DNA from: Octopus sinensis
Lineage: Eukaryota
Direction: 5' to 3'
Assembly (NCBI RefSeq): GCF_006345805.1
Contig: NW_021832227.1
Location: 248,001 to 312,000 of the forward strand
Length of the DNA stretch: 64,000 nt
Shown: one piece after another, positions 1-64,000 of the stretch
How the letters are laid out: every line of letters begins with the position of its first letter
How positions within the stretch are numbered: the stretch's first letter is position 1
The notes under the pieces: model-generated
What the model was told of the DNA's origin: nothing
Database searches by the model: none
The model's input: the letters and a program-made list of their open reading frames with translations, nothing else
Program-made: the position numbers and the translations under genes

Positions 1-2866
1 CAGGTGGAATGTGAGCGGATAGTCAAGTGGAGGGGTGAATTGAACATTCCTCGACTGTCGGGGGACTATTTGTATTGCCTGGTAAACCAGTGTCTTGTTG
101 ACTGTTCGGTAAAGTGTATTTGATAACATAAATAGGAGTCAATATTGGTATATTCTGATTTGTGGAAGAGTAATATTGGTCGTGTGTGTGAAGTAGTGCT
201 GTCTATGGGAAGTTGGGGGAGAACACGTGTGGAGTGGGTGACCCAGTTTGTCCGGACTGTCAAGTCATTGTGGAATTATTTGGGAAAGTTACACGTATAT
301 TGAGGACTCTATTGAAGGAGTGCCACAACTCCCGGATTCGTCAAATTCTTACCACTGTCGATTCACTACACAGAACCAAACAGGCCCGAACTGAACAAAT
401 CGAGCAACTAAATAGGCAAAGAAATGTCATTGCCCAGAAGTGTGAGCAAGTAAAGTCTCGGCCAGCTGAAAAAAAGAACAAACCCCCAAAAATTAAACTT
501 ACCAACCAGCAACTCAACATGGTCAAATTACCCGATATTCAACTTGCCTCAGTCATTTGGTTGTACTCATTGTAGGCCACTCGTTTGTGCCAACTGGCAG
601 TTCAAATGTACAAGAACCTGAGTATTTATGACTTTGAAGAAATGAGGAGCTACTTCCGCCCTCCTCCGACAGTTGTTTCCATAGCCTCTTGCATTTGTCG
701 CATGTTCAAACAAAGGCCATGTTGGGAGGACGCGAAAAGACTGTTTTTGTCTAATCGATTTTTCGAAAAGATGGAATTCTACGACAAAGATGCAGTCGAC
801 ACTTCTCTCCTCACCCACCTCCGTAAATTCACTGAGAACCCACGTTTTGCTCCCGAAGCAGTGGGGAATGTAAGCAGAGCAGCAGTGTCCTTGTCCATGT
901 GGATTCATGGGGTGTATAGCTACGCCAGTTTTAAACACTCTTCGACTCCCAAAGACGTCTACAATTTCCACCCACAGTTTAGAGATCAACTATACAAGGA
1001 GGAATCACTCCAAGACGAGTTGGTGGACATACAACAACAACTCACCAAAATTTGCGAGCAGATTAAAGTAAGCCTCACTACTTTCTCCAGGAACAAGAAC
1101 TTAAACTGACACGACTTGCCAACTTGCTGACCAATCTTGATCTTTTTACTATTCAATGGAAGGCACAACTCGACAATAACAATTTTATTGGTGAGGACAT
1201 TTAACTGACTTGAGGCCACGTGCTGTACTGTGCGGCTATGTTCAGATGTTGTGGGGAGATGACAGAATCAGACCGACAGGTTTTCGAGAAAAAAATATTT
1301 GACATTCTCAACCAAATTTTTGAGTGGAATCTTGAAATGGATGAAACCCTCAAATACAACAACAGCCACTTGGACGCCTTGTTGAGTGGACATGTGCACA
1401 AGGAATATTGGCGACTGGACGAAATACTTTTCGACCGAGAGCAGCAATATCACATTCAATACAAGTTCAGGTCTCCACATGCAATACAAAATTATGCACT
1501 CTTCACTCTCGCCCACATCCTCAACGATCAAAGCGAGTGGGCCTTGTTTGTGGACCCCCAAAATAAGATCTCCGACTACATCGACGAGTCGGTCGTCTCT
1601 TTGAGAGATAGGAAAGATAGAGTTAGGGAGGCGATAAAGAATGGTAGTTTTATCCAACCACGTTCAAGGGAGCCGCCTTGTCGTTACTGACATTGATGGA
1701 GAATGCCCACATCTCATCACTAAAGACTTTGAATCCTCCCCTTATCCCACTGTCTTCATCGAGACAGACCCAATTGTCGTCCACCCTGACTTTAGTTTGG
1801 TCGTCACGTCCTTTGACCACCATGTGTCCACATCCTTGTCTCCTATTATCGACCTCCGGGACAGTCCCACTGAGCGTCTGGCAGCGTTGGATAGAGAACT
1901 GACGAAAAAAGTGGGCTTGGATGGTCAGGAAGAGACAATTGCACGCCGTCTGTTAGAACTTGGATTGGAGTCTCTACAAATATTTGTATTGGACTAGTCT
2001 TATGCGTAGAAAGAGGCCGAGTCGATCGTGGCAAACTTTAATGAGGACGAGGACTGTATGATTGAGCAACTCCTCGGACGTGCTCGACTGATTCAGGACG
2101 AGTATTCAATAGTGAGGTCCCGGAGGAAATACCTCGATGAGAAAAAGGAGCATTTAAATGAACTGACCTTCAGTCTAGCTGGAATATGGACTGACTGTCC
2201 TGATTTGTCTGTTCAAACATTGCTGAGAAATGTCATTGATGAGACCACACTTACAGACCTGAGGGACATTCTGATGTATTCCCCACTCCCTCCTTCCCTT
2301 CTCCCTCAACACACCACAACCTGGCCCCAGACAGTCCACAAGCTCATTACGCTTTATGGCACGAGCGGAATCATCACTCTTCAAGGTTTTACTGTCCCTT
2401 CTCATTTAGAACACATTCATAGTACTTTCGACGTCATAGCTCACATTCCTCTCCGATCTATGCCATGTGCTACTCCGGGGATGGAGATGGGCAGAAAATG
2501 GTTGAAATGGCCCAAAAAGCAAGCAGTGAGCCGTCCTTCTTGATTGTGTTCACGTCGGCCCAACACTGCACTCGAATCACTCGTTTAGCAAATGTTGCAT
2601 TTTTCTTTATTCCAAGGAATTTCGAGAAATACCAGTCATGTTTGTTCTCATTTTAGAATCCACTTTCCCTCTTCACTGTGATGTTCCCACTGTTCTGAAA
2701 GAACTCCCAATTGTATGCTTTAATAATATTCTAGAATGTCTCCCTCAGTCGTGTCCCTCCCACTAAATTATTCGGGGACCAATTAAAGGACCTTTGTTTA
2801 GCTATCAATTTCCTCCGTTCATTACCTGATAACGTAGAGGAAATGGAGGAGGATTTGTTTTACTAA
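1..2866 (+). CDS. Divergent dynein heavy chain-like protein (stalk/microtubule-binding domain and downstream region), 5' end outside the window, multi-exon
   Basis: EEMRSYFRPPPTVVSIASCICRMF..WEDAKRLF..FFEKMEFYDKD..PRFAPEAVGNVSRAAVSLSMWIHGVYSY matches the dynein stalk MTBD pattern. The ORF pieces join through 23-24 nt GT-AG introns (e.g. gtcatttggttgtactcattgtag, gtaagcctcactactttctccag, gtattggactagtcttatgcgtag). Stop TAA at 2864-2866. Exons near the 5' end and around 2520-2700 are not fully resolved. Confidence 0.65.
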
Positions 2867-3129
2867 CACTTGTACTACATCAATTAAATGATTTATTGTT
2901 AAAAACAAAGCGACGGCTAAAACAAGTCGAGTAAAGACGAGTCTGACGATGAAGGTACTCTGACTTTGATGCCAATTTGACTGGAAAGTCAGAAGAGAAG
3001 GAGTCAAGTGTAAGAGGGAATAGCGAGTGTACACTAAGCGCAAAAAATCGTTTTTTTAATACGGCATATTTGGCTAAGAGAACCGAGATTTTTCTCTGTC
3101 GATATCGAAAGAGATACTTAAAAAATACT

Positions 3130-5280
3130 TTATTGACCAACGGACCAGGGTAAGCCAGTTAATTATAATCCCCCGTTAAGACCGGAAGGAAAGTAAGAGA
3201 TCCCCATTTCTCTACGGGACACCATATGAAGTATAGCCATCCAAGGTAAATATCATTCTATGTTTTAATTTTGACTCGTTTACTACTAAGATATCCGGCC
3301 AATGGAAAATCACGAGCCGGATTAGCTCGGAACGCCGTCTCCATATTGATCTGGCGTTCATGAGGATGACCACAAGAGAGCCTTTCACACGGGTTGGTGG
3401 CAGGCCTCCCGTAGGAGCGCCACCATCTCCCGTAAATATCGCTCTTTTTCGTTAGAGATCACATTTTTCGATCCCAATTTAACAATTTCCGCCTCAATTG
3501 ATTTAAGTGACTTGTCTATCGCAAAGTTAAGTTCCTTTTAAGGGGGACTTTTATTTTAGGTCGTCTGCCCCTCGTTAGTTTTTTCTCCGGAATTAATTTT
3601 GAGACTTCTGGTGCTTCCAGATCTATGGTCTCAGTCTGAGTATGACAAAAAGTGACAAAAAAAATGATTCAAAATTAACCCATTCCTAATTAATATCTGG
3701 TATGCTCTCCTTTTGCCGTAAAAATTTCTCAGCATCGTTTTTTAACTGATAGAATGAGTTTTTCAATAAAATATTTTGGAATATTTTCCCAAATATGGAG
3801 AAGTTCCTGCTTTAGTTCTTTGACATTTTTTACATCGACTTTGCGTAATTCAGCCTTCATATGAGCCCATATATGCTCAATTGGGTTCAGATCATGTTTT
3901 CTTTTTCGAAATAATCCATAATTAACTTAGCAGTATGACAAGGTGCATTGTCCTGCTGAAAAATGAAATCGCAAAGTCCCATTTTTGCAACAGATCTCTG
4001 TAGCTTGTTGGCTAAAAGGTGAAATATTTCGCCGAATTTAATGTCCCGTCAACAAAAACTAATTCTCCAACCCCGTTAAAAGAAAAAACATCTCCATACC
4101 ATGAGTTTCCCTATTTTTTGTTCTGTAAAATTCAGACCAAATCAACCTGTTCCAAATTTTACAGTTGTTGAAATATTTTTAGACTTAAATTGTTCACCGC
4201 TTTTCCTATAAACTATTTTTCTTGTTTTGTTTGGAATCACGTGAAAAACGCATTCATCCGAAAAAATTGTACTTTTCCATTCGTTAATAAGATATGGTTA
4301 AAAATTTTTTCGTTATTTTCAATCCTTTTTCAGTGTTTTTTTGCATAGGTTCACCCGTTTGGGTTCCAATAGATACATTGCTTTTAAGGACTTCTGTTGA
4401 GAGACGATTCTTCCAAAAGGAGTTACATTTTGCTGTTTCTTCCAAGCGGAAGTCACACTTTGGGCTTTCTTAGAAACCGTGTACTATCCGGAATCAGAGG
4501 GCGGATTCGATTCCGTATTTTTGTTATTCTTCGCTGAGAGACAGCCTCCGTATTTATCCCAGTGTTCTGAGGATTCACAATTGATGCAAAGTTTTGTGCT
4601 TTTTTCGGATTTGGGCATTCTTTCCCATCATGAGGACCGCCACAAGTTAAGCATCTTACTTCTGCGTTGCAAAAACGTGCTATATGCCCGTAGGATTGGT
4701 ATTTGTAATAACAAGTCGGAACCATTTGCAGTCAACTTTTCTGAAGCCAATGTTTAGTCCCATTCGGATTAATGAGTTTGTCTCACCTCTCAAAGGGATA
4801 GTCATCTTTACTATTGGTAAGTTTTTTCCAGCCTTCATGAAACGTTCCACTTTAAATCGCGGTTAGAGTATCGTCGAGAGATCCTTCTTCAGTTCTTCAT
4901 TACTTGCCCAGTATGGGATATTCTTTAAGAAGATCTCCGATGGACGTAACTTGTCGTATTTGATGGCAATCCGAGCCAAAAGATTTCAGCTGATCAATCT
5001 CCATTTAAAAGTTATTAGCCTCCGCATGAGATCTAACTCGAGTATAAATGAGCCATTCATTTTGCGTAAAATTCTTGCCTTTAGAGCAGTTGGAATTGAG
5101 CATAGTATGTTGTATTTCTGAATTTCACCAAGTATTTGACTGCTTACAGTCACATGAAGTGATAAAGTTCCACGTGGAGTATCAGTATTATTATTTTCAA
5201 TTTCAATATTAGGCTTACTTTGCATCACAGCAACCATTCTTAAAGGCAAGGGGGGATCATATTATGCCACGAGCCTAATA
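3130..5280 (-). mobile_element. Degraded APE-type LINE 5' part: gag-like ORF1 with CCHC knuckles plus the start of the ORF2 endonuclease
   Basis: ORF1 shows CYYKYQSYGHIARFC..CLTCGGPHDGKEC knuckles. The ORF2 start MNARSIW..PDILVVNESKL..LDGY followed by a GDYN remnant matches an APE endonuclease. Interrupted by a Tc1 fragment. Confidence 0.7.
3690..4380 (-). mobile_element. Tc1-like DD34E transposase fragment nested in the LINE ORF1
   Basis: Minus-strand LMVW, FIFQQDNAPCHTAK and DLNPIEHIWAHMK motifs, with frameshifts. No TIRs recognised. Confidence 0.75.
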
Positions 5281-5593
5281 TTGTTGAGTATATTGTGCGA
5301 TGTCAAAGTAATCTATCACAAATTGTTGAAAATAAGCAAATAATAAGAGCTGTTATTTGCCGTGAGCAAGAATTGTTGACTAACAACAAAAAACCATCTG
5401 TTGACCTGGTCTCTAAAGCCAGGCTGATAAAATGTCTCTTGGAAAAATTTGGCAAAAAAATGCTGCCTCATATTCGCCTGATCTTGCTGTTCTCATTTGT
5501 CTCTAATTCTCAAAATATTTTAAATAATTGTTAATTTGGTTTAAAAAACTGTTAAAAATTAGATTAGAAGTTATGTTAGAAAATTAGTTTCAG

Positions 5594-7804
5594 TCAGAAT
5601 CCTCCAAGTTCTGCGTATGCTAAATCAATATTGGCGCTTATTTCTTTGTATATTCTTTTCTCGGACATGAGTTCTTCTATAAATATATTAGAGTGAAATA
5701 AAGATAATGTTGTTAAATGATCCAGGGAATGGTTAGACACCAATAATAATGGATATTAGTTAAATGGAATTTATGTCATTCATCGTCGATTGTATCAATT
5801 CTTCTAATTCCGCAGTTTTTTTAATCGCATTTTCCAGCTTACCTGAGCAAATATTGAGAAAAACAGACCTTCCGTAATTTCTAGATCTGATTCCAGTCTT
5901 TTGTTGCAATATAAATATTCTTCATTGGATTTGGTCGCCTATGTGAGTGTGTTAGCGGGGAATGTCAGTTAATAGGTAGCACAGCAACCTTCTAGTCTAT
6001 CGATGTCTTGCTGACGCTTATTGGACACCCTATCGAACTCTGCTGCCCTTGTCTCGCTCTTAAATTCCATTAAACTCGACAAATTATGCCGCATAGCAAA
6101 GCTGCACATTACCTCATACAAATCTTCTCTCAGTTTCTTGATTGTAGCCTCGTATTCTTCTTCCTTGTTATATGCCTACAATAAATATGTCAGTTTAATT
6201 AATTAAAGTTAGCAACACGGGCCTAGTGGAGATAAGAAAGGAAGGATTGTTAGCTCGGTACCTCAAGAGAGCTAATCTCAAGTGATTTGAGATTGTTTCC
6301 AACAACTTTTAGCTCATCTTCTAACTGGACAACCTTACTACAAAAAATATAAATAAAACTGCTCTTAATACACCGGGAACCGCAGCGACAGATTAAGACT
6401 AACCTCATTTGAGTGAGCTTCCAATGTTTTTATTCTGTATTGGACGTTCGAATGTTCGTTTGTAGCTATCGTCAGTTGTCTAAATCAGTTCCAATGAACT
6501 GACTTTTTATATTCATTTGCCTGTTCTTCAAATTTATCACAAGATAATTCCAAGTTTTTGTTTGTTCTTAAAACCTAATCGCCAGTATTAGCCGTATGCG
6601 CCACCACTGCTACACTTTGCCCACGCAGCGGTTCCCGGACTAAAATACCTCTCAGCCAATTCAAGACGAGCCATTGTCCTCTCCAAGTCTATTTCAGTGA
6701 CCATCAACTTCCTGCTGGTCTATTTATCAATTACGTGTTATTTTTACCTCGTCGTATTTATGGTCGCTGTCGTCTGCTGTCCATTTTATATCGGCCAATT
6801 GTTTTTCCAGTAGGTAAATTCGCTCTTCGTCGTTGTTGGACTTGGTTTCGAGGACTTTGCGGATTCTAAAACGCATTTATTGCGGGCAAAGTGTTAGCAG
6901 TGGTGGTTGAAAGGAAAATTTAGCTAACACTGTCTAATTCGTCCTTCATTGCTCCCTGTTCATTTTTAATTCTGTTCAATTCTTTTTCAAGTCATCATTA
7001 GCATCTTCCAAGGCCTCATTTTTATGTTCCAGCACTTTCCGTTGGCTTTAATTGTTAGTGGTAGTTAATAGGTCAGGTAAATACCGGTCACTTTCGTCGA
7101 ATTTTTCAATGTAATGATTAAGTTGCTGCGTCTTTTCTTTCAAGTTGGAATCTGTGGCTTCGTTATTATCGTCCTGCAGCTTCAAATGTCGGTTTAGAGA
7201 TTGTAGCTCGTTTTCTTTCTATAATTAATTATTTATGGCATATTATTGGAATAATTAAACACATAATTATTATATACACTCTCTAGTTCAGTTTGCAAGG
7301 ATTGATAATCCTTTTGGATTTTTATAAATTTATCCTCAAATTCATCTCTTTCATTTCTTAAAGTCTCGATTTTTGTTTTTAGGTTAGCTATTGGATTGTT
7401 TTGCATTCCACAAAAATTGCAATTTGTTAATATAATTTATTATATTTACAATCTATGTTATCCTCTCAGAAAATAATACTTAAAATTAAATTACTTAATA
7501 AATAATAATTAATTCAAAAAATGACCTCGCTTAATTCTTTTAATGCATCATTAAGCTGAGCTGAAACTTGATTATACTTCTCGTCAAGATTTTCGTTGTC
7601 AATATTGACAGCTTTCTCTCTTTTAAGAATATCTGAGATTTCATCTTCTTTCTAAAAAAACACACAAAGACTTACTTCTTTCAACGTATTTTTTAAATTT
7701 GTGACTTGTGATTCAAGTTCATCAGCTTTTTCTATGCAGTTCTCTTTTTCCATTTTAAGTTCCAAAATTTTTTTCTTCAATGCTCCAAGTGTTGCTTCTG
7801 CCAT
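5594..7804 (-). CDS. TPM: Tropomyosin with alternative first exons and five pairs of alternative exons
   Basis: Exons in transcript order: 1a 7804-7676, 2 7651-7526, 1b 7406-7278, 3 7218-7085, 4x 7045-6929, 4y 6865-6748, 5y 6719-6649, 5x 6574-6504, 6x 6479-6404, 6y 6337-6262, 7 6175-6113, 8y 6058-5989, 8x 5938-5869, 9x 5842-5760, 9y 5676-5594. All junctions are GT-AG. Exon lengths 126/134/118/71/76/63/70/83 nt equal the canonical tropomyosin sizes as recalled. Peptides GALKKKI, RKVLE, SRKLMVTEIDLER, EDELKVVGNNLKSLEIS, ETRA. Confidence 0.95.
6373..6387 (-). promoter_or_regulatory. Intronic RNA pairing site B2 (between exons 6x and 6y)
   Basis: Sense CGCUGCGGUUCCCGG pairs with B1 at 14 of 15 positions. 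Confidence 0.7.
6601..6638 (-). promoter_or_regulatory. Central intronic docking region holding adjacent sites B1 (6624-6638) and A2 (6601-6622), between exons 5y and 5x
   Basis: Sense CCGGGAACCGCUGCG-U-GGGCAAAGUGUAGCAGUGGUGG. B1 complements 6373-6387 and A2 complements 6884-6906. It is a GC-rich island in an otherwise AT-rich intron set. Confidence 0.75.
6884..6906 (-). promoter_or_regulatory. Intronic RNA pairing site A1 (between exons 4x and 4y)
   Basis: Sense CCACCACUGCUAACACUUUGCCC is the reverse complement of site A2 (6601-6622): 22 bp with one bulged A. The complementarity is direct; the function is inferred. Confidence 0.75.
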
Positions 7805-8989
7805 AGTGATGTAAATATTTTCGAACTCATTTAATATATACTACGCTGGTTTGAAGAGCAATCATAATTATTGACATCATTTACGTCCGTGTAATTGAAA
7901 TCATTTGTCATGTCTTATCAATCGAGGCCAAACACTCTCAAATATATTTCTAAAACAGTACCAATATTATTATTCCAGTCATTACTTCCTCAATATTGGC
8001 TAATATAAAATTGAGAGTTTGGCAGAAATGTTGAGAGTACAAATCGGAAATTATTATTTTCAATCATTTTGAAGAGATACGTAAGATTAAAGGCTCAATC
8101 TTGGAAAATGAATGCAACGCCCACTCAAATCCAGAAAAGTGAGAGAACAGCACTTCAAAATAATGAAAATTTCTCTTATTTAGAACACTTTTAAAGATCA
8201 CGTTAATGACTTGAAAGGAATTTGTGAATTATATGTGAAAATTTGTTAAGTGGTTCTAGATGTAAAATAAATGTATTTGTAGCTCTTTTACATTCATAAC
8301 TATTTTTTTATTATAAACTGTAAACAAAAAGTTAGCGTGGATGCCACATCACAACTTGTTTGGGCTCGAAAGCTACTGATTTTACGAATTAACCTCGGGA
8401 ACTCTGTCGATAATATAATTATTCTGTATGAAAATGTGTCCGTGCATATGGAATCTTATAACAGCGATTTCACAACATGGAAAAAATATTTTCGCCCCAT
8501 TTTGTCACCGCAGTTAAATGATTCGAAGAAACGGTTAAACAGAACGATGCAATTCATCACATCTATCATGACATCACATCGTTTTGGTGTGTATTAGATG
8601 GCCCCAGCTACAGCGAGATTCCGAATTCGAAAAACTCGTCGCACGGTAGAGTGGATAATTAAGCGCTGATGTAAATGTTTGGTCAATCGTTTAACAGGAA
8701 AAGACATTGTTTCCACTAAGCTGCAGGAGTCTGTGAATAGTTTAGGTGACATTTAGAACTGTGCAGCGTAGTTAGTAAAGGTCCTTGACTATTAAACGGG
8801 TCAAATAATAGTTTTTTTAGTACCATAGGCTTAATAGTGACGTTAAAGAGCGTAGAAGTTCGTCGATTCCCACAAAGATGAGGAAGAAAGGCCCACCCTT
8901 ACAGAGTCTTGTCTGAGGTGGAAAGGAAATAATCAGAAATAAATTTAAGTAATTTTGAGAAATTAAAAGCATCTAAAACCTTGAAAGGT

Positions 8990-9480
8990 ATCTATTGCCT
9001 GAATTTCTTTTCGATCATTAAATTCTGCATTTTCGAGATTAATTAACTCATCCTCATTGTTTTCTTATTGGAAAAATTCTATTAATTCTTCTTCATAAAA
9101 TGAACCAAGTCCATTTCGTTTTTGAAATTTAGTCAACCAACCTCTACTTTCTTTAAAACAATATCCGGATATTTTTGCAAATTGCTTCACTTTTTAAGGA
9201 TTGATCAATCGTTAATAATAACTTATTTAGATTCTTAAAAAATGATCCAATCCATCATTTTTTCATTGATCTCATTGTATTTTAATCTAAAAATTCGATT
9301 ATTATTCATTTGAATCACATCGTAAAATACGATCTTTATTTGCCTTCAAATCATTCACCCAACAAACTGAGATTTTTTTCCAAATCTTTCTGAAAATATA
9401 GTGGCAATTCATGGAGAAGAAAGTGATTTATTATCTTCAGTAAATTTTATAATACACATCTTATCATTTATTGCCAGTCT
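8990..9480 (-). mobile_element. pogo/Tigger-like transposase remnant (CENP-B-type HTH)
   Basis: KAKQFAKISGYCFKESRGWLTKFQKRNG resembles the A..F......FKASRGWL..FK.R motif. Multiple stops. Confidence 0.5.
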
Positions 9481-9679
9481 TGTACAACAAACGTTACATC
9501 ACAACAAAGTCAAGCGTTTCAAGATTTTAGCACAAATTTAAAATCTACATTTTTGTTTTTATAAAATACTAGCTCGGCAGCTCGCTTCGCTCACCGCGAC
9601 CTAGCTCCTGCGGAGGGCCTGTTTCATCAAACAACTATAAGTTTTGTAGATGTATAAAACTACCTGGTTTAATGTAACC

Positions 9680-10137
9680 CTATTCTATCGCCTGTTGATA
9701 AACGATGTTTGTCGTCCGTCCTTCCTTGGCATATATGAATAAATTTTCTCTTCTGCCTACCCTCGAGCATCCCACATACAGCTGTCCATGTGAAAAGCAC
9801 TCACTCTCTAAAAATAACCCAACTACCTTTAATGACTGTCCCTGGGCCTTGTTTATTGTCATTGCAAAACTCATCCTCAAAGGAAATTGCAGCCTTTTAA
9901 ATCTAAATGGTAATTCATCAGAAATTATCGGAATTCGTGGAATATAAACATCCTCACCTTTATACTTACCTGTTAATATCGTGGCCTCTATTACGTTAGC
10001 CATCAAATTTTTGATAACTAACCTCGTTCCGTTGCATAATTTAGGTGGCGCAAGATTTCGTAATAAAACCACTGGAACGCCTATCTTTAACTTTAAAAGA
10101 TGATTCGGGATTCCAGAGGGATCTAGGGAGTTTAAAA
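9680..10137 (-). pseudogene. Helitron PIF1-type helicase C-terminal fragment
   Basis: [59 protein letters not shown]. The rest of the Rep-helicase is absent. Confidence 0.9.
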
Positions 10138-11129
10138 ATTCAATCCGGTTGAATTTTTAGAAAATAAAAAAAAATAAAAAAAACAAATAAAAATAAATAA
10201 TGTAAAAACAAAAAAATTAAAAAAACAAAAAAAAAACTTTAAAAATTTGTAAAATAGTATAAACAAAAAAAATCTCTGCCGCCACGACAACAACCTGTCT
10301 AATTTTTTTAACAGCCAATTAAGATAATGCTTAAGAGCCTTTATAGTCCGGAGATTTAGCTTAGTGACCTTGATTAGACAAACCACTGGCGGAAATGGGG
10401 CAGGCGGAGATGCGGCAGGCAGAGTAGCGGCAGGCAGAGTAGCAGCAGCCAAAAAAGCGACACACAAAAAAGATTTAATTAATTACCTTAAGCTGACCGT
10501 TTTTTCTTCAGCTTCGTTTTTCCTCCTTCGGTTATCTATTTAAAAAATTATTTTTGAATAATAAAAAATATTAGGAAAAAAGAGGCATACAGAAAATAAA
10601 TTCTATCTTTACAAAAAACTTCTTTTCTTAAGGTCGTCTTCCCTCCTTCGGTTATCTATTGAAAAAATTATTTTTGAATAATAAAAAAGTTTAGGAAAAG
10701 AGGCATACCGAAAATAAATTCTATCTTTACAAAAAATTTAACTAAATAGTTAATATTTTTACGCAAATTCTTCTGATTGCGCTGTCAATTGGTGGTAAAT
10801 TGTGTTAATGATTGTGCTAATGTGGTTTCAACTATCAAAGTGTTTTTCAAAATCTGTTAATTGCACACTCTATTCAAGGTCGTGCAATCTGTAATTGCAC
10901 ATTCTGTCAAAGTCAAATATGATACAGTACCGGTCATATGTTTTAGACATTCTGAAAAAATAATAGCTTTAATTTTGATTCATGGTCGATAATGATATAT
11001 GCATTTAATTTTAAAGAGAAAATCGTAGGAGGAATTGAATTTCTTTATCGCGAATAATTGGGAGTTCATCATTGTTAATATTCTTGCTGTCGTTTTTATC
11101 AAGGATATTCTTAATACGTGAGATTTTTG

Positions 11130-13305
11130 CCTCGAGGTTTTAATGGACCTCATCATGAATGTTGAGGACATTCACGTTGTTCATTTTAATCAAATGCAGA
11201 AAATAATTTTTTGATTTTTTGGCAAGAAGGTTTTAAGGACCTCATCATGTAAGTCGAGGACATCGTAGTTGTTCATTTTAACCAAAATGCAGAAAATTTT
11301 TTTTTAATTTTTTTTGGGGGGGAAGGTTTTAAGGACCTCATCATGTAAGTCAAGGACATCGTAGTTGTTCATTTAAACCAAAATGCAGAAAATTTTTTTT
11401 AATTTTTTTTGGGGGGAAGGTTTTAAGGACCTCATCATGTAAGTCGAGGACATCGTAGTTGTTCATTTTAACCAAAATGCAGAAAAGTTTTTTTTAATTT
11501 TTTTTGGGGGGAAGGTTTTAAGGACCTCATCATGTAAGTCGAGGACATCGTAGTTGTTCATTTAAACCAAAATGCAGAAATTTTTTTTTAAATTTTTTTT
11601 GGGGGGAAGGTTTTAAGGACCTCATCATGTAAGTCGAGGACATCGTAGTTGTTCATTTTAACCAAAATGCAGAAAATTTTTTTTTAATTTTTTTTGGGGG
11701 GAAGGTTTTAAGGACCTCATCATGTAAGTCGAGGACATCGTAGTGTTCATTTAAACCAAAATGCGGAAAATTTTTTTTAATTTTTTTTGGGGGGAAGGTT
11801 TTAAGGACCTCATCATGTAAGTCGAGGACATCGTAGTTGTTCATTTTAACCAAAACGCAGAAAATTTTTTTTTAATTTTTTTTGGGGGGAAGGTTTTAAG
11901 GACCTCATCATGTAAGTCGAGGACGGTACTTTTGTCGAAGTGGTCGCAGTTTTTTTAGAAGATAATTAAAATTAATTAATTTTTTTAGTGAAAAATAGAT
12001 TATTTAATTTATAACCCTCTATCAATAATTTAAATGGTTATTAAAATTATTTAAAAATTTATTTAACCAATTTAGTCATTTTTAGTACGCGGCATCCAAA
12101 TTCCAGGACTGTAGAAGGAATTTATGTCTTTTACAATCTGTGCAAAACATTCCTTATAGTTCTGTATTTGTTTTCGCCACATAAATTCTGAAAAAATAAC
12201 TAACTAAAAAAACCTGCGAAATAAGATCCCAGATGATGTCTTACAGCTCCTCTTTGAGCTTTATTCTTGCATTTTGCACTTCCCCACATTCGTTCTACTG
12301 TCTGGGTGTGCACTCCCGTCGTTGGATCCACAAAGAATTTTCTGAATATATTATATTTCCTTACTTATGGTTAACGGTTTCGTGTGTGTAGCCGTTTTCA
12401 ACCAATTGATCAGTTGAATACCCTAAATGTTAATCAAATAATGGTAACCTTTCCAGCAGTCACTATAAATAATGCTTCCCACCTCGACATATCGAATTAC
12501 TAGACTGAGCAGTGTTTCTCTGCTCCTATCCGCGACTGGTTGCAGAAAACACTGTTTGGTGGCTCGACAAATACCACCGAAGACCCACTGTTTTATGCCT
12601 ATCGTAACTCCATAAGTATATGTAGGCGATGACATCCTCAAATGGCAATCTACAATTCTCTAACCAGGTATCTAGAATTATTTGAGAGAAATTATACCTT
12701 TTTTAATAGAACATTGGACTCTACAACCAACTCTTGAGCATTTCCAATTGAGCTTCGGTCCCAAGACTAATTCCATCTGATGTCCCTTCGGACATATACG
12801 TGATTTTGAAAGGATATCCACATTTTGCAGAAAATGCACTGCATCCTCCTTACTTATTGGGAGCTGTCGGAATTTGATGTTGCATAAGTCCACAACAGAA
12901 TTTTCCATGTGACCTATAGTGCCAGTTTATATCAATATTAGGTACATGCTCGCCATAATATTAAAAAAAATTAGAAAATAAATTAGTAAAAAATTTAATA
13001 ATATTTTAAATTATTGATAGAGCGACTTAAATAAAATATAATATATTCCACCTCAAAAATTATTAGATTTTTTAAAAGGCCTAAAAAAACTGCGACCACT
13101 TCGACAAAAGTACCTCGAGGACATCGTAGTTGTTCATTTTAACCAAAATGCAGAAAATTTTTTTTGTAATTTTTTTTGGGGGGGAAGGTTTTAAGGACCT
13201 CATCATGTAAGTCGAGGATATCGTAGTTGTTCATTTTAACCAAAATGCAGAAAATTTTTTTTTTAATTTTTTTTGGGGGGAAGGTTTTAAGGACCTCATC
13301 ATCGA
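11130..13305. repeat. ~95-bp tandem array inside Helitron copy 1 (about 10 units plus a degenerate one), split by Merlin
   Basis: Unit aaggttttaaggacctcatcatgtaagtcgaggacatcgtagttgttcattttaaccaaaatgcagaaaa(T)naa(T)n(G)n. Units start at about 11227, 11323, 11417, 11512, 11607, 11702, 11795, 11890, 13185 and 13281. Confidence 0.95.
11925..13114 (-). mobile_element. Merlin (IS1016-like) DNA transposon, internally deleted, with an intron-containing transposase
   Basis: TIRs GGTACTTTTGTCGAAGTGGTCGCAGTTTTTTTAG at both ends; 8-bp TSD TCGAGGAC (11917-11924 and 13115-13122). Transposase 12908-12072 has WVFGGICR, IIYSDCWKGY, HETVNH, FVDPTTGVHTQTVERMW and SYFAEFMWR. Confidence 0.92.
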
Positions 13306-13899
13306 GGATATTCTTGATATGTTAGATTTTTGGGTGGAAGATTCTTGGAGGAGTTCATGATTTTAAGCTTGTTCCCCATTATTGGCTAATTATAAGGGGA
13401 AAAGATTTTGACAATTTATCTGTACTTTGCCAATTTGAAGTTGGTGTGCACACACAGACAGACACACACCATACCATTTTATTATTAAGATTTCTAAGAA
13501 CCAAGACGAGAAGGAAGCTTAGCTCTGCCCCAATTGGTGTTTTTCACTGTGATAGTTCGACATTCTCATAATTTTATGAGAAAAGGAAAAAAACGTATTT
13601 AAACCAAGAAATTAAAAGTTAGATTAATTAAAATTTTCAATTTACTGGTCTTCTTCGAACAGGGACATCAACTTTCATGATCCTTTTGCTATTATTTTGC
13701 CCTTCCTCAGGGTATTCGTTTTATGTCACCTCATTCGTGTTTCATGTCTTCTTTTCTTTAAATTATCTCCACTTTGATGATTGTTCGACACTGCATAATT
13801 TTTGTTGAGAACCAATGCTTTAGTCATTACGTCTTCGAAACTATGTTTTTATTCTACGAACATTTCTTTTATTATTATAGGCACTTTCGCGATGCCATG

Positions 13900-14140
13900 G
13901 ATCATGACAAAGTTTGTGCAGCACAGGAAACAATACGAGTAATTAGTTTATTCCATTTCCCGCGATCTTGGGCGACGTCCCGTAGTGCATCGAAATCGTC
14001 CCCGTTCTTCAATTCTTTATCAGTCCTCTTTAGGTCTCTATTCAGCGTACCCGGAAGATTATTTCTTGGTCGCCCACGGAAACGATGGCCCCCAGCTTCA
14101 AAATAGTTCTTCATAGCGGCGTTCACTGGCAAACATTCTT
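13900..14140 (-). mobile_element. RTE-like non-LTR retrotransposon 3' coding remnant
   Basis: RGRPRNNLPGTLNRDLK..DVAQDRGKWNKLI resembles the RTE C-terminal RGRP..W...D....A.DR..W motif. Confidence 0.45.
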
Positions 14141-14179
14141 TTTAACGTCTTCTTTAATGCAATCGTTTGAATGTACGTT

Positions 14180-14800
14180 AATGCCAAAAGATTGTCTTTA
14201 ATCCCAATCAAATTCATATATATTTTAAAATACTTTGAGGTGATCGCATTCTAGTTAATAACAATCGGAAGTATTTTGTATCATATTTATGAAGTTTTTC
14301 AACTTCAACTGCTTTTAAATTATCCATCCACGTCACTCCAACCTCTATTAGCCATATCCGGTTTAATTTTTTGTCGTATATGAAAATGTCCAGCTTGTTA
14401 TATTGAATTTTTGATTCGGTAGGAATATTAGTATCAAGGAATCGATGGTAATTATGCTTTGAATAGAGTGATTGTTTGAATCCAAATTTTCTGCATATGT
14501 GTATGCATTTAACAATTTTGTTTTGTCGCCTTCTATAATCAGATTTACGCGTTCTATTGCATCGAGTTGTCAAATGGTAGACTTTCTTATTAGAAATTTT
14601 GCAATATGGGCATTTCAAATCAAGCTCGCGGAAGAAAATATTCCTGTCTTGCAGAAGGAAGAACATGGCTTCAGATTTAGGAGAAATATTTCTTTTTACA
14701 ATCCATTTGAGGATGTCTGTATATCATTTTCAAGTGATTCAAATAATTTTGAATGGACAGTTTTCTTTTTGATAGCTGATAGGAAAGAGACAGTAAGAAA
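14180..14800 (-). mobile_element. R4/NeSL-like non-LTR fragment (CCHC plus restriction-like endonuclease)
   Basis: CPYCK..VYHLTTRC, then DIFIYDKK..IWLIEVGVT..VEVEKLHKYD. Confidence 0.75.
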
Positions 14801-14879
14801 ATGAAAAAATAACTCAATTTTTATTTTATTTGACTTTTTAATAAAGTTATCATTCCGAACTTTGGCACATAGTTTTTTT

Positions 14880-15420
14880 TTATAATTTTATTTTATTAAT
14901 AAAGAAAGGACAAGATAAAAATCGTCATTGGCAGATAGCCAGAGTATTGCCTCTGACTATGGCTATAGATATTCGTTCGGTTAAATACCGATGCTCACAC
15001 GGGTCGCCGGTAACCCTTTCGATTAGTGAGCCAATCCGCTGGAGTAGGGTCCGAGTAGAAGGCCCCTGTATTCCTGACGTCTCAACAGCCAGGGGGACAA
15101 ACACTCTGCCATTCCCAATTCCAGCGTATTTTTCAGCTTTTCTCTTCTCAGCCCGTTCAGACGGGGCTCCCGGATTTTCAATACAAAACTTGATATTCTA
15201 ATTGGAAAAGGAGTTCACACACGTGACGTCCCAAACCAGACACTTTCCCCTCTGGAATGAAAATGTGGTCATCCCATCGGGTCTTCTGCCGTCCTCTACG
15301 AAAATCCCTGCATGTTCCAATTGTGTGTGGAATCCAGCAGTTCGGAGAGATCGACAGATGATCTGGTTCAGTTAGGAAATGTCCGTGAGAAATTCCAATT
15401 CCGTTTCGACATGAGAGGGA
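14880..15420 (-). mobile_element. CRE-like non-LTR retrotransposon 3' fragment
   Basis: DGMTTFSFQRGKCLVWDVTCV..AEKRKAEKY..FVPLAVETSG..RISIAIVRGN, followed by an A-rich tail. Confidence 0.8.
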
Positions 15421-15539
15421 GTGATATCCAAACTCGTCGGTCCATAGTTTTTTGAGTAGTTTATTCTAAAAGATTTTCTAAGAAAGGAATTTTGGGAAAT
15501 AAAAACTATTTATTGATAAATAAATGTAATTAAGCCCTT

Positions 15540-15686
15540 TTAACTCCGAGATAATATTATCATCATTACGGCGGCAAAGACAATTAATACAGGAATAACT
15601 AATTTCCATAATTTTTCCTTGTCTCCCCGCAGTGCTTTTCTTAGTTCTTTCTGACCTTTCTTATCTTTAGCAGATTTTCTACGCAT
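15540..15686 (-). CDS. SMCO4: Small single-pass membrane protein, SMCO4-like (48 aa)
   Basis: MRRKSAKDKKGQKELRKALRGDKEKLWKLVIPVLIVFAAVMMIILSRS*: a basic N-terminus then a V(I/L)P.L-led transmembrane helix, as recalled for SMCO4. Below the ORF track cutoff. Confidence 0.6.
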   Translation of the reverse strand: MRRKSAKDKKGQKELRKALRGDKEKLWKLVIPVLIVFAAVMMIILSRS

Positions 15687-15989
15687 TTTCTAGTAATTAA
15701 TTAAAATAATGTCACAACAAAAACACAGTGAGCTGTTTAATTTAAAATGCTGAAACATTTTAAATATTAAAAAATTATTTATTAATAATTAAAAAATTAC
15801 AATAATTTTTTTACCATTATTATACGCTTATTATGATACAGAGCTTATGAAACAAGTAACATTTACAAGCCAGTGAATACCTTTGAAAACTTTTGATCAA
15901 AATTGAACATAATTCAGCAAATATCAACTTAAATGTCGTAAACCTGTTTAAAACGAAGAAAAAATGCGAAATGAGATAATCGGATAATT

Positions 15990-16210
15990 TTAATAATATA
16001 AAACAAATTTTTTTCATCCGAACTGGACCCCGCCAACATTGTTGCGTTGCCTCTCACAATAGCAACGGAGATCAACTGGAGAAGCCACCGGGTCTCACTT
16101 GTGTCGTTACTTTTTAATGTGGCTAAACGTCCAAGCTTCTTTAGGAAACGAAGCGATTTCCCACTTATTCCTTCAGTTGTCTTGATCACAATCAGATAAA
16201 ACGCGAATCG
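15990..16210 (-). mobile_element. CRE-like 3' fragment
   Basis: GKSLRFLKKLGRLATLKSNDTSETRWLLQLISVAIVRGNATML. Confidence 0.7.
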
Positions 16211-17399
16211 GTCTCACAGCGCTTCATATTTTCTTTTGTCTGATCTTAAAAGGAAAATTAATTTTTTCCTCAAAAATAAGAGACTTTGAGAGTCTAAAGA
16301 TAGAATATGACAACGATTTTAAGATTTGTGGAACTCAAATACAATTTGGAAGATTATTTGGAATTTGGTATCAATCTTATTAAGGAGTGTCAAAAGAAGC
16401 TAATGGATGGTAATAAATTGAAAGTGCTAAATTCAACTTTTTATATGTAGGAAAAAATATTGATATTAGGGCATCTACTGAATGCATAATAGTCCTAAGG
16501 CCGAATAAAATCTATCAATGCATACCAAAGTTGGAAAAACCAATTCCTAAAAAAGCTTTTGGACGTAAATAATATGGATAGTCTTCACCATAAACTATAT
16601 GAGTTTTATATGCTGCCAATAATAAACAGAGTCTACTACATTTAAATGCGCCGCAAAATGCAAATTCAAAAAAGTTGGGACCTTTTTGTACTATAGATTA
16701 TATATGTTTTCTATGACAAAATTAGTGTTATCATAATTTCAGTTAGAAGCATCAAATTGCGTGTTTGTTGACATTAAATAAAGGTTAGAAAAAAACAATA
16801 ATCCATAAGATTTTTGAATCACAAAGAGCCAACATTGGTATTCCTTTTCATCCAATCCTAGCTATGTCACAGAGGAAGGCTTCTGAAAAAGTTAATAGGT
16901 TTTGAAAGCTTTTGGTTCACTCTTATGAAATATTTCAAATGTCTGGAACGTCTGTTAATGTAGCGGAGCGATGATTTTATAATTCATATCAGGTTTTTGG
17001 CCATTTTACTAGTTTAAAAGTCCAAGTGACGTAGCATGAAATTATTCAGGCATTATTTTCCTGTGCTCAGTTGGCTGCAGCAAAATAATTTCACAAAGGT
17101 ACGATAATGCTCCAAGCGGCATTTTTAAATTGAAGCACGAAAAGCTAGGTTCCAGGAAAACATCAGGCCTGAGATGAATAGGTAGGTGGTTACTGCCATT
17201 AGGAAAACTCTGAGAACCTCCATTGAATCTACGACAGCTTAGAATGTTATAACGATGCCAAAGTTGTTCAGCAGTGAGGAGAACGACCGTTACCGGACTT
17301 TGACATATAAACAAGAATAACAAATTTGGTCACTAAACTTTGGAGTATTTGTCCATTTTGATTTGTCGATTGCAATCATAAAAATATTTTTAAATAAGA

Positions 17400-17850
17400 A
17401 GCCAGCGTGAAGAGCTAGAGAAGTCTTGTAGTTGAATAAATTACTCCACCTTTAGCCAGAAATTACGTGTTTTATCTTCAGAGATTTTGTTCTATAATCC
17501 GAGGGTCACTGATGCGAAGGTCTGCAAGGTCGGCTTCGATTTTACCCAGATAGTAGACTTGTCCGACTGACTTCACCTAATTGTTGTTCGCTCGACGGTT
17601 AACGCTCGTTACGGTTTTTGCTATGAGACATCCTCCATAACATGCAAGGTGTCCTGGGCCCTTACAATTAATACATGTTTCTTTGATATTCTTTTAAAAA
17701 ATTAATTCCAGGATTTATTTCAGACCCTGGGACATCGTCGTCTCAGGCCGATCTTGCGGGAAGGATTGAACCTTTCAGAAGGATCTCCCTCGTTTGGATC
17801 GGCGATCACGGGAATAACTATAATTAACTGGTTTTGCCCGTGTTTGGTCT
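17400..17850 (-). mobile_element. LINE ORF1 (gag-like) remnant
   Basis: CINCKGPGHLAC zinc-knuckle-like motif in a stop-interrupted, GC-richer block. Confidence 0.35.
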
Positions 17851-18089
17851 TTAAATAATAATAATAAGATTTTCTTTCATGACATTACATTAAAATTAAA
17901 TATTTGAAAATGTATGCATTTATCAAGAAAAATTTAACTCATCAAATTCTCAGATATGTGAAAGAAAAGTGTTTTAAGCCAAAAATAAAAATTCTGTGTG
18001 ATATTGTTATTATTTAAAAGAACAAAGTTAGATGCTAGCTAAGATAAGTGGTTGAAAGGTAGTCGAGAGCATAATGGTCAGTTCAACGA

Positions 18090-18350
18090 CACCACACTGC
18101 TTATTGAATGGCAGTTTCCGTTAAGCACAGCGACCGAGATTCGGTGAAAAAGTCAGCTCGTTTTTCTCCTGTCGTTTGTTTTCGTGGATATTCTCCTACA
18201 AATGTCAGTGAGAAGTTGAGTCGCGGCCTTGCCGACGATTTCTAAGGTTTCCAAAGAAAGGGGGTAAACTCAAAAGAGTCTGGAATAAACAGGTATTTCG
18301 TCCTCTTTGACACTTCGTCCTGAGCATTGGAGCCTCATTAGATGACAAAT
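18090..18350 (-). mobile_element. CRE-like 3' fragment, degraded
   Basis: LEIVGKAATQLLTDICRRISTKTNDRRKTS*LFHRISVAVLNGNCHSI. Confidence 0.5.
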
Positions 18351-18693
18351 TAGGACTTAATTAGGTAGACTCTTCATTTTAAGATAACAAATGCGAAATA
18401 CACCACAATAACGATAAAATATTATCAAATAATATCATTTTTCCTTCTCTATTAGAGTTTATCCGTGAGGGATTGTAAAAATACAGTTTTGACTTTAAAT
18501 AGTAGATATCATCAAGGATTGACAGACTTCTAGTAAAAATGATAAATGAGAAGATATCGACTCTTTATGTTCACTTTAAACATGTTCAGAATTCTCCTTA
18601 ATGAAATTTGATAGTGTTGCCTTAAATAGAATTAAATTAATTTCCATATTTGTTTTCTTGTCCATATAAATGTTATCTGATATACTGACATAA

Positions 18694-20475
18694 ATGTTAT
18701 TAGCAGTTATAATTGTCATATTTTCTCCAGTTTACGCCACTGTGTGCGTGCCCCTCAAATTCAAAGACAAAATTTTAGTTGGATCAAGAAAACGAGATGT
18801 TATTGATTGCCAAGCTGAAGGGGGAAGATATCAAACCGTGTGGAACTCTGACGGTCAGAAAAGGTGGTGCACAGTCTGGAATGACTGCAGCACATTAAAA
18901 GGCCCAGTCAACCTGAAATATAGATCGAACAATAAAAGTGGGTGATGTGGTTAACAGTAGGTGTCAAGACCTTCAACGTGAACATATCTAATGGAGCCAC
19001 TTTGATGGCCAACCTGGACGATTGGACTACGCCAATCGACTGCAAATATGTGGACTGTTATGTCAGGAAAGTGTACTACTCTTCAGGTGAAATACATAAG
19101 TGACTTTAAGATGTGATATTTGTTGACGGAATACAGATGAATAAAAATCAGGCCTCAATTCATTGCAGTGGTAGCGATAACAGAGCGATTATTTGGAATG
19201 TAAACAAAAATGAATCAGTGAAAAGTTAGTAAGGTGACTAATGTATCAGAAATGGTCTATCAATATCCTCCTTCAGGAAGTGTTACGCGTATATCCAACT
19301 CTCCATCATTTGGATGTTTCTTCTCCGGGGTTGCCGACAATCAAATCGCCTACCGTAACGTGAAAAACACTTCCGGAGAAGAAGGGTTATGGGAGTGCAG
19401 TCACGGAGACAGAAAGGCCTCCTACGAGTACTCGCATTATGGTTAATGTGTAATGGGTAAAGTTGGCAGAAGTCATTATGGACACACCATTGGAGGACTG
19501 CTTTGTTTCTCTTGAGGGATCCTGCACATTCTATTGTGACATGAAGTTGTGGCTCACTGGCGAGAAGGCAGAGACTATTGAGTGGATGATCAATGGGGAG
19601 ACCATCCACAAATGTACTTTTATTTCTCCTATTTAGGGAACGGTTTCAATGAGATAACTTTTACAAAACTCACCCAACAGGCTTCTATTCAATGCACTGG
19701 CAATTTCTCTTTCCGTAATATTACTGCCACTTCCTCTGCAAGGATTAATATTCTTTATAGTTTTACTCATCCAATCATCACTAGAAATTTCCGCATTTGA
19801 AAGATCCCCCAGTCCCAGATCATTCCCAATGAACGGCCACACAGTTCTCCAATGTGCCATCCTCGTCCACCCACTCCTCGTCAGCCAACTCAATTTTTAC
19901 CGAAATGGCGCCCTTCTACACACGTCTAATCTGTTCAATATATCTCAACAGACTGGCAGTGTCTCCAGGTTTGCAACCAATTTATAGTTCCCAGGAATAT
20001 GACCATCCACGCTAAATACGCCACTTCCCCAGACGACATCACGGGCTTCTACTATTGTGCCCTCAATAGTTCCTTCGTCACTCTTCAGTCTCCCCCAGTT
20101 TGGATTCACTGTCATGGTCAATTCCACTTTTCTTATTGACAGAACCAAACAATTTAACAACTCGCATTGCTGTCATATTTGGACTTCTCATTCTCATTCT
20201 TTTCCTCTTTTGCACCAGCTTCTACGTCTACCGTAATTGCAAAGGGAAATATTACAGATGTGAGTTCCTTTCTCATCAATTTAGTACGTCAATTTGAAGA
20301 ACGTTTTGGATTAACAAACAGAAGCAACAGTTTCACTGATCTCCGAAAGTTTGTTTATTCTGTTCTCATTGATAGAGAACAGAACACTCCATTTATGAAA
20401 TACAAACCCGATTTGCATAGTGAAGACGATGAGAGAGATTTAATGTATCCCTTCCATAACAAGACAATCCGTTAA
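18694..20475 (+). CDS. Type I membrane protein with several Ig-like domains, multi-exon
   Basis: Signal peptide MLLAVIIVIFSPVYA. Repeated C..W..C spacing (CTFYCD..IEWMINGE..IQC; LQCAI..FYRNG..DDITGFYYCAL). TM IAVIFGLLILILFLFCTSFYVY and a cytoplasmic tail ending at 20475. The pieces join through 21-29 nt phase-1 introns. Confidence 0.7.
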
Positions 20476-21510
20476 TCCATTTACTTATAATTTTTGCTAA
20501 TTTATTCCATGTTATTCATCTCTCTTACTATCACCCATAAACTACCCTTTAATAAAATTGGTTAGTTTATCTGATCGCTTCTTAACTATACCTTCCTTGT
20601 TTCCTAAACCTGTCATACTCAAATAAACTTTACTAATGAAAATTTAACATAACCCTATATGACTTTTATTTCTGAAGAGGCACTTGCATACTTTCTTGAA
20701 AGATCTTTTTAGGAACTTCTAAGTTAAAGTTTCAAAAAATTGTTTTAATGTACATTTAGTAGTATCGTTTAAAGTTGAGAAAATCACTCACGTTATATCA
20801 AGTATGAGAGGGAAAGTTTAAAAATCAGTATGACGAGATATGCACAATTATTAGGAAGCGGAAGAAGTTAAATGCAAATATTTCCCAATAATCAACGCTA
20901 AAACTTAGCAGACAGGATATTGAAAATTTGGATTATTTTCTACATGGGTTGAGTTAAATAGGCTTTGACTCAGCGGACTACGACTATTCAATAGAAATTA
21001 TTGAGAACTCCGAATTTTTTTTAGATTGTACAGTCTAAAAGACTTCTAATCTAAAAGTGGAGAATGAACTTGAATGAGATTCGTGCAATCCCATTTGATA
21101 GAGGCATTTAACAAAACTGTTTTTGCTTGTCAGATTTTTATCTGGGACTACACTTTTTTTAATAGTTCAACTGAGTCGAAAGCTTTTTTTGGAGAACAAT
21201 TTACTGTCAGTGTCCAAAGTTATTTAGGAATGTCCTTTCTTAGAAAACTTGAACATTCTTTTGGTTTCCAGATGTTTGTCACTTAATTAATATGCTTCAT
21301 GTACTCTCAAATTTTATATTGACTCACTTTGCTACTAAGTTAGGCTTTAGTTATAAGACAACCAAAAACTTTCAAAAGTTATAAATATGCTGCAAAAAAT
21401 GACAATTTGTCTATGCCAATTGCATTCGAGTGTCATTCGCAAACAGGTAATTTTAATCAAATGAATCAAACAAAACGTATTAATGAGAATAAACAAAATC
21501 CTTTAGAAGT

Positions 21511-23061
21511 CTAATCCGTTTTGACTTTATCAAACATAGTCGTGCTGTACTCAGCGTGTGCTCCGGTCCACACAACCATAAATAACATCAATAAAACGAG
21601 CATAAGCATGACCACAGCATAATAAGGATAAGCTTGCACAATATAACGGTCAAACTGGTCATGTCGAAGAGGACGAATGGCCATCTACAGTACACTTTTG
21701 AAAAATACCTGTGACTTGTAATTAATGGTAGAATAACCAACTCGATTATAGTCAACAATAAACTTAAAAACACCATAGACGTCAGGTAAGCGGACGATCG
21801 CTGTAAAAATTCCATTTCCTAACACAATCGAGCAAAGATTACCCACCAGTAGTATTCATGAAAACTCTGATAAAAACATCAATTTTTTTGATCTCAAATT
21901 GGACATCATCGGCTACAAATGGTTCCCAGCTACCATCAACTAACTCTTCAATCTCCAATTGAAACAACTAAGGTGGAATAAACCAAATAAATATTACGAT
22001 AATGTCATTGATGGTGTACTGACTCGGAGTGACCCCATTTTTTAATAAACTATGATTTGAACTCTTGATTCGAATAAATCCTCGCCTTTTGAACGTCCAG
22101 TCAATCAGATTAGCAGCCAAGTCTCCGTTACCGAAAGATCTGATAAAAATATAAATCAAACCGGTTAAAATTTATAAAAGGGTCACTCAACATCTCCGTC
22201 GACCCAAGAAAGAGAGCCCTCCCGTTTGTTTCACGTGTCTGAATCGCACTTATCAAGGCCAAAGACTGCCCTACACCCAATGGATACTAAAAATGTTAAT
22301 ACAAGAAAAACTTTGGAAACGAACTTCTCCTTTGAGGACATGGGATATGCAGTGGACGAGGCGTGGAGGACTTTGATTGCCAAATCGTTCTTAGGGTCAA
22401 CCAACATTCTAAATTTCATTTAAAATAAAAACCCAATTCCACTATAAAGAAGAGGACCTCTGATTTGGCCGATCGGATCACAGTTCAGGAGATTTTTGCT
22501 ATCGACAATAAAAGTGGAATGCTTTATTTAATTGTCAAAAAAATAATAACCTTTCCTGAATCGAGTTCACCAAAGACGTTGAAATTGTCAATAATCTGAG
22601 AGTTCTCATGGTCCATCTCAATTCCGCACTCATAGCCCAACATTCTTATTAGTGGTCCTTTAAATAAATCGACAAATTTACTTATTCCGGGACGGAGTGT
22701 TACAAAAATATTTCTTCCCCTATCGAGGAATGCTAAAATCTCATCAAGGTCTACTGATCCTCCGAATTCTGACCAAGATAAAATGGAAAGACTCAACCGT
22801 CCACAGAAGAGCCAAAAATTATTATATTTTGGTAAATAAATTCGCCAAATCTTTTGAGTTTTATGTTTTCAGCGTCGGAAGAGCGAATATCAAGTTTATA
22901 GTTTTTAGCTGTGATGTTATTGGTAATTACAAACATTTTAGAATTTCAAAAAACGATGAATATTTATCAATCGAGTTTATGTCATCCATCAAAACGAGTG
23001 TTTTTTCTCCATTTTGAGTTGAAATGGGCACAAAATAGAGAGATAACAAAAGCAGAAGCAT
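21511..23061 (-). CDS. DDOST: Oligosaccharyltransferase 48 kDa subunit (OST48/WBP1), multi-exon
   Basis: Signal peptide then KTLVLMDD, KRFGEFIYQNIIIF, EFGG, LGYECGIEMD, LIDWTFKRRG, LPDVYGVFKFIVDYNRVGY, RPLRHDQFDRYIVQAYPYY, a TM helix and the dilysine-like end KVKTD*. Confidence 0.92.
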
Positions 23062-24253
23062 ACTCAACACGTCACCGAATATTTATTTATAGAAAAGTCT
23101 TGTTTGAACCATTAAAAAATATTTTTAGTTCAATTAATATCGGCAAAAAACTATACCTAATATATCAAAAATCCTTTGATCCAAATCTAGCCAAAATGTA
23201 GAGAAACCTCTCTTAGAAAAACTATAACTTGGTCAGTCTATTACAGTCGAGTTCGTTTGTTCCACTTGTATCTCGCATTTTTTACTGAAAAACTTGTTAC
23301 TAATCCCAAGACTTATTTACCTACTCCATTCCTCACCGTGCTATTGACCTAGTAATTGTTTTTTGACCATCGACGATACAATTATATAGATTGGCCTTGC
23401 TTGATCTTAAGTATGATGTTTATCGAGTCCGTGGAAGTCTGCTTGTTAGACGAATTGGTGTATACTTCTGCAAAAATCCGCTCTTGTCGTGTTACCTTTC
23501 ATCTTTTTGTACGCTCTTTTTTATTCCACTTTCTTGAACATGTTGTTGAATATCCAGTGGCATTTGAGTCATGGGGTTTTCTCGGAAAAAAAACCTTATT
23601 GTAGAAAAGCTGGGATCAATTCGTCAATAATCATTTCCTTAAGGAACTACAATCCCGTCCTGACTAACTTGAGCTGGCATACTTTAGGTCTTCTCCGAGT
23701 CACACTTCGGTAATTGAATGAAAGCTTACAAATCTCTTTGATCGGGCTATTACTTTTTAATAAATCAGTTCAGCATGTATGAAGTTGAATATTTTGACTT
23801 CTTCGTCTAATCCAGTAACCACTGGACTCGACAGCGAGACAGAAAGCGCCCAGATAAAATGACTGCATTTCCTTTCGGTTAACCAAATCTCTCGTCTAGA
23901 ATTTCACATGCTCCGGCACCTTTTTAAAATATCAATCTCTCTATTATTGCCCTTGTCGGCGACAACTGCCGGGAATACCTGTTCTCTTGGCAAGCTCGAA
24001 AGGAGCCGAAGTAGAGTTATCTCAATATTCTTAATACTAGAGTTGATCTTCTTAACTTTTACTTACTTGAAGTTGAGGATAAAAAAGATTTGATTCAAAT
24101 TAATTGTCTTAGAATGACTACATCACTTTTTCGTGGATGGTATTTGTAATTCTTGGTTTTTTTCCTAAGTAAATATCAATCCTTCAAATGTTCTTTTTTA
24201 TGAAATTAAATCATTGAATTGTTACAAACAAGAAATTCGAAAAAGTTAATTGA

Positions 24254-25962
24254 TTATTCGCGTAGAGGCACTTTGGCTAAATTACGAATATCCTCGAGGG
24301 TGTAATCGATCAGTAATCGTCCATTTTCAAACACTGTCTTCATACAATTCTAAAGCCATTGTAAATTTGAAATTCAACAACTTTCTCCTGATTTCCCTTC
24401 CCTTCTTGATGTGTAAAAAAGTCACCATTTTCCATACGTTCTAAAACTAAGAGCCCCTTTTTTGAATTTTTTGTAGGATCAGTAATCGGAGTTTTCGATA
24501 CATTTCTCTAATCAAATAAAAAACTACAATATACCGGTTTCCCATCTACTATCACATAACTGCACTTAAAAGCACATTTATGGGTGTCGCGATTCACTTT
24601 CTGGATGAGTCCACCTCCAGAACCAAAGACCAGATTGGAAGTAGACCAACCACCATCACAAACACATTCCAAAATATTTTCAAGAGTTTCCATTTTTATT
24701 CCATCTCCTTGAATGACTCTAATATATGGGGGAAGTATTTTGTAGCCCTTGCTATTCAAAGAATACCCAAATTTATTCGCAAGAATATCCAAAACCTTTT
24801 AATCAACAAACAAAATTAATGACCCGAAGTATGGTGGAAGCTGGGTCCCCAGAATCCGGACGAACAACAAGAATAGCTTGAGAATTTTCCTTCCAACGCC
24901 GAACCACCTGATCCTTCAGCTTTTCACCCCAAATATTTTCACAGGCGTTCCAAATATCGTAAGAATCACTCACAACAGAAATTGGACAGTCTGGAAACCT
25001 ATCAAGAGCACATTTATAGGCATCAGATTCACCGTAACGTCCCCATGTTATTATTGTGCTAATTATTATTTCATCAATATCAATCACCTATGCTCTGTAG
25101 CAGGAATGCTATGACCAGCCATATCGCAGTTATAGTATTTCCTTCCAAATAAAATGGCTTGTAGCATGTCTGTTCCTCGAAAGTTTACCAAGTGAGCGAG
25201 TCCTCCAATCCCAGCAGACTTCAATATAAATATATTATTAAACTTCTGCAGATGATGCGCCTCTAAAACCAAAGTCATGCAGTTGGTAATCGATTTGTGA
25301 TTGATCGGACGATGACTTGGTCAAATGCCGGAGTAAAATTTTTTTCATTTCGAATGACCGGGTGGCAACAGTCATTGGATACCATGTTTGAACTAACAGT
25401 GACTAAATATAATATATTCAAGAATAAAATTACTTCCACATAACATGTAAGCCAAAAACATTGTGGGTCAGTATTTTCAACTGTAAAAAGTGCATTTCCT
25501 GTGTTAATAACTGTCCCTTCTGGAACCGCCTTAATTTTTAGTGGCAAATACCCGCCATGCTTCTAAAAAATTAAAATACAATATATAATTGTGATATAAA
25601 AATCTGAATTGCTATCAGATTGGAATTGTAAAATTATTTCGAAATTTAGATCCACCTCTAAGATATAATTCCAGCCAGATTCGTTAAAAAATTGAGTCTG
25701 CGGCCCAAAATGTGAATTAATGATTGATTTAGCTTCATCTATCTTTTCTCTCGTTACAACCTGTCCACACATATATTTCTTTATAATATATTGGAGTCCA
25801 AAGAACAGAGTGCTTGAATATTTACCACCACGGGACTCAAAAAACGCATATAAAAATTCTGTACCGGGCGGATATTGAATATGGTGAGAGACCTTAATTA
25901 CTTTATTGATTTATTTTTACTTTATAAGAATCGGCAAGCAAAATTATGTTAATATCGCACAT
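24254..25962 (-). CDS. NAMPT: Nicotinamide phosphoribosyltransferase, 9 exons
   Basis: [78 protein letters not shown]. Introns of 28, 93, 31, 25, 29, 28, 27 and 32 nt give one continuous frame to TAA. Confidence 0.97.
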
Positions 25963-26289
25963 TGATTTTTTAGATTTAAATATTTGGTAAATTCTAAAAA
26001 CAAAAATTAGAAAAAATAATAATAATTAAAGATATTTTAATTATTATTCATTAGGAAAAATTAGATTTTGTTAATATAACCTTTTCATTATTATTAACCG
26101 TGTTTTGTAAAAATCCATTTATGATTAACAATATTATTAAAAAGAAAACCGTGACAACTGAAGGCTTGATAATTATTCATTGCAAAAGATTACTTAAAGT
26201 GTAAAGAATTGAGTCATCGTTAATAATCAGGCACGAATATTTCGACTATTGGTTAAACTATTCTATGTAATATAGGTAAATAGAAACAG

Positions 26290-26740
26290 TGTAACCACTG
26301 TAAGAGTAAGGCAATGACCGTTGATCATTTAGCCACGAAGTGCGGGAGTATGCTTTACCATGATTACACATGGAGGCATCACGAGGTGGTGATGTCTTTC
26401 CATCTTTTGCTCTGCAATAAGTATGGCTTGAGGCGGTCCAGAAAGTTGCGAACCCATCGAGTTCAATCGGTGTGTGAGAACTCGCGGGTGTGCATTAAAG
26501 TGGATAACCCCATACGCACCTCGATTGTTGTCCAGCACAACAGACCCGATATTGTGGTCCACGATAAGGTCACCGGGGAGATTGTTATCGTGGAGGTGGG
26601 GATCACGTGCCTAGACCGTTTGCAGATAGTGGAAGTGGAGAAAAGGAGGAAGTATGACCTCCTTGCAAACGAGCTAGGACTGATGCACCAGTGCAAAGTC
26701 CATGTCATCCCGTGTGTGATGACAGGTCCACATTAATCAA
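26290..26740 (+). mobile_element. R4/NeSL-like non-LTR 3' fragment
   Basis: TVDHLATKC..DYTWRHHEV..HNRPDIVVHDK..IVIVEVGIT..EVEKRRKYDLLANEL. Confidence 0.8.
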
Positions 26741-26789
26741 TCCATGTTAAAAGAGGAGATTGGGTTTCTCAGAAATGTGGACACATAAG

Positions 26790-27360
26790 TTTTCCAATTC
26801 TTAAAGGTTACGAACGGCATTCCTGCCTTTTCAGTTCCGCACACACGCTCGCCTCTCAGCCGCAAACTAAGACTTACCGCCTTACCTGCAACCCAGACAT
26901 TATCTTCTCTAAGACCTCAGGGAGGCCTTTGAGGGACAATTCCTGGGTGTCCGAGAGCTCCTCTCGCCATTTTAAGCCATGGGCTAGCTGGATATCTCGT
27001 CTTCTGACTTTCTTGAGCGCGTCAACGTACTTCTTCCGGTCCTCGCAGAAGTGCCAGGCATGTACGCCATAGGTCAACACGGGTAACACCATGGCGTTAA
27101 ACACGCGTAGCCAAGCACCTCTCCGCAGCCGGAAGGCACGCAGCGCGCCTAATCGCTGAATTGCACGCATTTTCGTACATGCAATGTGATCATCAAACTT
27201 ACCGGACAGCTTAAAGAGCACGCCAAAATAAGTCATCCGATCAACTGCAGCAATTGCTGACCCGTTCAGCAATAACCTAGGGACGTAATTAGTGTAACCC
27301 CTCGTCCTTTTACAGACTTTGAGAACACTGCACTTGTCCGGACGCATCTTTAGACCCCTA
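26790..27360 (-). mobile_element. LINE reverse transcriptase C-terminal fragment
   Basis: PDKCSVL..MTYFGVLF..FDDHI..VFNAMVLPVLTYGVHAW. Confidence 0.7.
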
Positions 27361-27944
27361 CTCCCACACCAGTTTACAAGCCCCTACTCTCTCACTAGTT
27401 TACAAGTTACAAGTCCAGGTATTTATTGTTAATGCTGAATTCTAATGACGTGAATTATGATATTCGGGTAACTAATTAATAAAATCAAAAATCATCTTAA
27501 AACAGATTCGAATTTAAATTGTAGCTTTTTAAGCACTTATGATAGTTTGAGTAGAATAATCGAAGGATAAATGTTTAAGTTACTACATAAGTGTTTCCTA
27601 CGTATTAACAAAAAAAACTTAAAAAATAAGTACACAAAAGTAAGAATTCGTTGCATTACATATAAACAAAAAAGTGCATATATCATAATAAATTTTGTTC
27701 GATCAAGTTTAAAAAATCTCGATGCACTGTTTTACTTTAATCTGGCAGTAACGATTTAAACGTCATTGAAAGTAGACATAAAATCTAAAGGACTAGTTAC
27801 AAGATGTCCAGCAATAAAAAATATAGACCGCACCTGACATCATAACTGACAATTATGAGTAATCAAAGATAGATTACTCATAAAAAGTTTTTTTATTAAA
27901 AAAATTTTTTTAAAAATATATTTTTTTAATTATTTTTTTTAGAA

Positions 27945-28847
27945 TTGGAACGGGTCAGGACTCAAAATCCCCGAAGACACAACGAAACAAAGGAACTGGG
28001 ATAACATTGTCTGCTCCAAAATTTCAGAAGGGCTTAAAAAAAAGCAGAAGCAAATCAACATCGCCTTGCTTGCCTGGTGTCAGCCTCAAGTGGAGGGAGC
28101 GGAGCATGGCTTGGTGCAATCCCTTGCCCAAATCTCGGGACTTTTTTGGACGACGATTCTTTGAGGATTGGAATCGGACAAAGACTTGGACTAGACGTTT
28201 GCCAGGAGCACCGATGCCGCTGCGGGAAAACGGTCGATGCGAAGGGATTGCACCCGCTATCCTGCAGGAGATCCGCCGGAAGAGGACCACGTCACGCCGC
28301 TCTGAACGACGTGATCGTCAGAGCTCTGAAGGCTGCAGGCTTCCCAGCACAGCTTGCTTGAACCAGTGGGTCTCGATCGAGGTGATGGAAAGAGACCTGA
28401 CGGGATGACTCTTTTCCCTTTCAACTCCGGACGATCTTTGGTCTGGGACGCAACTTGCGTCGATACTTACTCAAGCACGAATCTCCTTAAATCGGTTCAG
28501 ACACCTGGAGCAGCTGCCTCAATCGCGGAAAACCTTAAAACCAAAAAATATTCCTTCCTCGGGGACCGCTACAGATTCACCCCTGTTGCGGCTGAGTCAT
28601 CAGGAGCTGTGGGCCCAGCGACTGCCGAGTTCTTGCGCAAACTCGGAAGAATGCTCGCCACAAAGAAAAATGATCCTCGTGAAGGAGTATGGCTAAGACA
28701 AAGGATCGGAATAGCCATACTCCGAGGGAACTCGCTTTCCATACAGGCAGCGGGCTTCCTCAATTGATTTCTCAAATCAATCTCTTCTCTGAATTTATTA
28801 ACTGACATTATTAATAATTTAGTAAAAAAAAAAAAAAAAAAAAAAAA
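27945..28847 (+). mobile_element. CRE-like non-LTR element, 5'-truncated, with poly(A) tail
   Basis: [84 protein letters not shown]; short 3' UTR and an A-run at about 28824-28847. One in-frame stop. Confidence 0.9.
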
Positions 28848-29669
28848 TTATTTTACAGTGTCGTTAAAACATATTACGGTCGATGAAAGTATTAGAATTT
28901 TTCCTATACTTTTGAGAAAATTGTTTCTAATTGAATTAACAATCCATCTGGATTCTATAATTAACTAAAAGTGCAATTAGTTCCAACTATATGCTTATTT
29001 TTCAATCTATGAACTATTTATGTGAGACAGACAATCTACTAGAAATATTTTTTTGTGTTCCCGGTGCGCATGAGGAAGGCAGGCAACAAATTTAGGTTTT
29101 TACTTTGTTTTTTTTGAGTACATCAACTAGTTATAATAAATAATATTTAATTGTCATAATTTAACTAGCACGATAAGCGGTTTTGTGGCTATTTTCCGGA
29201 ATAAAATTCAAATTGATGTACATTAATTCAATAAACTTTTTATATGATTTTAAAGATCGGATACTACAAACTGGACTTGGTAATTGAAATGAACTCAATA
29301 GGCGTAACATTTATCCAAAATACGCATATTTTAATATTAGTGACGTCGATAATTGTGATTATATTGACTAAAAATATATTAAACTTATTATTCTTTTTAG
29401 AGAGAAATAATTATTGATAAAAAATAATAAACCACATAATGATTTTAAAAAAAATTTTTAATTAATCGCAACGTGGTCCATTACTTATGTATTGAAATCT
29501 GGAATTTCGTCATTTCGATTTTGCGTTAATTGCGTACAATTTTTAGTTTAAAATTCAATTTATCGGCATCAAATTAATTTCATGGAGTTGTACCTTACTT
29601 TTTATTTTTCTTAGATCAGACTTCGTAAACAATCCAAAATACGTTCCTCTCTCCATTTTATTTTCTAAT

Positions 29670-31491
29670 ATGTTTAAACGCATTACTACAGCAAGATTTC
29701 AAAGAAAAAATTACGAATTTACAGAATTTGATACAATTAATAACATAAGTGAACTTAATTTAAATAAAGTTTGTATCGAAATAGCTATAGATTAGGATAT
29801 TCATTTAAATAAAGCTCTTTCGACTTTTATTGGATTAAATTCCGATCAAGAAAAAAATCCAATCATTTTCATTGATATTCTGCTAAAATGCTATCTGAAT
29901 GTCGAAGGATGTAAAGAATCCAATCTGCTCATCGAACGATGGACATTAAAGTCATCCAAAGATCTACAGTTGTTGGAAATTAAAATTTTATATTTATTTA
30001 GAACGAACAAGCGGTTGACAATGGCAGATTTTTTGGAAAATTATTTGCGGAATGGGGAAATTTCCAAGTTTATCGATCGTAATGTAATACCAAATTCTTC
30101 ATTGCATTTGTCATTTGAGAATTCCTCGTCTCATCGATTTATAAACGAAGCAAAAAAACTTGATTTTCCCGTAATTTCGGATGATTCTTGCCTTCTTTAT
30201 GTTCAAGTTGAGTGGCTTCCGCTTCGTAGAAATTTGATTAAATGCAGAAACGTTTTTCATTATCATAAATCCAGTTTTGAGAATACATCAGAAAGCCAAA
30301 TTATTATTTTTACACCAATTCATGAGTTCAATGAGAACAAAACTGATATTAAACGCCCCAATATTTCTAAAAGCACCGAATCAAGTCAACAAGAAGACAA
30401 ACATTTTGATTTTAACGACTCTTATTCTTTTAAGAACGAAAAAAGTTATTCTTTCAATTTTCAGTCTCGGTGTTCTGGAGAATTGAGTAATCAAGGGATT
30501 GAATATGAGTCACCAATTCGCTTTTTTGACAAACCATTGGGTCGAATGAGCTTTTCTTCAAGTAAAATGAGATTGAGTCCAGTTTTATATGTCTTTATAT
30601 GTATTTAGGCTCCAAGACCTCGTTCATCTTCTGGAAATTTTGATTTTGACGAAAGCCTTACATCTCCTGAGAAACTTTCCAAGTTTTTTTTTGATAAATT
30701 TTTAGTTCTTTTTATCAACCTACGGAAAAATCTAGCAACGGGGACATTTCCTTGGCTGAGAAGTTTCAAAATATCTCCATGTCACGTTCGCGAAGACTAG
30801 TTGGCTGCTTTATTGTATTTTTATGTTTATGGATTATTTTTAGGAAAATTTACTATCTGGATCAATATACCCTTCTGGGTACTTGGATGGGTTCAGTATC
30901 CAGCTTAGTACTCAAGGACCGGATGCAGATCCAATGATTGCGTTGCCTTTGTCAACTTTCTTTTTTGACTCATCTGTAGATAGTCCAAATTTGTGTCCTT
31001 ATTTGGTTTTTGTGGCTAACATTAGTTGTAGGGATATGTAGACCTTCGACATCTTAACCCTGGCCATAAAATTCCTGCCGAAGGTATGATTCAACTGGTA
31101 GATCTATTTTTTATTCTATTCTAGATTCTTCTTAATCCTGACAAAAAAGTGATAAGAATTTTGCTTGTTAATTACGATTTTTCTGATATGATGGCAAATT
31201 CAACTAGTTTTATCAGACTAACCGTAATTTACGCTCCCAAGAAGACTGAAGGGGTCGATACGAGTGAATATCGGACTTATATTCAATATTGTGTACATTT
31301 TCGGTAGTTTTTTGCATATCTTAATGATTTCTAGTATAATGAGTACCGATATCAATGAAAAGTTTTTGTACAGCGAAATTCGAATGATATTTCCTTCCTA
31401 TCCTTTGGATTTGGAATCGGACGGAGTGAAATATGAGTTGGTGACTAATACTGAAATACCCATTGATCCGAAATATTGCGAAAATCACTGA
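29670..31491 (+). CDS. ATOSA: Atos homolog (FAM214A-like), multi-exon, start uncertain
   Basis: N-terminal PIIFIDILL..LLIERWTL and FPV..LYVQVEWLP. C-terminal GFSIQLSTQG..LPLSTFF..PYLGYVDL..KIPAEGMIQLILLNP..NYDFSDM and FLYSEIRMIF..YEL...EIP.DPKY. Both match the FAM214/Atos domains as recalled. Confidence 0.75.
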
Positions 31492-32099
31492 TTTGTTGCT
31501 TTCTACTTGAAAGTCCTGAAAGTTTCTCATAAGTTGAGTTTTTTTTAACATTTCTATATTCCAATTTGTTTTGTTTTTTTAAAATAATTATACAAATTGA
31601 GGTTAGATCTATCATGTCGCACGTGATTTGCACATTTGTGGTTTCTTAAGTCTAGTTGTTTGTTTGTTTACATACAAAGGCAGATTTAAGAATATAATTA
31701 GACTAAAGGACTATTAGGTAAATAATTTGGAAAATAATTTTTTTCTGTTTCAAGTTACAACTTCAAAAAGCTTTTGAGTATCAAATCTAAAATTTAAGAG
31801 GTCGTTATATTATTGATCTGAAAATTTTTCACACTTATAACAGCATAAAATTCTCATTTAGATATGGTTTTGGAAAAATTAAATTTCAAGTGTGTTTTGA
31901 GTGATAACCAAACTGAAGATATGACTAAGATTGATTCAGTCTTTAAAAGATGGATTTAGTTTAATATTTTTTTATTTAAAGATGTTATTGTATCAAGATT
32001 TTTATCAATAAAAAAAAAGTAATTAACTAATTAATTGCTTAACTATTAACTTTGATGTACATGATTTGACTCGATCGACAACGCCCTCAAGCACTTCTA

Positions 32100-33500
32100 C
32101 CGAACATTTTTGATTGGAAGAAAATCATTCTTAAGAATGAGGAAAATTTACCCAAAACCAGTAAGAAAATTTCCGTCGGGGATTCTACTCTAATCGAGGA
32201 ACGGAACTCATTGAAAGGTCGCTCTCATCTACAAAATATAACCGGCAATCGGATCAGAACTACTGAATAAAGTCATAGAATAACGCAAAAGACAATCGGT
32301 ACGGGAGGGCCGAAAAGTTTGCCAGAGGATTAAATGCGGAGGTCCCACTAAACAAAAGTATTGGCATCCCTAAGAAGATTCACAAACCCTGAGAGATTTT
32401 AAATCGGGTGAGGATAATGCGGTTCCCTTCACCAACAAAACGTCAAGTTCTACGCTGGGATCAGCAACATCCCCCACAGGAATACGATGGACCATGCTTG
32501 AAGTCGTTGAAACCTCGAAGATGTCGGGACATGATTATCCTCACTCAGAGGAGGTGCTCAGACCATCAGAAATTTAAGAAGCACTGGCTCTTGTGGACCT
32601 GACGGAATTCCTACTATTCTGGTGAAAAACCTAGGACAGGTAGCAATATCAGCTCTTTGTCAAATTTAACAACTTTTTCTTAAACAACACAATACCCCCA
32701 CTATGAAAATGTGCACACATTCGCTATTCGAAACCAGGGAGACCAAAAGACAACCCGGCATCCTACAGAGCCAAATATTTCTCCTCTTCGTTGCCTTTCG
32801 CAAAGTTCTGGAAAAAACTTATACTCAAACCACAATCAACAAAATCTCCCGGATTTGGACGTTCAACATGAATTTAAATGTGGTACAAATCAACTACCCC
32901 CCACATCGCACCTTGGTCCCTTTGACAATCTCGAAAGTTGGCTCTCGTTAAATCGACTATCAACGAGTCCTGAAAAATCGGTCACCACCTTAATACTTCA
33001 GCAAGGAAGCTTGGGAAAACGGTGGTGAACCTGTATCTAATAACTGGAAATCCCGTTTAAAAAAAACAGAATCCCCAAAATCCCTCGGCGTGACTTACGA
33101 TAGTCATATGTATTTTCTCAACAAGTTGATAATATTACTACTAGCTGCATGAAGAACTGAACATCTGGAAATTGTTTCTCCGAAAATGCAAAACAGTGGA
33201 TCATTCCCGCACGCCAAGCAATATACCGGCAATTCATCGAACCCTCCCTTAGTTATGCTTGTGAGGCGTGGGGAGGGTTTATCAGCGGTACGAACCGCGT
33301 TAAAATTGAGAAAACTCAAGAACGCTTCCGAAAAGCACTACAAGGACCGAACGAAACATCTTCTCATCGCCCCCTTTATGAAATCTTGAGAAGAAACCTC
33401 GGGGCTACAGGCCCAAAACACCACCACCACCGCGCCTCACACAGAAATTGTGCCGGGACAAGGGAGGAGCACCGGGCAAAGTTGAGGACCCTCCTCAGAG
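32100..33500 (+). mobile_element. Degraded LINE reverse transcriptase region
   Basis: KSLGVTYDSHM and QAIYRQFIEPSLSYACEAWG; many frameshifts. Confidence 0.6.
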
Positions 33501-33589
33501 AAGCCGGGATCACCTGATTAATTAGTTTTATGTTTTGGACGGTGATCTTGGTTTTAATAATAATTGCTTAACTATGTTTAGAGCCTTTG

Positions 33590-35330
33590 AAGTGATCAAA
33601 GGATGACACTTCAAGCACCTCCTTCCCAATACGTTAATCTGCGGGTTGTCCAGGCTGCTAAAGAGAGTGTTTGAAGGACTTTTAAGTTGATCTTTTTTAT
33701 TAGCGATTCCCTCTGAAGTTTGATCAACTCCTTCACATTAACTTGGGTAGCACCCAGACCATACTTAGCCGACACGTAGCCTTTTATGGTTCTAAGGTGT
33801 GTACCAAGCGCTTTTTTAACAGCAAGATTGGAAATCTCCCTTTGGAATACACATAACCCACTCCAGAAGGTGTCGTGCATCTTAGTAAGAATTAGCTCAC
33901 TCAAGTGTAAGATGTTACTCAGTCCACGTCTTAGCTGCACGTGAGACAAGTATAATCTCTCCTTATTGTTTGCCAACACTTGGACGTGATTCTGTCGGAG
34001 TACTCTTCTGACAATAAGGTCCATTTTATCGTACTCACTCAGCTTAAATTCGATCAGGCCAACAAAGTAGTTTAGAAGTGAGATCGCGTACTCGTTCAAG
34101 TTGGAGGATCTCTGAAGACTTAGCGAACAGTTTAATGTCGTTTATGAATATGAGATGGTTGGTGCTAAAACATCCTCCTTCATGTTCAATCGACATTTGT
34201 TCGAATTGGGCAGTGAGGATTCTACTCAGCGGTTCTAGGCAGAGAAAAAACAACAACGGAGACATGTTCTCGCCCTGTAATATGCCCCTTTCTTGCTTAA
34301 TCTCGCCTATATCGCATTTTTGTTGTGTAAATGCACAACCCACCTGTCTATCACAGTTACAATTTGGCCTTTGCAGACATTCAACGAGGTAGGCATTGTT
34401 AACCGAGTCATATGCCTTCTTACATCCACCCAAATCGACACTAGTGAGTTTCCGTGGACACTCGCGAGGCATTTGTTAACGAGTGCCTGCTTCTTAGCTT
34501 CCTGGAAATCTTTCCACAGAACTAACTGGTTCTCGGACAGAATCCCATTCATTTCCACAAAATTTCTGACTTCAGTAGCCACCATCTTAGTCATCAACTT
34601 GTACAGGTTGGGCATACAGGTAATCGAACGATAATCTGTAGGAACGCAAAGGTTATCTACTTTAGGAATCAAATAATTGATCCCAGTACATAACCACTCT
34701 GAAATCGAGCCAGTATTAGGTATAAACTGTTCGATTGCTTGACAAATGCAATCGTGGATTGGTTTGCAATTTTTTATAAAGAAATTATACATTTTATTGA
34801 CCCCAGGTGTCTTCCAGTCAAAAAGACGGGTTACTGCCTCATCAAACTTGTTGTGGATGTCAGAGACACCACAAGACTCGATCATCAAGGAGCATTGGAT
34901 CCACAAAACGGAAACGACACACTCTTGCGAGGACGTGTTTTTCACATACTCCCCCATTTGTCAAGCATTTCGGTCTTTTGCTGAATATCGTCTTTCTGTG
35001 CAACCGCCGATAGAACAGCCTGCGATTAAACTCAAACAGGTTGTTCTCTCACCTGCGCTGACACCGAGAGTCATGCGTAATAAACGACAATCAGCTCCTC
35101 CCTCTCTGCCCGGGCACACCTCAACTCGTTGAAGTCCTATTTGACAGCTCGTTCTCAACAAAGTACAGTAAGCCCCAAAGGAAGAGTCATGCCCTTGACC
35201 GCATTGCTCACATTGTGAATGTGCTCAGTCACCGCTTCCAGCTCGGTCTTTTTTGCGGCTACCTTCTCGGAAATGTTTAACTTCCACATACTCTTTGGCC
35301 TAGGTTTCTGGGTGATTTCTTCATAGGTTG
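33590..35330 (-). mobile_element. R4/NeSL-like non-LTR retrotransposon RT region, degraded
   Basis: DYRSITCMPNLYKLMTK, GILSENQL, KKAYDSV, GILQGENMSPLLFFLCLEPL, NHLIFINDIKLF (degenerate YxDD), RLYLS..RRGL. Confidence 0.85.
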
Positions 35331-35379
35331 TCTATGCCAAGTACAAATAGAGAAAAATCTTGTCCATTGTCTCTCGAGC

Positions 35380-35938
35380 CTTACGCACGATCGATGCAAC
35401 TCATAAAGTCACTCCTCTTGAGTCACTCTGCGATCCGCAAGGGAGACAATACAATTCGCGGAGATATGCCTACTAAATATCTCCTTGACATGCAGGAGTA
35501 TCGATAACCCGCTACTCTGGTGGTCGTGTTGTTCAGAACATGGGGGGCATACTTCGGCATATCCGCAAACCCAGTTCTTCCCCGCAAGCCAGGAGGAGAG
35601 GTCTTGGCTAGCTTCTTCAGTGCATTCAACGATTAAGATCAAGCTGGGCTGGGTGGCAAAATGCAAAATACTCTAAACTAAAAAGCTTCGAAACCTGATA
35701 GCCCACACAGGTACTTCCGTGTCCAGCTTGCACGACTTCGCTCGGGACATCATCCACTCTTTTTCGAAACACTCCGCACCCTCGCCCCTGAAGACCTTTT
35801 TTCCTGTCCTGGACCGCCTCACCAGTCGCCACCTATTGGGATTTGGGATCTCTGGGAGCGCCCGATCGCCGCTGTCCGCTACCTGATTGCAGCCGGCTTC
35901 CTACATGCTAGAGAAGCCGGGGTAACTAACTAACTAAG
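35380..35938 (+). mobile_element. LINE 3' end with (TAAC)n tail
   Basis: QLARLRSGHH..IWDLWERPIAAVRYLIAAGFLH followed by taactaactaactaa. Related to 45510-46930. Confidence 0.7.
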
Positions 35939-36514
35939 ATCAAGCTAAAGCGTAGATTGAAGCACTGAAGGAGGATAGGCTGCCCATTCCTAGGCATCCT
36001 GGAAGCTCTTCACAACACTTGGAAAGAAGGTATTTAACCCAGTCCTCGCGGGTCGTGCACTCAGTCCCTTCTGTAATGGAAAGAAAAAAGGTATGTCCAT
36101 CGGGGGTCTGCCTCTCCGGTGCGTTTGTCAATCCTGCTGTAGGTATATTACTAATAATATTTTTGTTATTCTGATTTCCAGGTGCAGCATATATCGACAT
36201 ATTAGCACGTTACAGATTATAATTTTTTTGTTAATAATAATAAAAAGTCGTATGTGAAAAAGTTGAAATCCTTTGAGGTTAACCAAACTGAATAAAGTAA
36301 GATAGAATTCACGTATCGGAATGCATCTTCTAATTTTATGTCTATATTTCAAAAAAAAATCTCCAATACAAATTATACATTCTCAGTCGTAAAGAAATCA
36401 CTACCAAAACAACAACATTCAAGTCGAGATAAAAATGAATAAATAAATATTACAAGGAAAATTCATTATTAATTAAATTTAAAAAATTAAACATTATTTG
36501 TTTCGATAGTAATA

Positions 36515-36932
36515 ATGTCAGGACAGGATTGTGATTGGAAATTTGAATATTTGATCAATGGGGAAAATCTAAATTCCAAAGCTCTTCATAACCCTCCAGA
36601 AAATATGGAAGAATTTTATAATGCTAGTGAAAATGCTATCGGAGCTCTTAACGAAAATCAGCAAATAGAACTCAATATACACAAAGTATTATTTGAAAAC
36701 TTATTATAGATAAAATTGCGTGCAGAGAATGAACGTTTTCTTCGGTCTAATCCAATATTTTACAGAATTCTCAGCGAGTTTTTAAAGTATTTCACTTTTG
36801 TCCGACTTTATTTATAGAAAATGTTTTTTAGATGAACCTGACGATATATTAGAATATTCAAAAAGTTTCAATTTAAAATTTAATTTTTTAGAATTTTTTA
36901 CTCATGAAAATTTAGAAAAATTCAAAAACTAA
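36515..36932 (+). CDS. RIIAD1: RIIa domain-containing protein 1 (ciliary), 4 exons
   Basis: Spliced GALNENQQIELNIHKIKLRAENERFLRSNP..ILSEFLKKCFLDEPDDILEYSKKFFT matches the RIIAD1 pattern (KI..R..NE.YLR..FF...FL..PD.ILEF...YFT). Short GT-AG introns. Confidence 0.75.
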
Positions 36933-36965
36933 TATTATAATTCACAGCTAAAATAATTTACATTA

Positions 36966-38400
36966 CTTTTTTTTTTTTTTTTTTTTTTGACAGAACTCGA
37001 ATCATTAATTAATAAATTCTCCCAGCGAGACGGAGGAACAGCTGTTGCCACGCATGACAGCCAGCAGGATCCTCTGAATGAGGAAGTAAATTCCCTAGGG
37101 TCCTTGGACCGCGAAGAACAAAGATTCCCAATTTCTTTAGGGAAGTGAGGGTCCCGGAGCCAAAGACGCCGGAAGTCTCGACAACGATTGGCCAAAACCA
37201 AAAGTCATCCATCAAAGACTGATATTCCGGCACTTCGTCGAAGCTCAGCCTTATTAGCACGAGACCCAGCAAGAGAGGCCGATTCGTTGATGAAAGACTT
37301 TGAGAAGGTATCCACACAAGTGGAATCCCAGACCAAAGGTCTCCCAGAATAAAACGAGAACAACGTAGAGCCGTCCGGCCTTTTCCCGTCACCACGGTCG
37401 AGACCCTTAGGCTCAAGGACAGAAGGGTAGCCGGCCTTTTCGAGTGAGTCGAGAATGATTCTGTTAATCGCCGAATGGCGTGGAATACGAACCCGCGCTT
37501 TTCTTGCAGGAGAGGGCATGGAGCCCGTATACGTCCATAGTAGATCCGCACCGGCAGGGGTGGGGACTACAGATCGGAAGTCCGAGGCGGAGGCAAATGC
37601 CAAAACGGAGGGCGTCGGAGTCAAGACAGGTGTCCAATGGGTCGAAGGAAGGCAGTTAAGCCAAGAGCCAGAATGCGGTTGGCGGCTGGCACGGTAACAA
37701 GCCAGTCTGTGCTGGTTCAGGAGAGCCTCCAACGAGTCCGCATGATGCTTACTAAGAATTTTATCCCATTCACGTTGGAGGGACCTATCAGAAGGGAACT
37801 CAAGCCCTTTTTCCTTCCAAAGCAAAAGTGCAGAATTAATATCAGGGTCCAAACGAGATCCGGGCGATTTTTCAAGAATCTTATGGACAAGAAGATACAA
37901 TCCTGAAGACGATGAAAGGAAAGCGGGAAGAGAAATGTCGAGAGCCGAGCGGAGCCCAAGCCCACCAAAAGGAACAGGAAGTTTGGCCTGACGCCAACCG
38001 ACATCATCGAACTTGACGTTAAAAATAATCTCGGCTGAAGAACGCACCAGAGCGTCAAAAGACTCCAAAGCAGAGGGAACAGAAAAGCAACAGGAACTCC
38101 TTAGGACATAATTGATCCTCGGAATCAAAAGAAAGTTTTTGAGGATAAAAAAAGCGGGATGGGGATCGATGTCCACAAGTTTATCACAAAGAGAAGCAAG
38201 AGCATTTCTCTTGGAATCGAGAATACGAGAGACCGATTGGTGGTGGATCGGGGCACCCAGGATTTCAAGTTCAGAATAAGAGGTCTGCCTCAGATCGGGC
38301 AAGAGGCCACGAAACTGGGCAAGATCCCATTTTATAAAAGATTTAAAAATATCCAAATATACACATGGATTCAAAAACCAAAATGACTTGGAGAAACAAA
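36966..38400 (-). mobile_element. CRE-like non-LTR element, 5'-truncated, with poly(A) tail
   Basis: 389-aa ORF: LEILGAPI, LLIPRINYVLRSS, QAKLPVPFGGLGLRSA, HSGSWLNCLP, RHSAINRII, LEPKGLDRGDGKRPDG, LVWDSTCVD. T-run (poly A on minus) at 36966-36989; frameshifts. Confidence 0.92.
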
Positions 38401-38759
38401 AAATGTGCTTGTTTCTTCAAATGGAAAAACCAGGCTCTGACCACACTAGAGCCTAACTGTATATATTGACTTAATCCCACAAAGAATTATCTCAACTGAG
38501 GCCACCATTTGAAGTGGACTAAGACGCTTATCCTTAAAAATACACTCAGAATAATTTCCTAACACACCAATATCTCTATCGGTTTTGTGATTTTTTAATG
38601 AATGATAAATTCCTCAAAGTTAGTGAGACCTGCAGATTACCGAGTCATTGCCAAACTACTAAACAAAGACTTAAAAATATCTCATAAACAAAACTACTTA
38701 ATATTTATCATAATTCAATAAATCAAATTAGAATTTTAATTTTAAACGAGTTAATTTTT

Positions 38760-39954
38760 TTAATCATAAATTAAATGATTAATATTGCGATCATATTTTT
38801 GAGGGTTTGAAATATGGTAGTTATGCTGAATATGAACCTGATGCCCAACATTTGTACAGTAATTGGAGTGCTGGCCGAAAAAATTTGTCAAATGCTTATT
38901 CATTTCAATAATGCATGAGAGTGAAAATTTTAGCGAAGCTTCCATTGCATATGGTCCAAATTTATGAGTCATCAAGTCAAATCTAGACATTTCGTTCACA
39001 TTAATTATGTTGATTTCGGAATATTGACACAATTCGTCGAGCTCTTTTCGATTGCTACAAATTATGCTCACAAAATTCCCCATTAATTTTCTACAAAATT
39101 TACCCAATTCACTAACTGGCAAAATAGTCCCATGGATAAAAGAGTTGGTTTATCCATCAATAAATTCGTATCCTCCAATAATTTAGTAGCCAATATTTCA
39201 CCATAATTTGTTGTCGATAACGTTGATTCACATAATTGCTCATAATTCATAGCCAATGTCTTAGCTTCACCTGTATTATACATATTTTGACAAAAAATAA
39301 CAATACCTTCTATTAGACTAGTAAACGAAGTTATTTGAGTTCCTCTACGTCTCCCGGGTTGAAGAATTAGTCCTTTATTAGCGAGGGCCTTTCGAAGCTG
39401 TAATCCACCATATTTCGATTTTGCTCTTAAATTTTAGCAATTTAACTGTACCTTCTGAGTAATCCACCAAGTAGAGATGCGTTAAAATTTTCGGGAAATG
39501 AAATTCGTCTTTTCAGTTCATTTTCAGAAACAACATATTTCGTTGTTCCGTTTAAAAGCGATAATCTTCCTGATACTTTGAACTTTAATTTTTTGTCATT
39601 TTTATTATCTGTTGAAATAACTTGTTGATTATCTATGTATTATAATAAATTAAAGTCACCTATTGTGTCGAGATTGTATAAATTATTTTTAGTAGTTAAA
39701 CAATTTTCATAAAAACAATCTTTTTCAAAATTATAATTCTCTTCGTGGCATATCTGGAAATGGGGTAATAATCCGCTTGTTTGTGATGAATTTGTATATA
39801 TGCTTAAATTAGTATTTGAAGACTGAGAAATGTTTTTTCGAGGTTTTGACGAATCTTCGACATTATAATCAAATAAATGTTTATCAAAATTTTCATGATT
39901 TCCCTTATTGAATTCATAGCTATCTTCGTAGCTGTAAGAAATGTATCTTTTCAT
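38760..39954 (-). CDS. TFAP2: Transcription factor AP-2, multi-exon; 5' end may extend further upstream
   Basis: [39 protein letters not shown]|[12 protein letters not shown]...[23 protein letters not shown]|[18 protein letters not shown] is the AP-2 basic/helix-span-helix domain. Confidence 0.92.
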
Positions 39955-41399
39955 TATTATGATTATTTTTCTAGTTTATTATATAGATATAGAATACGCT
40001 ATTTACTAAGTGTTGTGCCTCAAGTATTTTTTAGATTACTTAATTACATTGACTATATTGATGCGATAAGTGAGAAAATGAGATGACAGTATAGCGCCCA
40101 CTATGTAGCTCAATTAATTAATCACTGTTGCGACCCACAGCGTTCTAAAAATGGTTCAATATAGTCCTTTTCCTTAAGCACTTATTAAAGGTAATTTAGA
40201 TATTGTCGCGATAGACTAATTGCTTTATAATTTTTTTGTTCCAACACATTTTTCTCACTCCTGAATTAATAAATATATAAACCACGATTAAATTACTTAT
40301 GATAGAATTCATAATGTTAAATAATGAAGATCAAAGTTTTATTTCTAATTTATATAAACGAAAAACTAGACAAAGCTTTCTTCAGTTTAATGAACGATTA
40401 TTAAATATTAGCTTCTTAACGTAGACTAATAATTTAATAAAGAAAATAAAATTGTAGTTTCTAATAATGAAAAATTATTCATAACCAACATAAACATATA
40501 TCTTAACGATAAATCAAGGTTTTTCATTTTCTCGAATATAAGTCAAGCCAAAAAATGGATATAAAGTAGAACGGTCATTAAAAATATATATCAAAAAACT
40601 TTTTAATGTCTTTCCAAAATACTTTCCAATGTAAATCAGAATTATATTAATCTTTGGTTTGATTCTCTGAATAGTTAACTACTCTGCTGCGATTTTTTTC
40701 AATCATAATATTTCTTTCTACAAGATGTCATGCATCTCTTTCATTTTATGTTTTTTTGAAAATAACTTTTTTCCGGTTGGATTAACTATCCTACAACCCA
40801 GTGAATTTAAAAATTCCATCTGTCAATATTACCAGTGCATACAAAATATATTGATGGAATCTACCAATACCACTAACTTCTGACTCGCATATTAAATTGC
40901 AGAAATTCAATTTTTAGTTGAATATAACTTTTAACACTCTTTTTTGGACATTTGTATGATCTATTCCAATAAGTACTCAAAAAGTCAAAAAAGTTATAAA
41001 TTCTAACTAAATTCAATTAATAATCACATCCTGTTGGGAAATTTTACATCTTTTGAAGGAACTTTCGATTTCATTTGCTTTGTTCTTATCTACTCTGGCC
41101 TCATCAGATCTTCTTTTTGGGTCCTGGTATTTACCTGATTTTCTTTCGCAATATTGCTTAGTCAAATCCTCTCCAGCTACTGACATCACGGAAGTATGGG
41201 TTTTTTGGTAGTTAATCTGACAAAAAACTATCATTTTCCATCACGAGAAGGTGACCTACATTGACAAACAAGGGCCCTGTCGTTTCTGTAGGCCGCTGGT
41301 CTAATATCTTGATCTGAAACCAAGGTTGTGGAACAACAACCACAATCCTCTTTTGGCATCTTTGCTTCGTGTAGATGTTCTATAATTATGCTTTATTGA

Positions 41400-42200
41400 G
41401 TCTTTTAAACTCGATGGATTTGATTGATGTCTTTTTAGGAACATCTATGGCTAGCTTATTTATTTAGTTTTTATAGAATTTGGTGAAGACTTCATTCATG
41501 TCAAAACGATAAAAATAATCATAACACTGATCTAAATAATTTAGTAAGGTTGTTTCTAGACGTATTTCTACAAGTCGGATTTAAATAATGGATTTGTATC
41601 GAATGGCTTTTTAATTCATTTGTCTTCTTTATACAAAATTTCTAAAAAACGTTGTGTGGATACACTCAACGAATTCATTATGTTCCTTTATATAATCACT
41701 GTTCAGCATTCTATTACATCGTGTAGTCATGTGATCTACTAGTATCTTGGTATTCTTGCAATGAAGCATAAATATTCACGTAAATCAAAGAACTTTTTAC
41801 AAGAGTAAATGTAAAAAACCCTGGCAATAAGTATACAAAGCTTTAAACAAACTTCGATTTTCAGGGATTTGTTGTTCAGAAAAGATTAAATAATAGATTT
41901 CTATTTTGTAAAAGACAAAATAGGCCTTTTCTTCTTGGAGAGTTGTTTTCCATTTTCAGACACTCACTAAATGTCTGTGTATCTAAATCGACATTCTGGA
42001 CTTGTTTAGATAAAAAATATACTGGTGCGGTTTAATCCTAATATTGTTCATCAAATATTGAGTGCAGCTTCTTTTAATGATTTAACAGCATGTTTGTCGG
42101 GAATTCGATAATGGAGCAAGAAACTCTGTCATTGTTTTAATTTTTTTCAATCATACGAAGCATTCCTGATCATCGACTTTTTATCCTGCTTTTCTATAAA
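41400..42200 (-). mobile_element. R4/NeSL-like fragment, degraded
   Basis: LVDHMTTRCNRMLNSDYIKEHNEFVECIH..KSHSIQ, the same motif block as 14.2k and 26.3k. Confidence 0.6.
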
Positions 42201-42788
42201 TGAAGGAACATTTGATCACTTATAAAAGCAATAGAGACCAAGTCTTTCTACTTGTTTTGGCTTCAGCTGTATCTTCAATGTAGTAAGCAGTTGTAGTATT
42301 TGTAAATAAATATGATTAAACTCAGACGGTTTACTTTTGATTTAGAACTTGTTACGATTGTCTGAAAGATCAATGGCCTTCGATTCAATCTAATGTTAGG
42401 CAATATTGCAATAAAGCATGATTAGTTTCAGACTTCTGGGGGTTCATTAAATTCTATTTCAATACAATAACAATACAGTGCAACCTCTTATTTAGTTCTG
42501 ATTTTTCAATCTTATTTCCCCCCCCCGCAAAGAGATTAAACTGTGCTAACAAATACAATCAGCAAATTTTTACCTGCAAATGGATATAAATCATTAGAAT
42601 ACTAATTTAGTCAAGGGAAAAATTTTTTATACAGAATCTTATCTTTACTTTTAATAAAGATTTATAAATTTATTTTTTGTAATAAATGATTTTTTTATAA
42701 TTATATAAAAATATTAAGATTTTAATTCACGTGCATTTTATATTGTTGGTGTAACTTTGTGTTTATATTATTGCAGTTTATTTTTATT

Positions 42789-44598
42789 ATGAAAAACCTA
42801 TGTCCCTTAAAGTTCAATTTTTCATCATTTCCGAGTCAATTGCTTGATCTCGCACATGACTCCGAGGGACGTCCATTTTTGATAACAAAAAACGAGATAC
42901 TTTTAATTCACGTCGTAATTTACATTACTAACTATAATTTTAAATTTATTATAATTTTAGGAAACTGAGGATATTGTTCTCCGTACATGGACATCAATCC
43001 ACAGACGAATAGAACTGGCCAGGATCACATACTCAAATGAGATAAAATCCTTTTTAATTTCGTCAACCTCAAAGGTTGGATAAATTTGTATTACTTTTAA
43101 AGTCTCTCGTCATTTTTAACCCCAAAATCGAAGATTTTGACAAAATGCAACTTTTTATGGTAAAATGAATGAGTTAATAGGGACAGTTGGATTCTCCAAT
43201 TTTTTGCTTTTTTAAAACCTCAAAACCTACATTTTTGTGTTTTGATTACTCTATTTGGTCATTCGAGTCAGAAACAAATACAACTTTGGTTTCTCATCCA
43301 AAGACCGGACGTGGCTGCATAATTTGCTCAAGTTCATTCGAGAATACAATTATCACTCTTTTTGAGACTATAGACGTTTAGTCTCTTTAAAGTCAATTCT
43401 TAGGGATTTCCAAATATTGAAATTTTAAATTTAAATTCAGGCGTTTCTTACTTGGTAAATGATTTGACGTGTCTATTGAGAATTATCAACTTTATTCTGA
43501 TTCGGGGATCATCATTTCCTTCCATGCTGGCTCAGTTTGAAGACCATAGTAGATTAAATGTTTATTTATTTTAAGGCATAAAAATTTTACATTTTGACGT
43601 GATTGGGGATATTTCTACTGTAAAGACGGAAGAATTCGCAGTGAATGATTACATCACCAACATGACTTCTTGTGATTTGAATGGAAATTGTATAATTTTT
43701 ACTCAAGTCTCTCAGTCAAATGGTTTTTTTTATTTTTAATTTTAGAATTTTCCTTTGCTATTTGGAATTCTGATATAAGGGCCATTGTGAGTCGGGGATT
43801 GGTAGATTTATGCATTTCATCTTTCAAAGTTTTTTTATTGTCTTAATTACTAATAGATGTATTTTTTGAATACTACCTTGTATTTTTTGGACAATAAAAT
43901 GTTATATAAATTGGAATTGGGAACCTTTTCTGGGCTTAAGCTGTCGAGTATGATAAATGTGGAAAAATCCAACATTCTTGTGGAGAGTTGGTCAGAAAAA
44001 TCATTTGGGATGTCAGCTTTGACGGACGACGAGAAAATAGAGCTTAGTCAGCTTGATGAATGCTCAATTGTCCGTTTGCTGGCTAAAATTATAAAGTTGA
44101 TTAAATTTTATTATATATTTTAGAAATCTGTCGTTTGAACACGAAAAGATTTCGCTCAGTGAATCTACGAGTCGGCATTTAATGTATTTTTAGTTTGTTT
44201 TAGATTAGGGACTTTATTTTCTCTATTCCTCACTCAACGATTCAACTTGTTTTGAGCATGCGCTCCTATTTACCTTTGAGCGACGCTATGGTATAACTTA
44301 ATTCATATTTTAGCTCATACTTGAACATTTTGTCGTTATTATCGACACAAATCCAGAACATGCGGCATTAATCAAGGCAATTGACTGGATTACAGCTATC
44401 ACGGATGCATACTTGCCCCAATTAAGAGCAAGTGGGGAGTTTTCAACACTTTTCAAACGACTAAAGTCCTTGGTGGAGTGCCAATTGTCGATTCATAAGA
44501 ACATGCTTTATCTAAATGAAATTGACAAGAGAATACAGGCTGTAATATCTCTTCCAGCGTTTCAATTGTATAGAATGGAACTTATTCGATTTTTTTAA
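42789..44598 (+). CDS. NOL11: Nucleolar protein 11-like, multi-exon
   Basis: N-terminal LLDLAHDSEGRPFLIT..VLRTW..LVIFNPKIEDFDK and C-terminal AIDWITAITDAY..LKSLVECQLS..LYRMELIRFF* align with the NOL11 termini as recalled. Middle exons are only partly assembled. Confidence 0.6.
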
Positions 44599-45509
44599 CG
44601 ACTAAATAATGTATTGCTTATTTTTGTCGCTTGTTCTTTTATTTCCCTCATTTGATTTTTATGAATAATATGAAATGTCGCCTGTTATAAGTTTGAAAGA
44701 TATGGAAGCCTAGGGATGTAGTTGGACGATTGTAGTAAATGATCGGGAACTAGTTATTACCTATAAGTCAACATTTTGAAACTGTCTCATAATAGTAATA
44801 TTAATTTAGGGAGTTAATGAACTCATTAATTTTTCTTTCTACAGACTAGTTGGAATTTTCTCTAAAAAAGTTTAGATTCAACATCCCCAATAGACTGTAT
44901 CACTTTTTTTAACAACCACTTTCGAGTATTTATGCGATGATTTTTTATTTGTTCTTGACTGCTTTAAGCAGCCTCACTAAGTATATCTCAAAACATAAGA
45001 AAAGATCACTTCTTAGCTACCTGATTCGAATAATGACAATTAATTTAAAAATATTACTTATTATTTCAAAAATATCGTGTTAACTATCGACGTTTTTATG
45101 ATTTTTACTAATCATTTCATAAAAACTTTTTCTATCAAAGTTTCCCTAAAAATAAAACGTTTTTGAAAATATTACTTGATCCAACATTTGCATCCTTCTT
45201 ATTTTAGAACTTTCCTATACAATATATTTATATATTTTGAACCGAGTTAAGCATTGACTCGTAGAAGCTTGCTGTGGTCGAGTAATAAAGAATTACCAAA
45301 GGGAACAGCATATAAGAAGAAAACTAAAACACATTTAAATTAGGCATACTCGAATAATCTCGAGCCTCCAACCCATCAACAAAACGGAATTGTTATAAAT
45401 TTAATTAAATTGTTTAAAAATAATAAGTATTCAAAGAAAATTGAAAATAAATGATCCTTTTCCCCTATCTGTTTATAGAATTTTTTGTTACATATTTTAC
45501 TCTGATCTT

Positions 45510-46930
45510 TAGTTAGTTAGTAGCTCCAAATTACCTGACATGCAGGAAGCCGGCGACTATTAAGCAGCGCACAGCGTGAGCCGGTCGCCTCCAAAGATCC
45601 CAGAGGGCTGCATTTGATAACGACATTACCGGTAATCCAGGACAGGCGTACAAATGGTAAATAAAAATTGAATTAGAGTCACACACGTGACAGGGACTTC
45701 TTTCTGTTTTTCCCCGTATAATCGTGATTAAGACAGGGGTGATGTCTGCAGCAAAGTTCTGGAAAAATTACTCTTCCATTCTTGGCAATAGTCATTCTGA
45801 ATCATCGATTTCCTTGAGTCGTTCTTGGATTATTTTTTTTAGTTATAGTTTTCGGATGGTCCTTGTGGAGATAAAGTCATCCATTCATGGTAATCTTATT
45901 TTTCCTCTGTTTCTCAACATGATTTTCCACAGAATTCTCTCTACAGCACAGGTAGCACTTCTTTTTTGTTGGCTGATTTGCAAAGATTATGAGCAGGGTG
46001 GTAAGCAGGTGAGGACTCATTCAAAAATTGGAGCCCGCAAATTTCACGATGATCAGTAATAGACAGGATTTTGTTTCCAAATTGGCGTGGTTAGTAGGAT
46101 AAGATTTTAAGCATCGTTCTAAGCCCAGCATTCTTGACTGGTTTTTAAGTTTTAAAGGAATGCGAGTAAGACGCACAGAAACCAGCAAAGAGAGGCATAG
46201 TTCATTGTTGTTTGGATGAATTGTTTGTATATCACTTTTAAATCTTTCTTGGCTTGTCTAAAAGAATAGCCAGAGACAACAAGTAGCGCAGTAAGCTTGG
46301 GACTGGCTTTAGTACATATCATATTCGTGTAGTTAGAAAAACTTAGAGATTGATCATAGAGATTGAAGTGACATCCAGAATTTTTGGGTTTTTACAAGAC
46401 TCCTTTCGGTAGTATTGAAAGCAGGAATGTATCCTCTGACCTTCGTTTGACTAAGCAATCCAATAAAAAAAGCTGTTAAGCAACGTTTCAGAGTTGTTGG
46501 AATATCAGTGATAATAATTTTATTACTCAGAACACGTCTCGAAGTGTGACTGACACAAGAGTAGTTCTTTGAGGAAGTTTAAAATTGTTAAATCCGTTTG
46601 CAATAAAGTGAGTTAAGATGTGTTGTGGTGGAATAATATAGACGAAAACCATGATGTGATTTTGCAAATGGAAAAAGGAAATAGATCATTTACAATATAA
46701 TTTTTTCAATAATTTTTTAAAGAACTGATAGAAGCGAGATTGGTGGATATGATGTTGAGTTTTGGTTTTATAATGAGAATAATGCAGGATTTTTTAATAT
46801 CATTGAAATTTCTTTGAGTAGACTGATTCACATCCAATTTTTATGCTATATGTTCGATTCACATTATTTAATTGTAGACCATACCTTTAACTGGCCTTAT
46901 CTTGTCCACATGCTTATATTACGAAAAAGT
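45510..46930 (-). mobile_element. Degraded LINE (RT plus C-terminal CCHC) with (TAAC)n tail
   Basis: SYPPISLLSVL, HHGFR, VIYKQFIQTTMNYASLCW, CHVCD..HLYACP..DLWRRP..AGFLH, then ctaactaactaa. Confidence 0.7.
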
Positions 46931-47369
46931 TTAGAAATGAACTATTTTAATATTGAATTTAGGTCAAAAATTTAGGAAACCAAAATAAGGCTTTAGGGGG
47001 CAAAAATAACAATCTTTCCGTTTCCGAGTAACGCAAATTTCTGGTTTTTTTACCAAATTAATTACACATGCAACCCATATTAAGTTGATGTGAAATTTTC
47101 TAACATAGTTTTATGGTATTTTCGAATTAGTGTTGTTCCATTTCCCCGAACATATTTTTAGCATTTCAAATTTTACTCCAATTCCGGTTAAAAGTTTTCC
47201 AGCATAAGCCTCAATATATTTTATTTGATTAAAATCGGATGACTAGGGTGGCCAGTCTCATGCTTCTATTCTCTTTTCATTTATCTATTTTTAATGATTC
47301 TTGCAGTATGGAAGCTTACTTTCATTGTTGTTTAAATGTATTTATAAAAATATAGAAAACAAGTAACTA

Positions 47370-48220
47370 ATTAGCAGCAGAGGCTAAAATGGAATGGCAA
47401 TTCCCATACAAGATGGCTATTGATATGCGTTGGAAAAATTTTTTAGTTCTGGGACCGAGGACTCCCGACGTTTCCACTGCGATCGGGGCAAAGATATAAG
47501 GGTACGATAATGCACTGTATTTTTTGACTTTTAGCGTTTCTGCCAGGTTAGGTGTGGAGACCGACTCTTCGGCTTACGTAAAGATGTTTCCGGTGGAGAA
47601 GGTGTCCGCACAAGTTGCGTTTCAGATGAAAGACTTGCCATTTTCAAAAGGGAAAGTTGTTAGACCATCAGGATGTTTACCATCCTCTCGAACCAGGTCG
47701 TCCGGTTTCAATTGTGATAAGAATCCGGCAATTTCGAGAGTCCGCTTGACTATGTCATTCAGGACAGTATGTCGAGGGAGGCTTCCGGAGCTTCTCTGGC
47801 ACGATAATGGGTGCAATCCAAAGGGGTCATCGGTCGGTCCGCAGCGGAACCGGTGTTCCCGACATACGTTCAGCCCTAGACGCAATGAGACGCCGATCCT
47901 CAAGCAATTATTGTCCAATAAGGTTCCAATCGATCTCATTGGGATGGCGGTCAACCAAGTCCTCCGAATATAGTTGCAAGGCAGCCAATAAACAAGCCAA
48001 GTGATATTGATTAAGCTTAGGATATAGGTTGTTCGACTTCTGGTCACAGAGGATCCTGTCCCATTCGTCCTGTGCGTGTGTATTCTGCGGAAGCTCAAAA
48101 GACAACCCAAGCCAGCAACTTTCTACGGCGACTGACTCCGAGTCCATAGAAGATTCGGTAACGGGTTGGAGAATTTCTTGGACAAAGGTGCTCGTAGCAT
48201 GTGTAAAAGAAAGGAATGCT
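47370..48220 (-). mobile_element. CRE-like 3' fragment
   Basis: [50 protein letters not shown]. Confidence 0.85.
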
Positions 48221-48239
48221 GGAATTTATAAACAAGATT

Positions 48240-48691
48240 TCCCTACTCGTTAGATGATTTAAGATTTAATTAATTCAAAATTTTCTGATTGGATGATTAA
48301 TCTTTGGGTGCCCATTCATTATGATTCTAATGATGAATGTTCAGAAGAATTGATGAAACTAAAAAACGACCAAGAACTTAAAATAAAATATAAAAATGAA
48401 AATCTGACACAATTCTTTAGAAAAAATCTATAAAAATGAAATTCCAGACATTATGGGGAAAAATGATGCAAATAATATTATGTTTTCCTACATCATACTG
48501 CGTAGAGAGTGGATTCAGCACTCTGAATAATATGATCGGAAAAGAACAAGCTAAACATATAAGAAATAGGAGGCATTGGAATTAGACTTACGAAAATAAG
48601 TACAAATTTTGAAAAACTTCGAAAGGCAAAAAATTGGAGGGGCAAAAAAATTCAAAGGGAGCGATACAAAAATAAAGGTTGAAAACCACTG
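48240..48691 (+). mobile_element. hAT (Charlie-like) transposon right-end fragment
   Basis: CFPTSYCVESGFS dimerisation-domain motif; ends GGTTGAAAACCACTG followed by TTCTAAAC, a Charlie-type terminus and target. Confidence 0.65.
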
Positions 48692-48743
48692 TTCTAAACA
48701 GTATAGCTAATTTGTACATCTTATTAAGAGTTTTATTAAACAA

Positions 48744-50871
48744 CTAGCTCGGCAGCTCGCTTCGCTCACCGCGACCTAGCTCCTGCGGAGGGCCTGTTTC
48801 ATCAAACAACTATAAGTTTATGTAGATGTATAAAACTACCTGGTTTAATGTAACCCTAGTCGTCCGTCCTTCCTTGGCATATATGAATAAATTTTCTCTT
48901 CTGCCTACCCTCGAGCATCCCACATACAGCTGTCCATGTGAAAAGCACTCACTCTCTAAAAATAACCCAACTACCTTTAATGACTGTCCCTGGGCCTTGT
49001 TTATTGTCATTGCAAACTTTTTTTTTCATTTTTTGTGGTTTATTTTTTTTTATATTTAATTTTTTCATTTTTCCTTTGTAATTTCCTTTTTTTTCTTTTT
49101 TTTATTTTTTTGTTTTTACTGGCGGAAATGGGGCAGGTGGAGATGCGGCAGGCGGAAATGCGGCAGGCAAGAAAGCGACACACAAAAAAGCGACACACAA
49201 AAAAGATTTAATTAATTACCTTATTAAGCTGACCGTTTTTTCTTCAGCTTCGTTTTTCCTCCTTCGGTTATCTATTTAAAAAATTATTTTTGAATAATAA
49301 AAAAGTTTAGGAAAAGAGGCATACCGAAAATAAATTCTATCTTTACGAAAAACTCAAGTAAATAGTTAATATTTTTACGCAAATTCTTCTGATTGCGCTG
49401 TCAATTGGTGGTAAATTGTGTTAATGGTTGTGCTAATGTGGTTTCAACTATCAAAGTGTTTTTCAAAATCTGTTAATTGCACACTCTATTCAAGGTCGTG
49501 CGTCAATTGGTGGTAAATTGTGTTAATGATTGTGCTAATGTGGTTTCAACTATCAAAGTGGTTTTTCAAAATCTGTTAATTGCACACTCTATTCAAAGTC
49601 GTGCAATCTGTGATTGCACATTCTGTCAAAGTCAAATATGATAATAGCTTTAATTTTGATTCATGGTCGATAATGATATATGCATTTAATTTTAAAGAGA
49701 AAAACATAGGATGAATTGAATTTCTTTATCGCGAATAATTGGGAGTTCATCATTGTTAATATTCTCGCTGTCGTTTTCATCAAGGATATTCTTAATACGT
49801 GAGATTTTTGCCTTGAAGGTTTTAATGGACCTCATCATGAATGTCGAGGACATTCGCGTTGTTCATTTTAATCAAAATGCAGAAAATAATTTTTTGATTT
49901 TTTGGGGGGAAGGTTTTAAGGACTTCATCATGTAAGTCGAGGACATTGTAGTTGTTCATTTTAACCAAAATGCAGAAAATTTTTTTTTAATTTTTTTTTG
50001 GGAGGGAAGGTTTTAAGGACTTCATCATGTAAGTCGAGGACATTGTAGTTGTTCATTTTAACCAAAATGCAGAAAATTTTTTTTTAATTTTTTTTGGGGG
50101 GAAGGTTTTAAGGACTTCATCATGTAAGTCGAGGACATTGTAGTTGTTCATTTTAACCAAAATGCAGAAAATTTTTTTTTAATTTTTTTGGGGGGAAGGT
50201 TTTAAGGACTTCATCATGTAAGTCGAGGACATTGTAGTTGTTCATTTTAACCAAAATGCAGAAAATTTTTTTTTAATTTTTTTTGGGGGGAAGGTTTTAA
50301 GGACTTCATCATGTAAGTCGAGGACATTGTAGTTGTTCATTTTAACAAAATGCAGAAAATTTTTTTTTAATTTTTTTTGGGGGGAAGGTTTTAAGGACTT
50401 CATCATGTAAGTCGAGGACATTGTAGTTGTTCATTTTAACAAAATGCAGAAAATTTTTTTTTAATTTTTTTTGGGGGGAAGGTTTTAAGGACTTCATCAT
50501 GTAAGTCGAGGACATTGTAGTTGTTCATTTTAACCAAAATGCAGAAAATTTTTTTTTAATTTTTTTTGGGGGGAAGGTTTTAAGGACTTCATCATGTAAG
50601 TCGAGGACATTGTAGTTGTTCATTTTAACCAAAATGCAGAAAATTTTTTTTTAATTTTTTTTGGGGGGAAGGTTTTAAGGACTTCATCATGTAAGTCGAG
50701 GACATTGTAGTTGTTCATTTTAACCAAAATGCAGAAAATTTTTTTTTAATTTGTTTGGGGGGAAGGTTTTAAGGACCTCATCATGTAAGTCGAGGACATC
50801 GTATTGCCAATTTGAAGTTGGTGTGCACACACAGACAGACAGACACACACCATACCATTTTATTATTAAGA
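48744..50871 (-). mobile_element. Non-autonomous Helitron, copy 2
   Basis: Same 3' hairpin and CTAG (48744-48747) and same 5' TC-microsatellite end as copy 1. Shorter helicase remnant ([19 protein letters not shown]); ~100-bp internal duplication at about 49400-49610. Confidence 0.9.
49810..50800. repeat. ~95-bp tandem array inside Helitron copy 2 (about 10 units plus a degenerate one)
   Basis: Units start at about 49910, 50007, 50102, 50196, 50291, 50385, 50479, 50574, 50669 and 50763. Confidence 0.95.
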
Positions 50872-51082
50872 AATCGGAAAATTCACTACTTAATAGCATA
50901 TAGCTGGAGAATTATTTCAAACTATAGCAAGCGAAAATCTATCAATGAGACGTTGGCATTAAAAAAGGTGTCATGACCTTCCGCACTCAACCTTCAATCT
51001 ACTATGAAAATACGGACGAAAAAAAGTTCTTACATTTTTAAATTAAAGTTTATTTTAATTACGGTTGAATTTAAATAATTTA

Positions 51083-51870
51083 TTATAATAAACTTCTTTC
51101 AATATAGAATTTTTGTTTCATTCTATTTAAATTTTTCATTCTGATTATATGAATGAAAGGCTAAAATTAAAAAAAACAGAGATACCGAAAATATAATCAC
51201 CAACAAAATAAATACTATGAGTATAATTCTATAAACTTTTGCAACAGTGAGAAATTTAGCAACGCATCCCTAAACTACCAAATTCAACATTACCTGTTCA
51301 TACCTAGATTTTCTTTTATAGAAACAGCTGATTGGAGTTTTATTCGTATAATCAAAATGTGAATTTACTCCACAGCACATTAATTTTTGTTGTACAGCAT
51401 CCACAAAATTATGTTTTGATAGATTATCATAGTTTTTAAGTGAATCTATAAATATTTTTTCAACATTTTTCAAGATCTATAATTTTATTTCATTTCTATA
51501 CACATTTATTCTTTGATTTAAGACTACTCCAGTTACACTAAATCCAAATATCAGAATAACGCATATTTTAAACTAAAAAAGAGATTAAGACTCATAAAAA
51601 ATACAATCACATTTAAAATATTTTTCCCGTAAACAAAATAAACAGATCCACTGATTAAGGCAATTAAAGATGAGATACAAAGAAGTATAAAAATCCCTCC
51701 ACTAACAATCAAGTTTGGTTTAGAAAACACTTTATATTGAACTAAATATAGTAAAAGTATTCCGGACATCAAAGATCCAACTACAAGAGTCTATTATAGT
51801 TATAATTACTAATACATACCCCTAAAAATACAAAATAAACCCAAATAAACCACTTAGAGAATTTAATCAT
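51083..51870 (-). CDS. Tetraspanin, multi-exon
   Basis: MIKFSKWFIWVYFVFLG TM1, further TM helices, large loop FVDAVQQKLMCCGVNSHFDY (CCG motif), PISC, GCV, then TM4; short introns. Confidence 0.85.
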
Positions 51871-51954
51871 TTCACAGATTTAAAAATAAACGAAAAATCA
51901 TTCTTTATATAGAAAAAGAATTTTAAGAATTTTCGAGTAAATTATAATTATAAC

Positions 51955-52273
51955 AAACTCGGCAGCTTCATTCACAGCGACCTAGCTCTTGCGAAGGGCC
52001 TGTTTCATTAAACAGCTATAAGTTTATGTAAATATATAAAACGACCTGGATTGATATAACCCTATTTTAACAATAAACCATGTTTGTCATCCGTCTCTCC
52101 TTGGCATATCTGAATAAATTTTCTCTTCTACCTACACTTGAGCATCCCACATAAAACAGTCCACGTGAGAAGGACTCGCTCTCTGAATACAAGCCAATTA
52201 CCTTTACTGACTGTCCCTCGGTCTTGTTTATTATCATCGCAATACTCATTTTCAAGGGAAATTGCACCGCGGA
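51955..52273 (-). mobile_element. Older Helitron 3' fragment of the same family
   Basis: Diverged QFPLKMSIAMIINKTEGQSV..LFYVGCSSV and a degraded terminus; abuts a CRE-like element. Confidence 0.8.
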
Positions 52274-53360
52274 ACCAGAGGCCCTCTCGGATCCTTAAGT
52301 CTTCTCCCGATGGACTGCCCGACCTCGTTGAGGAACGAGTTAGTCTCCTTTCCCGCGGCTCCAGGGAGATTGGCATAATACGGTAACGGTCCGCGAGGGA
52401 AGAATACTTTTGTAGTTTCATCCTTTCGGCGTGGTTTGCAGCCGAACAAGAGTTCGCAGCGGAAGAATCGATCCTCGACTTTGAGAAGGTATCAACAACG
52501 GTAACATCCCATACGAGGGCTTTCCCGGACGATTACGGAAATATTGTCATCCCATCAAGCCTTTTCCCGTCTCCCCAATCGAGTCCGACCGATTCGAGAA
52601 GGCACGAATGGCCCGCGGATTCAAGACCGGCCTTCACGATTTGATTGAGGGTCTTGTGTCTGTATTCCATGCCTGCGCTCCTCTTGCAGGAGAGTAGGTG
52701 CAGTCTCTTTTCGTCAACGGCCTTACCGCATCTGCAGCGGTGTTTTGCGCAAACGTCCAGGCCGAGTCGGTGTGCGACTCCAATGCGCATGACAGTATCG
52801 TCTAGCCACGTCCCGATACTGAAGAGAGGAAGAGCATTCAGCCAGCTGCCAGAGTGAGGGGCGGATGCCGCACGAAGGCATGCCAGGCGGTGTTGGTCAA
52901 GGGTTACCGATAGCTCAGACACACGCGCTCGGCATGCGATAGTGTCCAAGGCACGTTGGGAGGAGAAATCTCCAGGCCTCTCAGAAAAGAAGCGATCCCA
53001 GGTAGCAAGCCCATCCGACAAAGCACCGTCCAGGCAAGATTCGAAAGGTTTGAGTAGGATCTCTGAGGCCAGGTTGTTGCACATCGAAAGGGAGGATAGA
53101 TATGCCAGGAGTGCCAAAGCATCGAGGTGGACGTAGGGGACGGATTCAGCAGCTTTTTTCAGAATGGCGTCGTATGCAAGGAGTAGATCCATTTGCAAGA
53201 AACAGGGATTGCTTCTGAGAATGAAGATAAGTTTCGGCAGATGGATGTTGTTTCTCAGGAGGAAAAAGGCAGTGTGTAAGTCCAGGATAGATAGGTTGGT
53301 TGAAACTCTTTGAAAGTATTCGGTTTTGGCAGCTGAGGCGGGTCGCAGAGGATTGGACAA
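52274..53360 (-). mobile_element. CRE-like fragment lacking both ends
   Basis: LPKLIFILRSNP, HSGSWLNALP, MRIGVAHRLGL..CRCG..HLLSC, GDGKRLDGMTIFP; in-frame stop. Confidence 0.85.
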
Positions 53361-53399
53361 AAAACTGTTAAAATATTCTCCAAAATCTGATCAATTAAT

Positions 53400-53600
53400 T
53401 TGTATTAATCCTTTCGTGCGTGTCCATTTCGCCGGGCGAGAGGCTGGCGCGATCTATAAAGGGTTAGAGCGTACTATCGCAGGGGATATCCGATCAAAAA
53501 ACCATCTCGAAGGAAACACAGTGATCCTGTCCGGTCTCTTCCCATCCCCCAATCGATCCAAGTGGGTTCAAATATGGAGAAGATTCCGGCGACATCAAAA
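53400..53600 (-). mobile_element. Small internally deleted CRE-like remnant
   Basis: GDGKRPDRITVFP joined almost directly to RISPAIVRSN. Confidence 0.5.
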
Positions 53601-53759
53601 TTGCTTATAACTGTTAAAGATCAATCATTTATGAGAAAAACGTTTTGGAATTAACTTAATCGGTTAGCAAGCACGATGAAACAGTTGTAGGATTTTTGTA
53701 ACTAATGAAATCTCAATCACTGGTCAATAATGTTAAATTGCATTAATTGAAATAAGGAT

Positions 53760-54045
53760 TGTGACAGGTAAGAGGCGGAACCACGCCGGAGGCGGAACCT
53801 GGAGGAGGAATTTTTAATAAACAATAATTTTTTGATTTAATTTTCATTGGAAAATCATTTAGGGTTAGGGTTAGAGTTAGGGTTAGTTTTTCACTTGGGG
53901 AAAAAGTGAAATAAATTTGAACAAAAAATGTATATTTGAGTGTTTTAATAAATATTTTAGTGTACAATTTTAATTTTAAAAACAATTTGAAAAATTCCGC
54001 CTCCAGGTTCCGCCTCCGGCGTGGTTCCGTCTCTTACCTGTGACA
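53760..54045. mobile_element. MITE (~286 bp) with ~56-bp GC-rich TIRs and internal telomere-type repeats
   Basis: TGTGACAGGTAAGAGGCGGAACCACGCCGGAGGCGGAACCTGGAGG.. at the left and its reverse complement at the right (3 mismatches). Flanking direct repeat AGGAT (5 bp if the ends are TGT..ACA; AAGGATT, 7 bp, if the ends are one base shorter). Confidence 0.85.
53859..53886 (+). repeat. Interstitial (TTAGGG)n-type repeat, about 4.7 units
   Basis: ttaggg ttaggg ttagag ttaggg ttag. Confidence 0.85.
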
Positions 54046-54269
54046 AGGATTATACTATACTGGACCGATGGGTGCACAGACGGACTTATTGTCACCAGTT
54101 GAGCGTGATAGCAGGCTGAGAACGATCGCGCAAAATCGATTGCCGTAACACCGATAGTTAACAGCAAGCGACTGAGAAGGTTAATTACGAGTCGTTAAGT
54201 ATCCAAACCCAATAAACCTTAATTTCTGTCTTTTGGACAGAAAAGCAATCGAGTCGATTCGTCTAAGCT

Positions 54270-54630
54270 ACTTTTAAATAATTAAATCCGGGAAGCAGCT
54301 TGTTTGGGACGTCACATGTGCCGACTCTTTCGCCAAGGGAGCCTTGAATTCCACTGCTTGTCGACCCGGTTCGTCGGCCGAGAAGACCAAATCTACGAAA
54401 CTGACGAAATAAGAGGATTTGCGCAATCGATTTTGCTTTTGGCCAATTGCCGTTGAGACTTCCTGTGTTTTGGGGTCAAGACGCTTGCTCATTCAAAAAA
54501 ACTTGGCCGTCTGTGCACCCATCGCTCCAGAGATCCCAGGGAATTTATATTCCTTATTCAGAGGATATCGTTGGCTGTTTTACGCGGGAATTGTCTCTCA
54601 ATCCTGCGAGCCGGTACTTAATAGCTAGAT
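54270..54630 (+). mobile_element. CRE-like 3' fragment
   Basis: FKSGKQLVWDVTCADSF..RFCFWPIAVETS; frameshifted. Confidence 0.75.
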
Positions 54631-54769
54631 TTATTTTAATTGTTTTCATTGAAATAAGTGTATAGTAAATTGATGTTGAAAAAGGATTAAGAGCTTTTAA
54701 TTTAAAAGTGTCTGCTAACTGCACTTTCAAGTGGTATTTTAAAATCTCCTAAAATAAACTGTCAAGTTT

Positions 54770-54880
54770 TCTTGGAAGGTTTTAATGAACCTCATCATGT
54801 GAATCGAAAGTATCTCTGTTGTTCGTTTTATTCAGAATGCAGAAAATATTTTTTAGCGGGAAGGTTTTAAGGATCTTCTC
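54770..54880. repeat. Isolated degenerate copy of the Helitron 95-bp unit
   Basis: aaggttttaatgaacctcatcatgtgaatcg..aatgcagaaaat..gggaaggttttaagga. Confidence 0.7.
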
Positions 54881-55473
54881 TGAAGGGTAAATTTCTATCA
54901 TGTGATTGTGCATGTACCGACACTTTCTTCCAGTCTAATCTCATTAACTCGGACTCTGACCCGGAGTTAGAAGCAAGGGCATACAAAAAAAACAAAGCTA
55001 ACCAAATACCAAAAACTTAACGAAGACTGTTTCAGCTGATTGTCTTGGAAAATTCTGAAATGTTTGAATCATCTACTCTCTCTTTTGTCGGACGGATTAA
55101 TTCGTTGATTCGTTGTGTGCACGAAAGACGCTCGTAGGACCCAATGGTTGTTTTAGCACCTCTCAATAGGGATCACCCGGAAGAACTGCTAAGCGATTCT
55201 ATCCGCTGTAGCTGTGTGACCTGTTTCCTTTTTTTGTTTAAATAAAGTTCTTTTTTTAATTATTTAAAAATAAATTATTGTAATTAAATGGAGTATATAA
55301 AGATTTTCCATTTTGTCGTTAGGTGTGTAACCGTGTTTTATTCATATATTATTAATTTTCATTTTTATTCAGTTCTTTACGGTTTTTTAGTTTAATATTT
55401 TTTTATTTGGAAAATGATATTTCTATATTATATATTCATAGTATAATTTTTAGATTGACGAAATCGATTTAAT

Positions 55474-58400
55474 ATGCAAACTGGTACTATGATTTATTTC
55501 TACCTTCAGGTAATCAACAAAACAACATGAAAGAGGATAACAAGTCAAAAAATAGACACATTCCTCAATTTTATACCGCCCCATTCTTCTTTTACCCTAA
55601 TTTTAACGTAAGAAAATATTCTTTAATATTCCAAAGCCCAGAATCGATCCATCGACCCAAAACTCTATGAATGGTTGAGTTTTAGTATTTTATTTTCTAG
55701 GATTTGATCCAATGCACAGGATGCAGTATTATCCGAACATTTTTTATCAAAATATTAATGTTTATATATAAATCTATGCATAGGCACAACACAAGCTTTT
55801 CAATGGTCCAGAACCAACCACATTATCTTCAGAAGAAGTATATTTCGACAAAAGGGTTAAGGAAATTCTCGGACAGCGAGGTATCACAAATCCACTAACC
55901 ATAAGTCCTGAAGAGATGCAATCAGTTTCTATTCTAAGTTAATATTATTTTAGATTCGCGAAACAGCCAAAATTGGTTTGTTACGAAATTCGTCTAATCT
56001 CAATTAGATGTTCAAAAGAGGAAAGAAGAGATAACCAATAGTAAGAAAACGGTGACAGATCGGCTCAATGAAATGGTATAACTTTATTTAAGTCTATTTC
56101 AGAACGATGCAGTTTGCAGTGAAGACAAACAAGAGGTCGAAAAGTCGGGTTTATTTTTTAAAAAGGTCAACTTTTTGTTAGAACCAGATGGCGACAAAGA
56201 GACAGTCTCTGCTGAATATTCCAGTATTAAGAACGAACTTTTTGAGCTGGCTAACAAGGGAAAGAAGTATTTCGAAAACAAGTCAAGTTCTGAGATCTCT
56301 TCGTTTATAGAGATGAAGAATGCGGTACTGAGTTATTATTCATTTTATAGAATCAAACGTGGCTGGATGTAGCTGAAACTATACGAATTGAAGAAGAGGA
56401 ATTGCATCAGAAATATGAAGACTTGTTTGATGAAGAACATGAATTGATTGATGATTGTAATCTGCTTGATACTCATCAAACTCATACCTCCGATGGAAAT
56501 GAGGAGGAACAGCAATGTCAGGAAGAGGAGGAATCAGAGGACCTTGAGAAGAAGAAGGATTTGGATAATAACTATCACAATGTTTTGCTCAAGATGCAGA
56601 GATTTTTAAAATTTACCAACGATTTGGGGTGTTCGTATGAGGCCATTGAATATATTAAAAAATCTGGTCGACCAATATTCACAGAGGATGGCCAAGTAGC
56701 ACTTCGAGCCGAAGGTTAGTTTTTTAGGAAATTTGTTCAGAAATTGTTGAAATACAGAAATCGATTGAGTCTGGAAAAATAAGCAACGGTTCTATAGTTG
56801 TAGAAGATAATTCCACCCTCTCGGAATCTGAAGATGCCCGGAAAAATAATTTGGAGGAGAAAGTTGAAGTATAATTTAATTTTTTAATCGAATTAGTCTG
56901 TCGACGTACCAGAGCAAGTTTCAGATCAAAAAGAGACGAAAAAACGCGTGTGTTATTCAATAAAGGATATCATGTCTATCGTCAATCCTGAGGCATCTAC
57001 AAAAATTCAATCTGCCGAAAATGAAGTTTATTAATGACTTTTAAGTTTTAGGGAAATCTTGAGTCTATTTATCGAACAACGTCAGCAAAAGAAAGGAAGG
57101 TTGTTGAGAAAGTGCGACTTGATACTTTGGGAACCTCGTCTAATGCCATGATTTTGGGAAAACAAGATAAAGTTAAATGAATAAGTACTATATTTTAGAA
57201 TCCTACCAAAAATGTGATAAGCCAAGTGAATAGGCTTACTCCCAACAACTACGGGGAATGTTTGTCCCAATGTGAGGATGCAATATCTAAGTTTGTTAAT
57301 GATTCTTCCCTTGTTGAGGAATGTTCTGCAGCTCTTCTCAACCTGGCTATCTCAAGTTCACTTTCTATTGTTCTTTTGGCTAATTTTATCAACGATTTAC
57401 GCGTTTTTGTTATGTTTTGAGCTTTCTTTAGAAAACTTCTGGTTCGCTTTATGAAAATATTTTGATTTGCTGTCGCCGAGAGCTCAGTTTAAGACACGAG
57501 TCGGATAAGAATTTGGAAGCTTTAAAAGAAAGCAAAAAACAACTTTTGGCGGTTTGGTTTGATTTTCTTATTTTTAGAATATGGAAGACGATTCAAGTTC
57601 TGAAAAATACTGCGAATTGGAATTGTTGGACATCAATATTGTAGATTTGGAGGAGAAGTACAAGTCAAGAATACATCGTTCATTCTCGTTTATTTATTTT
57701 TGATCATCTCAGTCTTTATGGATGGTTTTATAATCTGAAAATGATCAGTTGCGATGAATTTTTTGGTTTTTTGACAAAACTGCAGAATTCAAAACGTTCT
57801 TCCGACATAATTAACTTTTGCAAACTACTAAGTATTGTTGGACCAAATTTGGCTTCGTCGAATGCCAAGGTTACAGTCCAAAGCAATTCGATAATCATAG
57901 AAACTTAAAGAGAGTGTACGTTTCCTTGAGTCTCAATACTCCAATCCCGACATGACGGTAGTTTTTACTATTATGGATTTTATTGACGTCTACAAAGTTA
58001 CATTCATTCAAAATTATTTTGTAATAGTCTAATTTCTCGTCGGAAATTCGAGTTAAAGACGACGCTTGCATTGCTGAAATCAATCGATCTAGATTAATTT
58101 ATTCTTCTGGGAATAAATCGATCAATTCAAAGGAAATTTCAAGAAATATGAAAACAGATGCTGATAACTTCCAGGTGGTTGGAAAAGGCAATATCAATTA
58201 CGATGTGCTCATTTATTGTTATATCATAGGCTAAAAAAATGGATTATAAAACCAATCTTTCTCAGAAAAAAAAGACTGTAGAACAGTCATTTGAATTTAA
58301 GTCCCAGTTTAACTACAGTTGCCTTTCTCCTAATGTACCGGCCGATGATCCTTATATTTTTCCCAGGGATATGTATTTTTTATTTTTTACTATTTATAGT

Positions 58401-59041
58401 TGTCTGGGAAATAGTAGCAATATTTTCCAAAATTCCCTGGCTGAATTAACAGAGAAGGAAATAACCGACATAGCAAATATGATTGTTAATTGTATCCTAT
58501 CGAATGATTTGGAGGTTTTTTATATTTCATTTTCTGTTAGCCTGCAATTGCTTGTTTTCAAAACGCGTGTATGACTAAATCTTCTCTCGAATTCTTTAAT
58601 GAGTTGATTTATAATGTTTTGGACCAAACTGGTTCTCGTACTAAATTTCTTGATTTTTTCGAAGAATTGTTCAAAAGAAAACTTTTAACGAACACATTTA
58701 TACTTGATATGTACAATATCTATTAATTTTTTAGGATTCGGTCTAATATTTCGTGTATTGAGGATATTTTGTATGATTGTCCTAATGCAATACCAGATCT
58801 GGCCAACATTGTTGTACGGTGTTTGGGATCGAATATTGACCTTTTATCTATATTTAAGGTGGTTGTGGACTATTCCAAAGGATCTTCTTTTATTGCTTGT
58901 ATCTTAATTTCATTAAAGAACTGGAAACAGTCTTCAGATGCAGCATTGAATGTTTGGATGCGTTCACAATTGTCACTTATTGATTTTGAATGTTCAGAGG
59001 ACGACCTTTTAGTTAAAACAGTTCAAAATTTGTCTATTTAA
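55474..59041 (+). CDS. EIF4G: eIF4G-family translation initiation factor (MIF4G plus MA3 domains), multi-exon; N-terminal exons uncertain
   Basis: VISQVNRLTPNNY, LLNLAISS, ILICCRREL, YGWFYNLKMI, FCKLLSIVGPNL, FTIMDFIDV form a MIF4G domain. IANMIVNCIL..IACF..YDCPNAIPDLANIV is MA3-like. Acidic low-complexity N-terminal region. Confidence 0.7.
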
Positions 59042-59501
59042 TTATCTGTTTAATTTAATTTGTCGTTTTGTTTCAGTTGTTGCTTTCCTTATTTCTAAAT
59101 GATATTAACTATAATGCAACAGTCAAATAAACTATTAAGTGTGGCCGTGTCCGCCTTTTGTAATGTGAATTTCTGTGGCTTGATTTTCTCAAAGCGATTT
59201 TTTAATTAATGAACTCTAGATAAACTTGACTATTGCTTCGACTTTTTATTGAAACTAATTTCATAAATATCCAATACAAGAAAAAGAGATTTCAATATTT
59301 TTTAATGGCAATGTATGCTCTAATCAAAATATTTATTTTTTTAAAAATTAAAAAAATTTATCAAACCAAGCCTAATAAAAGATTGAATTTTTTATGAATA
59401 ATTAAAAAAATATGTTTTACATATGTAATGATAGAACATGTGTTTTATCAAAATCTATATAAAGAAAGCAATTCTAAATTAAAGTTAAGATATATTTTAT
59501 A

Positions 59502-61979
59502 ATGTTTAATACATTTTTGCTATCATTAGAATTATCTTTCTCGAATGGTAAAAATTTACGATGACGTATTTTATAGACCGAATTTGTTTGAATGATCGGT
59601 GTTATATACACTATTACAATAAACTACAATATGGAGATGCAGAAGAAGTTTGTAGACAATATGGTGGAAACCTAGCAGTAATTGACAATGCAGTTACAAA
59701 CAAACTTCTTGTCGGTTGAATTACATTTGTAAAAATGTTATAGATAATTTTTATCGGCCTTATAATAATTATATTTATATTGGTGTGGATAATAGAATAG
59801 AAAGCTATGGTTACCGTAATTCTCTCGGAAAAGAACAAGTTATTTATCATAAACATTAAACAAATTAGAAATTTTTTAGCTGGCACAGAGGACAACCAGA
59901 TAACAACAAAGGGCATGAACGCTGCGTTCACATGTACCATACAAATGGAGAATGGAATGACATACACTGCGGCACAAAAATGTCTTTTATTTGTGACTTT
60001 CCAAGTCTTTTCCATATATATATCTTTGTGAATAGAGAAAGACAAATGCTTTCATAAAAAATGCTATACATTGGTTACTGAGAAACAACTTGATTATTCA
60101 AAATCCAGAAAATATTGTGTTGATATTGGGGGTAAATTAGCCACAATAGATTCTGAAGAAATAAACGATTTTATAATAGGTAAATTTTTGAAAGATTTAA
60201 GGATAGATACAGTGCCTGACAAAAAAATTGGATTTGTAATAAATCGACTTTTTTTAAAAATAAATTATAATTTAATTTTCTTACATCATTCTTGGCAAAA
60301 TTAAATTATTTTTTTAATTTTTAAAATTATTTTGGCTTTTAGAATTTAATTTTAAAGCAGAATTTAAAATTTGCCGGACAAATAAAATTGGATTTTTTTT
60401 ATTTTAATGAAACAAATTAAAATTTAATAAGTTAAAATCCCTCCACGTGCTTCATAAGCTTCAAACTTCTTTTTTTCATTGACATAACTAAATTTTCTAG
60501 GTATTTTTTCGGTATTGACTCCCATATCACAACTAATTTTGTCTCCAAATCATGCAAGTTTTTCGGCGGTTTTTGCAATAATTTTCTCTTCATCATTGCC
60601 CAAACATGCTCAATTGGATTAAGGTCAGGTGATTGAGACGGCCAATAAGAATTTTATATTTCTATCGCATATAAATTCTTTAACTACTTGAGAACTGTGG
60701 CATGAAGCATTATCTTGTTGAAAAATACATGAGTTTAACCCCATTTTTAGAGCTGATTGCTCCAGATTATTAAACAAAATGTTTAAATAATAAGCACTGT
60801 TCATTTTTCCATTTATAATAACAAGATTACCGACGCCTTCATATGAGAAACATCCCCAAACCATTAACTTTCCTCCACCATACTCAACAGTAGGTACGAT
60901 ATTGGACTTTTCATAGGCAGTACCGTTTTTTTTGCTGTTATAGATCCTTATTTTGCTGTTATAGACCTCAAAACATGACTCATCGGAGAAGATGACTTTC
61001 TTCCATTCTTCGTCAGATATGGCTAAAAACTTTTTCGCAATTAACCATCTGGATTCGATGTTTTTTGATGTTAAAAGAGGTTTGTGTTTTGCAACTCAGG
61101 CATGTAATCCAAATGAATTTAGTATACGACCAATTGTTCCGGGAGATACGTCCACATTAAATTGAGTTTTTGTTATCTCAGAAAGAGGCACAGCAGAAAT
61201 TGAGGGTTCATCACTCGAGATTAATTGTATTGTGTTTTTTTGATCTGAAGAGAGTTTCGGTAAACGTCCAGATTAATTTTTCGCGTAGTGGTGCCTTCTT
61301 TGGAAAATTTTCTTGTCACAAATCCCACGGTCGATCTGGGAATTTTCAGTATTTTAGATATCTCTTCAATTGTTTTTCCTGAAGAGTAATATCCAATTAT
61401 TACTCCTTTTGTAAAATCAGATAAATGGATTTTTTATTTACGCTTCATTTATACGAAAAACCAATTTTTTTTGTCCAAATCCAATTTTTTTTGTCCGGCA
61501 AATTTTAAATCCTGCTTTAAAATTAAATTCTTAAAAGCCAAAAATAATTTTAAAAATTAAAAAATAATTCTAATTTTGCCAAAAATGGTGTAAGAAAATT
61601 AAATTATAATTTATTTTTAAAAAAAGTCGATTTATTACAAATCCAATTTTTTTTGTCAGGCACTGTACATACTATAATTCATTGATAAATTTAATATCAT
61701 GGAAGATTTTATTATAATTCTCACAATAATAAACAAGTAATTTTATTAATTTTGTTTAATAGAAATATTTCAACTTTGAATCTGCCAATTTCAATAATCA
61801 TCAGAATTGCGGGATTGTTTCTGAGAACGCGGGTAAATGGAAAATGATATCGTGTAAAGAAAGACTCCCTTTTCTTTGCGAAATGCCTGGTTTATAAATT
61901 TAAAAATTTTCTATTTAATTATCTAAAAAAATATTAATTACATATTTTAGCACCTGCTTTGGAATGCGATGCCTATTAA
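59502..61979 (+). CDS. C-type lectin with two CTLDs, interrupted by Tc1 (may be disabled)
   Basis: CTLD1: CY..AEEVCRQYGGNLAVI..YIGV..WHRGQPDNNKGHERCVHM..GEWNDIHC..FIC (QPD and WND motifs). CTLD2: CY..SRKYCVDIGGKLATI | Tc1 | NCGIV..GKWKMISC..PFLCE. Confidence 0.8.
60210..61665 (-). mobile_element. Full-length Tc1-like transposon with long (~200 bp) TIRs, defective transposase
   Basis: CAGTGCCTGACAAAAAAATTGGA.. and its reverse complement, flanked by a TA duplication. VIFSDES, LMVWGCFS, FQQDNASCH, WPSQSPDLNPIEHVW; several frameshifts and a small internal duplication. Confidence 0.95.
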
Positions 61980-62149
61980 TAATACTTAAAATAATTAACA
62001 AAAACTAAAAAAATAATTTATTTTTAATATTTTGAAAACTATTAAAAAACTAAAATTCTCATATTCCATCAGGTTATTATTGACTGTGATATTTTCAAAA
62101 AGTTATAGTGCATTAACTTGTTTATCTATAAAATAAACAAGTAAAATGA

Positions 62150-63560
62150 GCGAACCAGAAATGTTTTATAAAACATTAAATATTGAATTAATAATTAAAG
62201 AGCCGACGCTCAATACTATCTCAAAATCAATTTGAAAGATCTAATGAAACCTCGAAGAACTTACGTCTAATAACCTATATGCTAACTTTGTATAAACTTT
62301 CACCAAATTTGTTAATCCCAAACTTGCCGATTTCGTCTAGGCATTTGGTTTAATCTCAGATAATCAGTTTGGAACGAGGAAGCAATGTTAAGGAGCAAAG
62401 AGCAGGTCCTCAATGCTTAAATAAGGAGTGAGGTAATACCCTCTATTCCGCTTGGGTCCACACGAAAAAAGCATTTGACTCAGTTGATCATGAGTACTAT
62501 TTTTTTCGTGATATCAATAATTTTTATTTTTAATTTTCTATTTATATATTTTTGTTTAATAAAAGATAATTTTTTTCAAAGCGAATTAATACTTCTTTAG
62601 TTTCTTAAAAGTTGTAAAAAAACAGTCGACTATCTGTCTTATGAGTAATAAAAACAAGAAAATGGCACTTAGCCATAATCTCAGGATTTCTTGCCTCCAA
62701 ATATGCAGCTGTCTGCATGAAAAATTTAGACATTAAGTCACTCAAGGACGCTGGAGGAAACTCTTGCTTAATCGAATCAACTGTAAATCACCACAATCGG
62801 TTATGTTTAAATGTATGGAGGAATCAAATGTCGACATATTTAAATCTTTGCAATAGTTATCAAAAGGAAAACATGGTCCACCGAGCGAAATATTTTACTG
62901 TGTTTTGAAGATAGAAATTTATTTTTCGTATACACATATTTATTGCAAAAAAGCAATCAAACTGTTACCATCTAACCACGCGGTGTGGTAAGAACTGAAC
63001 AGTGACTATTTCAGAAAACAGAATGAGGTGATAAAGTATATGAATTTTAATTTGTGTCGAATGTATGAAATCAAAAGAAGCAGGAAATTGAAAGGACATT
63101 TGGTTGGCACGTCAATTATGACTGAAGGAAAGTCCAATTCAATAAACCTGCCATTTTTGTTTACAAAGAGAGGAAAAAAGGAAATAACTTTAAATAGAGG
63201 TGGGGATTACCTTACAAGACTGCTTAAAGCAATTCAAAGTTGAGAAATTTCACAAATACAACCTACTTGCAAACGAACTATCGGTTTTCTATGAAGCAAA
63301 AGTAAAGATTATTCCGGTAGTCTCAAAGTTCTTTAAAAGTCATATGGATAAGTTATCAATTGAAGAAGGAACAAGGACATACATCAGTCGCTTGTTTAAG
63401 AAGAACTCTGGAGAGTACGCTGGAATAAATATAAACGACGACGTGTACGCCTCAGTCGCCAATCTACTTGTCGCGAGGATACTCAGCTGAACAAAAATTT
63501 TGACACAAAAATGGAAAATGAAAAGAAGTTTGTGGCATGCTCTTCTTCTAAACAAAGAAG
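62150..63560 (+). mobile_element. R4/NeSL-like remnants, heavily deleted
   Basis: WVHTKKAFDSVDHEY (RT) and EVGIT..VEKFHKYNLLANEL..VKIIPVV (endonuclease). Confidence 0.7.
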
Positions 63561-64000
63561 GGAAATTACTGACTATTTGAACTCCTAATTAGACAATAGT
63601 TGAATATAATTAAGCGATTTGAATTGCATGATTTTTTACAAAATTTCCCAAATTTTCCCGATTTCCATTGAAAATTAGTTCAAAGCAATATTTAGCCCGT
63701 AGATGTCAAACTAGATCTAGAAATGTCTAGAGATTTCAAATAATACATCTGTTGTATTTTGTTTCATGTATATAAACAAAAAACTCGAAATTCCTCTAAA
63801 AAACTTCCAATTTAGTTTAAAACATATTTATTTATTATAAATATTATTTTACTCCAAATATTTTATAGCATGAAAACCCACAATCCGAGCTATTAAATAA
63901 ATATTCATTAAAGTAGAAAATTTTTCATGATGTATAAACCGATTTCTGTTGCTCAAAAAACTTTCTTTTATCTCTCTTCTCTTAACTACAAAATAAACCT

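What the first reader, a model, noticed from the sequence alone, without database searches (positions are those of the whole stretch)
6373..6906. Two crossing long-range RNA helices that could coordinate multi-exon isoform choice in tropomyosin
Seen: A1 (6884-6906, just after exon 4x) pairs with A2 (6601-6622) over 22 bp with one bulge, extendable by 2 bp. B1 (6624-6638) pairs with B2 (6373-6387) at 14 of 15 positions. B1 and A2 sit side by side in the 5y-5x intron, and the transcript order A1-B1-A2-B2 means the helices cross. Helix A loops out exons 4y+5y, leaving about 48 unpaired nt between the 4x donor and the 5x acceptor. Helix B loops out 5x+6x, leaving about 45 nt between the 5y donor and the 6y acceptor. 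Splicing along either path deletes a partner of the other helix. Established: competing docking/selector pairings control mutually exclusive exons in insect Dscam1, Mhc and 14-3-3. Inference: here one central intron switches two-exon cassettes in a coordinated way, and looping restores near-normal intron lengths in a genome whose spliceosome is tuned to tiny introns. I do not recall this being described for tropomyosin.
Basis: partly seen in the sequence, partly recalled or inferred. Interest (0 to 1): 0.9.

Follow-up and report, generated by a model that had tools for sequence, protein, structure and literature searches.

The report
Crossing RNA helices in tropomyosin introns
A tropomyosin gene from what is probably a dicyemid parasite, an animal with 24-28 nt introns, carries two strong long-range intron-intron RNA helices placed so that they could switch splicing between two complete three-exon versions of the protein; this is a new variant of a splicing control known mainly from insects, and it has not been tested with transcripts.

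Summary
On the minus strand, A1 (6906-6882) pairs with A2 (6624-6601) over 24 bp with one bulged A. B1 (6638-6624) pairs with B2 (6387-6373) at 14 of 15 positions. Helix A is far beyond chance; helix B is moderately beyond it. The gene is a tropomyosin with three adjacent duplicated exon pairs in the order 4x 4y | 5y 5x | 6x 6y. Each pair has equal length and phase. Tiny introns join 4y-5y (28 nt) and 5x-6x (24 nt). Helix A loops out 4y+5y and helix B loops out 5x+6x. This cuts the 354 nt and 311 nt splices to 48 and 45 unpaired nt.

New points:
- A1 contains the likely branch point of exon 4y, and the bulged A is the branch adenosine. A2 therefore resembles the branch-binding box of U2 snRNA.
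- The genome holds four copies, about 96% identical. Three have lost the y path but keep x open. The window copy keeps y.
- No compensatory changes, transcripts or other species were available.
- The layout matches the bidirectional pairing described for Drosophila srp, extended to two-exon blocks.

Verdict: real, probably functional, a new variant of a known kind. Coordination is inferred.

The parts
7085..7218 (-). Tropomyosin exon 3 (constitutive; ends in phase 2)
   Evidence: tblastn to human TPM1 and exon model
6929..7045 (-). Exon 4x (117 nt here, 118 nt in the three paralogues), donor AGU|GUUAGC
   Evidence: Same phase as 4y. Starts QRKVLE, compared with IRKVLE in 4y.
6983..6987 (-). 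A5 run in 4x, which is A6 in the three other copies. It is either a 1-nt frameshift of the x path in this copy or an assembly error.
   Evidence: Alignment; coordinates
6922..6932 (-). a1: the 4x donor region CAGUGUUAGCU, which pairs with a2 (11 bp including 2 G-U, -16.4 kcal/mol)
   Evidence: MFE fold; invariant in 4 copies
6882..6906 (-). A1: upstream arm of helix A in intron 4x/4y. It contains UGCUAACAC, the likely branch point for the 4y acceptor. The bulged A6894 lies 28 nt upstream of the 3' splice site.
   Evidence: invariant in 4 copies
6748..6865 (-). Exon 4y (118 nt), canonical tropomyosin sequence
6720..6747 (-). 28-nt intron joining 4y to 5y
6649..6719 (-). Exon 5y (71 nt)
6639..6645 (-). 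b1: UUUUAGU just after the 5y donor. It pairs weakly with b2, extending helix B.
   Evidence: three one-sided changes keep the pairing
6624..6638 (-). B1: upstream arm of helix B, 10 nt downstream of the 5y donor
   Evidence: (I21)
6601..6624 (-). A2: downstream arm of helix A, directly abutting B1. Its core CAAAGUGUAGCA matches the U2 snRNA branch-binding box CAAAGUGUAGUA (read in the host U2 copy) at 11 of 12 positions.
6583..6593 (-). a2: GGCUAAUACUG, containing the likely branch point (CUAAU) for the 5x acceptor. It pairs with a1.
6504..6574 (-). Exon 5x (71 nt; acceptor gcgauuag|GUUUUAAG)
   Evidence: Only this acceptor gives the 5y length and phase and an open x path in the paralogues.
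6480..6503 (-). 24-nt intron joining 5x to 6x. It is self-complementary (hairpin) and invariant in 4 copies.
6404..6479 (-). Exon 6x (76 nt)
6373..6387 (-). B2: downstream arm of helix B in intron 6x/6y, 35 nt upstream of the 6y acceptor
6363..6369 (-). b2: AUUAAGA, partner of b1, overlapping the likely 6y branch region
6262..6337 (-). Exon 6y (76 nt), canonical tropomyosin sequence. It carries an in-frame TAG in all three paralogues.
6113..6175 (-). Exon 7 (constitutive)

Best explanation
The four boxes are pre-mRNA elements of a bidirectional long-range pairing switch in a tropomyosin gene. The host organism has ultra-short introns and is probably a dicyemid.

The gene has three adjacent pairs of duplicated alternative exons in the order 4x 4y | 5y 5x | 6x 6y. 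The 28-nt and 24-nt introns tie 4y to 5y and 5x to 6x. The real choice is therefore between 4x+[5x6x] and [4y5y]+6y.

Helix A (A1:A2) does two things:
- It sequesters the branch point of the 4y acceptor. The branch adenosine is the bulged base, and A2 acts as a built-in look-alike of the U2 branch-binding box.
- It loops out 4y+5y, so the 354-nt splice from 4x to 5x behaves like a 48-nt intron.

Helix B (B1:B2) loops out 5x+6x, so the 311-nt splice from 5y to 6y behaves like a 45-nt intron.

B1 and A2 sit side by side in the one central intron. Whichever splice occurs first removes the partner of the other helix and commits the transcript.

Shown: the helices, their strength, their exact placement relative to exons and splice signals, and the exon homology and phases.
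Inferred: that the RNA forms these helices in vivo, that they drive splice choice, and that x and y exons are used as coordinated sets.
For: - Both helices are verified and stable: -47.3 and -29.6 kcal/mol. Helix A is never matched by shuffles or by real-sequence controls.
- In ensemble folding, helix A has probability 0.96. Helix B reaches 0.997 when A2 is unavailable. They contribute about 22 and 15 kcal/mol respectively.
- The arms lie only in the three introns that bound the blocks [4y5y] and [5x6x].
- Elsewhere in the gene, constitutive introns are 24-54 nt. Published dicyemid introns have a median of 27 bp and a mean of 38 bp (PMC6543705, PMC6736024). The 311-354 nt splices are therefore about 10 times the norm, and the helices reduce them to 45-48 nt.
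- A1 contains UGCUAACAC, which matches the branch motifs seen 6-16 nt upstream of other acceptors in this gene. The MFE duplex bulges exactly the second A of CUAAC.
- The A2 core equals the U2 branch-binding box at 11 of 12 positions.
- G-U pairs occur only on the transcribed strand.
- x and y exons have equal lengths and phases and align ungapped in register at 24% identity.
- Across four genomic copies, 2 of 78 helix positions vary (both in L011, which also has a stop in exon 7), against 12 of 125 other positions in the same introns. Fisher p = 0.085.
- Three copies have disabled y exons (shared TAG in 6y, TAA in 4y of L009) while 4x, 5x and 6x all stay open. The window copy keeps y intact.
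- The same four-element topology was experimentally validated for Drosophila srp (PMC4691838).
- No Rfam family explains the boxes.
Against: - There are no transcripts, so exon use, mutual exclusivity and x/y phasing are unobserved.
- There is no covariation: 0 pairs change on both sides among four copies that are 98% identical. Conservation of the helices is not significantly above background (p = 0.085).
- The arms are so similar (22/23 and 14/15) that a recent origin without long-term selection cannot be excluded.
- The two other long splices the model needs, 3->4y at 219 nt and 6x->7 at 228 nt, have no significant bridging helix.
- Mixed exon combinations would be in frame, so nothing but kinetics enforces coordination.
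- In this copy 4x is 1 nt short (A5 against A6), so the x path is frameshifted unless that is an assembly error.
- Most differences in x exons between paralogues change the amino acid (from the translations), so the paralogues may be under weak constraint.
- The a1:a2 pairing would mask the 4x donor and the 5x branch point, which could inhibit rather than help.
Confidence: 0.6

Rival explanations
1. The helices are real RNA structures that influence splicing, but they do not coordinate two isoform paths. For example, each could be an independent exon-skipping or fidelity element. Alternatively, only one path (y in this copy, x in the C8702 copies) is ever productive, and the other exon set is decaying duplicate sequence that the helices help to skip.
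For: - As assembled, every one of the four copies has only one open path.
- No helices exist for the other two long splices the two-path model requires.
- The x segment is very diverged from tropomyosin (28 bits against 108 bits to PF00261).
Against: - Helix A loops out the functional y exons of the window copy. That makes no sense if only y is ever used there.
- Both helices are retained intact in copies with either path open.
- x exons keep splice sites, lengths, phases and open frames in three copies.
- The window's only x defect is a homopolymer indel, a typical long-read assembly error.
Confidence: 0.15
2. The inverted repeats are young, selectively neutral micro-duplications or chance complementarities. 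They are conserved among the four copies only because those copies diverged recently.
For: - Copies are about 96-98% identical throughout, introns included.
- There are no compensatory changes.
- Helix B alone is matched by 0.7% of real-sequence pairs.
Against: - Helix A (24 bp) is never reached by controls.
- Two independent repeats would have to land with their inner arms adjacent in one intron and their outer arms exactly bracketing the two exon blocks.
- The boxes are GC-rich islands in AT-rich introns.
- A1 coincides with a branch-point motif, with the branch A bulged.
- The boxes occur nowhere else in the 2.7-Gb assembly, so they are not transposon-derived.
Confidence: 0.12
3. The flanking inverted repeats promote back-splicing, giving circular RNAs of 4y+5y or 5x+6x, as inverted repeats do in other animals. 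Linear isoform choice would be a by-product.
For: - Helix B brings the 6x donor (16 nt from B2) near the 5x acceptor (49 nt from B1), with the 5x branch point free (and the sequence).
- Exon skipping and circularisation are known to be linked (general knowledge).
Against: - Helix A buries the only good branch-point motif upstream of 4y. Back-splicing onto 4y should therefore be blocked, not promoted.
- There are no data on circRNAs in dicyemids.
Confidence: 0.06
4. The repeats act at the DNA level, for example as recombination or inversion sites flipping the enclosed exon blocks, or as cruciform-forming sequences.
For: They are inverted repeats flanking discrete segments. Dicyemids are reported to have unusual DNA rearrangements and circular DNAs (PMC6543705).
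Against: - All four genomic copies have the same orientation of every block.
- The arms are only 15-24 bp.
- G-U pairs and the U2-like and branch-point logic are strand-specific RNA features.
Confidence: 0.02

Closest known systems
Bidirectional RNA pairing in Drosophila serpent (srp) exon 4.1/4.2 (Yue et al. 2016, PMC4691838), with similar architectures in Dscam1 exon clusters 4 and 9
   Same: There are four intronic elements: one upstream, two in the middle intron and one downstream. They form two long-range helices, each looping out one alternative unit. The authors already note that both pairs could form a long-range pseudoknot. Splice outcome depends on relative pairing strength.
   Different: - Each looped-out unit here is a two-exon block ([4y5y] or [5x6x]) held together by a 24-28 nt intron. 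The blocks are staggered across three duplicated exon pairs, so the switch would coordinate three exon choices.
- One arm covers a branch point, with the branch A bulged.
- Distances are 240-260 nt in a genome with about 27-nt introns.
- The organism is a spiralian parasite, not an insect.
- Nothing has been tested experimentally.
Docking-site/selector-sequence competition in Dscam1 exon 6, 14-3-3zeta, Mhc and MRP1 (Graveley 2005; Yang et al. 2011; summarised in PMC6071210)
   Same: Intronic complementary boxes next to tandemly duplicated, same-length exons. Pairing loops out unwanted variants and brings the chosen splice sites together.
   Different: There is no single docking site shared by several selectors. 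A2 and B1 are separate, adjacent elements that overlap by at most 1 nt. A weak A1-like box upstream of 4x (7064-7057, -10.4 kcal/mol) is the only hint of selector multiplicity.
Human ATE1 exons 7a/7b with competing elements R1-R5 (PMC7797038)
   Same: Competing long-range intronic structures control a pair of mutually exclusive exons. Kinetics of transcription matter.
   Different: ATE1 has a single exon pair, kilobase-scale distances and a shared competitor element (R3).
Structural shortening of long yeast introns by 5' splice site to branch point bridging helices (for example RP51B; Goguel and Rosbash 1993; Rogic et al. 2008; cited from memory)
   Same: In a genome whose spliceosome prefers short distances, intramolecular helices reduce the effective intron length.
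   Different: In yeast this is within constitutive introns. Here it would be used to select among alternative exons.
Vertebrate tropomyosin exon choice: chicken beta-TM exon 6A/6B local stem, and alpha-TM exons 2/3 branch-point steric block (Libri et al. 1991; Smith and Nadal-Ginard 1989; cited from memory)
   Same: The same gene family, with mutually exclusive duplicated exons. RNA structure or branch-point position contributes to exclusivity.
   Different: Those are local structures or steric effects at a single exon pair. They are not crossing long-range helices that link several pairs.

Membership tests
Tropomyosin gene | Encodes a PF00261 coiled-coil protein of about 284 aa | tested here: met
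   The y-path product is 289 aa. PF00261 scores E = 2.8e-53 over profile positions 7-240 of 242. Identity to spiralian tropomyosins is 44-47%.
Mutually exclusive exon cluster from tandem duplication | Adjacent homologous exons of equal length and phase with their own splice sites | tested here: met
   4x/4y are 118/118 nt (117 in the window), 5y/5x are 71/71 and 6x/6y are 76/76. All have AG...GT boundaries. The 87-aa in-register alignment is ungapped at 24% identity.
Mutually exclusive exon cluster from tandem duplication | Exactly one exon of each pair is present in mature mRNAs | not testable with these tools
   No dicyemid transcripts or proteins are in the searchable collections.
Competing or bidirectional long-range RNA pairing control of mutually exclusive splicing (srp/Dscam type) | Complementary intronic elements flank the alternative units, with two elements in the middle intron | tested here: met
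   A1 is in intron 4x/4y, B1 and A2 are in intron 5y/5x, and B2 is in intron 6x/6y.
Competing or bidirectional long-range RNA pairing control of mutually exclusive splicing (srp/Dscam type) | Complementarity exceeds chance and is thermodynamically stable | tested here: met
   Helix A is reached by 0 of 1500 shuffles and 0 of 3000 real pairs, at -47.3 kcal/mol. Helix B is reached by 1 of 1500 and 22 of 3000, at -29.6 kcal/mol.
Competing or bidirectional long-range RNA pairing control of mutually exclusive splicing (srp/Dscam type) | Elements are conserved across species, with compensatory substitutions | tested here: inconclusive
   Only four paralogous copies, 98% identical, were available. 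98.6% of cells are paired and 0 pairs change on both sides. Helix sites vary at 2/78 against 12/125 elsewhere, p = 0.085. No other species was reachable.
Competing or bidirectional long-range RNA pairing control of mutually exclusive splicing (srp/Dscam type) | The two pairings are mutually exclusive, through a shared or overlapping element | tested here: inconclusive
   B1 and A2 abut and share only G6624. They cross, so nested folding treats them as exclusive, but a long-range pseudoknot is sterically possible.
Competing or bidirectional long-range RNA pairing control of mutually exclusive splicing (srp/Dscam type) | Disruption and compensatory restoration of the helices shift exon choice | not testable with these tools
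   This is an experimental test.
Branch-point occlusion element | One helix arm contains the functional branch point of the regulated acceptor | tested here: inconclusive
   UGCUAACAC lies in A1, 28 nt upstream of the 4y acceptor, and is the only YURAY-type motif in that intron. The bulged base is the branch A. Other branch motifs in the gene lie 6-16 nt from their acceptors, and lariats were not mapped.

The most novel reading that the evidence does not exclude
One central intron carries two adjacent docking elements. Through a long-range pseudoknot, they make three neighbouring duplicated exon pairs behave as two all-or-none cassettes (x-x-x or y-y-y). One element (A2) is a cis-encoded mimic of the U2 snRNA branch-binding box. 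It competes with U2 snRNP for an unusually extended branch site, giving a kinetic switch. More generally, animals with about 27-nt introns could need such helices to make any long, exon-skipping splice at all. That would make RNA looping the enabling device for alternative splicing in ultra-compact intron genomes.
Probability: 0.3. Interest if true: 0.8.

Novelty: new variant of a known kind. Interest (0 to 1): 0.65.

Why it matters
Control of mutually exclusive splicing by RNA structure is documented mainly in insects and a few mammalian genes, almost always for one exon cluster at a time.

If this reading is correct, it matters for three reasons:
- It would be the first case in a spiralian or dicyemid.
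- It would give a simple structural answer to how distant exon choices are kept in phase: two-exon blocks plus two crossing helices.
- It would show how a spliceosome adapted to 24-30 nt introns can still perform 300-nt exon-skipping splices.

The U2-like arm that buries a branch point is a compact, testable mechanism for a binary splice switch. The four gene copies with complementary loss of x or y exons offer a natural experiment on subfunctionalisation of isoforms after duplication.

Tried and rejected
- Relatives for covariation. A full-length protein search found nothing above 47% identity. A search with the 4y open frame found no candidate at all. A DNA search of the whole assembly gave only four copies, about 96% identical. 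A cross-species test was therefore impossible.
- Known RNA families. Rfam gave nothing at gathering score in the window. In the gene there was only a sub-threshold ceN89 hit at E = 0.08. An intronic snoRNA or other known RNA is rejected.
- The parasite's own U2 snRNA. The U2 search returned only the 48 best-scoring copies, none on the parasite-like contigs C8698, C8699, C8702 or C1537. The U2 comparison therefore uses one of those copies, taken to be the host's, plus the general conservation of the GUAGUA box.
- Helices for the other long splices (3->4y, 6x->7, 8->9c, 8->9d). None exceeded shuffles. The exon 2->3 intron ends pair weakly, at p about 0.09.
- Other GC-rich inverted repeats in the window, as possible further examples. 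All lie in retroelement-like or terminal-inverted-repeat sequence, not around exons.
- Technical failures. The first duplex scan timed out. RNAduplex on whole introns gave inflated energies for the shuffles too. I replaced it with local alignment scoring and cofold of defined arms.
Only gcgauuag|GUUUUAAG gives a 71-nt exon in the 5y phase and an open x path.
Full report
**1. What the sequence is**

The region lies in a tropomyosin gene on the minus strand, at about 7804-5594. I built an exon model from splice sites and reading frame.
- The exons are 1a, 2, an alternative first exon 1b, 3, 4x, 4y, 5y, 5x, 6x, 6y, 7, 8 and the alternative 3' exons 9a, 9c and 9d.
- The path 1a-2-3-4y-5y-6y-7-8-9d gives an intact 289-aa protein. 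It scores E = 2.8e-53 against Pfam Tropomyosin. It is 44-47% identical to tropomyosins of annelids, flatworms, nemerteans and molluscs.
- Introns between constitutive exons are 24-54 nt, including three of 24, 28 and 24 nt.

The window is contig C8698 of a 2.72-Gb assembly with 13,516 contigs. That assembly also has its own tropomyosin hit on a 64-Mb contig. Among animals, introns this short are reported only in dicyemids and myxozoans (PMC13644364). Dicyema japonicum lives in Octopus sinensis, has 36.7% GC and has a mean intron of 38 bp (PMC6736024). A Dicyema sp. has a median intron of 27 bp (PMC6543705). I therefore infer that the window is a dicyemid contig carried in a cephalopod assembly. 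That is an inference, not a tool result.

**2. The observation**

- A1:A2 has 22 Watson-Crick pairs with one bulged A. It extends by a G-U and a C-G pair to 24 bp, at -47.3 kcal/mol.
- B1:B2 pairs at 14 of 15 positions around a U:U mismatch, at -29.6 kcal/mol.
- Helix A has a complementarity score of 40. No shuffle (0 of 1500, maximum 28) and no pair of real 70-nt segments from the rest of the window (0 of 3000) reached it.
- Helix B scores 25. It was reached by 1 of 1500 shuffles and 22 of 3000 real pairs.
- Folding 7100-6160 gives helix A a pair probability of 0.96. With A2 blocked, helix B reaches 0.997. Blocking both arms of the central intron costs 37 kcal/mol of ensemble energy.
- Because the helices cross, nested folding cannot show them together.
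- The boxes occur only in the four tropomyosin copies of the assembly. They match no Rfam family.

**3. Anatomy**

Each x exon has the length and phase of its y partner.
- 4x/4y are 118/118 nt (4x is 117 nt in the window), 5x/5y are 71/71 and 6x/6y are 76/76.
- The x and y peptides align ungapped in register at 24% identity. These are three adjacent pairs of tandemly duplicated alternative exons, ordered 4x 4y | 5y 5x | 6x 6y.
- The y set is canonical, up to 68% identical to octopus tropomyosin. The x set is strongly diverged.

4y-5y and 5x-6x are separated only by 28-nt and 24-nt introns, the genome's preferred size. The natural splicing units are therefore 4x, [4y5y], [5x6x] and 6y.
- Helix A brackets [4y5y] and helix B brackets [5x6x].
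- With helix A formed, the 354-nt splice from 4x to 5x has 22+26 = 48 unpaired nt.
- With helix B formed, the 311-nt splice from 5y to 6y has 10+35 = 45 unpaired nt.

**4. New details**

(a) A1 contains UGCUAACAC.
- The same CUAAC/CUGAC/CUGAU/CUAAU motif sits 6-16 nt upstream of most acceptors in this gene (read). It is the only such motif in intron 4x/4y, 28 nt from the 4y acceptor.
- In the predicted duplex the unpaired base is the second A of CUAAC, which is the branch adenosine.
- As a consequence, the A2 core CAAAGUGUAGCA matches the U2 snRNA branch-binding region CAAAGUGUAGUA at 11 of 12 positions. I read that U2 sequence from one of the copies returned by the family search, taken to be the host's.
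- Helix A should therefore compete with U2 snRNP for the 4y branch site, as well as looping the block out.

(b) Both helices have outward extensions in which the donor pairs with the branch region of its long-range acceptor.
- a1:a2 joins the 4x donor to the 5x branch region. It has 11 bp, scores -16.4 kcal/mol and is invariant.
- b1:b2 joins the 5y donor to the 6y branch region. It has 7 weak pairs.
- GUUAG donors are inherently complementary to CUAAC branch sites, so I give these extensions little weight.

(c) Reading frame does not enforce coordination, because every one-per-pair combination is in frame. Only the architecture would enforce it. Mixed isoforms need 166-209 nt unbridged splices that compete with the 24-28 nt introns.

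**5. Related sequences**

The assembly has three more copies of the whole cluster on contig C8702 (L009, L010 and L011). They are about 96% identical to the window.
- All three keep 4x (118 nt), 5x and 6x open.
- All three share an in-frame TAG at the start of 6y. L009 also has TAA at the end of 4y. L010 and L011 have single-base deletions in y exons. L011 also has TAG in exon 7.
- The window copy is the reverse. Its y path is intact, and 4x lacks one A of an A6 run (6987-6983).
- Variable sites number 17/265 in x exons and 30/265 in y exons.

This reciprocal pattern is what coordinated x-x-x and y-y-y usage followed by subfunctionalisation would leave. It is only suggestive, for three reasons:
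- The numbers are small.
- The homopolymer indels may be long-read assembly errors.
- Most differences in x exons between copies change the amino acid, as the translations show.

For the helices themselves:
- 98.6% of pair cells are standard pairs, against 31-52% when partners are slid by 1-3 columns.
- No pair has changed on both sides. The two disruptive changes are both in L011.
- Helix positions vary less than the other positions of the same introns (2/78 against 12/125), but not significantly (p = 0.085).
- No other species could be reached.

**6. Mechanism proposed**

This is a bidirectional pairing switch.
- If U2 engages the A1 branch site before A2 is transcribed about 260 nt later, 4y is used. 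4y-5y is joined through the tiny intron, and helix B then brings the 5y donor to 6y.
- If A2 captures A1 first, 4y is masked and [4y5y] is looped out. 4x joins 5x, and 5x-6x follows through the tiny intron.
- Each long splice removes an arm of the other helix.

Shown: the structures, energies and positions. Inferred: in vivo folding, the effect on splicing and the phasing of exon choices.

Unexplained: how 4x is skipped in the y path, and how 6y is skipped in the x path. No helix bridges 3->4y or 6x->7.

**7. Comparison with what is known**

The topology is one element upstream, two in the middle intron and one downstream, forming two helices that could form a pseudoknot. This is the topology shown experimentally for Drosophila srp exon 4.1/4.2 and proposed for Dscam1 clusters 4 and 9 (PMC4691838). 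Its origin by tandem duplication has been modelled (PMC6071210).

It differs from that model in four ways:
- The looped units are two-exon blocks staggered over three exon pairs.
- One arm occludes a branch point.
- It occurs in an ultra-short-intron spiralian.
- The gene is tropomyosin.

My literature searches found no description of long-range pairing at tropomyosin exons or in dicyemids. I therefore rate it a new variant of a known kind. The structures are confirmed, the splicing function is probable, and the coordination claim is plausible but untested.

**8. Rivals**

I considered four rival explanations:
- splicing helices that act without coordinating the two paths;
- neutral young repeats;
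- circRNA promotion, which is disfavoured for helix A because it buries the 4y branch site;
- DNA-level inversion, for which there is no orientation variant among the four copies.

Their evidence and weights are given in the Rival explanations section.

Noticed in passing
whole window (G000:C8698:248001-312000); also contigs C8702, C8699 and C1537: The window has 24-28 nt GT-AG introns, about 35% GC and a spiralian-like tropomyosin. It nevertheless sits in a 2.72-Gb, 13,516-contig assembly that has its own tropomyosin on a 64-Mb contig. It looks like a dicyemid parasite contig carried in a cephalopod host assembly.
   Followed up: partly
L009:1620-2710(-), L010:2200-3300(+), L011:1980-3075(+) against window 6100-7230: There are four copies of the exon 4-7 cluster with reciprocal decay. 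The three C8702 copies have stops or frameshifts in y exons but open x exons. The window copy has intact y and a 1-nt-short 4x. The C8702 copies also lack normal exons 1-2. L010 has a fused mini first exon (ATGCAAAACAATGAAAAATTC...), and L009 starts within exon 3.
   Followed up: partly
L009:2709-3486(-) and L013:1417-2428(-): A second, more diverged tropomyosin paralogue type has one hybrid exon made of the first 76 nt of 4x joined to the last 53 nt of 6y. It has no x/y cluster. In L009 its exon 9a lies about 13 nt upstream of the partial exon 3 of the next copy.
   Followed up: no
window 6480-6503 (-): The 24-nt intron between 5x and 6x is an almost perfect hairpin (GUCAGUUC AUUG GAACUGAU) that pairs its own 5' splice site with its branch/3' region. 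It is invariant in all four copies.
   Followed up: no
window 6061-6076 with 5758-5773 (-): A 16-nt, 94% complementary pair (-15.2 kcal/mol, reached by 0 of 500 shuffles) links the 3' end of intron 7/8, just before the exon 8 acceptor, with the stop-codon end of alternative exon 9c. It may be relevant to 3' exon choice.
   Followed up: partly
window 7057-7064 (-): An A1-like box (CUACCACU, next to the 4x branch motif CUAAC) in intron 3/4x can pair with the 3' part of A2 (-10.4 kcal/mol). It is probably a vestige of the 4x/4y duplication, or a weak second selector.
   Followed up: partly
window 7278-7406, 5843-5938, 5760-5803 and 5594-5676 (-): The gene also has an alternative first exon (1b, own ATG, 129 nt) and three alternative 3' exons (9a, 9c and 9d). 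9c and 9d each give a tropomyosin-like C-terminus.
   Followed up: partly
window 52000-54600: A GC-rich retroelement-like block has long open frames. A 30-bp perfect inverted repeat (53776-53805 / 54000-54029) encloses an AT-rich stretch containing TTAGGG-like repeats (about 53862-53888). Nested 18-bp and 14-bp inverted repeats lie at 54066/54507 and 54130/54423. Similar reverse-transcriptase-like sequence is present near 28000-28400.
   Followed up: partly
window 60208-60395 with 61476-61667; 11925-11958 with 13081-13114: Long terminal-inverted-repeat-like pairs (65 bp and 34 bp perfect cores) are spaced 1.1-1.3 kb apart. These are probably DNA transposons or MITE-like elements.
   Followed up: no
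window about 49980-50750 and about 11200-11700: Arrays with a period of about 95 bp are inferred from regularly spaced repeat hits. These are AT-rich tandem repeats.
   Followed up: no
window about 4600-4700 (-): Directly downstream of the tropomyosin gene is an open frame with a CCHC zinc-knuckle-like motif (CLTCGGPHDGKEC). This suggests a retroelement gag remnant.
   Followed up: no

Follow-up and report, generated by a model that had tools for sequence, protein, structure and literature searches.

Gene model and exon pairs

The analysed window is the whole 64-kb stretch of DNA. The gene that hosts the donor/anti-donor pair described here is a tropomyosin gene, encoded on the minus strand. 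The Pfam profile PF00261 gives 181 bits for the y isoform and 75 bits for the x isoform with its reading frame restored (the cut-off, i.e., the gathering score, is 38.6). A protein search with the y isoform returned spiralian tropomyosins as the best database relatives, with 40–47% identity and no relatives above 47%.

Exon boundaries were modelled, without transcripts, from the canonical tropomyosin exon sizes and phases. The internal exon sizes (134, 118, 71, 76, 63 and 70 nt) and the phases are those of a canonical tropomyosin gene; the sole exception is exon 4x with 117 nt. Several exons are present as homologous pairs: 4x/4y (117/118 nt), 5y/5x (71/71 nt), 6x/6y (76/76 nt), 8y/8x (70/70 nt) and 9x/9y (83/83 nt). 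The model also contains ultra-short introns of 24–28 nt; introns below 30 nt in combination with the spiralian affinity of the protein would suggest a dicyemid source. The exons needed below are the following.

Exon 4x: 6929–7045, minus strand; 117 nt as assembled, 118 nt expected
Exon 4y: 6748–6865, minus strand; 118 nt
Exon 5y: 6649–6719, minus strand; 71 nt; the intron between it and 4y measures 28 nt
Exon 5x: 6504–6574, minus strand; 71 nt, to which 4x would be spliced on the x path

We infer that the paired exons are used in a mutually exclusive manner, since double inclusion would shift the reading frame. Steric hindrance was considered as a cause of the 4x/4y exclusivity and ruled out: the same gene splices introns of 24–28 nt, so steric exclusion cannot enforce exclusivity and another mechanism is needed. 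Throughout the text, the sequences, their complementarities with the attached statistics and the predicted energetics are shown, whereas exon usage, branch-site identity, kinetics and any effect on splicing are what we infer.

Exon 4x is 1 nt short. The frame shifts at a run of five A (6987–6983), and an in-frame TGA (6978–6976) follows three codons on. Sequence inspection revealed no choice of donor or acceptor that would remove the frameshift. This 1-nt frameshift may mean that the x path is no longer functional, or it may be an assembly error.

Intronic boxes

Four intronic boxes form two complementary pairs.

Box A1: 6882–6906, minus strand; 4x–4y intron; pairs with A2 with a probability of about 1.0
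Box A2: 6601–6624, minus strand; 5y–5x intron; includes AAGUGUAG, an 8-mer shared with the branch-binding region of U2
Box B1: 6624–6638, minus strand; begins 11 nt past the 5y donor and directly abuts A2; 15 nt, 93% complementary to B2
Box B2: 6373–6387, minus strand; intron between 6x and 6y

A2 lies about 270 nt downstream of A1, and their duplex consists of 12 + 12 bp around one bulged A (6894), with an energy of -47.3 kcal/mol. Each box has one strong partner, A2 with A1 and B1 with B2; A2 and B1 are adjacent with a 1-nt overlap and are not identical. The boxes follow each other in the order A1, B1, A2, B2, and thus the helices A1:A2 and B1:B2 cross. A1 is non-random independently of the donor match described below: it forms 24 bp with A2 at -47 kcal/mol and is unique in the 64-kb window. 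A repeat or transposon origin of the boxes was rejected, as A1 and the B boxes are confined to this gene.

Searches beyond the gene were negative. A neighbouring dynein fragment used as a query gave no relatives, neither a protein scan nor an A2 DNA scan of metagenomes gave a related locus, and exact-product look-ups of two ORFs of the window gave no match. There is no Rfam match at the gathering threshold anywhere in the 64-kb window, no tRNA genes were found, and no plus-strand ORFs of note lie over the donor/anti-donor site.

Complementarity between the 4x donor and box A1

The donor of exon 4x and its complement could form a hairpin of three parts.

Exon 4x donor, AGU/GUUAGC (AGTGTTAGC): 6931–6923, minus strand; positions -3 to +6, exon/intron boundary between 6929 and 6928
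Anti-donor GCUAACACU, read as GCTAACACT: 6898–6890, minus strand; exact reverse complement of the 4x donor, core of A1
Hairpin loop: 6922–6899, minus strand; 24 nt, unpaired in the local MFE and centroid structures; its 3' eight nucleotides (6906–6899) are the 5' part of A1

The first-pass annotation had described this perfect 9-nt complement at a distance of 24 nt, its location within A1 and its register on the donor. The positions of the two arms and of the spacer were checked and are correct, the anti-donor does lie inside 6906–6882, and the boundary in our exon model agrees with the register from -3 to +6. The stem covers all nine donor positions with Watson-Crick pairs only.

Of the gene's 13 donors, 4x alone is followed within 100 nt by a complement of more than 6 nt. 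Dinucleotide shuffling (5000 trials) gave at least one of the 13 a 9-nt complement within 100 nt in 0.22% of cases; the analytic estimate for such a complement near any of the 13 donors is 0.36%. The 9-base match is real and unlikely to have arisen by chance. Five of the nine pairs (GUUAG:CUAAC) follow from the consensus arms of a donor and a branch site, so the naive null overstates the surprise. The 4x donor forms four Watson-Crick pairs of nine with U1, which ranks it last of the 13, and its four non-consensus bases (-2 G, -1 U, +3 U and +6 C) are at the positions that the pairing with the anti-donor requires.

Candidate branch sites

The A1 core UGCUAACACUU pairs with the conserved branch-binding sequence of U2 over 10 bp with a bulged A (-8.9 kcal/mol), where the U2 sequence is the conserved one of general knowledge and not that of this organism. 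This is the strongest U2 complementarity of seven candidates in the gene. The core has the yUnAy pattern and the bulged A of a U2-type branch site opposite the GUAGUA region of U2, and the putative branch A (6894/6895) lies 29 nt upstream of exon 4y (6865), within the range of about 10–40 nt. The anti-donor GCUAACACU is likely to be the branch site of exon 4y.

Sister motifs are found 14 nt upstream of 5x and of 8x. A GCUAAYACU-like motif has four copies in the introns of the gene, of which two precede x-exon acceptors by 14 nt, and the 4x donor is complementary to all four at 8–9 of 9 positions. A window-wide enrichment of GCTAAYACT was rejected (21 matches, 18.7 expected); the signal is a local one of this gene. 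The region of the A1 core is paralogous to the CACUAAC region before 4x, in an alignment matched by 12 of 500 shuffles, as a tandem exon duplication would lead one to expect.

As the anti-donor is the best candidate for the 4y branch site, the hairpin would mask this site besides the 4x donor. It does not follow, then, that the y path is the default, and the proposal that the hairpin by default directs exon 3 to 4y is not supported.

Predicted folding of the hairpin and its displacement by A2

The isolated stem of 9 bp is worth -10.5 kcal/mol. The hairpin is the MFE and centroid structure of an 80-nt local window (z = -2.5, with none of 200 shuffles as stable), and it is absent from the 111-nt MFE structure. 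In ensembles of the growing transcript, its probability before A2 appears varies from 0.03 to 0.97 depending on the length of RNA made. With only exon 4x and its intron transcribed, it is 0.03–0.10, which speaks against a robust default state.

When A2 is added to these ensembles, the probability of the hairpin falls from 0.97 to 0.00 and the probability that the donor is unpaired rises from 0.03 to about 0.5. In the competition for A1, A2 offers 24 bp and -47 kcal/mol versus 9 bp and -10.5 kcal/mol for the donor. The A1 flanks on either side of the 9-mer are single-stranded in the local fold and could serve as toeholds; the loop nucleotides 6906–6899 are a possible toehold for A2. Modelling thus supports displacement of the donor hairpin by A2. 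A1:A2 always wins at equilibrium, so the y path needs kinetics or factors outside the modelling. The best structure with B1:B2 includes the local hairpin without being forced to do so.

The displaced donor has a second partner.

Second complement of the 4x donor, GGCUAAUACUG: 6593–6583, minus strand; 11 bp including 2 G-U; candidate 5x branch site with its branch A (6588/6589) 14 nt upstream of the exon

The MFE and centroid structures of the 362-nt 4x–5x intron contain A1:A2 with the 11-bp donor:GGCUAAUACUG helix stacked below it (z = -5.8), and a 1-kb fold likewise has A1:A2 with the 11-bp donor extension. After A1:A2 forms, the 4x donor is therefore predicted by folding to re-pair with GGCUAAUACUG at the foot of the helix. 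The statement that A1:A2 frees the donor and delivers it to 5x is borne out by folding in so far as A2 abolishes the predicted hairpin and makes the donor more accessible; the donor would be delivered rather than simply freed. Each of the x-path donors 4x, 5x and 6x forms its strongest donor-to-acceptor-region duplex with its own x-path partner.

The switch had also been offered as the explanation of 4x skipping. The displacement by A2 is seen in folding, while the 4/9 match of the 4x donor to U1 could explain the skipping alone. On these models the first-pass interpretation is supported in part: a switch is plausible, but it would work otherwise than first described.

Ultra-short introns were also considered as general formers of donor–branch hairpins and dismissed: of four inspected by eye, only the 5x–6x intron forms an obvious one.

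Interpretation of the 9-nt match

Our preferred reading, which we hold tentatively and at somewhat less than an even chance, is that three partners compete for a branch-site element, the 9-nt match being one arm of this competition, and that two coordinated cassettes, 4x-5x-6x and 4y-5y-6y, are selected. The competitors for the A1 core would be U2 snRNA (10 bp with a bulged A), the 4x donor (9 bp) and A2 (24 bp with a bulged A). At an early stage of transcription, a hairpin of donor and A1 could form and mask both reactive ends of the “forbidden” 4x–4y intron, i.e., the 4x donor and the 4y branch site. Such masking would oppose the frame-shifting double inclusion of 4x and 4y and would delay commitment of the 4y acceptor. 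A2, once transcribed, would capture A1 by strand displacement starting from the unpaired A1 flanks, and A1:A2 would keep the 4y branch site masked and loop out 4y and 5y. On the x path, the released 4x donor would be set at the helix foot opposite the near-identical motif before 5x by the 11-bp pairing. On the y path, U2 or the crossing B1:B2 helix would win and exon 3 would join 4y; exon 4x would be skipped mainly through the poorest U1 match in the gene.

Some observations do not sit easily with this competition. Pairing between a donor and a branch site ought to impede U1 and U2 binding, not promote it. GUUAG donors and CUAAC branch sites are inherently complementary, and much of the match could be a by-product of this. 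The low early probability of the hairpin is also strongly dependent on context.

Another explanation, rather unlikely in our view, is that A1 took shape around the 4y branch site, that the GUUAG type of the 4x donor is coincidental and that their match has no function of its own; the choice would then be made by A1:A2 versus B1:B2 together with splice-site strength. CUAAC and GUUAG are complementary over 5 nt by nature, the 4x donor fits all four of the GCUAAYACU-like intron motifs (including the two placed 14 nt before x-exon acceptors) at 8–9 of 9 positions, donor/branch complementarity of this kind is also seen for the 5x and 6x donors, and early occupancy of the hairpin is low. Splice-site motifs are reportedly reduced in animals with ultra-short introns (PMC13644364), where an odd donor would be less remarkable. 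This account has to face the four remaining matching positions, all of them non-consensus for a donor, the rarity of a full 9/9 match in shuffles and the confinement of exact GCTAAYACT matches in the 64-kb window to three sites of the gene. The first-pass model as written, in which a default hairpin hides the 4x donor so that exon 3 joins 4y until A1:A2 frees the donor for 5x, appears quite improbable. It agrees with the hairpin being the local MFE structure, with its presence in the best B1:B2 (y-state) structure and with the effect of A2 on the hairpin and on donor accessibility. However, the same nine nucleotides are the only good 4y branch candidate, so splicing of exon 3 to 4y would be impeded too; after displacement, folding predicts a new pairing of the donor with the 5x motif; the U1 match of this donor is very poor to begin with; and the early hairpin is seldom formed. 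We regard as very unlikely that 4x is a decaying pseudo-exon and the donor pairing a leftover, or a device that now only silences a poison exon. The missing nucleotide, the premature TGA three codons past the A run and the weakest donor in the gene would fit such decay. But exons 5x, 6x, 8x and 9x are intact and of canonical lengths, A1:A2 is perfect save for one bulge, loss of one base from a homopolymer is a typical assembly error, and the x isoform with one A restored gives 75 bits with the Pfam Tropomyosin profile.

The three-way competition may be extended to a broader reading, which we consider unlikely. In an animal with a spliceosome adapted to introns of 23–28 nt, RNA alone would handle the long “skipping” introns. 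At the base of a long-range helix, each skipping donor (4x, 6x and partly 5y) would pair directly with the branch-site element of the distant acceptor that is right for it. The A1 core would be contested by U2, by a splice donor and by a U2-mimicking A2 that holds AAGUGUAG and pairs so that the branch A stays bulged. The outcome would be a co-transcriptional toehold switch in which the crossing of A1:A2 and B1:B2 ties three exon clusters together as two all-or-none cassettes.

The coordination of several mutually exclusive exon clusters within one gene is largely unsolved outside Dscam-type arrays. The locus described here is a compact system of about 700 nt, readable from sequence, in which crossing helices and donor/branch pairings would select three-exon cassettes. 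Should hairpin and displacement both prove real, structure-controlled splicing would gain a new ingredient, namely a branch site contested by U2 and a splice donor. Should the match reflect nothing more than the complementarity of splice signals, the case is a caution for motif-based “anti-donor” claims.

Comparison with known systems

We class the system as a variant of known structure-controlled mutually exclusive splicing. Vertebrate tropomyosins belong to the same gene family and share the canonical exon sizes. In rat alpha-TM the branch point of the exon 2/3 pair reportedly lies too near the upstream donor, and chicken beta-TM exon 6B is reportedly subject to a repressive secondary structure. 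Here, too, the candidate branch site of the downstream exon is near the upstream alternative donor (34 nt). Unlike in rat alpha-TM, steric exclusion cannot apply where 24-nt introns are spliced, and the proposed block is base pairing between donor and branch site.

Exon 7B of hnRNP A1, together with its downstream intronic element, is reportedly an example of a donor-masking hairpin. The hairpins of MAPT exon 10 and SMN2 exon 7 (TSL2) are reviewed in PMC11802352. In all of them, as in the putative hairpin here, a short local stem covers the U1 register of the weak donor of an alternative exon and has its 3' arm in the downstream intron; the 9-bp length and the stability of our stem are in a similar range. 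In contrast, the predicted 3' arm in the tropomyosin gene is itself branch-site-like and lies inside box A1, where a distal partner can capture it.

Competition between docking sites and selectors has been described for Dscam1 exon 6, 14-3-3 xi, Mhc and srp (PMC4691838, PMC3535345, PMC8791459). The likeness consists in tandem homologous exons (of nearly equal length for 4x/4y, 117/118 nt, as in Dscam exon 6), GC-rich boxes within introns whose pairing spans hundreds of nucleotides, and skipped exons that would be looped out. The tropomyosin gene differs from them in having two box pairs, A1:A2 and B1:B2, with crossing helices, and no docking site contested by two or more selectors. Exclusivity would come from the crossing helices and from a competition for A1 in which the rivals of A2 are a splice donor and probably U2 instead of a second selector. 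The boxes would couple three exon clusters into two cassettes.

In exons 7a/7b of human ATE1, the structures R1/R4 and R3 compete, and a long-range helix is added to them (PMC7797038). In both genes, alternative pairings of one intronic element would choose between mutually exclusive exons, with local and long-range helices in competition. The ATE1 elements are conserved and mutationally validated and are not splice signals themselves, whereas the contested element here is itself a candidate splice signal.

Finally, competing structures can arise by tandem duplication (PMC6071210). The A1 region can be aligned to the 3' part of the intron that precedes 4x, as if exon 4 had been duplicated together with its upstream branch region. 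The copy before 4x differs in pairing weakly with A2 (8 bp with one G-U in a manual alignment), which leaves one strong selector only.

Gene model of the tropomyosin locus

A model of the tropomyosin gene was built from reading frames, splice signals and exon sizes. It includes the alternative exons of an x path (4x-5x-6x) and a y path (4y-5y-6y):

7804-7676, minus: exon 1a
7651-7526, minus: exon 2
7406-7278, minus: exon 1b of internal-promoter type, ATG-initiated (MQNNPIANLKTKIETLRNERDEF...), flanked by exons 2 and 3 and phase-matched to the latter
7218-7085, minus: exon 3
7045-6929, minus: exon 4x
6865-6748, minus: exon 4y
6719-6649, minus: exon 5y
6574-6504, minus: exon 5x
6479-6404, minus: exon 6x
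6337-6262, minus: exon 6y
6175-6113, minus: exon 7, followed by 8y/8x and 9x/9y

The canonical tropomyosin exon sizes (134/118/71/76/63/70 nt) are matched, exon 4x excepted, and the exon and box labels of the first-pass annotation are consistent with the model. Both isoforms joined from these exons have 289 aa and pass with Pfam Tropomyosin, at 181 bits (y) and, with one A restored in exon 4x, 75 bits (x; cut-off 38.6). Exon use throughout the gene is as we infer it. Exon 1b (7278-7406, minus) looks like the internal-promoter exon of short tropomyosin isoforms.

Exon 4x has 117 nt instead of the expected 118, being apparently one base short in a run of five A's (6987-6983), and as assembled it contains an in-frame TGA at 6978-6976; the remaining alternative exons are intact. 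The lesion may be a homopolymer assembly error or real and recent damage to the x path.

Pairing partners of the exon 4x donor

The 4x donor had been described as complementary to an "anti-donor" inside A1, a box in the 4x-4y intron. The sequence bears this out: AGTGTTAGC (6931-6923, minus) is the exact reverse complement of GCTAACACT (6898-6890, minus) at a spacing of 24 nt, and the nine bases are the -3 to +6 register of the donor (exon boundary between 6929 and 6928 in the gene model). The local hairpin has by itself -10.5 kcal/mol and is both the MFE and the centroid structure of an 80-nt local window (z = -2.5, 0/200 shuffles as stable). Among the 13 donors of the gene, that of 4x alone is followed within 100 nt by a complement of more than 6 nt. 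Of 5000 shuffles, 0.22% produced a 9-nt match at some donor (analytic estimate 0.36%); judged on this naive null, the match is beyond chance.

The anti-donor GCUAACACU with its flanks (UGCUAACACUU) forms 10 bp with one bulged A with AAGUGUAGUA, the generally known conserved U2 snRNA branch-binding sequence; no U2 gene was found in the 64-kb window. Of seven candidates in the gene this is the strongest U2-complementary site, and its candidate branch A precedes exon 4y by 29 nt. Motifs nearly identical to the anti-donor occur elsewhere in the gene:

6592-6584, minus: GCUAAUACU, 14 nt upstream of exon 5x
5956-5948, minus: GCUAACACA, 14 nt upstream of exon 8x
6254-6246, minus: a fourth such motif

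The A1 region also aligns to the 3' part of the pre-4x intron, which bears CACUAAC (12/500 shuffles scored equally). Such a likeness would be expected from a duplication of exon 4 including its branch site, and would fit the model of PMC6071210. Because of the U2 match, the 29-nt spacing, the sister motifs and the pre-4x likeness, the anti-donor is best read as the putative 4y branch site.

The 4x donor is also predicted to pair with GGCUAAUACUG (6593-6583, minus; the 5x motif) by 11 bp including 2 G-U, with a duplex energy of -16.4 kcal/mol vs -13.5 for the A1 core. In the matrix of donor and acceptor-region duplexes, the 4x, 5x and 6x donors each pair best with their own x-path partner.

Complementary boxes

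6906-6882, minus: A1
6601-6624, minus: A2 (5y-5x intron), pairing with A1 by 12 + 12 bp with a single bulged A
6638-6624, minus: B1 (5y-5x intron)
6387-6373, minus: B2 (6x-6y intron), forming with B1 the second complementary box pair

Exons 4y and 5y fall within the loop closed by A1:A2, exons 5x and 6x within that closed by B1:B2, and since the order is A1, B1, A2, B2, the two helices cross. As the complement of A1, A2 holds AAGUGUAG; the branch A is left bulged, as U2 would leave it. The 5x motif follows A2 at 7 nt and the 4x donor precedes A1 by 15 nt, so pairing of donor and motif lengthens the A1:A2 helix outward. The B1:B2 helix is likewise extended, by the region of the 5y donor and a UAUUAAG motif that precedes 6y.

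In the 5y-5x intron (6575-6648, minus, 74 nt), B1 and A2 stand back to back together with the 5x branch motif. This intron gives the strongest predicted duplexes with several others (4x-4y, 6x-6y, 8y-8x, 7-8y and 6y-7) and looks like a hub. A separate 16-nt pair, 94% complementary (6061-6076 / 5758-5773, minus), joins the sequence just upstream of the 8y acceptor to the end of the 9x coding region; on the x path it might keep that acceptor hidden.

Folding of lengthening transcripts

The proposed switch was tested by folding transcripts of increasing length that start just upstream of 4x.

Local hairpin and 4x donor in lengthening transcripts (3' end; hairpin P; mean unpaired P of donor bases)
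4x plus its intron only; 0.03-0.10; 0.68-0.74
Transcription within 4y and 5y; 0.4-0.8; 0.15-0.46
Immediately ahead of A2; 0.97; 0.03
A2 included; 0.00; about 0.5

With A2 present, A1:A2 has P = 1.0 and the donor:5x-motif pairing P 0.06-0.45. Both pairings occur in the MFE and centroid structures of the 362-nt 4x-5x intron (z = -5.8) and likewise in a 1-kb fold spanning exons 3 to 7. The global optimum, -234.5 kcal/mol, has A1:A2 and donor:5x motif; the best fold with B1:B2 forced has -222.4 kcal/mol and contains the local hairpin unforced. The A1 flanks are unpaired in the local structure and are possible toeholds. By the predicted energies it is well supported that A2 displaces the hairpin.

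The strand-displacement switch of the first-pass annotation is thus supported in silico as far as removal of the hairpin by A2 (P 0.97 to 0.00), but the donor is not simply freed and is predicted to re-pair with the 5x motif. Nor is the hairpin a robust default early, when only 4x and its intron have been made.

Explanations of the pairing

The hairpin had been supposed to direct exon 3 to 4y. This does not follow: should the anti-donor be the branch site of 4y, the one hairpin would block both the donor of 4x and the acceptor of 4y. The direct result would be silencing of the 4x-4y intron and a delay in the use of 4y; if that intron were spliced, both exons would be included and the frame shifted. 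For 4x skipping on the y path a simpler explanation is the very weak 4x donor, the worst U1 match of the gene (4/9) due to non-consensus bases at -2, -1, +3 and +6. The earlier model as written is therefore unlikely. We tentatively prefer, as plausible without being probable, a three-way competition of U2, the 4x donor and A2 for the A1 core, after which the donor would be handed to the 5x motif.

It is doubtful that the match is a pure by-product of splice-signal complementarity. Five of the nine pairs (GUUAG:CUAAC) are indeed expected when a donor pairs with a branch consensus; however, the four non-consensus donor bases all fit the pairing and are left unexplained by that complementarity. 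A relic is very unlikely, although the shortened exon 4x with its TGA would suit it (assembly error is also possible). Steric exclusion, the classical explanation for exclusive tropomyosin exons, was rejected because 24-nt introns are spliced in the model of this gene.

Masking of a weak donor by a hairpin is known from MAPT exon 10 and SMN2 exon 7 (PMC11802352), and competing long-range pairings choose among mutually exclusive exons in fly genes including Dscam1 (PMC4691838, PMC3535345, PMC8791459) and in ATE1 (PMC7797038). The tropomyosin locus is predicted to join both devices. Unlike those systems, its donor is complementary to putative branch-site elements; in contrast to the Dscam1 type, it has two crossing helices and no single common docking site, and so falls outside the strict docking/selector definition.

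Ultra-short introns and origin of the DNA

Introns within cassettes are tiny (24-28 nt), whereas those separating alternatives have 51-74 nt with GC-rich boxes. Five ultra-short GT-AG introns range over 23-28 nt:

7652-7675, minus: 1a-2 intron, 24 nt, without any internal A usable as branch point
6720-6747, minus: 4y-5y intron, 28 nt
6480-6503, minus: 5x-6x intron, 24 nt
5843-5868, minus: 8x-9x intron, 26 nt
1068-1090, plus: a further intron

The 24-nt 5x-6x intron (6482-6505, minus) folds entirely as a 10-bp hairpin, AAGUCAGUUC/GAACUGAUUU, whose stem joins the 5x donor to a CUGAU branch-like motif (-11.3 kcal/mol, z = -4.6, 0/200 shuffles as stable); among the four ultra-short introns inspected by eye, no other had a comparable stem.

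Introns below 30 nt have in animals been reported only from myxobolid myxozoans and from Dicyema japonicum, where splice-site motifs are reduced (PMC13644364). Together with the nearest protein matches of the tropomyosin, which are spiralian, the intron lengths suggest a dicyemid source of this DNA. Beyond these matches, at most 47% identical, no related sequences were found by protein and metagenome searches, including those with the dynein fragment and window ORFs. A dicyemid origin, if true, would account for both the missing relatives and the odd donors.

Other features of the window

585-2543, plus: very divergent dynein heavy chain fragment (Pfam MT stalk; AAA_9 sub-threshold, 17.4 bits vs cut-off 27.4), with no word-level homologues found in the protein database
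2861-2871, downstream of it: TACTAACACTT, a perfect 11-nt U2 branch-binding complement with one bulged A

Genes are sparse and transposon debris is plentiful (9690-10110, minus; about 3740-4330, minus; 26874-27347; 33611-34957; 37205-38374; 47622-48110; 52533-53360), including a Pif1-type helicase fragment, a mariner-like transposase remnant recognised by eye, and several long ORFs that had no Pfam match, some of them mutually related. On reading the sequence, two tandem copies of an approximately 120-nt unit (gtaaagatagaatttattttc...aatagataaccgaaggagg) were seen (about 10520-10760, minus), adjoining a short GC-rich repeat (ctgcctgccgc...).

What the first reader, a model, noticed from the sequence alone, without database searches (positions are those of the whole stretch)
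5594..7804. One 2.2-kb gene interleaves two nearly independent tropomyosins
Seen: exon order 1a-2-1b-3-4x-4y-5y-5x-6x-6y-7-8y-8x-9x-9y. Pairs match in length and phase (118, 71, 76, 70 and 83 nt; 4x is one base short, see separate finding). The y path gives 289 aa of conserved muscle-type sequence. The x path from exon 1b gives 247 aa of highly divergent sequence. Only exons 3 and 7 are shared. Introns within a path are minimal (24-28 nt), while introns between paths are 50-86 nt. The alternating x-y-y-x-x-y layout is not simple tandem duplication of single exons. Inference: heavy alternative splicing and its regulatory intron sequence were kept despite genome-wide intron shrinkage. Pairing 1a-2 with y and 1b with x is inferred from length and divergence.
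Basis: partly seen in the sequence, partly recalled or inferred. Interest (0 to 1): 0.7.

Follow-up and report, generated by a model that had tools for sequence, protein, structure and literature searches.

The report
Compact tropomyosin gene with splice-switch helices
A 2.2-kb tropomyosin gene from an animal with tiny introns (probably a dicyemid parasite) carries paired alternative exons, as tropomyosin genes usually do, and its enlarged introns hold two strong RNA helices that probably switch three exon pairs together.

Summary
On the minus strand (7804-5594) lies one tropomyosin gene with exons 1a-2-1b-3-4x-4y-5y-5x-6x-6y-7-8y-8x-9x-9y. All have AG/GT borders, and the pairs match in length and phase. 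The y path gives a 289-aa tropomyosin closest to spiralian ones. The x path from 1b gives a very divergent 247-aa tropomyosin, broken by one missing base in exon 4x.

Duplicated exons assigned to two promoter-specific isoforms is the known "internal paralogy" of tropomyosin genes, and molluscs also have alternative exons 4, 5, 6, 8 and 9. The order 4-4-5-5-6-6 is what single-exon tandem duplication produces, so the claim that this is not simple tandem duplication is not supported.

New here: the long introns contain two GC-rich long-range helices. Stem A (24 bp) loops out exactly 4y+5y. Stem B (15 nt) loops out exactly 5x+6x. Their inner arms abut in intron 5y/5x, so the helices cross. This resembles the bidirectional RNA-pairing model of Drosophila srp, but here it would couple three exon clusters into one binary choice.

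No transcripts or related species could be found, so expression, conservation and splicing effect remain untested.

The parts
5594..7804 (-). Whole tropomyosin gene, from the ATG of exon 1a to the stop of exon 9y
7676..7804 (-). Exon 1a (129 nt, starts at ATG), followed by a 24-nt intron
   Evidence: best ungapped matches are N-termini of spiralian tropomyosins
7526..7651 (-). Exon 2 (126 nt)
7278..7406 (-). Exon 1b (129 nt), an alternative first exon with its own ATG and no usable acceptor AG upstream. The AT-rich 119-nt region 7407-7525 is the presumed internal promoter.
   Evidence: the X path aligns end to end with 248-aa human Tpm3
7085..7218 (-). Exon 3 (134 nt), shared
6929..7045 (-). 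Exon 4x (117 nt, one base short). Frame is lost at the A5 run 6987-6983, with an in-frame TGA at 6978-6976.
   Evidence: 13/39 residues identical to 4y
6882..6906 (-). Stem A, upstream arm A1 in intron 4x/4y (CCACCACUGCUAACACUUUGCCCGC). It covers the best branch-point-like motif (UGCUAAC) for the 4y acceptor and starts 22 nt after the 4x donor.
6748..6865 (-). Exon 4y (118 nt), conserved type
   Evidence: 26/40 identical to Octopus exon 4
6649..6719 (-). Exon 5y (71 nt), joined to 4y by a 28-nt intron
6624..6638 (-). Stem B, upstream arm B1 in intron 5y/5x (CCGGGAACCGCUGCG), 10 nt after the 5y donor. It overlaps A2 by 3 nt.
6601..6626 (-). Stem A, downstream arm A2 in intron 5y/5x (GCGUGGGCAAAGUGUAGCAGUGGUGG), ending 26 nt before the 5x acceptor
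6504..6574 (-). Exon 5x (71 nt), divergent
6404..6479 (-). Exon 6x (76 nt), divergent, joined to 5x by a 24-nt intron
6373..6387 (-). Stem B, downstream arm B2 in intron 6x/6y (CGCUGCGGUUCCCGG), 35 nt before the 6y acceptor
6262..6337 (-). Exon 6y (76 nt), the most conserved tropomyosin segment (ELKVVGNNLKSLE)
6113..6175 (-). Exon 7 (63 nt), shared
5989..6058 (-). Exon 8y (70 nt)
5869..5938 (-). Exon 8x (70 nt), divergent, with no tropomyosin-specific signal on its own
5760..5842 (-). Exon 9x (83 nt with stop), joined to 8x by a 26-nt intron. It resembles the alternative (non-canonical) exon 9 of molluscs.
5594..5676 (-). Exon 9y (83 nt with stop), ending ...AELGGF like the protostome ...AELAGY/F terminus

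Best explanation
This is a single tropomyosin gene that keeps the canonical bilaterian intron positions. It has two first-exon options: 1a+2, or 1b from an internal promoter. It also has tandem pairs of exons 4, 5, 6, 8 and 9. In each pair one copy (y) is conserved spiralian-type sequence and the other (x) is a strongly diverged coiled coil. The pairs are ordered x-y | y-x | x-y ... y-x | x-y. As a result the old constitutive introns, now 24-28 nt, always join same-type exons, so 4y+5y, 5x+6x and 8x+9x behave as two-exon cassettes. Two long-range RNA helices sit in the enlarged introns. Stem A (24 bp with one bulged A) closes a 255-nt loop holding exactly 4y+5y and covers the best branch-point motif of 4y. 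Stem B (15 nt with one U-U mismatch) closes a 236-nt loop holding exactly 5x+6x. Their inner arms abut in the 74-nt intron 5y/5x, so the two helices cross like a pseudoknot and should act as alternatives. I infer that stem A bridges the 4x donor to the 5x acceptor, giving 4x-5x-6x. I infer that stem B bridges the 5y donor to the 6y acceptor, giving 4y-5y-6y. This would be bidirectional RNA pairing that turns three mutually exclusive exon clusters into one binary switch. A plausible trigger is the choice at exon 4. If exon 3 is spliced to 4y, arm A1 is occupied and then removed, which leaves the hub free for stem B. If exon 3 is spliced to 4x, stem A masks 4y. Shown here: the exon anatomy, the homology, and the helices with their statistical excess. 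Inferred: that x exons are expressed, that the helices form in vivo and steer splicing, and any link to promoter choice or to the exon 8/9 module.
For: Exon anatomy, lengths, phases and splice sites come. The y path scores 181 bits against Pfam Tropomyosin and the x path 78 bits end to end; both exceed the 38.6-bit cut-off. The y path aligns without gaps to 284-aa vertebrate tropomyosin. The x path aligns end to end with 248-aa human Tpm3. The x exons jointly add 32 bits of position-specific signal beyond heptad-preserving shuffles (0/40 shuffles reach native). They keep the heptad register and stay open with P about 9e-6 by chance. Stem A: dG about -47, z -10.5, 0/100 shuffles. It is far beyond the best helix in 15 whole-gene shuffles (mean -25.9, minimum -28.9). 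Its pair probability is about 1.0 in the exon 3-7 ensemble. It is the strongest local helix in the 64-kb window apart from a repeat at 53.7-54.5 kb. Stem B: dG about -31.6, z -4.0, 0/100 shuffles. The arms are unique in the window and have 60-80% GC in a gene whose other introns have 15-46% GC. Both helices are slightly stronger on the transcribed strand. A precedent with the same crossing topology is the srp bidirectional pairing model (PMC6071210).
Against: Only one sequence is available, so there is no conservation or covariation test and no transcript evidence. Exon 4x is frameshifted as assembled. Stem A dominates thermodynamically, which would favour the divergent and apparently broken x path unless kinetics or proteins intervene. 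No significant helices explain skipping of 4x alone, of 6y alone or of 8y, or the 8x+9x cassette. On a window-wide ranking stem B is not exceptional: about ten loci on the same strand reach -30, mostly in GC-rich retroelement regions. Exons 6x and 8x have no significant tropomyosin-specific signal on their own.
Confidence: 0.55

Rival explanations
1. The x exons are decaying relics of ancestral alternative exons. Only the y (and perhaps 1b-y) mRNA is made, and the x path is unproductive.
For: 4x has a frameshift and an in-frame stop. Exons 5x, 6x and 8x have little or no specific similarity to any tropomyosin exon. The whole-library search with the x path found only 10 weak hits, best E about 1e-7. 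No transcript evidence exists.
Against: Four of the five x exons are fully open, all keep exact length and AG/GT borders, and 4x is open on both sides of a single 1-nt shift. Chance openness is about 9e-6. The heptad register is kept. The x exons jointly add 32 bits of position-specific signal. 9x specifically resembles molluscan alternative exon 9. A 24-bp helix that loops out the essential y exons 4y+5y makes no sense if x is never used. Only 1 of 16 exonic homopolymer runs is out of frame, so either a recent lesion or an assembly error is possible.
Confidence: 0.17
2. The clusters are chosen largely independently, giving combinatorial isoforms as in molluscs and C. elegans, rather than as two coordinated paths. 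The x/y 'paths' are a labelling artefact.
For: Predicted molluscan isoforms mix types. P0013 combines canonical exon 4 with alternative 5. P0026 combines 1b, alternative 4 and 5, and canonical 6-9. P0018 combines canonical 4-7 with alternative 8 and 9. C. elegans lev-11 combines promoters and several clusters (PMC4165533). No helix links the 4-6 module to the 8-9 module or to the promoters.
Against: Within the 4-6 module the 24-28-nt introns join same-type exons, and the two significant helices bracket exactly the two-exon blocks 4y+5y and 5x+6x, not single exons.
Confidence: 0.2
3. The complementary boxes do not regulate splicing. They could be remnants of an inverted duplication or mobile element, or chance matches in locally GC-rich intron sequence.
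For: GC-rich local helices of -30 to -36 occur elsewhere in the window in repeat regions. Conservation cannot be shown.
Against: The arms occur nowhere else in the 64 kb. Composition-preserving shuffles never reach either helix. All four arms lie in introns between alternative exons, 10-35 nt from the splice sites they would bridge. The enclosed loops hold exactly two exons each.
Confidence: 0.08

Closest known systems
Bilaterian tropomyosin genes with 'internal paralogy' (vertebrate TPM1-4, C. elegans lev-11, molluscan tropomyosin genes)
   Same: Two promoters (1a-2 versus 1b). Tandem duplicated exons of identical length and phase used as alternatives. Exon sizes of 126/134/118/71/76/63/70/83 nt are as in vertebrate TPM genes (own knowledge). 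The y path aligns without gaps to 1c1g. The 118-nt exon also occurs in lev-11. Exon copies are assigned to the two promoter isoforms (PMC3342872). Molluscs have alternative exons 4, 5, 6, 8 and 9.
   Different: Five of the seven exons downstream of the promoter-specific first exons are duplicated in just 2.2 kb, with 24-28-nt constitutive introns. The x copies are far more divergent than usual alternative exons. The probable source animal is reported to lack muscle cells (PMC6543705). The compact annelid Dimorphilus instead duplicated exons 3 and 4 and fused exons 5-9.
Bidirectional RNA-pairing control of mutually exclusive exons (Drosophila srp exon 4; also RIC-3, MRP1 and some Dscam clusters)
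   Same: Two pairs of complementary intronic elements each surround an alternative unit. The structures are not strictly exclusive, but simultaneous formation needs a pseudoknot. Looping one unit out favours the other (PMC6071210).
   Different: Here each loop holds two exons from two adjacent clusters (4y+5y; 5x+6x). One pair of crossing helices would therefore coordinate three clusters. The inner arms abut, overlapping by 3 nt, in one 74-nt intron. No conservation or experimental evidence is available yet.
Docking-site/selector competing structures (Dscam exon 6, 14-3-3 zeta, human ATE1)
   Same: Long-range intronic base pairing brings a donor close to a distant acceptor and excludes the intervening alternative exons (PMC6071210; PMC7797038 abstract).
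   Different: No set of selectors competes for one identical docking sequence. There are two different box pairs sharing a hub.
Classical tropomyosin exclusivity mechanisms (rat alpha-TM exons 2/3 branch-point proximity; chicken beta-TM exon 6B stem-loop)
   Same: This is the same gene family. RNA structure or branch-point placement decides between duplicated exons (Smith and Nadal-Ginard 1989, listed in PMC4165533; the beta-TM stem is own knowledge). Stem A covers the likely 4y branch point.
   Different: Those are local effects on one exon pair. Here the helices span about 250 nt and enclose two exons.

Membership tests
Tropomyosin (Pfam PF00261) | Profile match above the curated cut-off over the whole length | tested here: met
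   y path 181.3 bits and x path 78.3 bits against a 38.6-bit cut-off; the x path matches profile positions 3-241 of 242
Tropomyosin (Pfam PF00261) | Unbroken heptad coiled coil of canonical length (about 284 or 248 aa) without indels | tested here: met
   y residues 7-283 align without gaps to 1c1g 2-278. x residues 6-245 align to Tpm3 7-246. Core heptad positions are hydrophobic in both x and y exons.
Tropomyosin (Pfam PF00261) | Each x exon is individually homologous to the tropomyosin segment at its position | tested here: inconclusive
   Loss on heptad-preserving shuffling: 4x 11.6 bits (1/40 shuffles reach native), 5x 8.6 (0/40), 9x 6.0 (0/40), 6x 5.5 (5/40), 8x 2.6 (13/40); jointly 32 bits (0/40)
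Mutually exclusive exons from tandem exon duplication | Adjacent exons of the same length and phase with their own splice sites | tested here: met
   117/118, 71/71, 76/76, 70/70 and 83/83 nt, all with AG...GT
Mutually exclusive exons from tandem exon duplication | Sequence similarity between the two copies | tested here: inconclusive
   Identity is 13/39 for exon 4 but only 2/23, 7/26, 3/23 and 3/27 for exons 5, 6, 8 and 9. 9x and 9y each match a different molluscan exon-9 type, which suggests an old duplication.
Mutually exclusive exons from tandem exon duplication | Exactly one copy per pair in mature mRNA | not testable with these tools
   No transcripts or close relatives in any searchable collection. 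Double inclusion would shift the frame for exons 4, 5, 6 and 8 (lengths).
RNA-pairing-controlled mutually exclusive splicing (bidirectional model) | Complementary intronic boxes flanking the alternative units, stronger than chance | tested here: met
   Stem A z -10.5 and stem B z -4.0, each 0/100 shuffles; whole-gene shuffles; window-wide scan
RNA-pairing-controlled mutually exclusive splicing (bidirectional model) | The two pairings cross or compete so that only one forms readily | tested here: met
   The order is A1 < B1 < A2 < B2, with B1 and A2 overlapping by 3 nt. In a nested ensemble stem A has probability about 1 and stem B 0.
RNA-pairing-controlled mutually exclusive splicing (bidirectional model) | Evolutionary conservation with compensatory changes | not testable with these tools
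   No orthologous locus from a related species could be retrieved
RNA-pairing-controlled mutually exclusive splicing (bidirectional model) | Disruption and restoration of pairing changes exon choice | not testable with these tools
   Requires an experiment

The most novel reading that the evidence does not exclude
Two crossing intronic helices act as a relay. They pass the splice choice made at exon 4 on to exons 5 and 6, so three mutually exclusive exon clusters behave as one all-or-none switch between a conserved and a highly diverged tropomyosin. This would be selectively retained in an animal whose other introns have shrunk to about 25 nt, and it would be the smallest natural system known for coordinated multi-cluster exon choice.
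Probability: 0.35. Interest if true: 0.7.

Novelty: new variant of a known kind. Interest (0 to 1): 0.55.

Why it matters
How distant alternative-splicing choices within one pre-mRNA are coordinated is largely unsolved, and known RNA-pairing systems each act within one exon cluster. Here a 2.2-kb gene offers a simple, mutable model in which two helices could couple three clusters. It also gives a concrete reason why a few introns escaped extreme shrinkage in a genome with 24-28-nt introns. If the source is a dicyemid, it further shows that an animal reported to lack muscle cells keeps both a canonical long tropomyosin and a separate, fast-evolving short one.

Tried and rejected
1. Same-species or close-relative proteins and transcripts were sought with the y path and the x path. 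I also ran a full HMMER scan of 1.84 billion representatives with the x path and two exact-pattern scans of metagenome contigs. Nothing was closer than about 47% identity.
2. The AU-rich inverted repeat between the 8y acceptor region (6076-6061) and the end of 9x (5773-5758) (I5) is at noise level: z -0.2, 41/100 shuffles.
3. Helices that would loop out 4x alone, 6y alone, 8y alone or 8x+9x are not significant.
4. A third partner of the hub in intron 7/8y (-25) lies within the shuffle range.
5. The first whole-intron duplexfold runs allowed huge interior loops and inflated the null. They were replaced by 28-nt windowed scans.
6. One shuffle job timed out.
7. Rfam found no known RNA family in the window.
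8. The local hairpin of the hub intron is not better than shuffles.
9. Rescue of the 4x frameshift by alternative splice sites was checked by eye. None restores the frame, because the TGA lies inside the exon.
10. Irimia et al. 2010 (PMC2912468) is not held in the library, so it is cited through PMC3342872.
11. Organism identity was inferred, not shown. Introns under 30 nt in animals are reported only for myxobolid myxozoans and dicyemids (PMC13644364). The best relatives of the y path are spiralian. Window GC of about 35% is close to the 36.7% of Dicyema japonicum (PMC6736024).
Full report
WHAT IS THERE. The feature lies on the minus strand. Reading 7804 down to 5594 gives fifteen exon-like segments in the order 1a, 2, 1b, 3, 4x, 4y, 5y, 5x, 6x, 6y, 7, 8y, 8x, 9x, 9y. 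Every internal segment is flanked by AG and GT. The sizes are 129, 126, 129, 134, 117/118, 71/71, 76/76, 63, 70/70 and 83/83 nt. Exon 1b starts with ATG and has no usable acceptor upstream, so it is an alternative first exon behind a 119-nt AT-rich region. The spacings are 24, 119, 59, 39, 63, 28, 74, 24, 66, 86, 54, 50, 26 and 83 nt.

Joining 1a-2-3-4y-5y-6y-7-8y-9y gives 289 aa. Joining 1b-3-4x-5x-6x-7-8x-9x gives 247 aa only if one base is added at the A5 run 6987-6983. As assembled, 4x is 117 nt with an in-frame TGA at 6978-6976. Only introns joining two path-specific exons are minimal (24, 28, 24 and 26 nt). The y-path introns beside shared exon 7 are 86 and 54 nt.

IS IT TROPOMYOSIN, AND ARE THE x EXONS REAL? 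The y path scores 181 bits against Pfam Tropomyosin. It aligns without a gap to vertebrate alpha-tropomyosin, residues 7-283 on 2-278 of 1c1g. Its best relatives are spiralian tropomyosins (annelid, flatworm, nemertean, mollusc) at 40-47% identity. Each y exon finds its best ungapped match at the canonical position.

The x path scores 78 bits end to end and aligns over its full length with 248-aa human Tpm3. A full scan of 1.84 billion representatives found only ten weak relatives, the best two being 252-aa short tropomyosins at E about 1e-7. To separate homology from generic coiled-coil character, I shuffled residues within each exon among the same heptad positions. The five x exons together lose 32 bits (0/40 shuffles reach native). 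Exons 4x, 5x and 9x contribute individually, while 6x and 8x do not.

The x exons keep hydrophobic residues at the same two heptad positions as the shared and y exons: 0.90 and 0.50, against 0.25 or less elsewhere. Given their composition, 138 codons without a stop has probability about 9e-6. Exon 9x is closer to the alternative exon 9 of molluscs (scores 35-43) than to the canonical one (score 1). Exon 9y is the canonical ...AELAGY/F type. So the x exons are coding, or were until very recently. The single frameshift is either a recent lesion or an assembly error. Only 1 of 16 exonic homopolymer runs is out of frame.

HOW UNUSUAL IS THE LAYOUT? It is not unusual in kind. Tropomyosin genes of most bilaterians have independently duplicated exons. 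[quoted passage not shown] C. elegans lev-11 combines two promoters with several exon clusters, including 118-nt exons (PMC4165533).

The proteins retrieved here show molluscan alternative exons 4, 5, 6, 8 and 9 plus 1b (P0036, P0026, P0018). A read-through gene call (P0001) contains three exon-4 copies and two exon-6 copies. The compact annelid Dimorphilus took another route, with duplicated exons 3 and 4 and fused exons 5-9.

The order 4-4-5-5-6-6 ... 8-8-9-9 is exactly what single-exon tandem duplications yield. What alternates is which copy became x, and agreement across the three constitutive boundaries has a chance of about 1/8. The alternation does have a consequence, however. The shrunken constitutive introns always join same-type exons, which makes 4y+5y, 5x+6x and 8x+9x two-exon cassettes.

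THE NEW OBSERVATION. The enlarged introns contain GC-rich boxes that are complementary to each other.

- Stem A pairs 6906-6882 (intron 4x/4y) with 6626-6601 (intron 5y/5x). It has 24 bp including one G-U, plus one bulged A that lies inside the UGCUAAC branch-point-like motif upstream of 4y.
- Stem B pairs 6638-6624 (intron 5y/5x, 10 nt after the 5y donor) with 6387-6373 (intron 6x/6y). It spans 15 nt with one U-U mismatch and has a possible extension toward the donor.
- The loop of stem A (255 nt) holds exactly 4y, the 28-nt intron and 5y. The loop of stem B (236 nt) holds exactly 5x, the 24-nt intron and 6x.
- With a stem formed, the 4x donor and 5x acceptor are 22+26 nt from the helix, and the 5y donor and 6y acceptor are 10+35 nt from it.

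Statistics for the helices:

- In 28-nt windowed duplex scans, stem A reaches -47.5 kcal/mol (z -10.5) and stem B -31.6 (z -4.0). Neither was reached by any of 100 dinucleotide shuffles of the two introns.
- The best helix anywhere in 15 segment-wise shuffles of the whole gene averaged -25.9, with a minimum of -28.9.
- Across the whole 64 kb, stem A is the strongest local helix except for a repeat at 53.7-54.5 kb. Stem B ranks about tenth, and the others lie mostly in GC-rich retroelement regions.
- The arms occur nowhere else in the window.
- The arms are 60-80% GC, while the other introns of the gene are 15-46% GC.
- Both helices are slightly stronger on the transcribed strand.
- No other pair of flanking introns, and nothing in the exon 8/9 region, exceeds chance.

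MECHANISM. This part is inferred. The arms are ordered A1, B1, A2, B2, with B1 and A2 overlapping by 3 nt, so the helices cross. In a nested ensemble stem A has probability about 1 and stem B 0. This is the topology of the bidirectional RNA-pairing model described for Drosophila srp. In that model two pairs of intronic elements surround the two alternatives and simultaneous formation is impeded by a pseudoknot (PMC6071210).

The difference here is that each loop encloses two exons from adjacent clusters. Stem A would bridge 4x to 5x and hide the 4y branch point, and 6x then follows across the 24-nt intron. Stem B would bridge 5y to 6y, with 4y joined to 5y across the 28-nt intron. Because A1 lies in the intron that is removed when exon 3 is spliced to 4y, the choice at exon 4 could decide which helix forms and so be passed on to exons 5 and 6.

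Open problems remain:
- Stem A is much the stronger helix, yet it favours the divergent and apparently broken path.
- Nothing found here explains skipping of 4x or of 6y, or the 8/9 choice.
- No link to promoter use can be seen.

SOURCE ORGANISM. It was not given and is only inferred. Introns shorter than 30 nt in animals are reported only for myxobolid myxozoans and dicyemids (PMC13644364). The y protein is spiralian-like. The window has about 35% GC and many retroelement ORFs, compared with 36.7% GC and 49% repeats in Dicyema japonicum (PMC6736024). Dicyemids are reported to lack muscle cells while keeping troponin genes (PMC6543705), so 'muscle-type' is only a sequence label. The held literature has no paper on a dicyemid tropomyosin gene structure.

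VERDICT. The two-isoform reading and the retention of regulatory intron sequence are supported. The non-tandem origin is not. The promoter pairing is untested. As a gene architecture this is a new member of a well-known kind. The pair of crossing helices that enclose two-exon blocks is a new variant of RNA-pairing control of mutually exclusive splicing, resting so far on one sequence and on statistics only.

Noticed in passing
window 53764-54529: Nested GC-rich inverted repeats: 30 bp perfect (53776-53805 / 54000-54029) and 18 bp perfect (54066-54083 / 54507-54524). These are the strongest local helices in the window and are probably part of a foldback or transposon-like repeat.
   Followed up: no
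window 7652-7675 (intron 1a/2, minus strand): The 24-nt intron GUAAGUCUUUGUGUGUUUUUUUAG has no adenosine between the 5' splice site and the terminal AG. A conventional branch-point A is therefore absent.
   Followed up: no
window 6866-6928 (intron 4x/4y, minus strand): The weak 4x donor GUUAGC is complementary to the GCUAAC branch-point motif of the same intron. The local hairpin has z -2.98, reached by 1/200 shuffles. It could hide the 4x donor when stem A is not formed.
   Followed up: partly
window 6748-6865 (exon 4y): 4y is most similar to cephalopod exon 4: 25-26 of 39-40 residues identical, sharing LLEKQL...KW, against 19-23 for other spiralians. Cephalopods are the hosts of dicyemids. 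Overall identity to Octopus is no higher than to other spiralians, so this is probably coincidence.
   Followed up: partly
L001 5107-5119 and 5303-5315 (Dimorphilus gyrociliatus tropomyosin gene): A perfect 13-bp complementarity joins the intron between the two exon-4 copies to the 3' end of the second copy. In this gene exons 3 and 4 are duplicated and exons 5-9 are fused.
   Followed up: no
window 9680-10072, 26300-28800, 33600-38400, 47500-48100, 52500-53400: ORFs that look by eye like a helicase fragment (Pif1/Helitron-like) and several retroelement (reverse-transcriptase-type) genes, some in higher-GC stretches. None was searched against any database. This would fit a repeat-rich compact genome.
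   Followed up: no
window 585-2543 (+ strand): Several long ORFs in a row look by eye like large exons of a conserved gene, possibly the dynein heavy-chain C-terminal region. No search was run.
   Followed up: no
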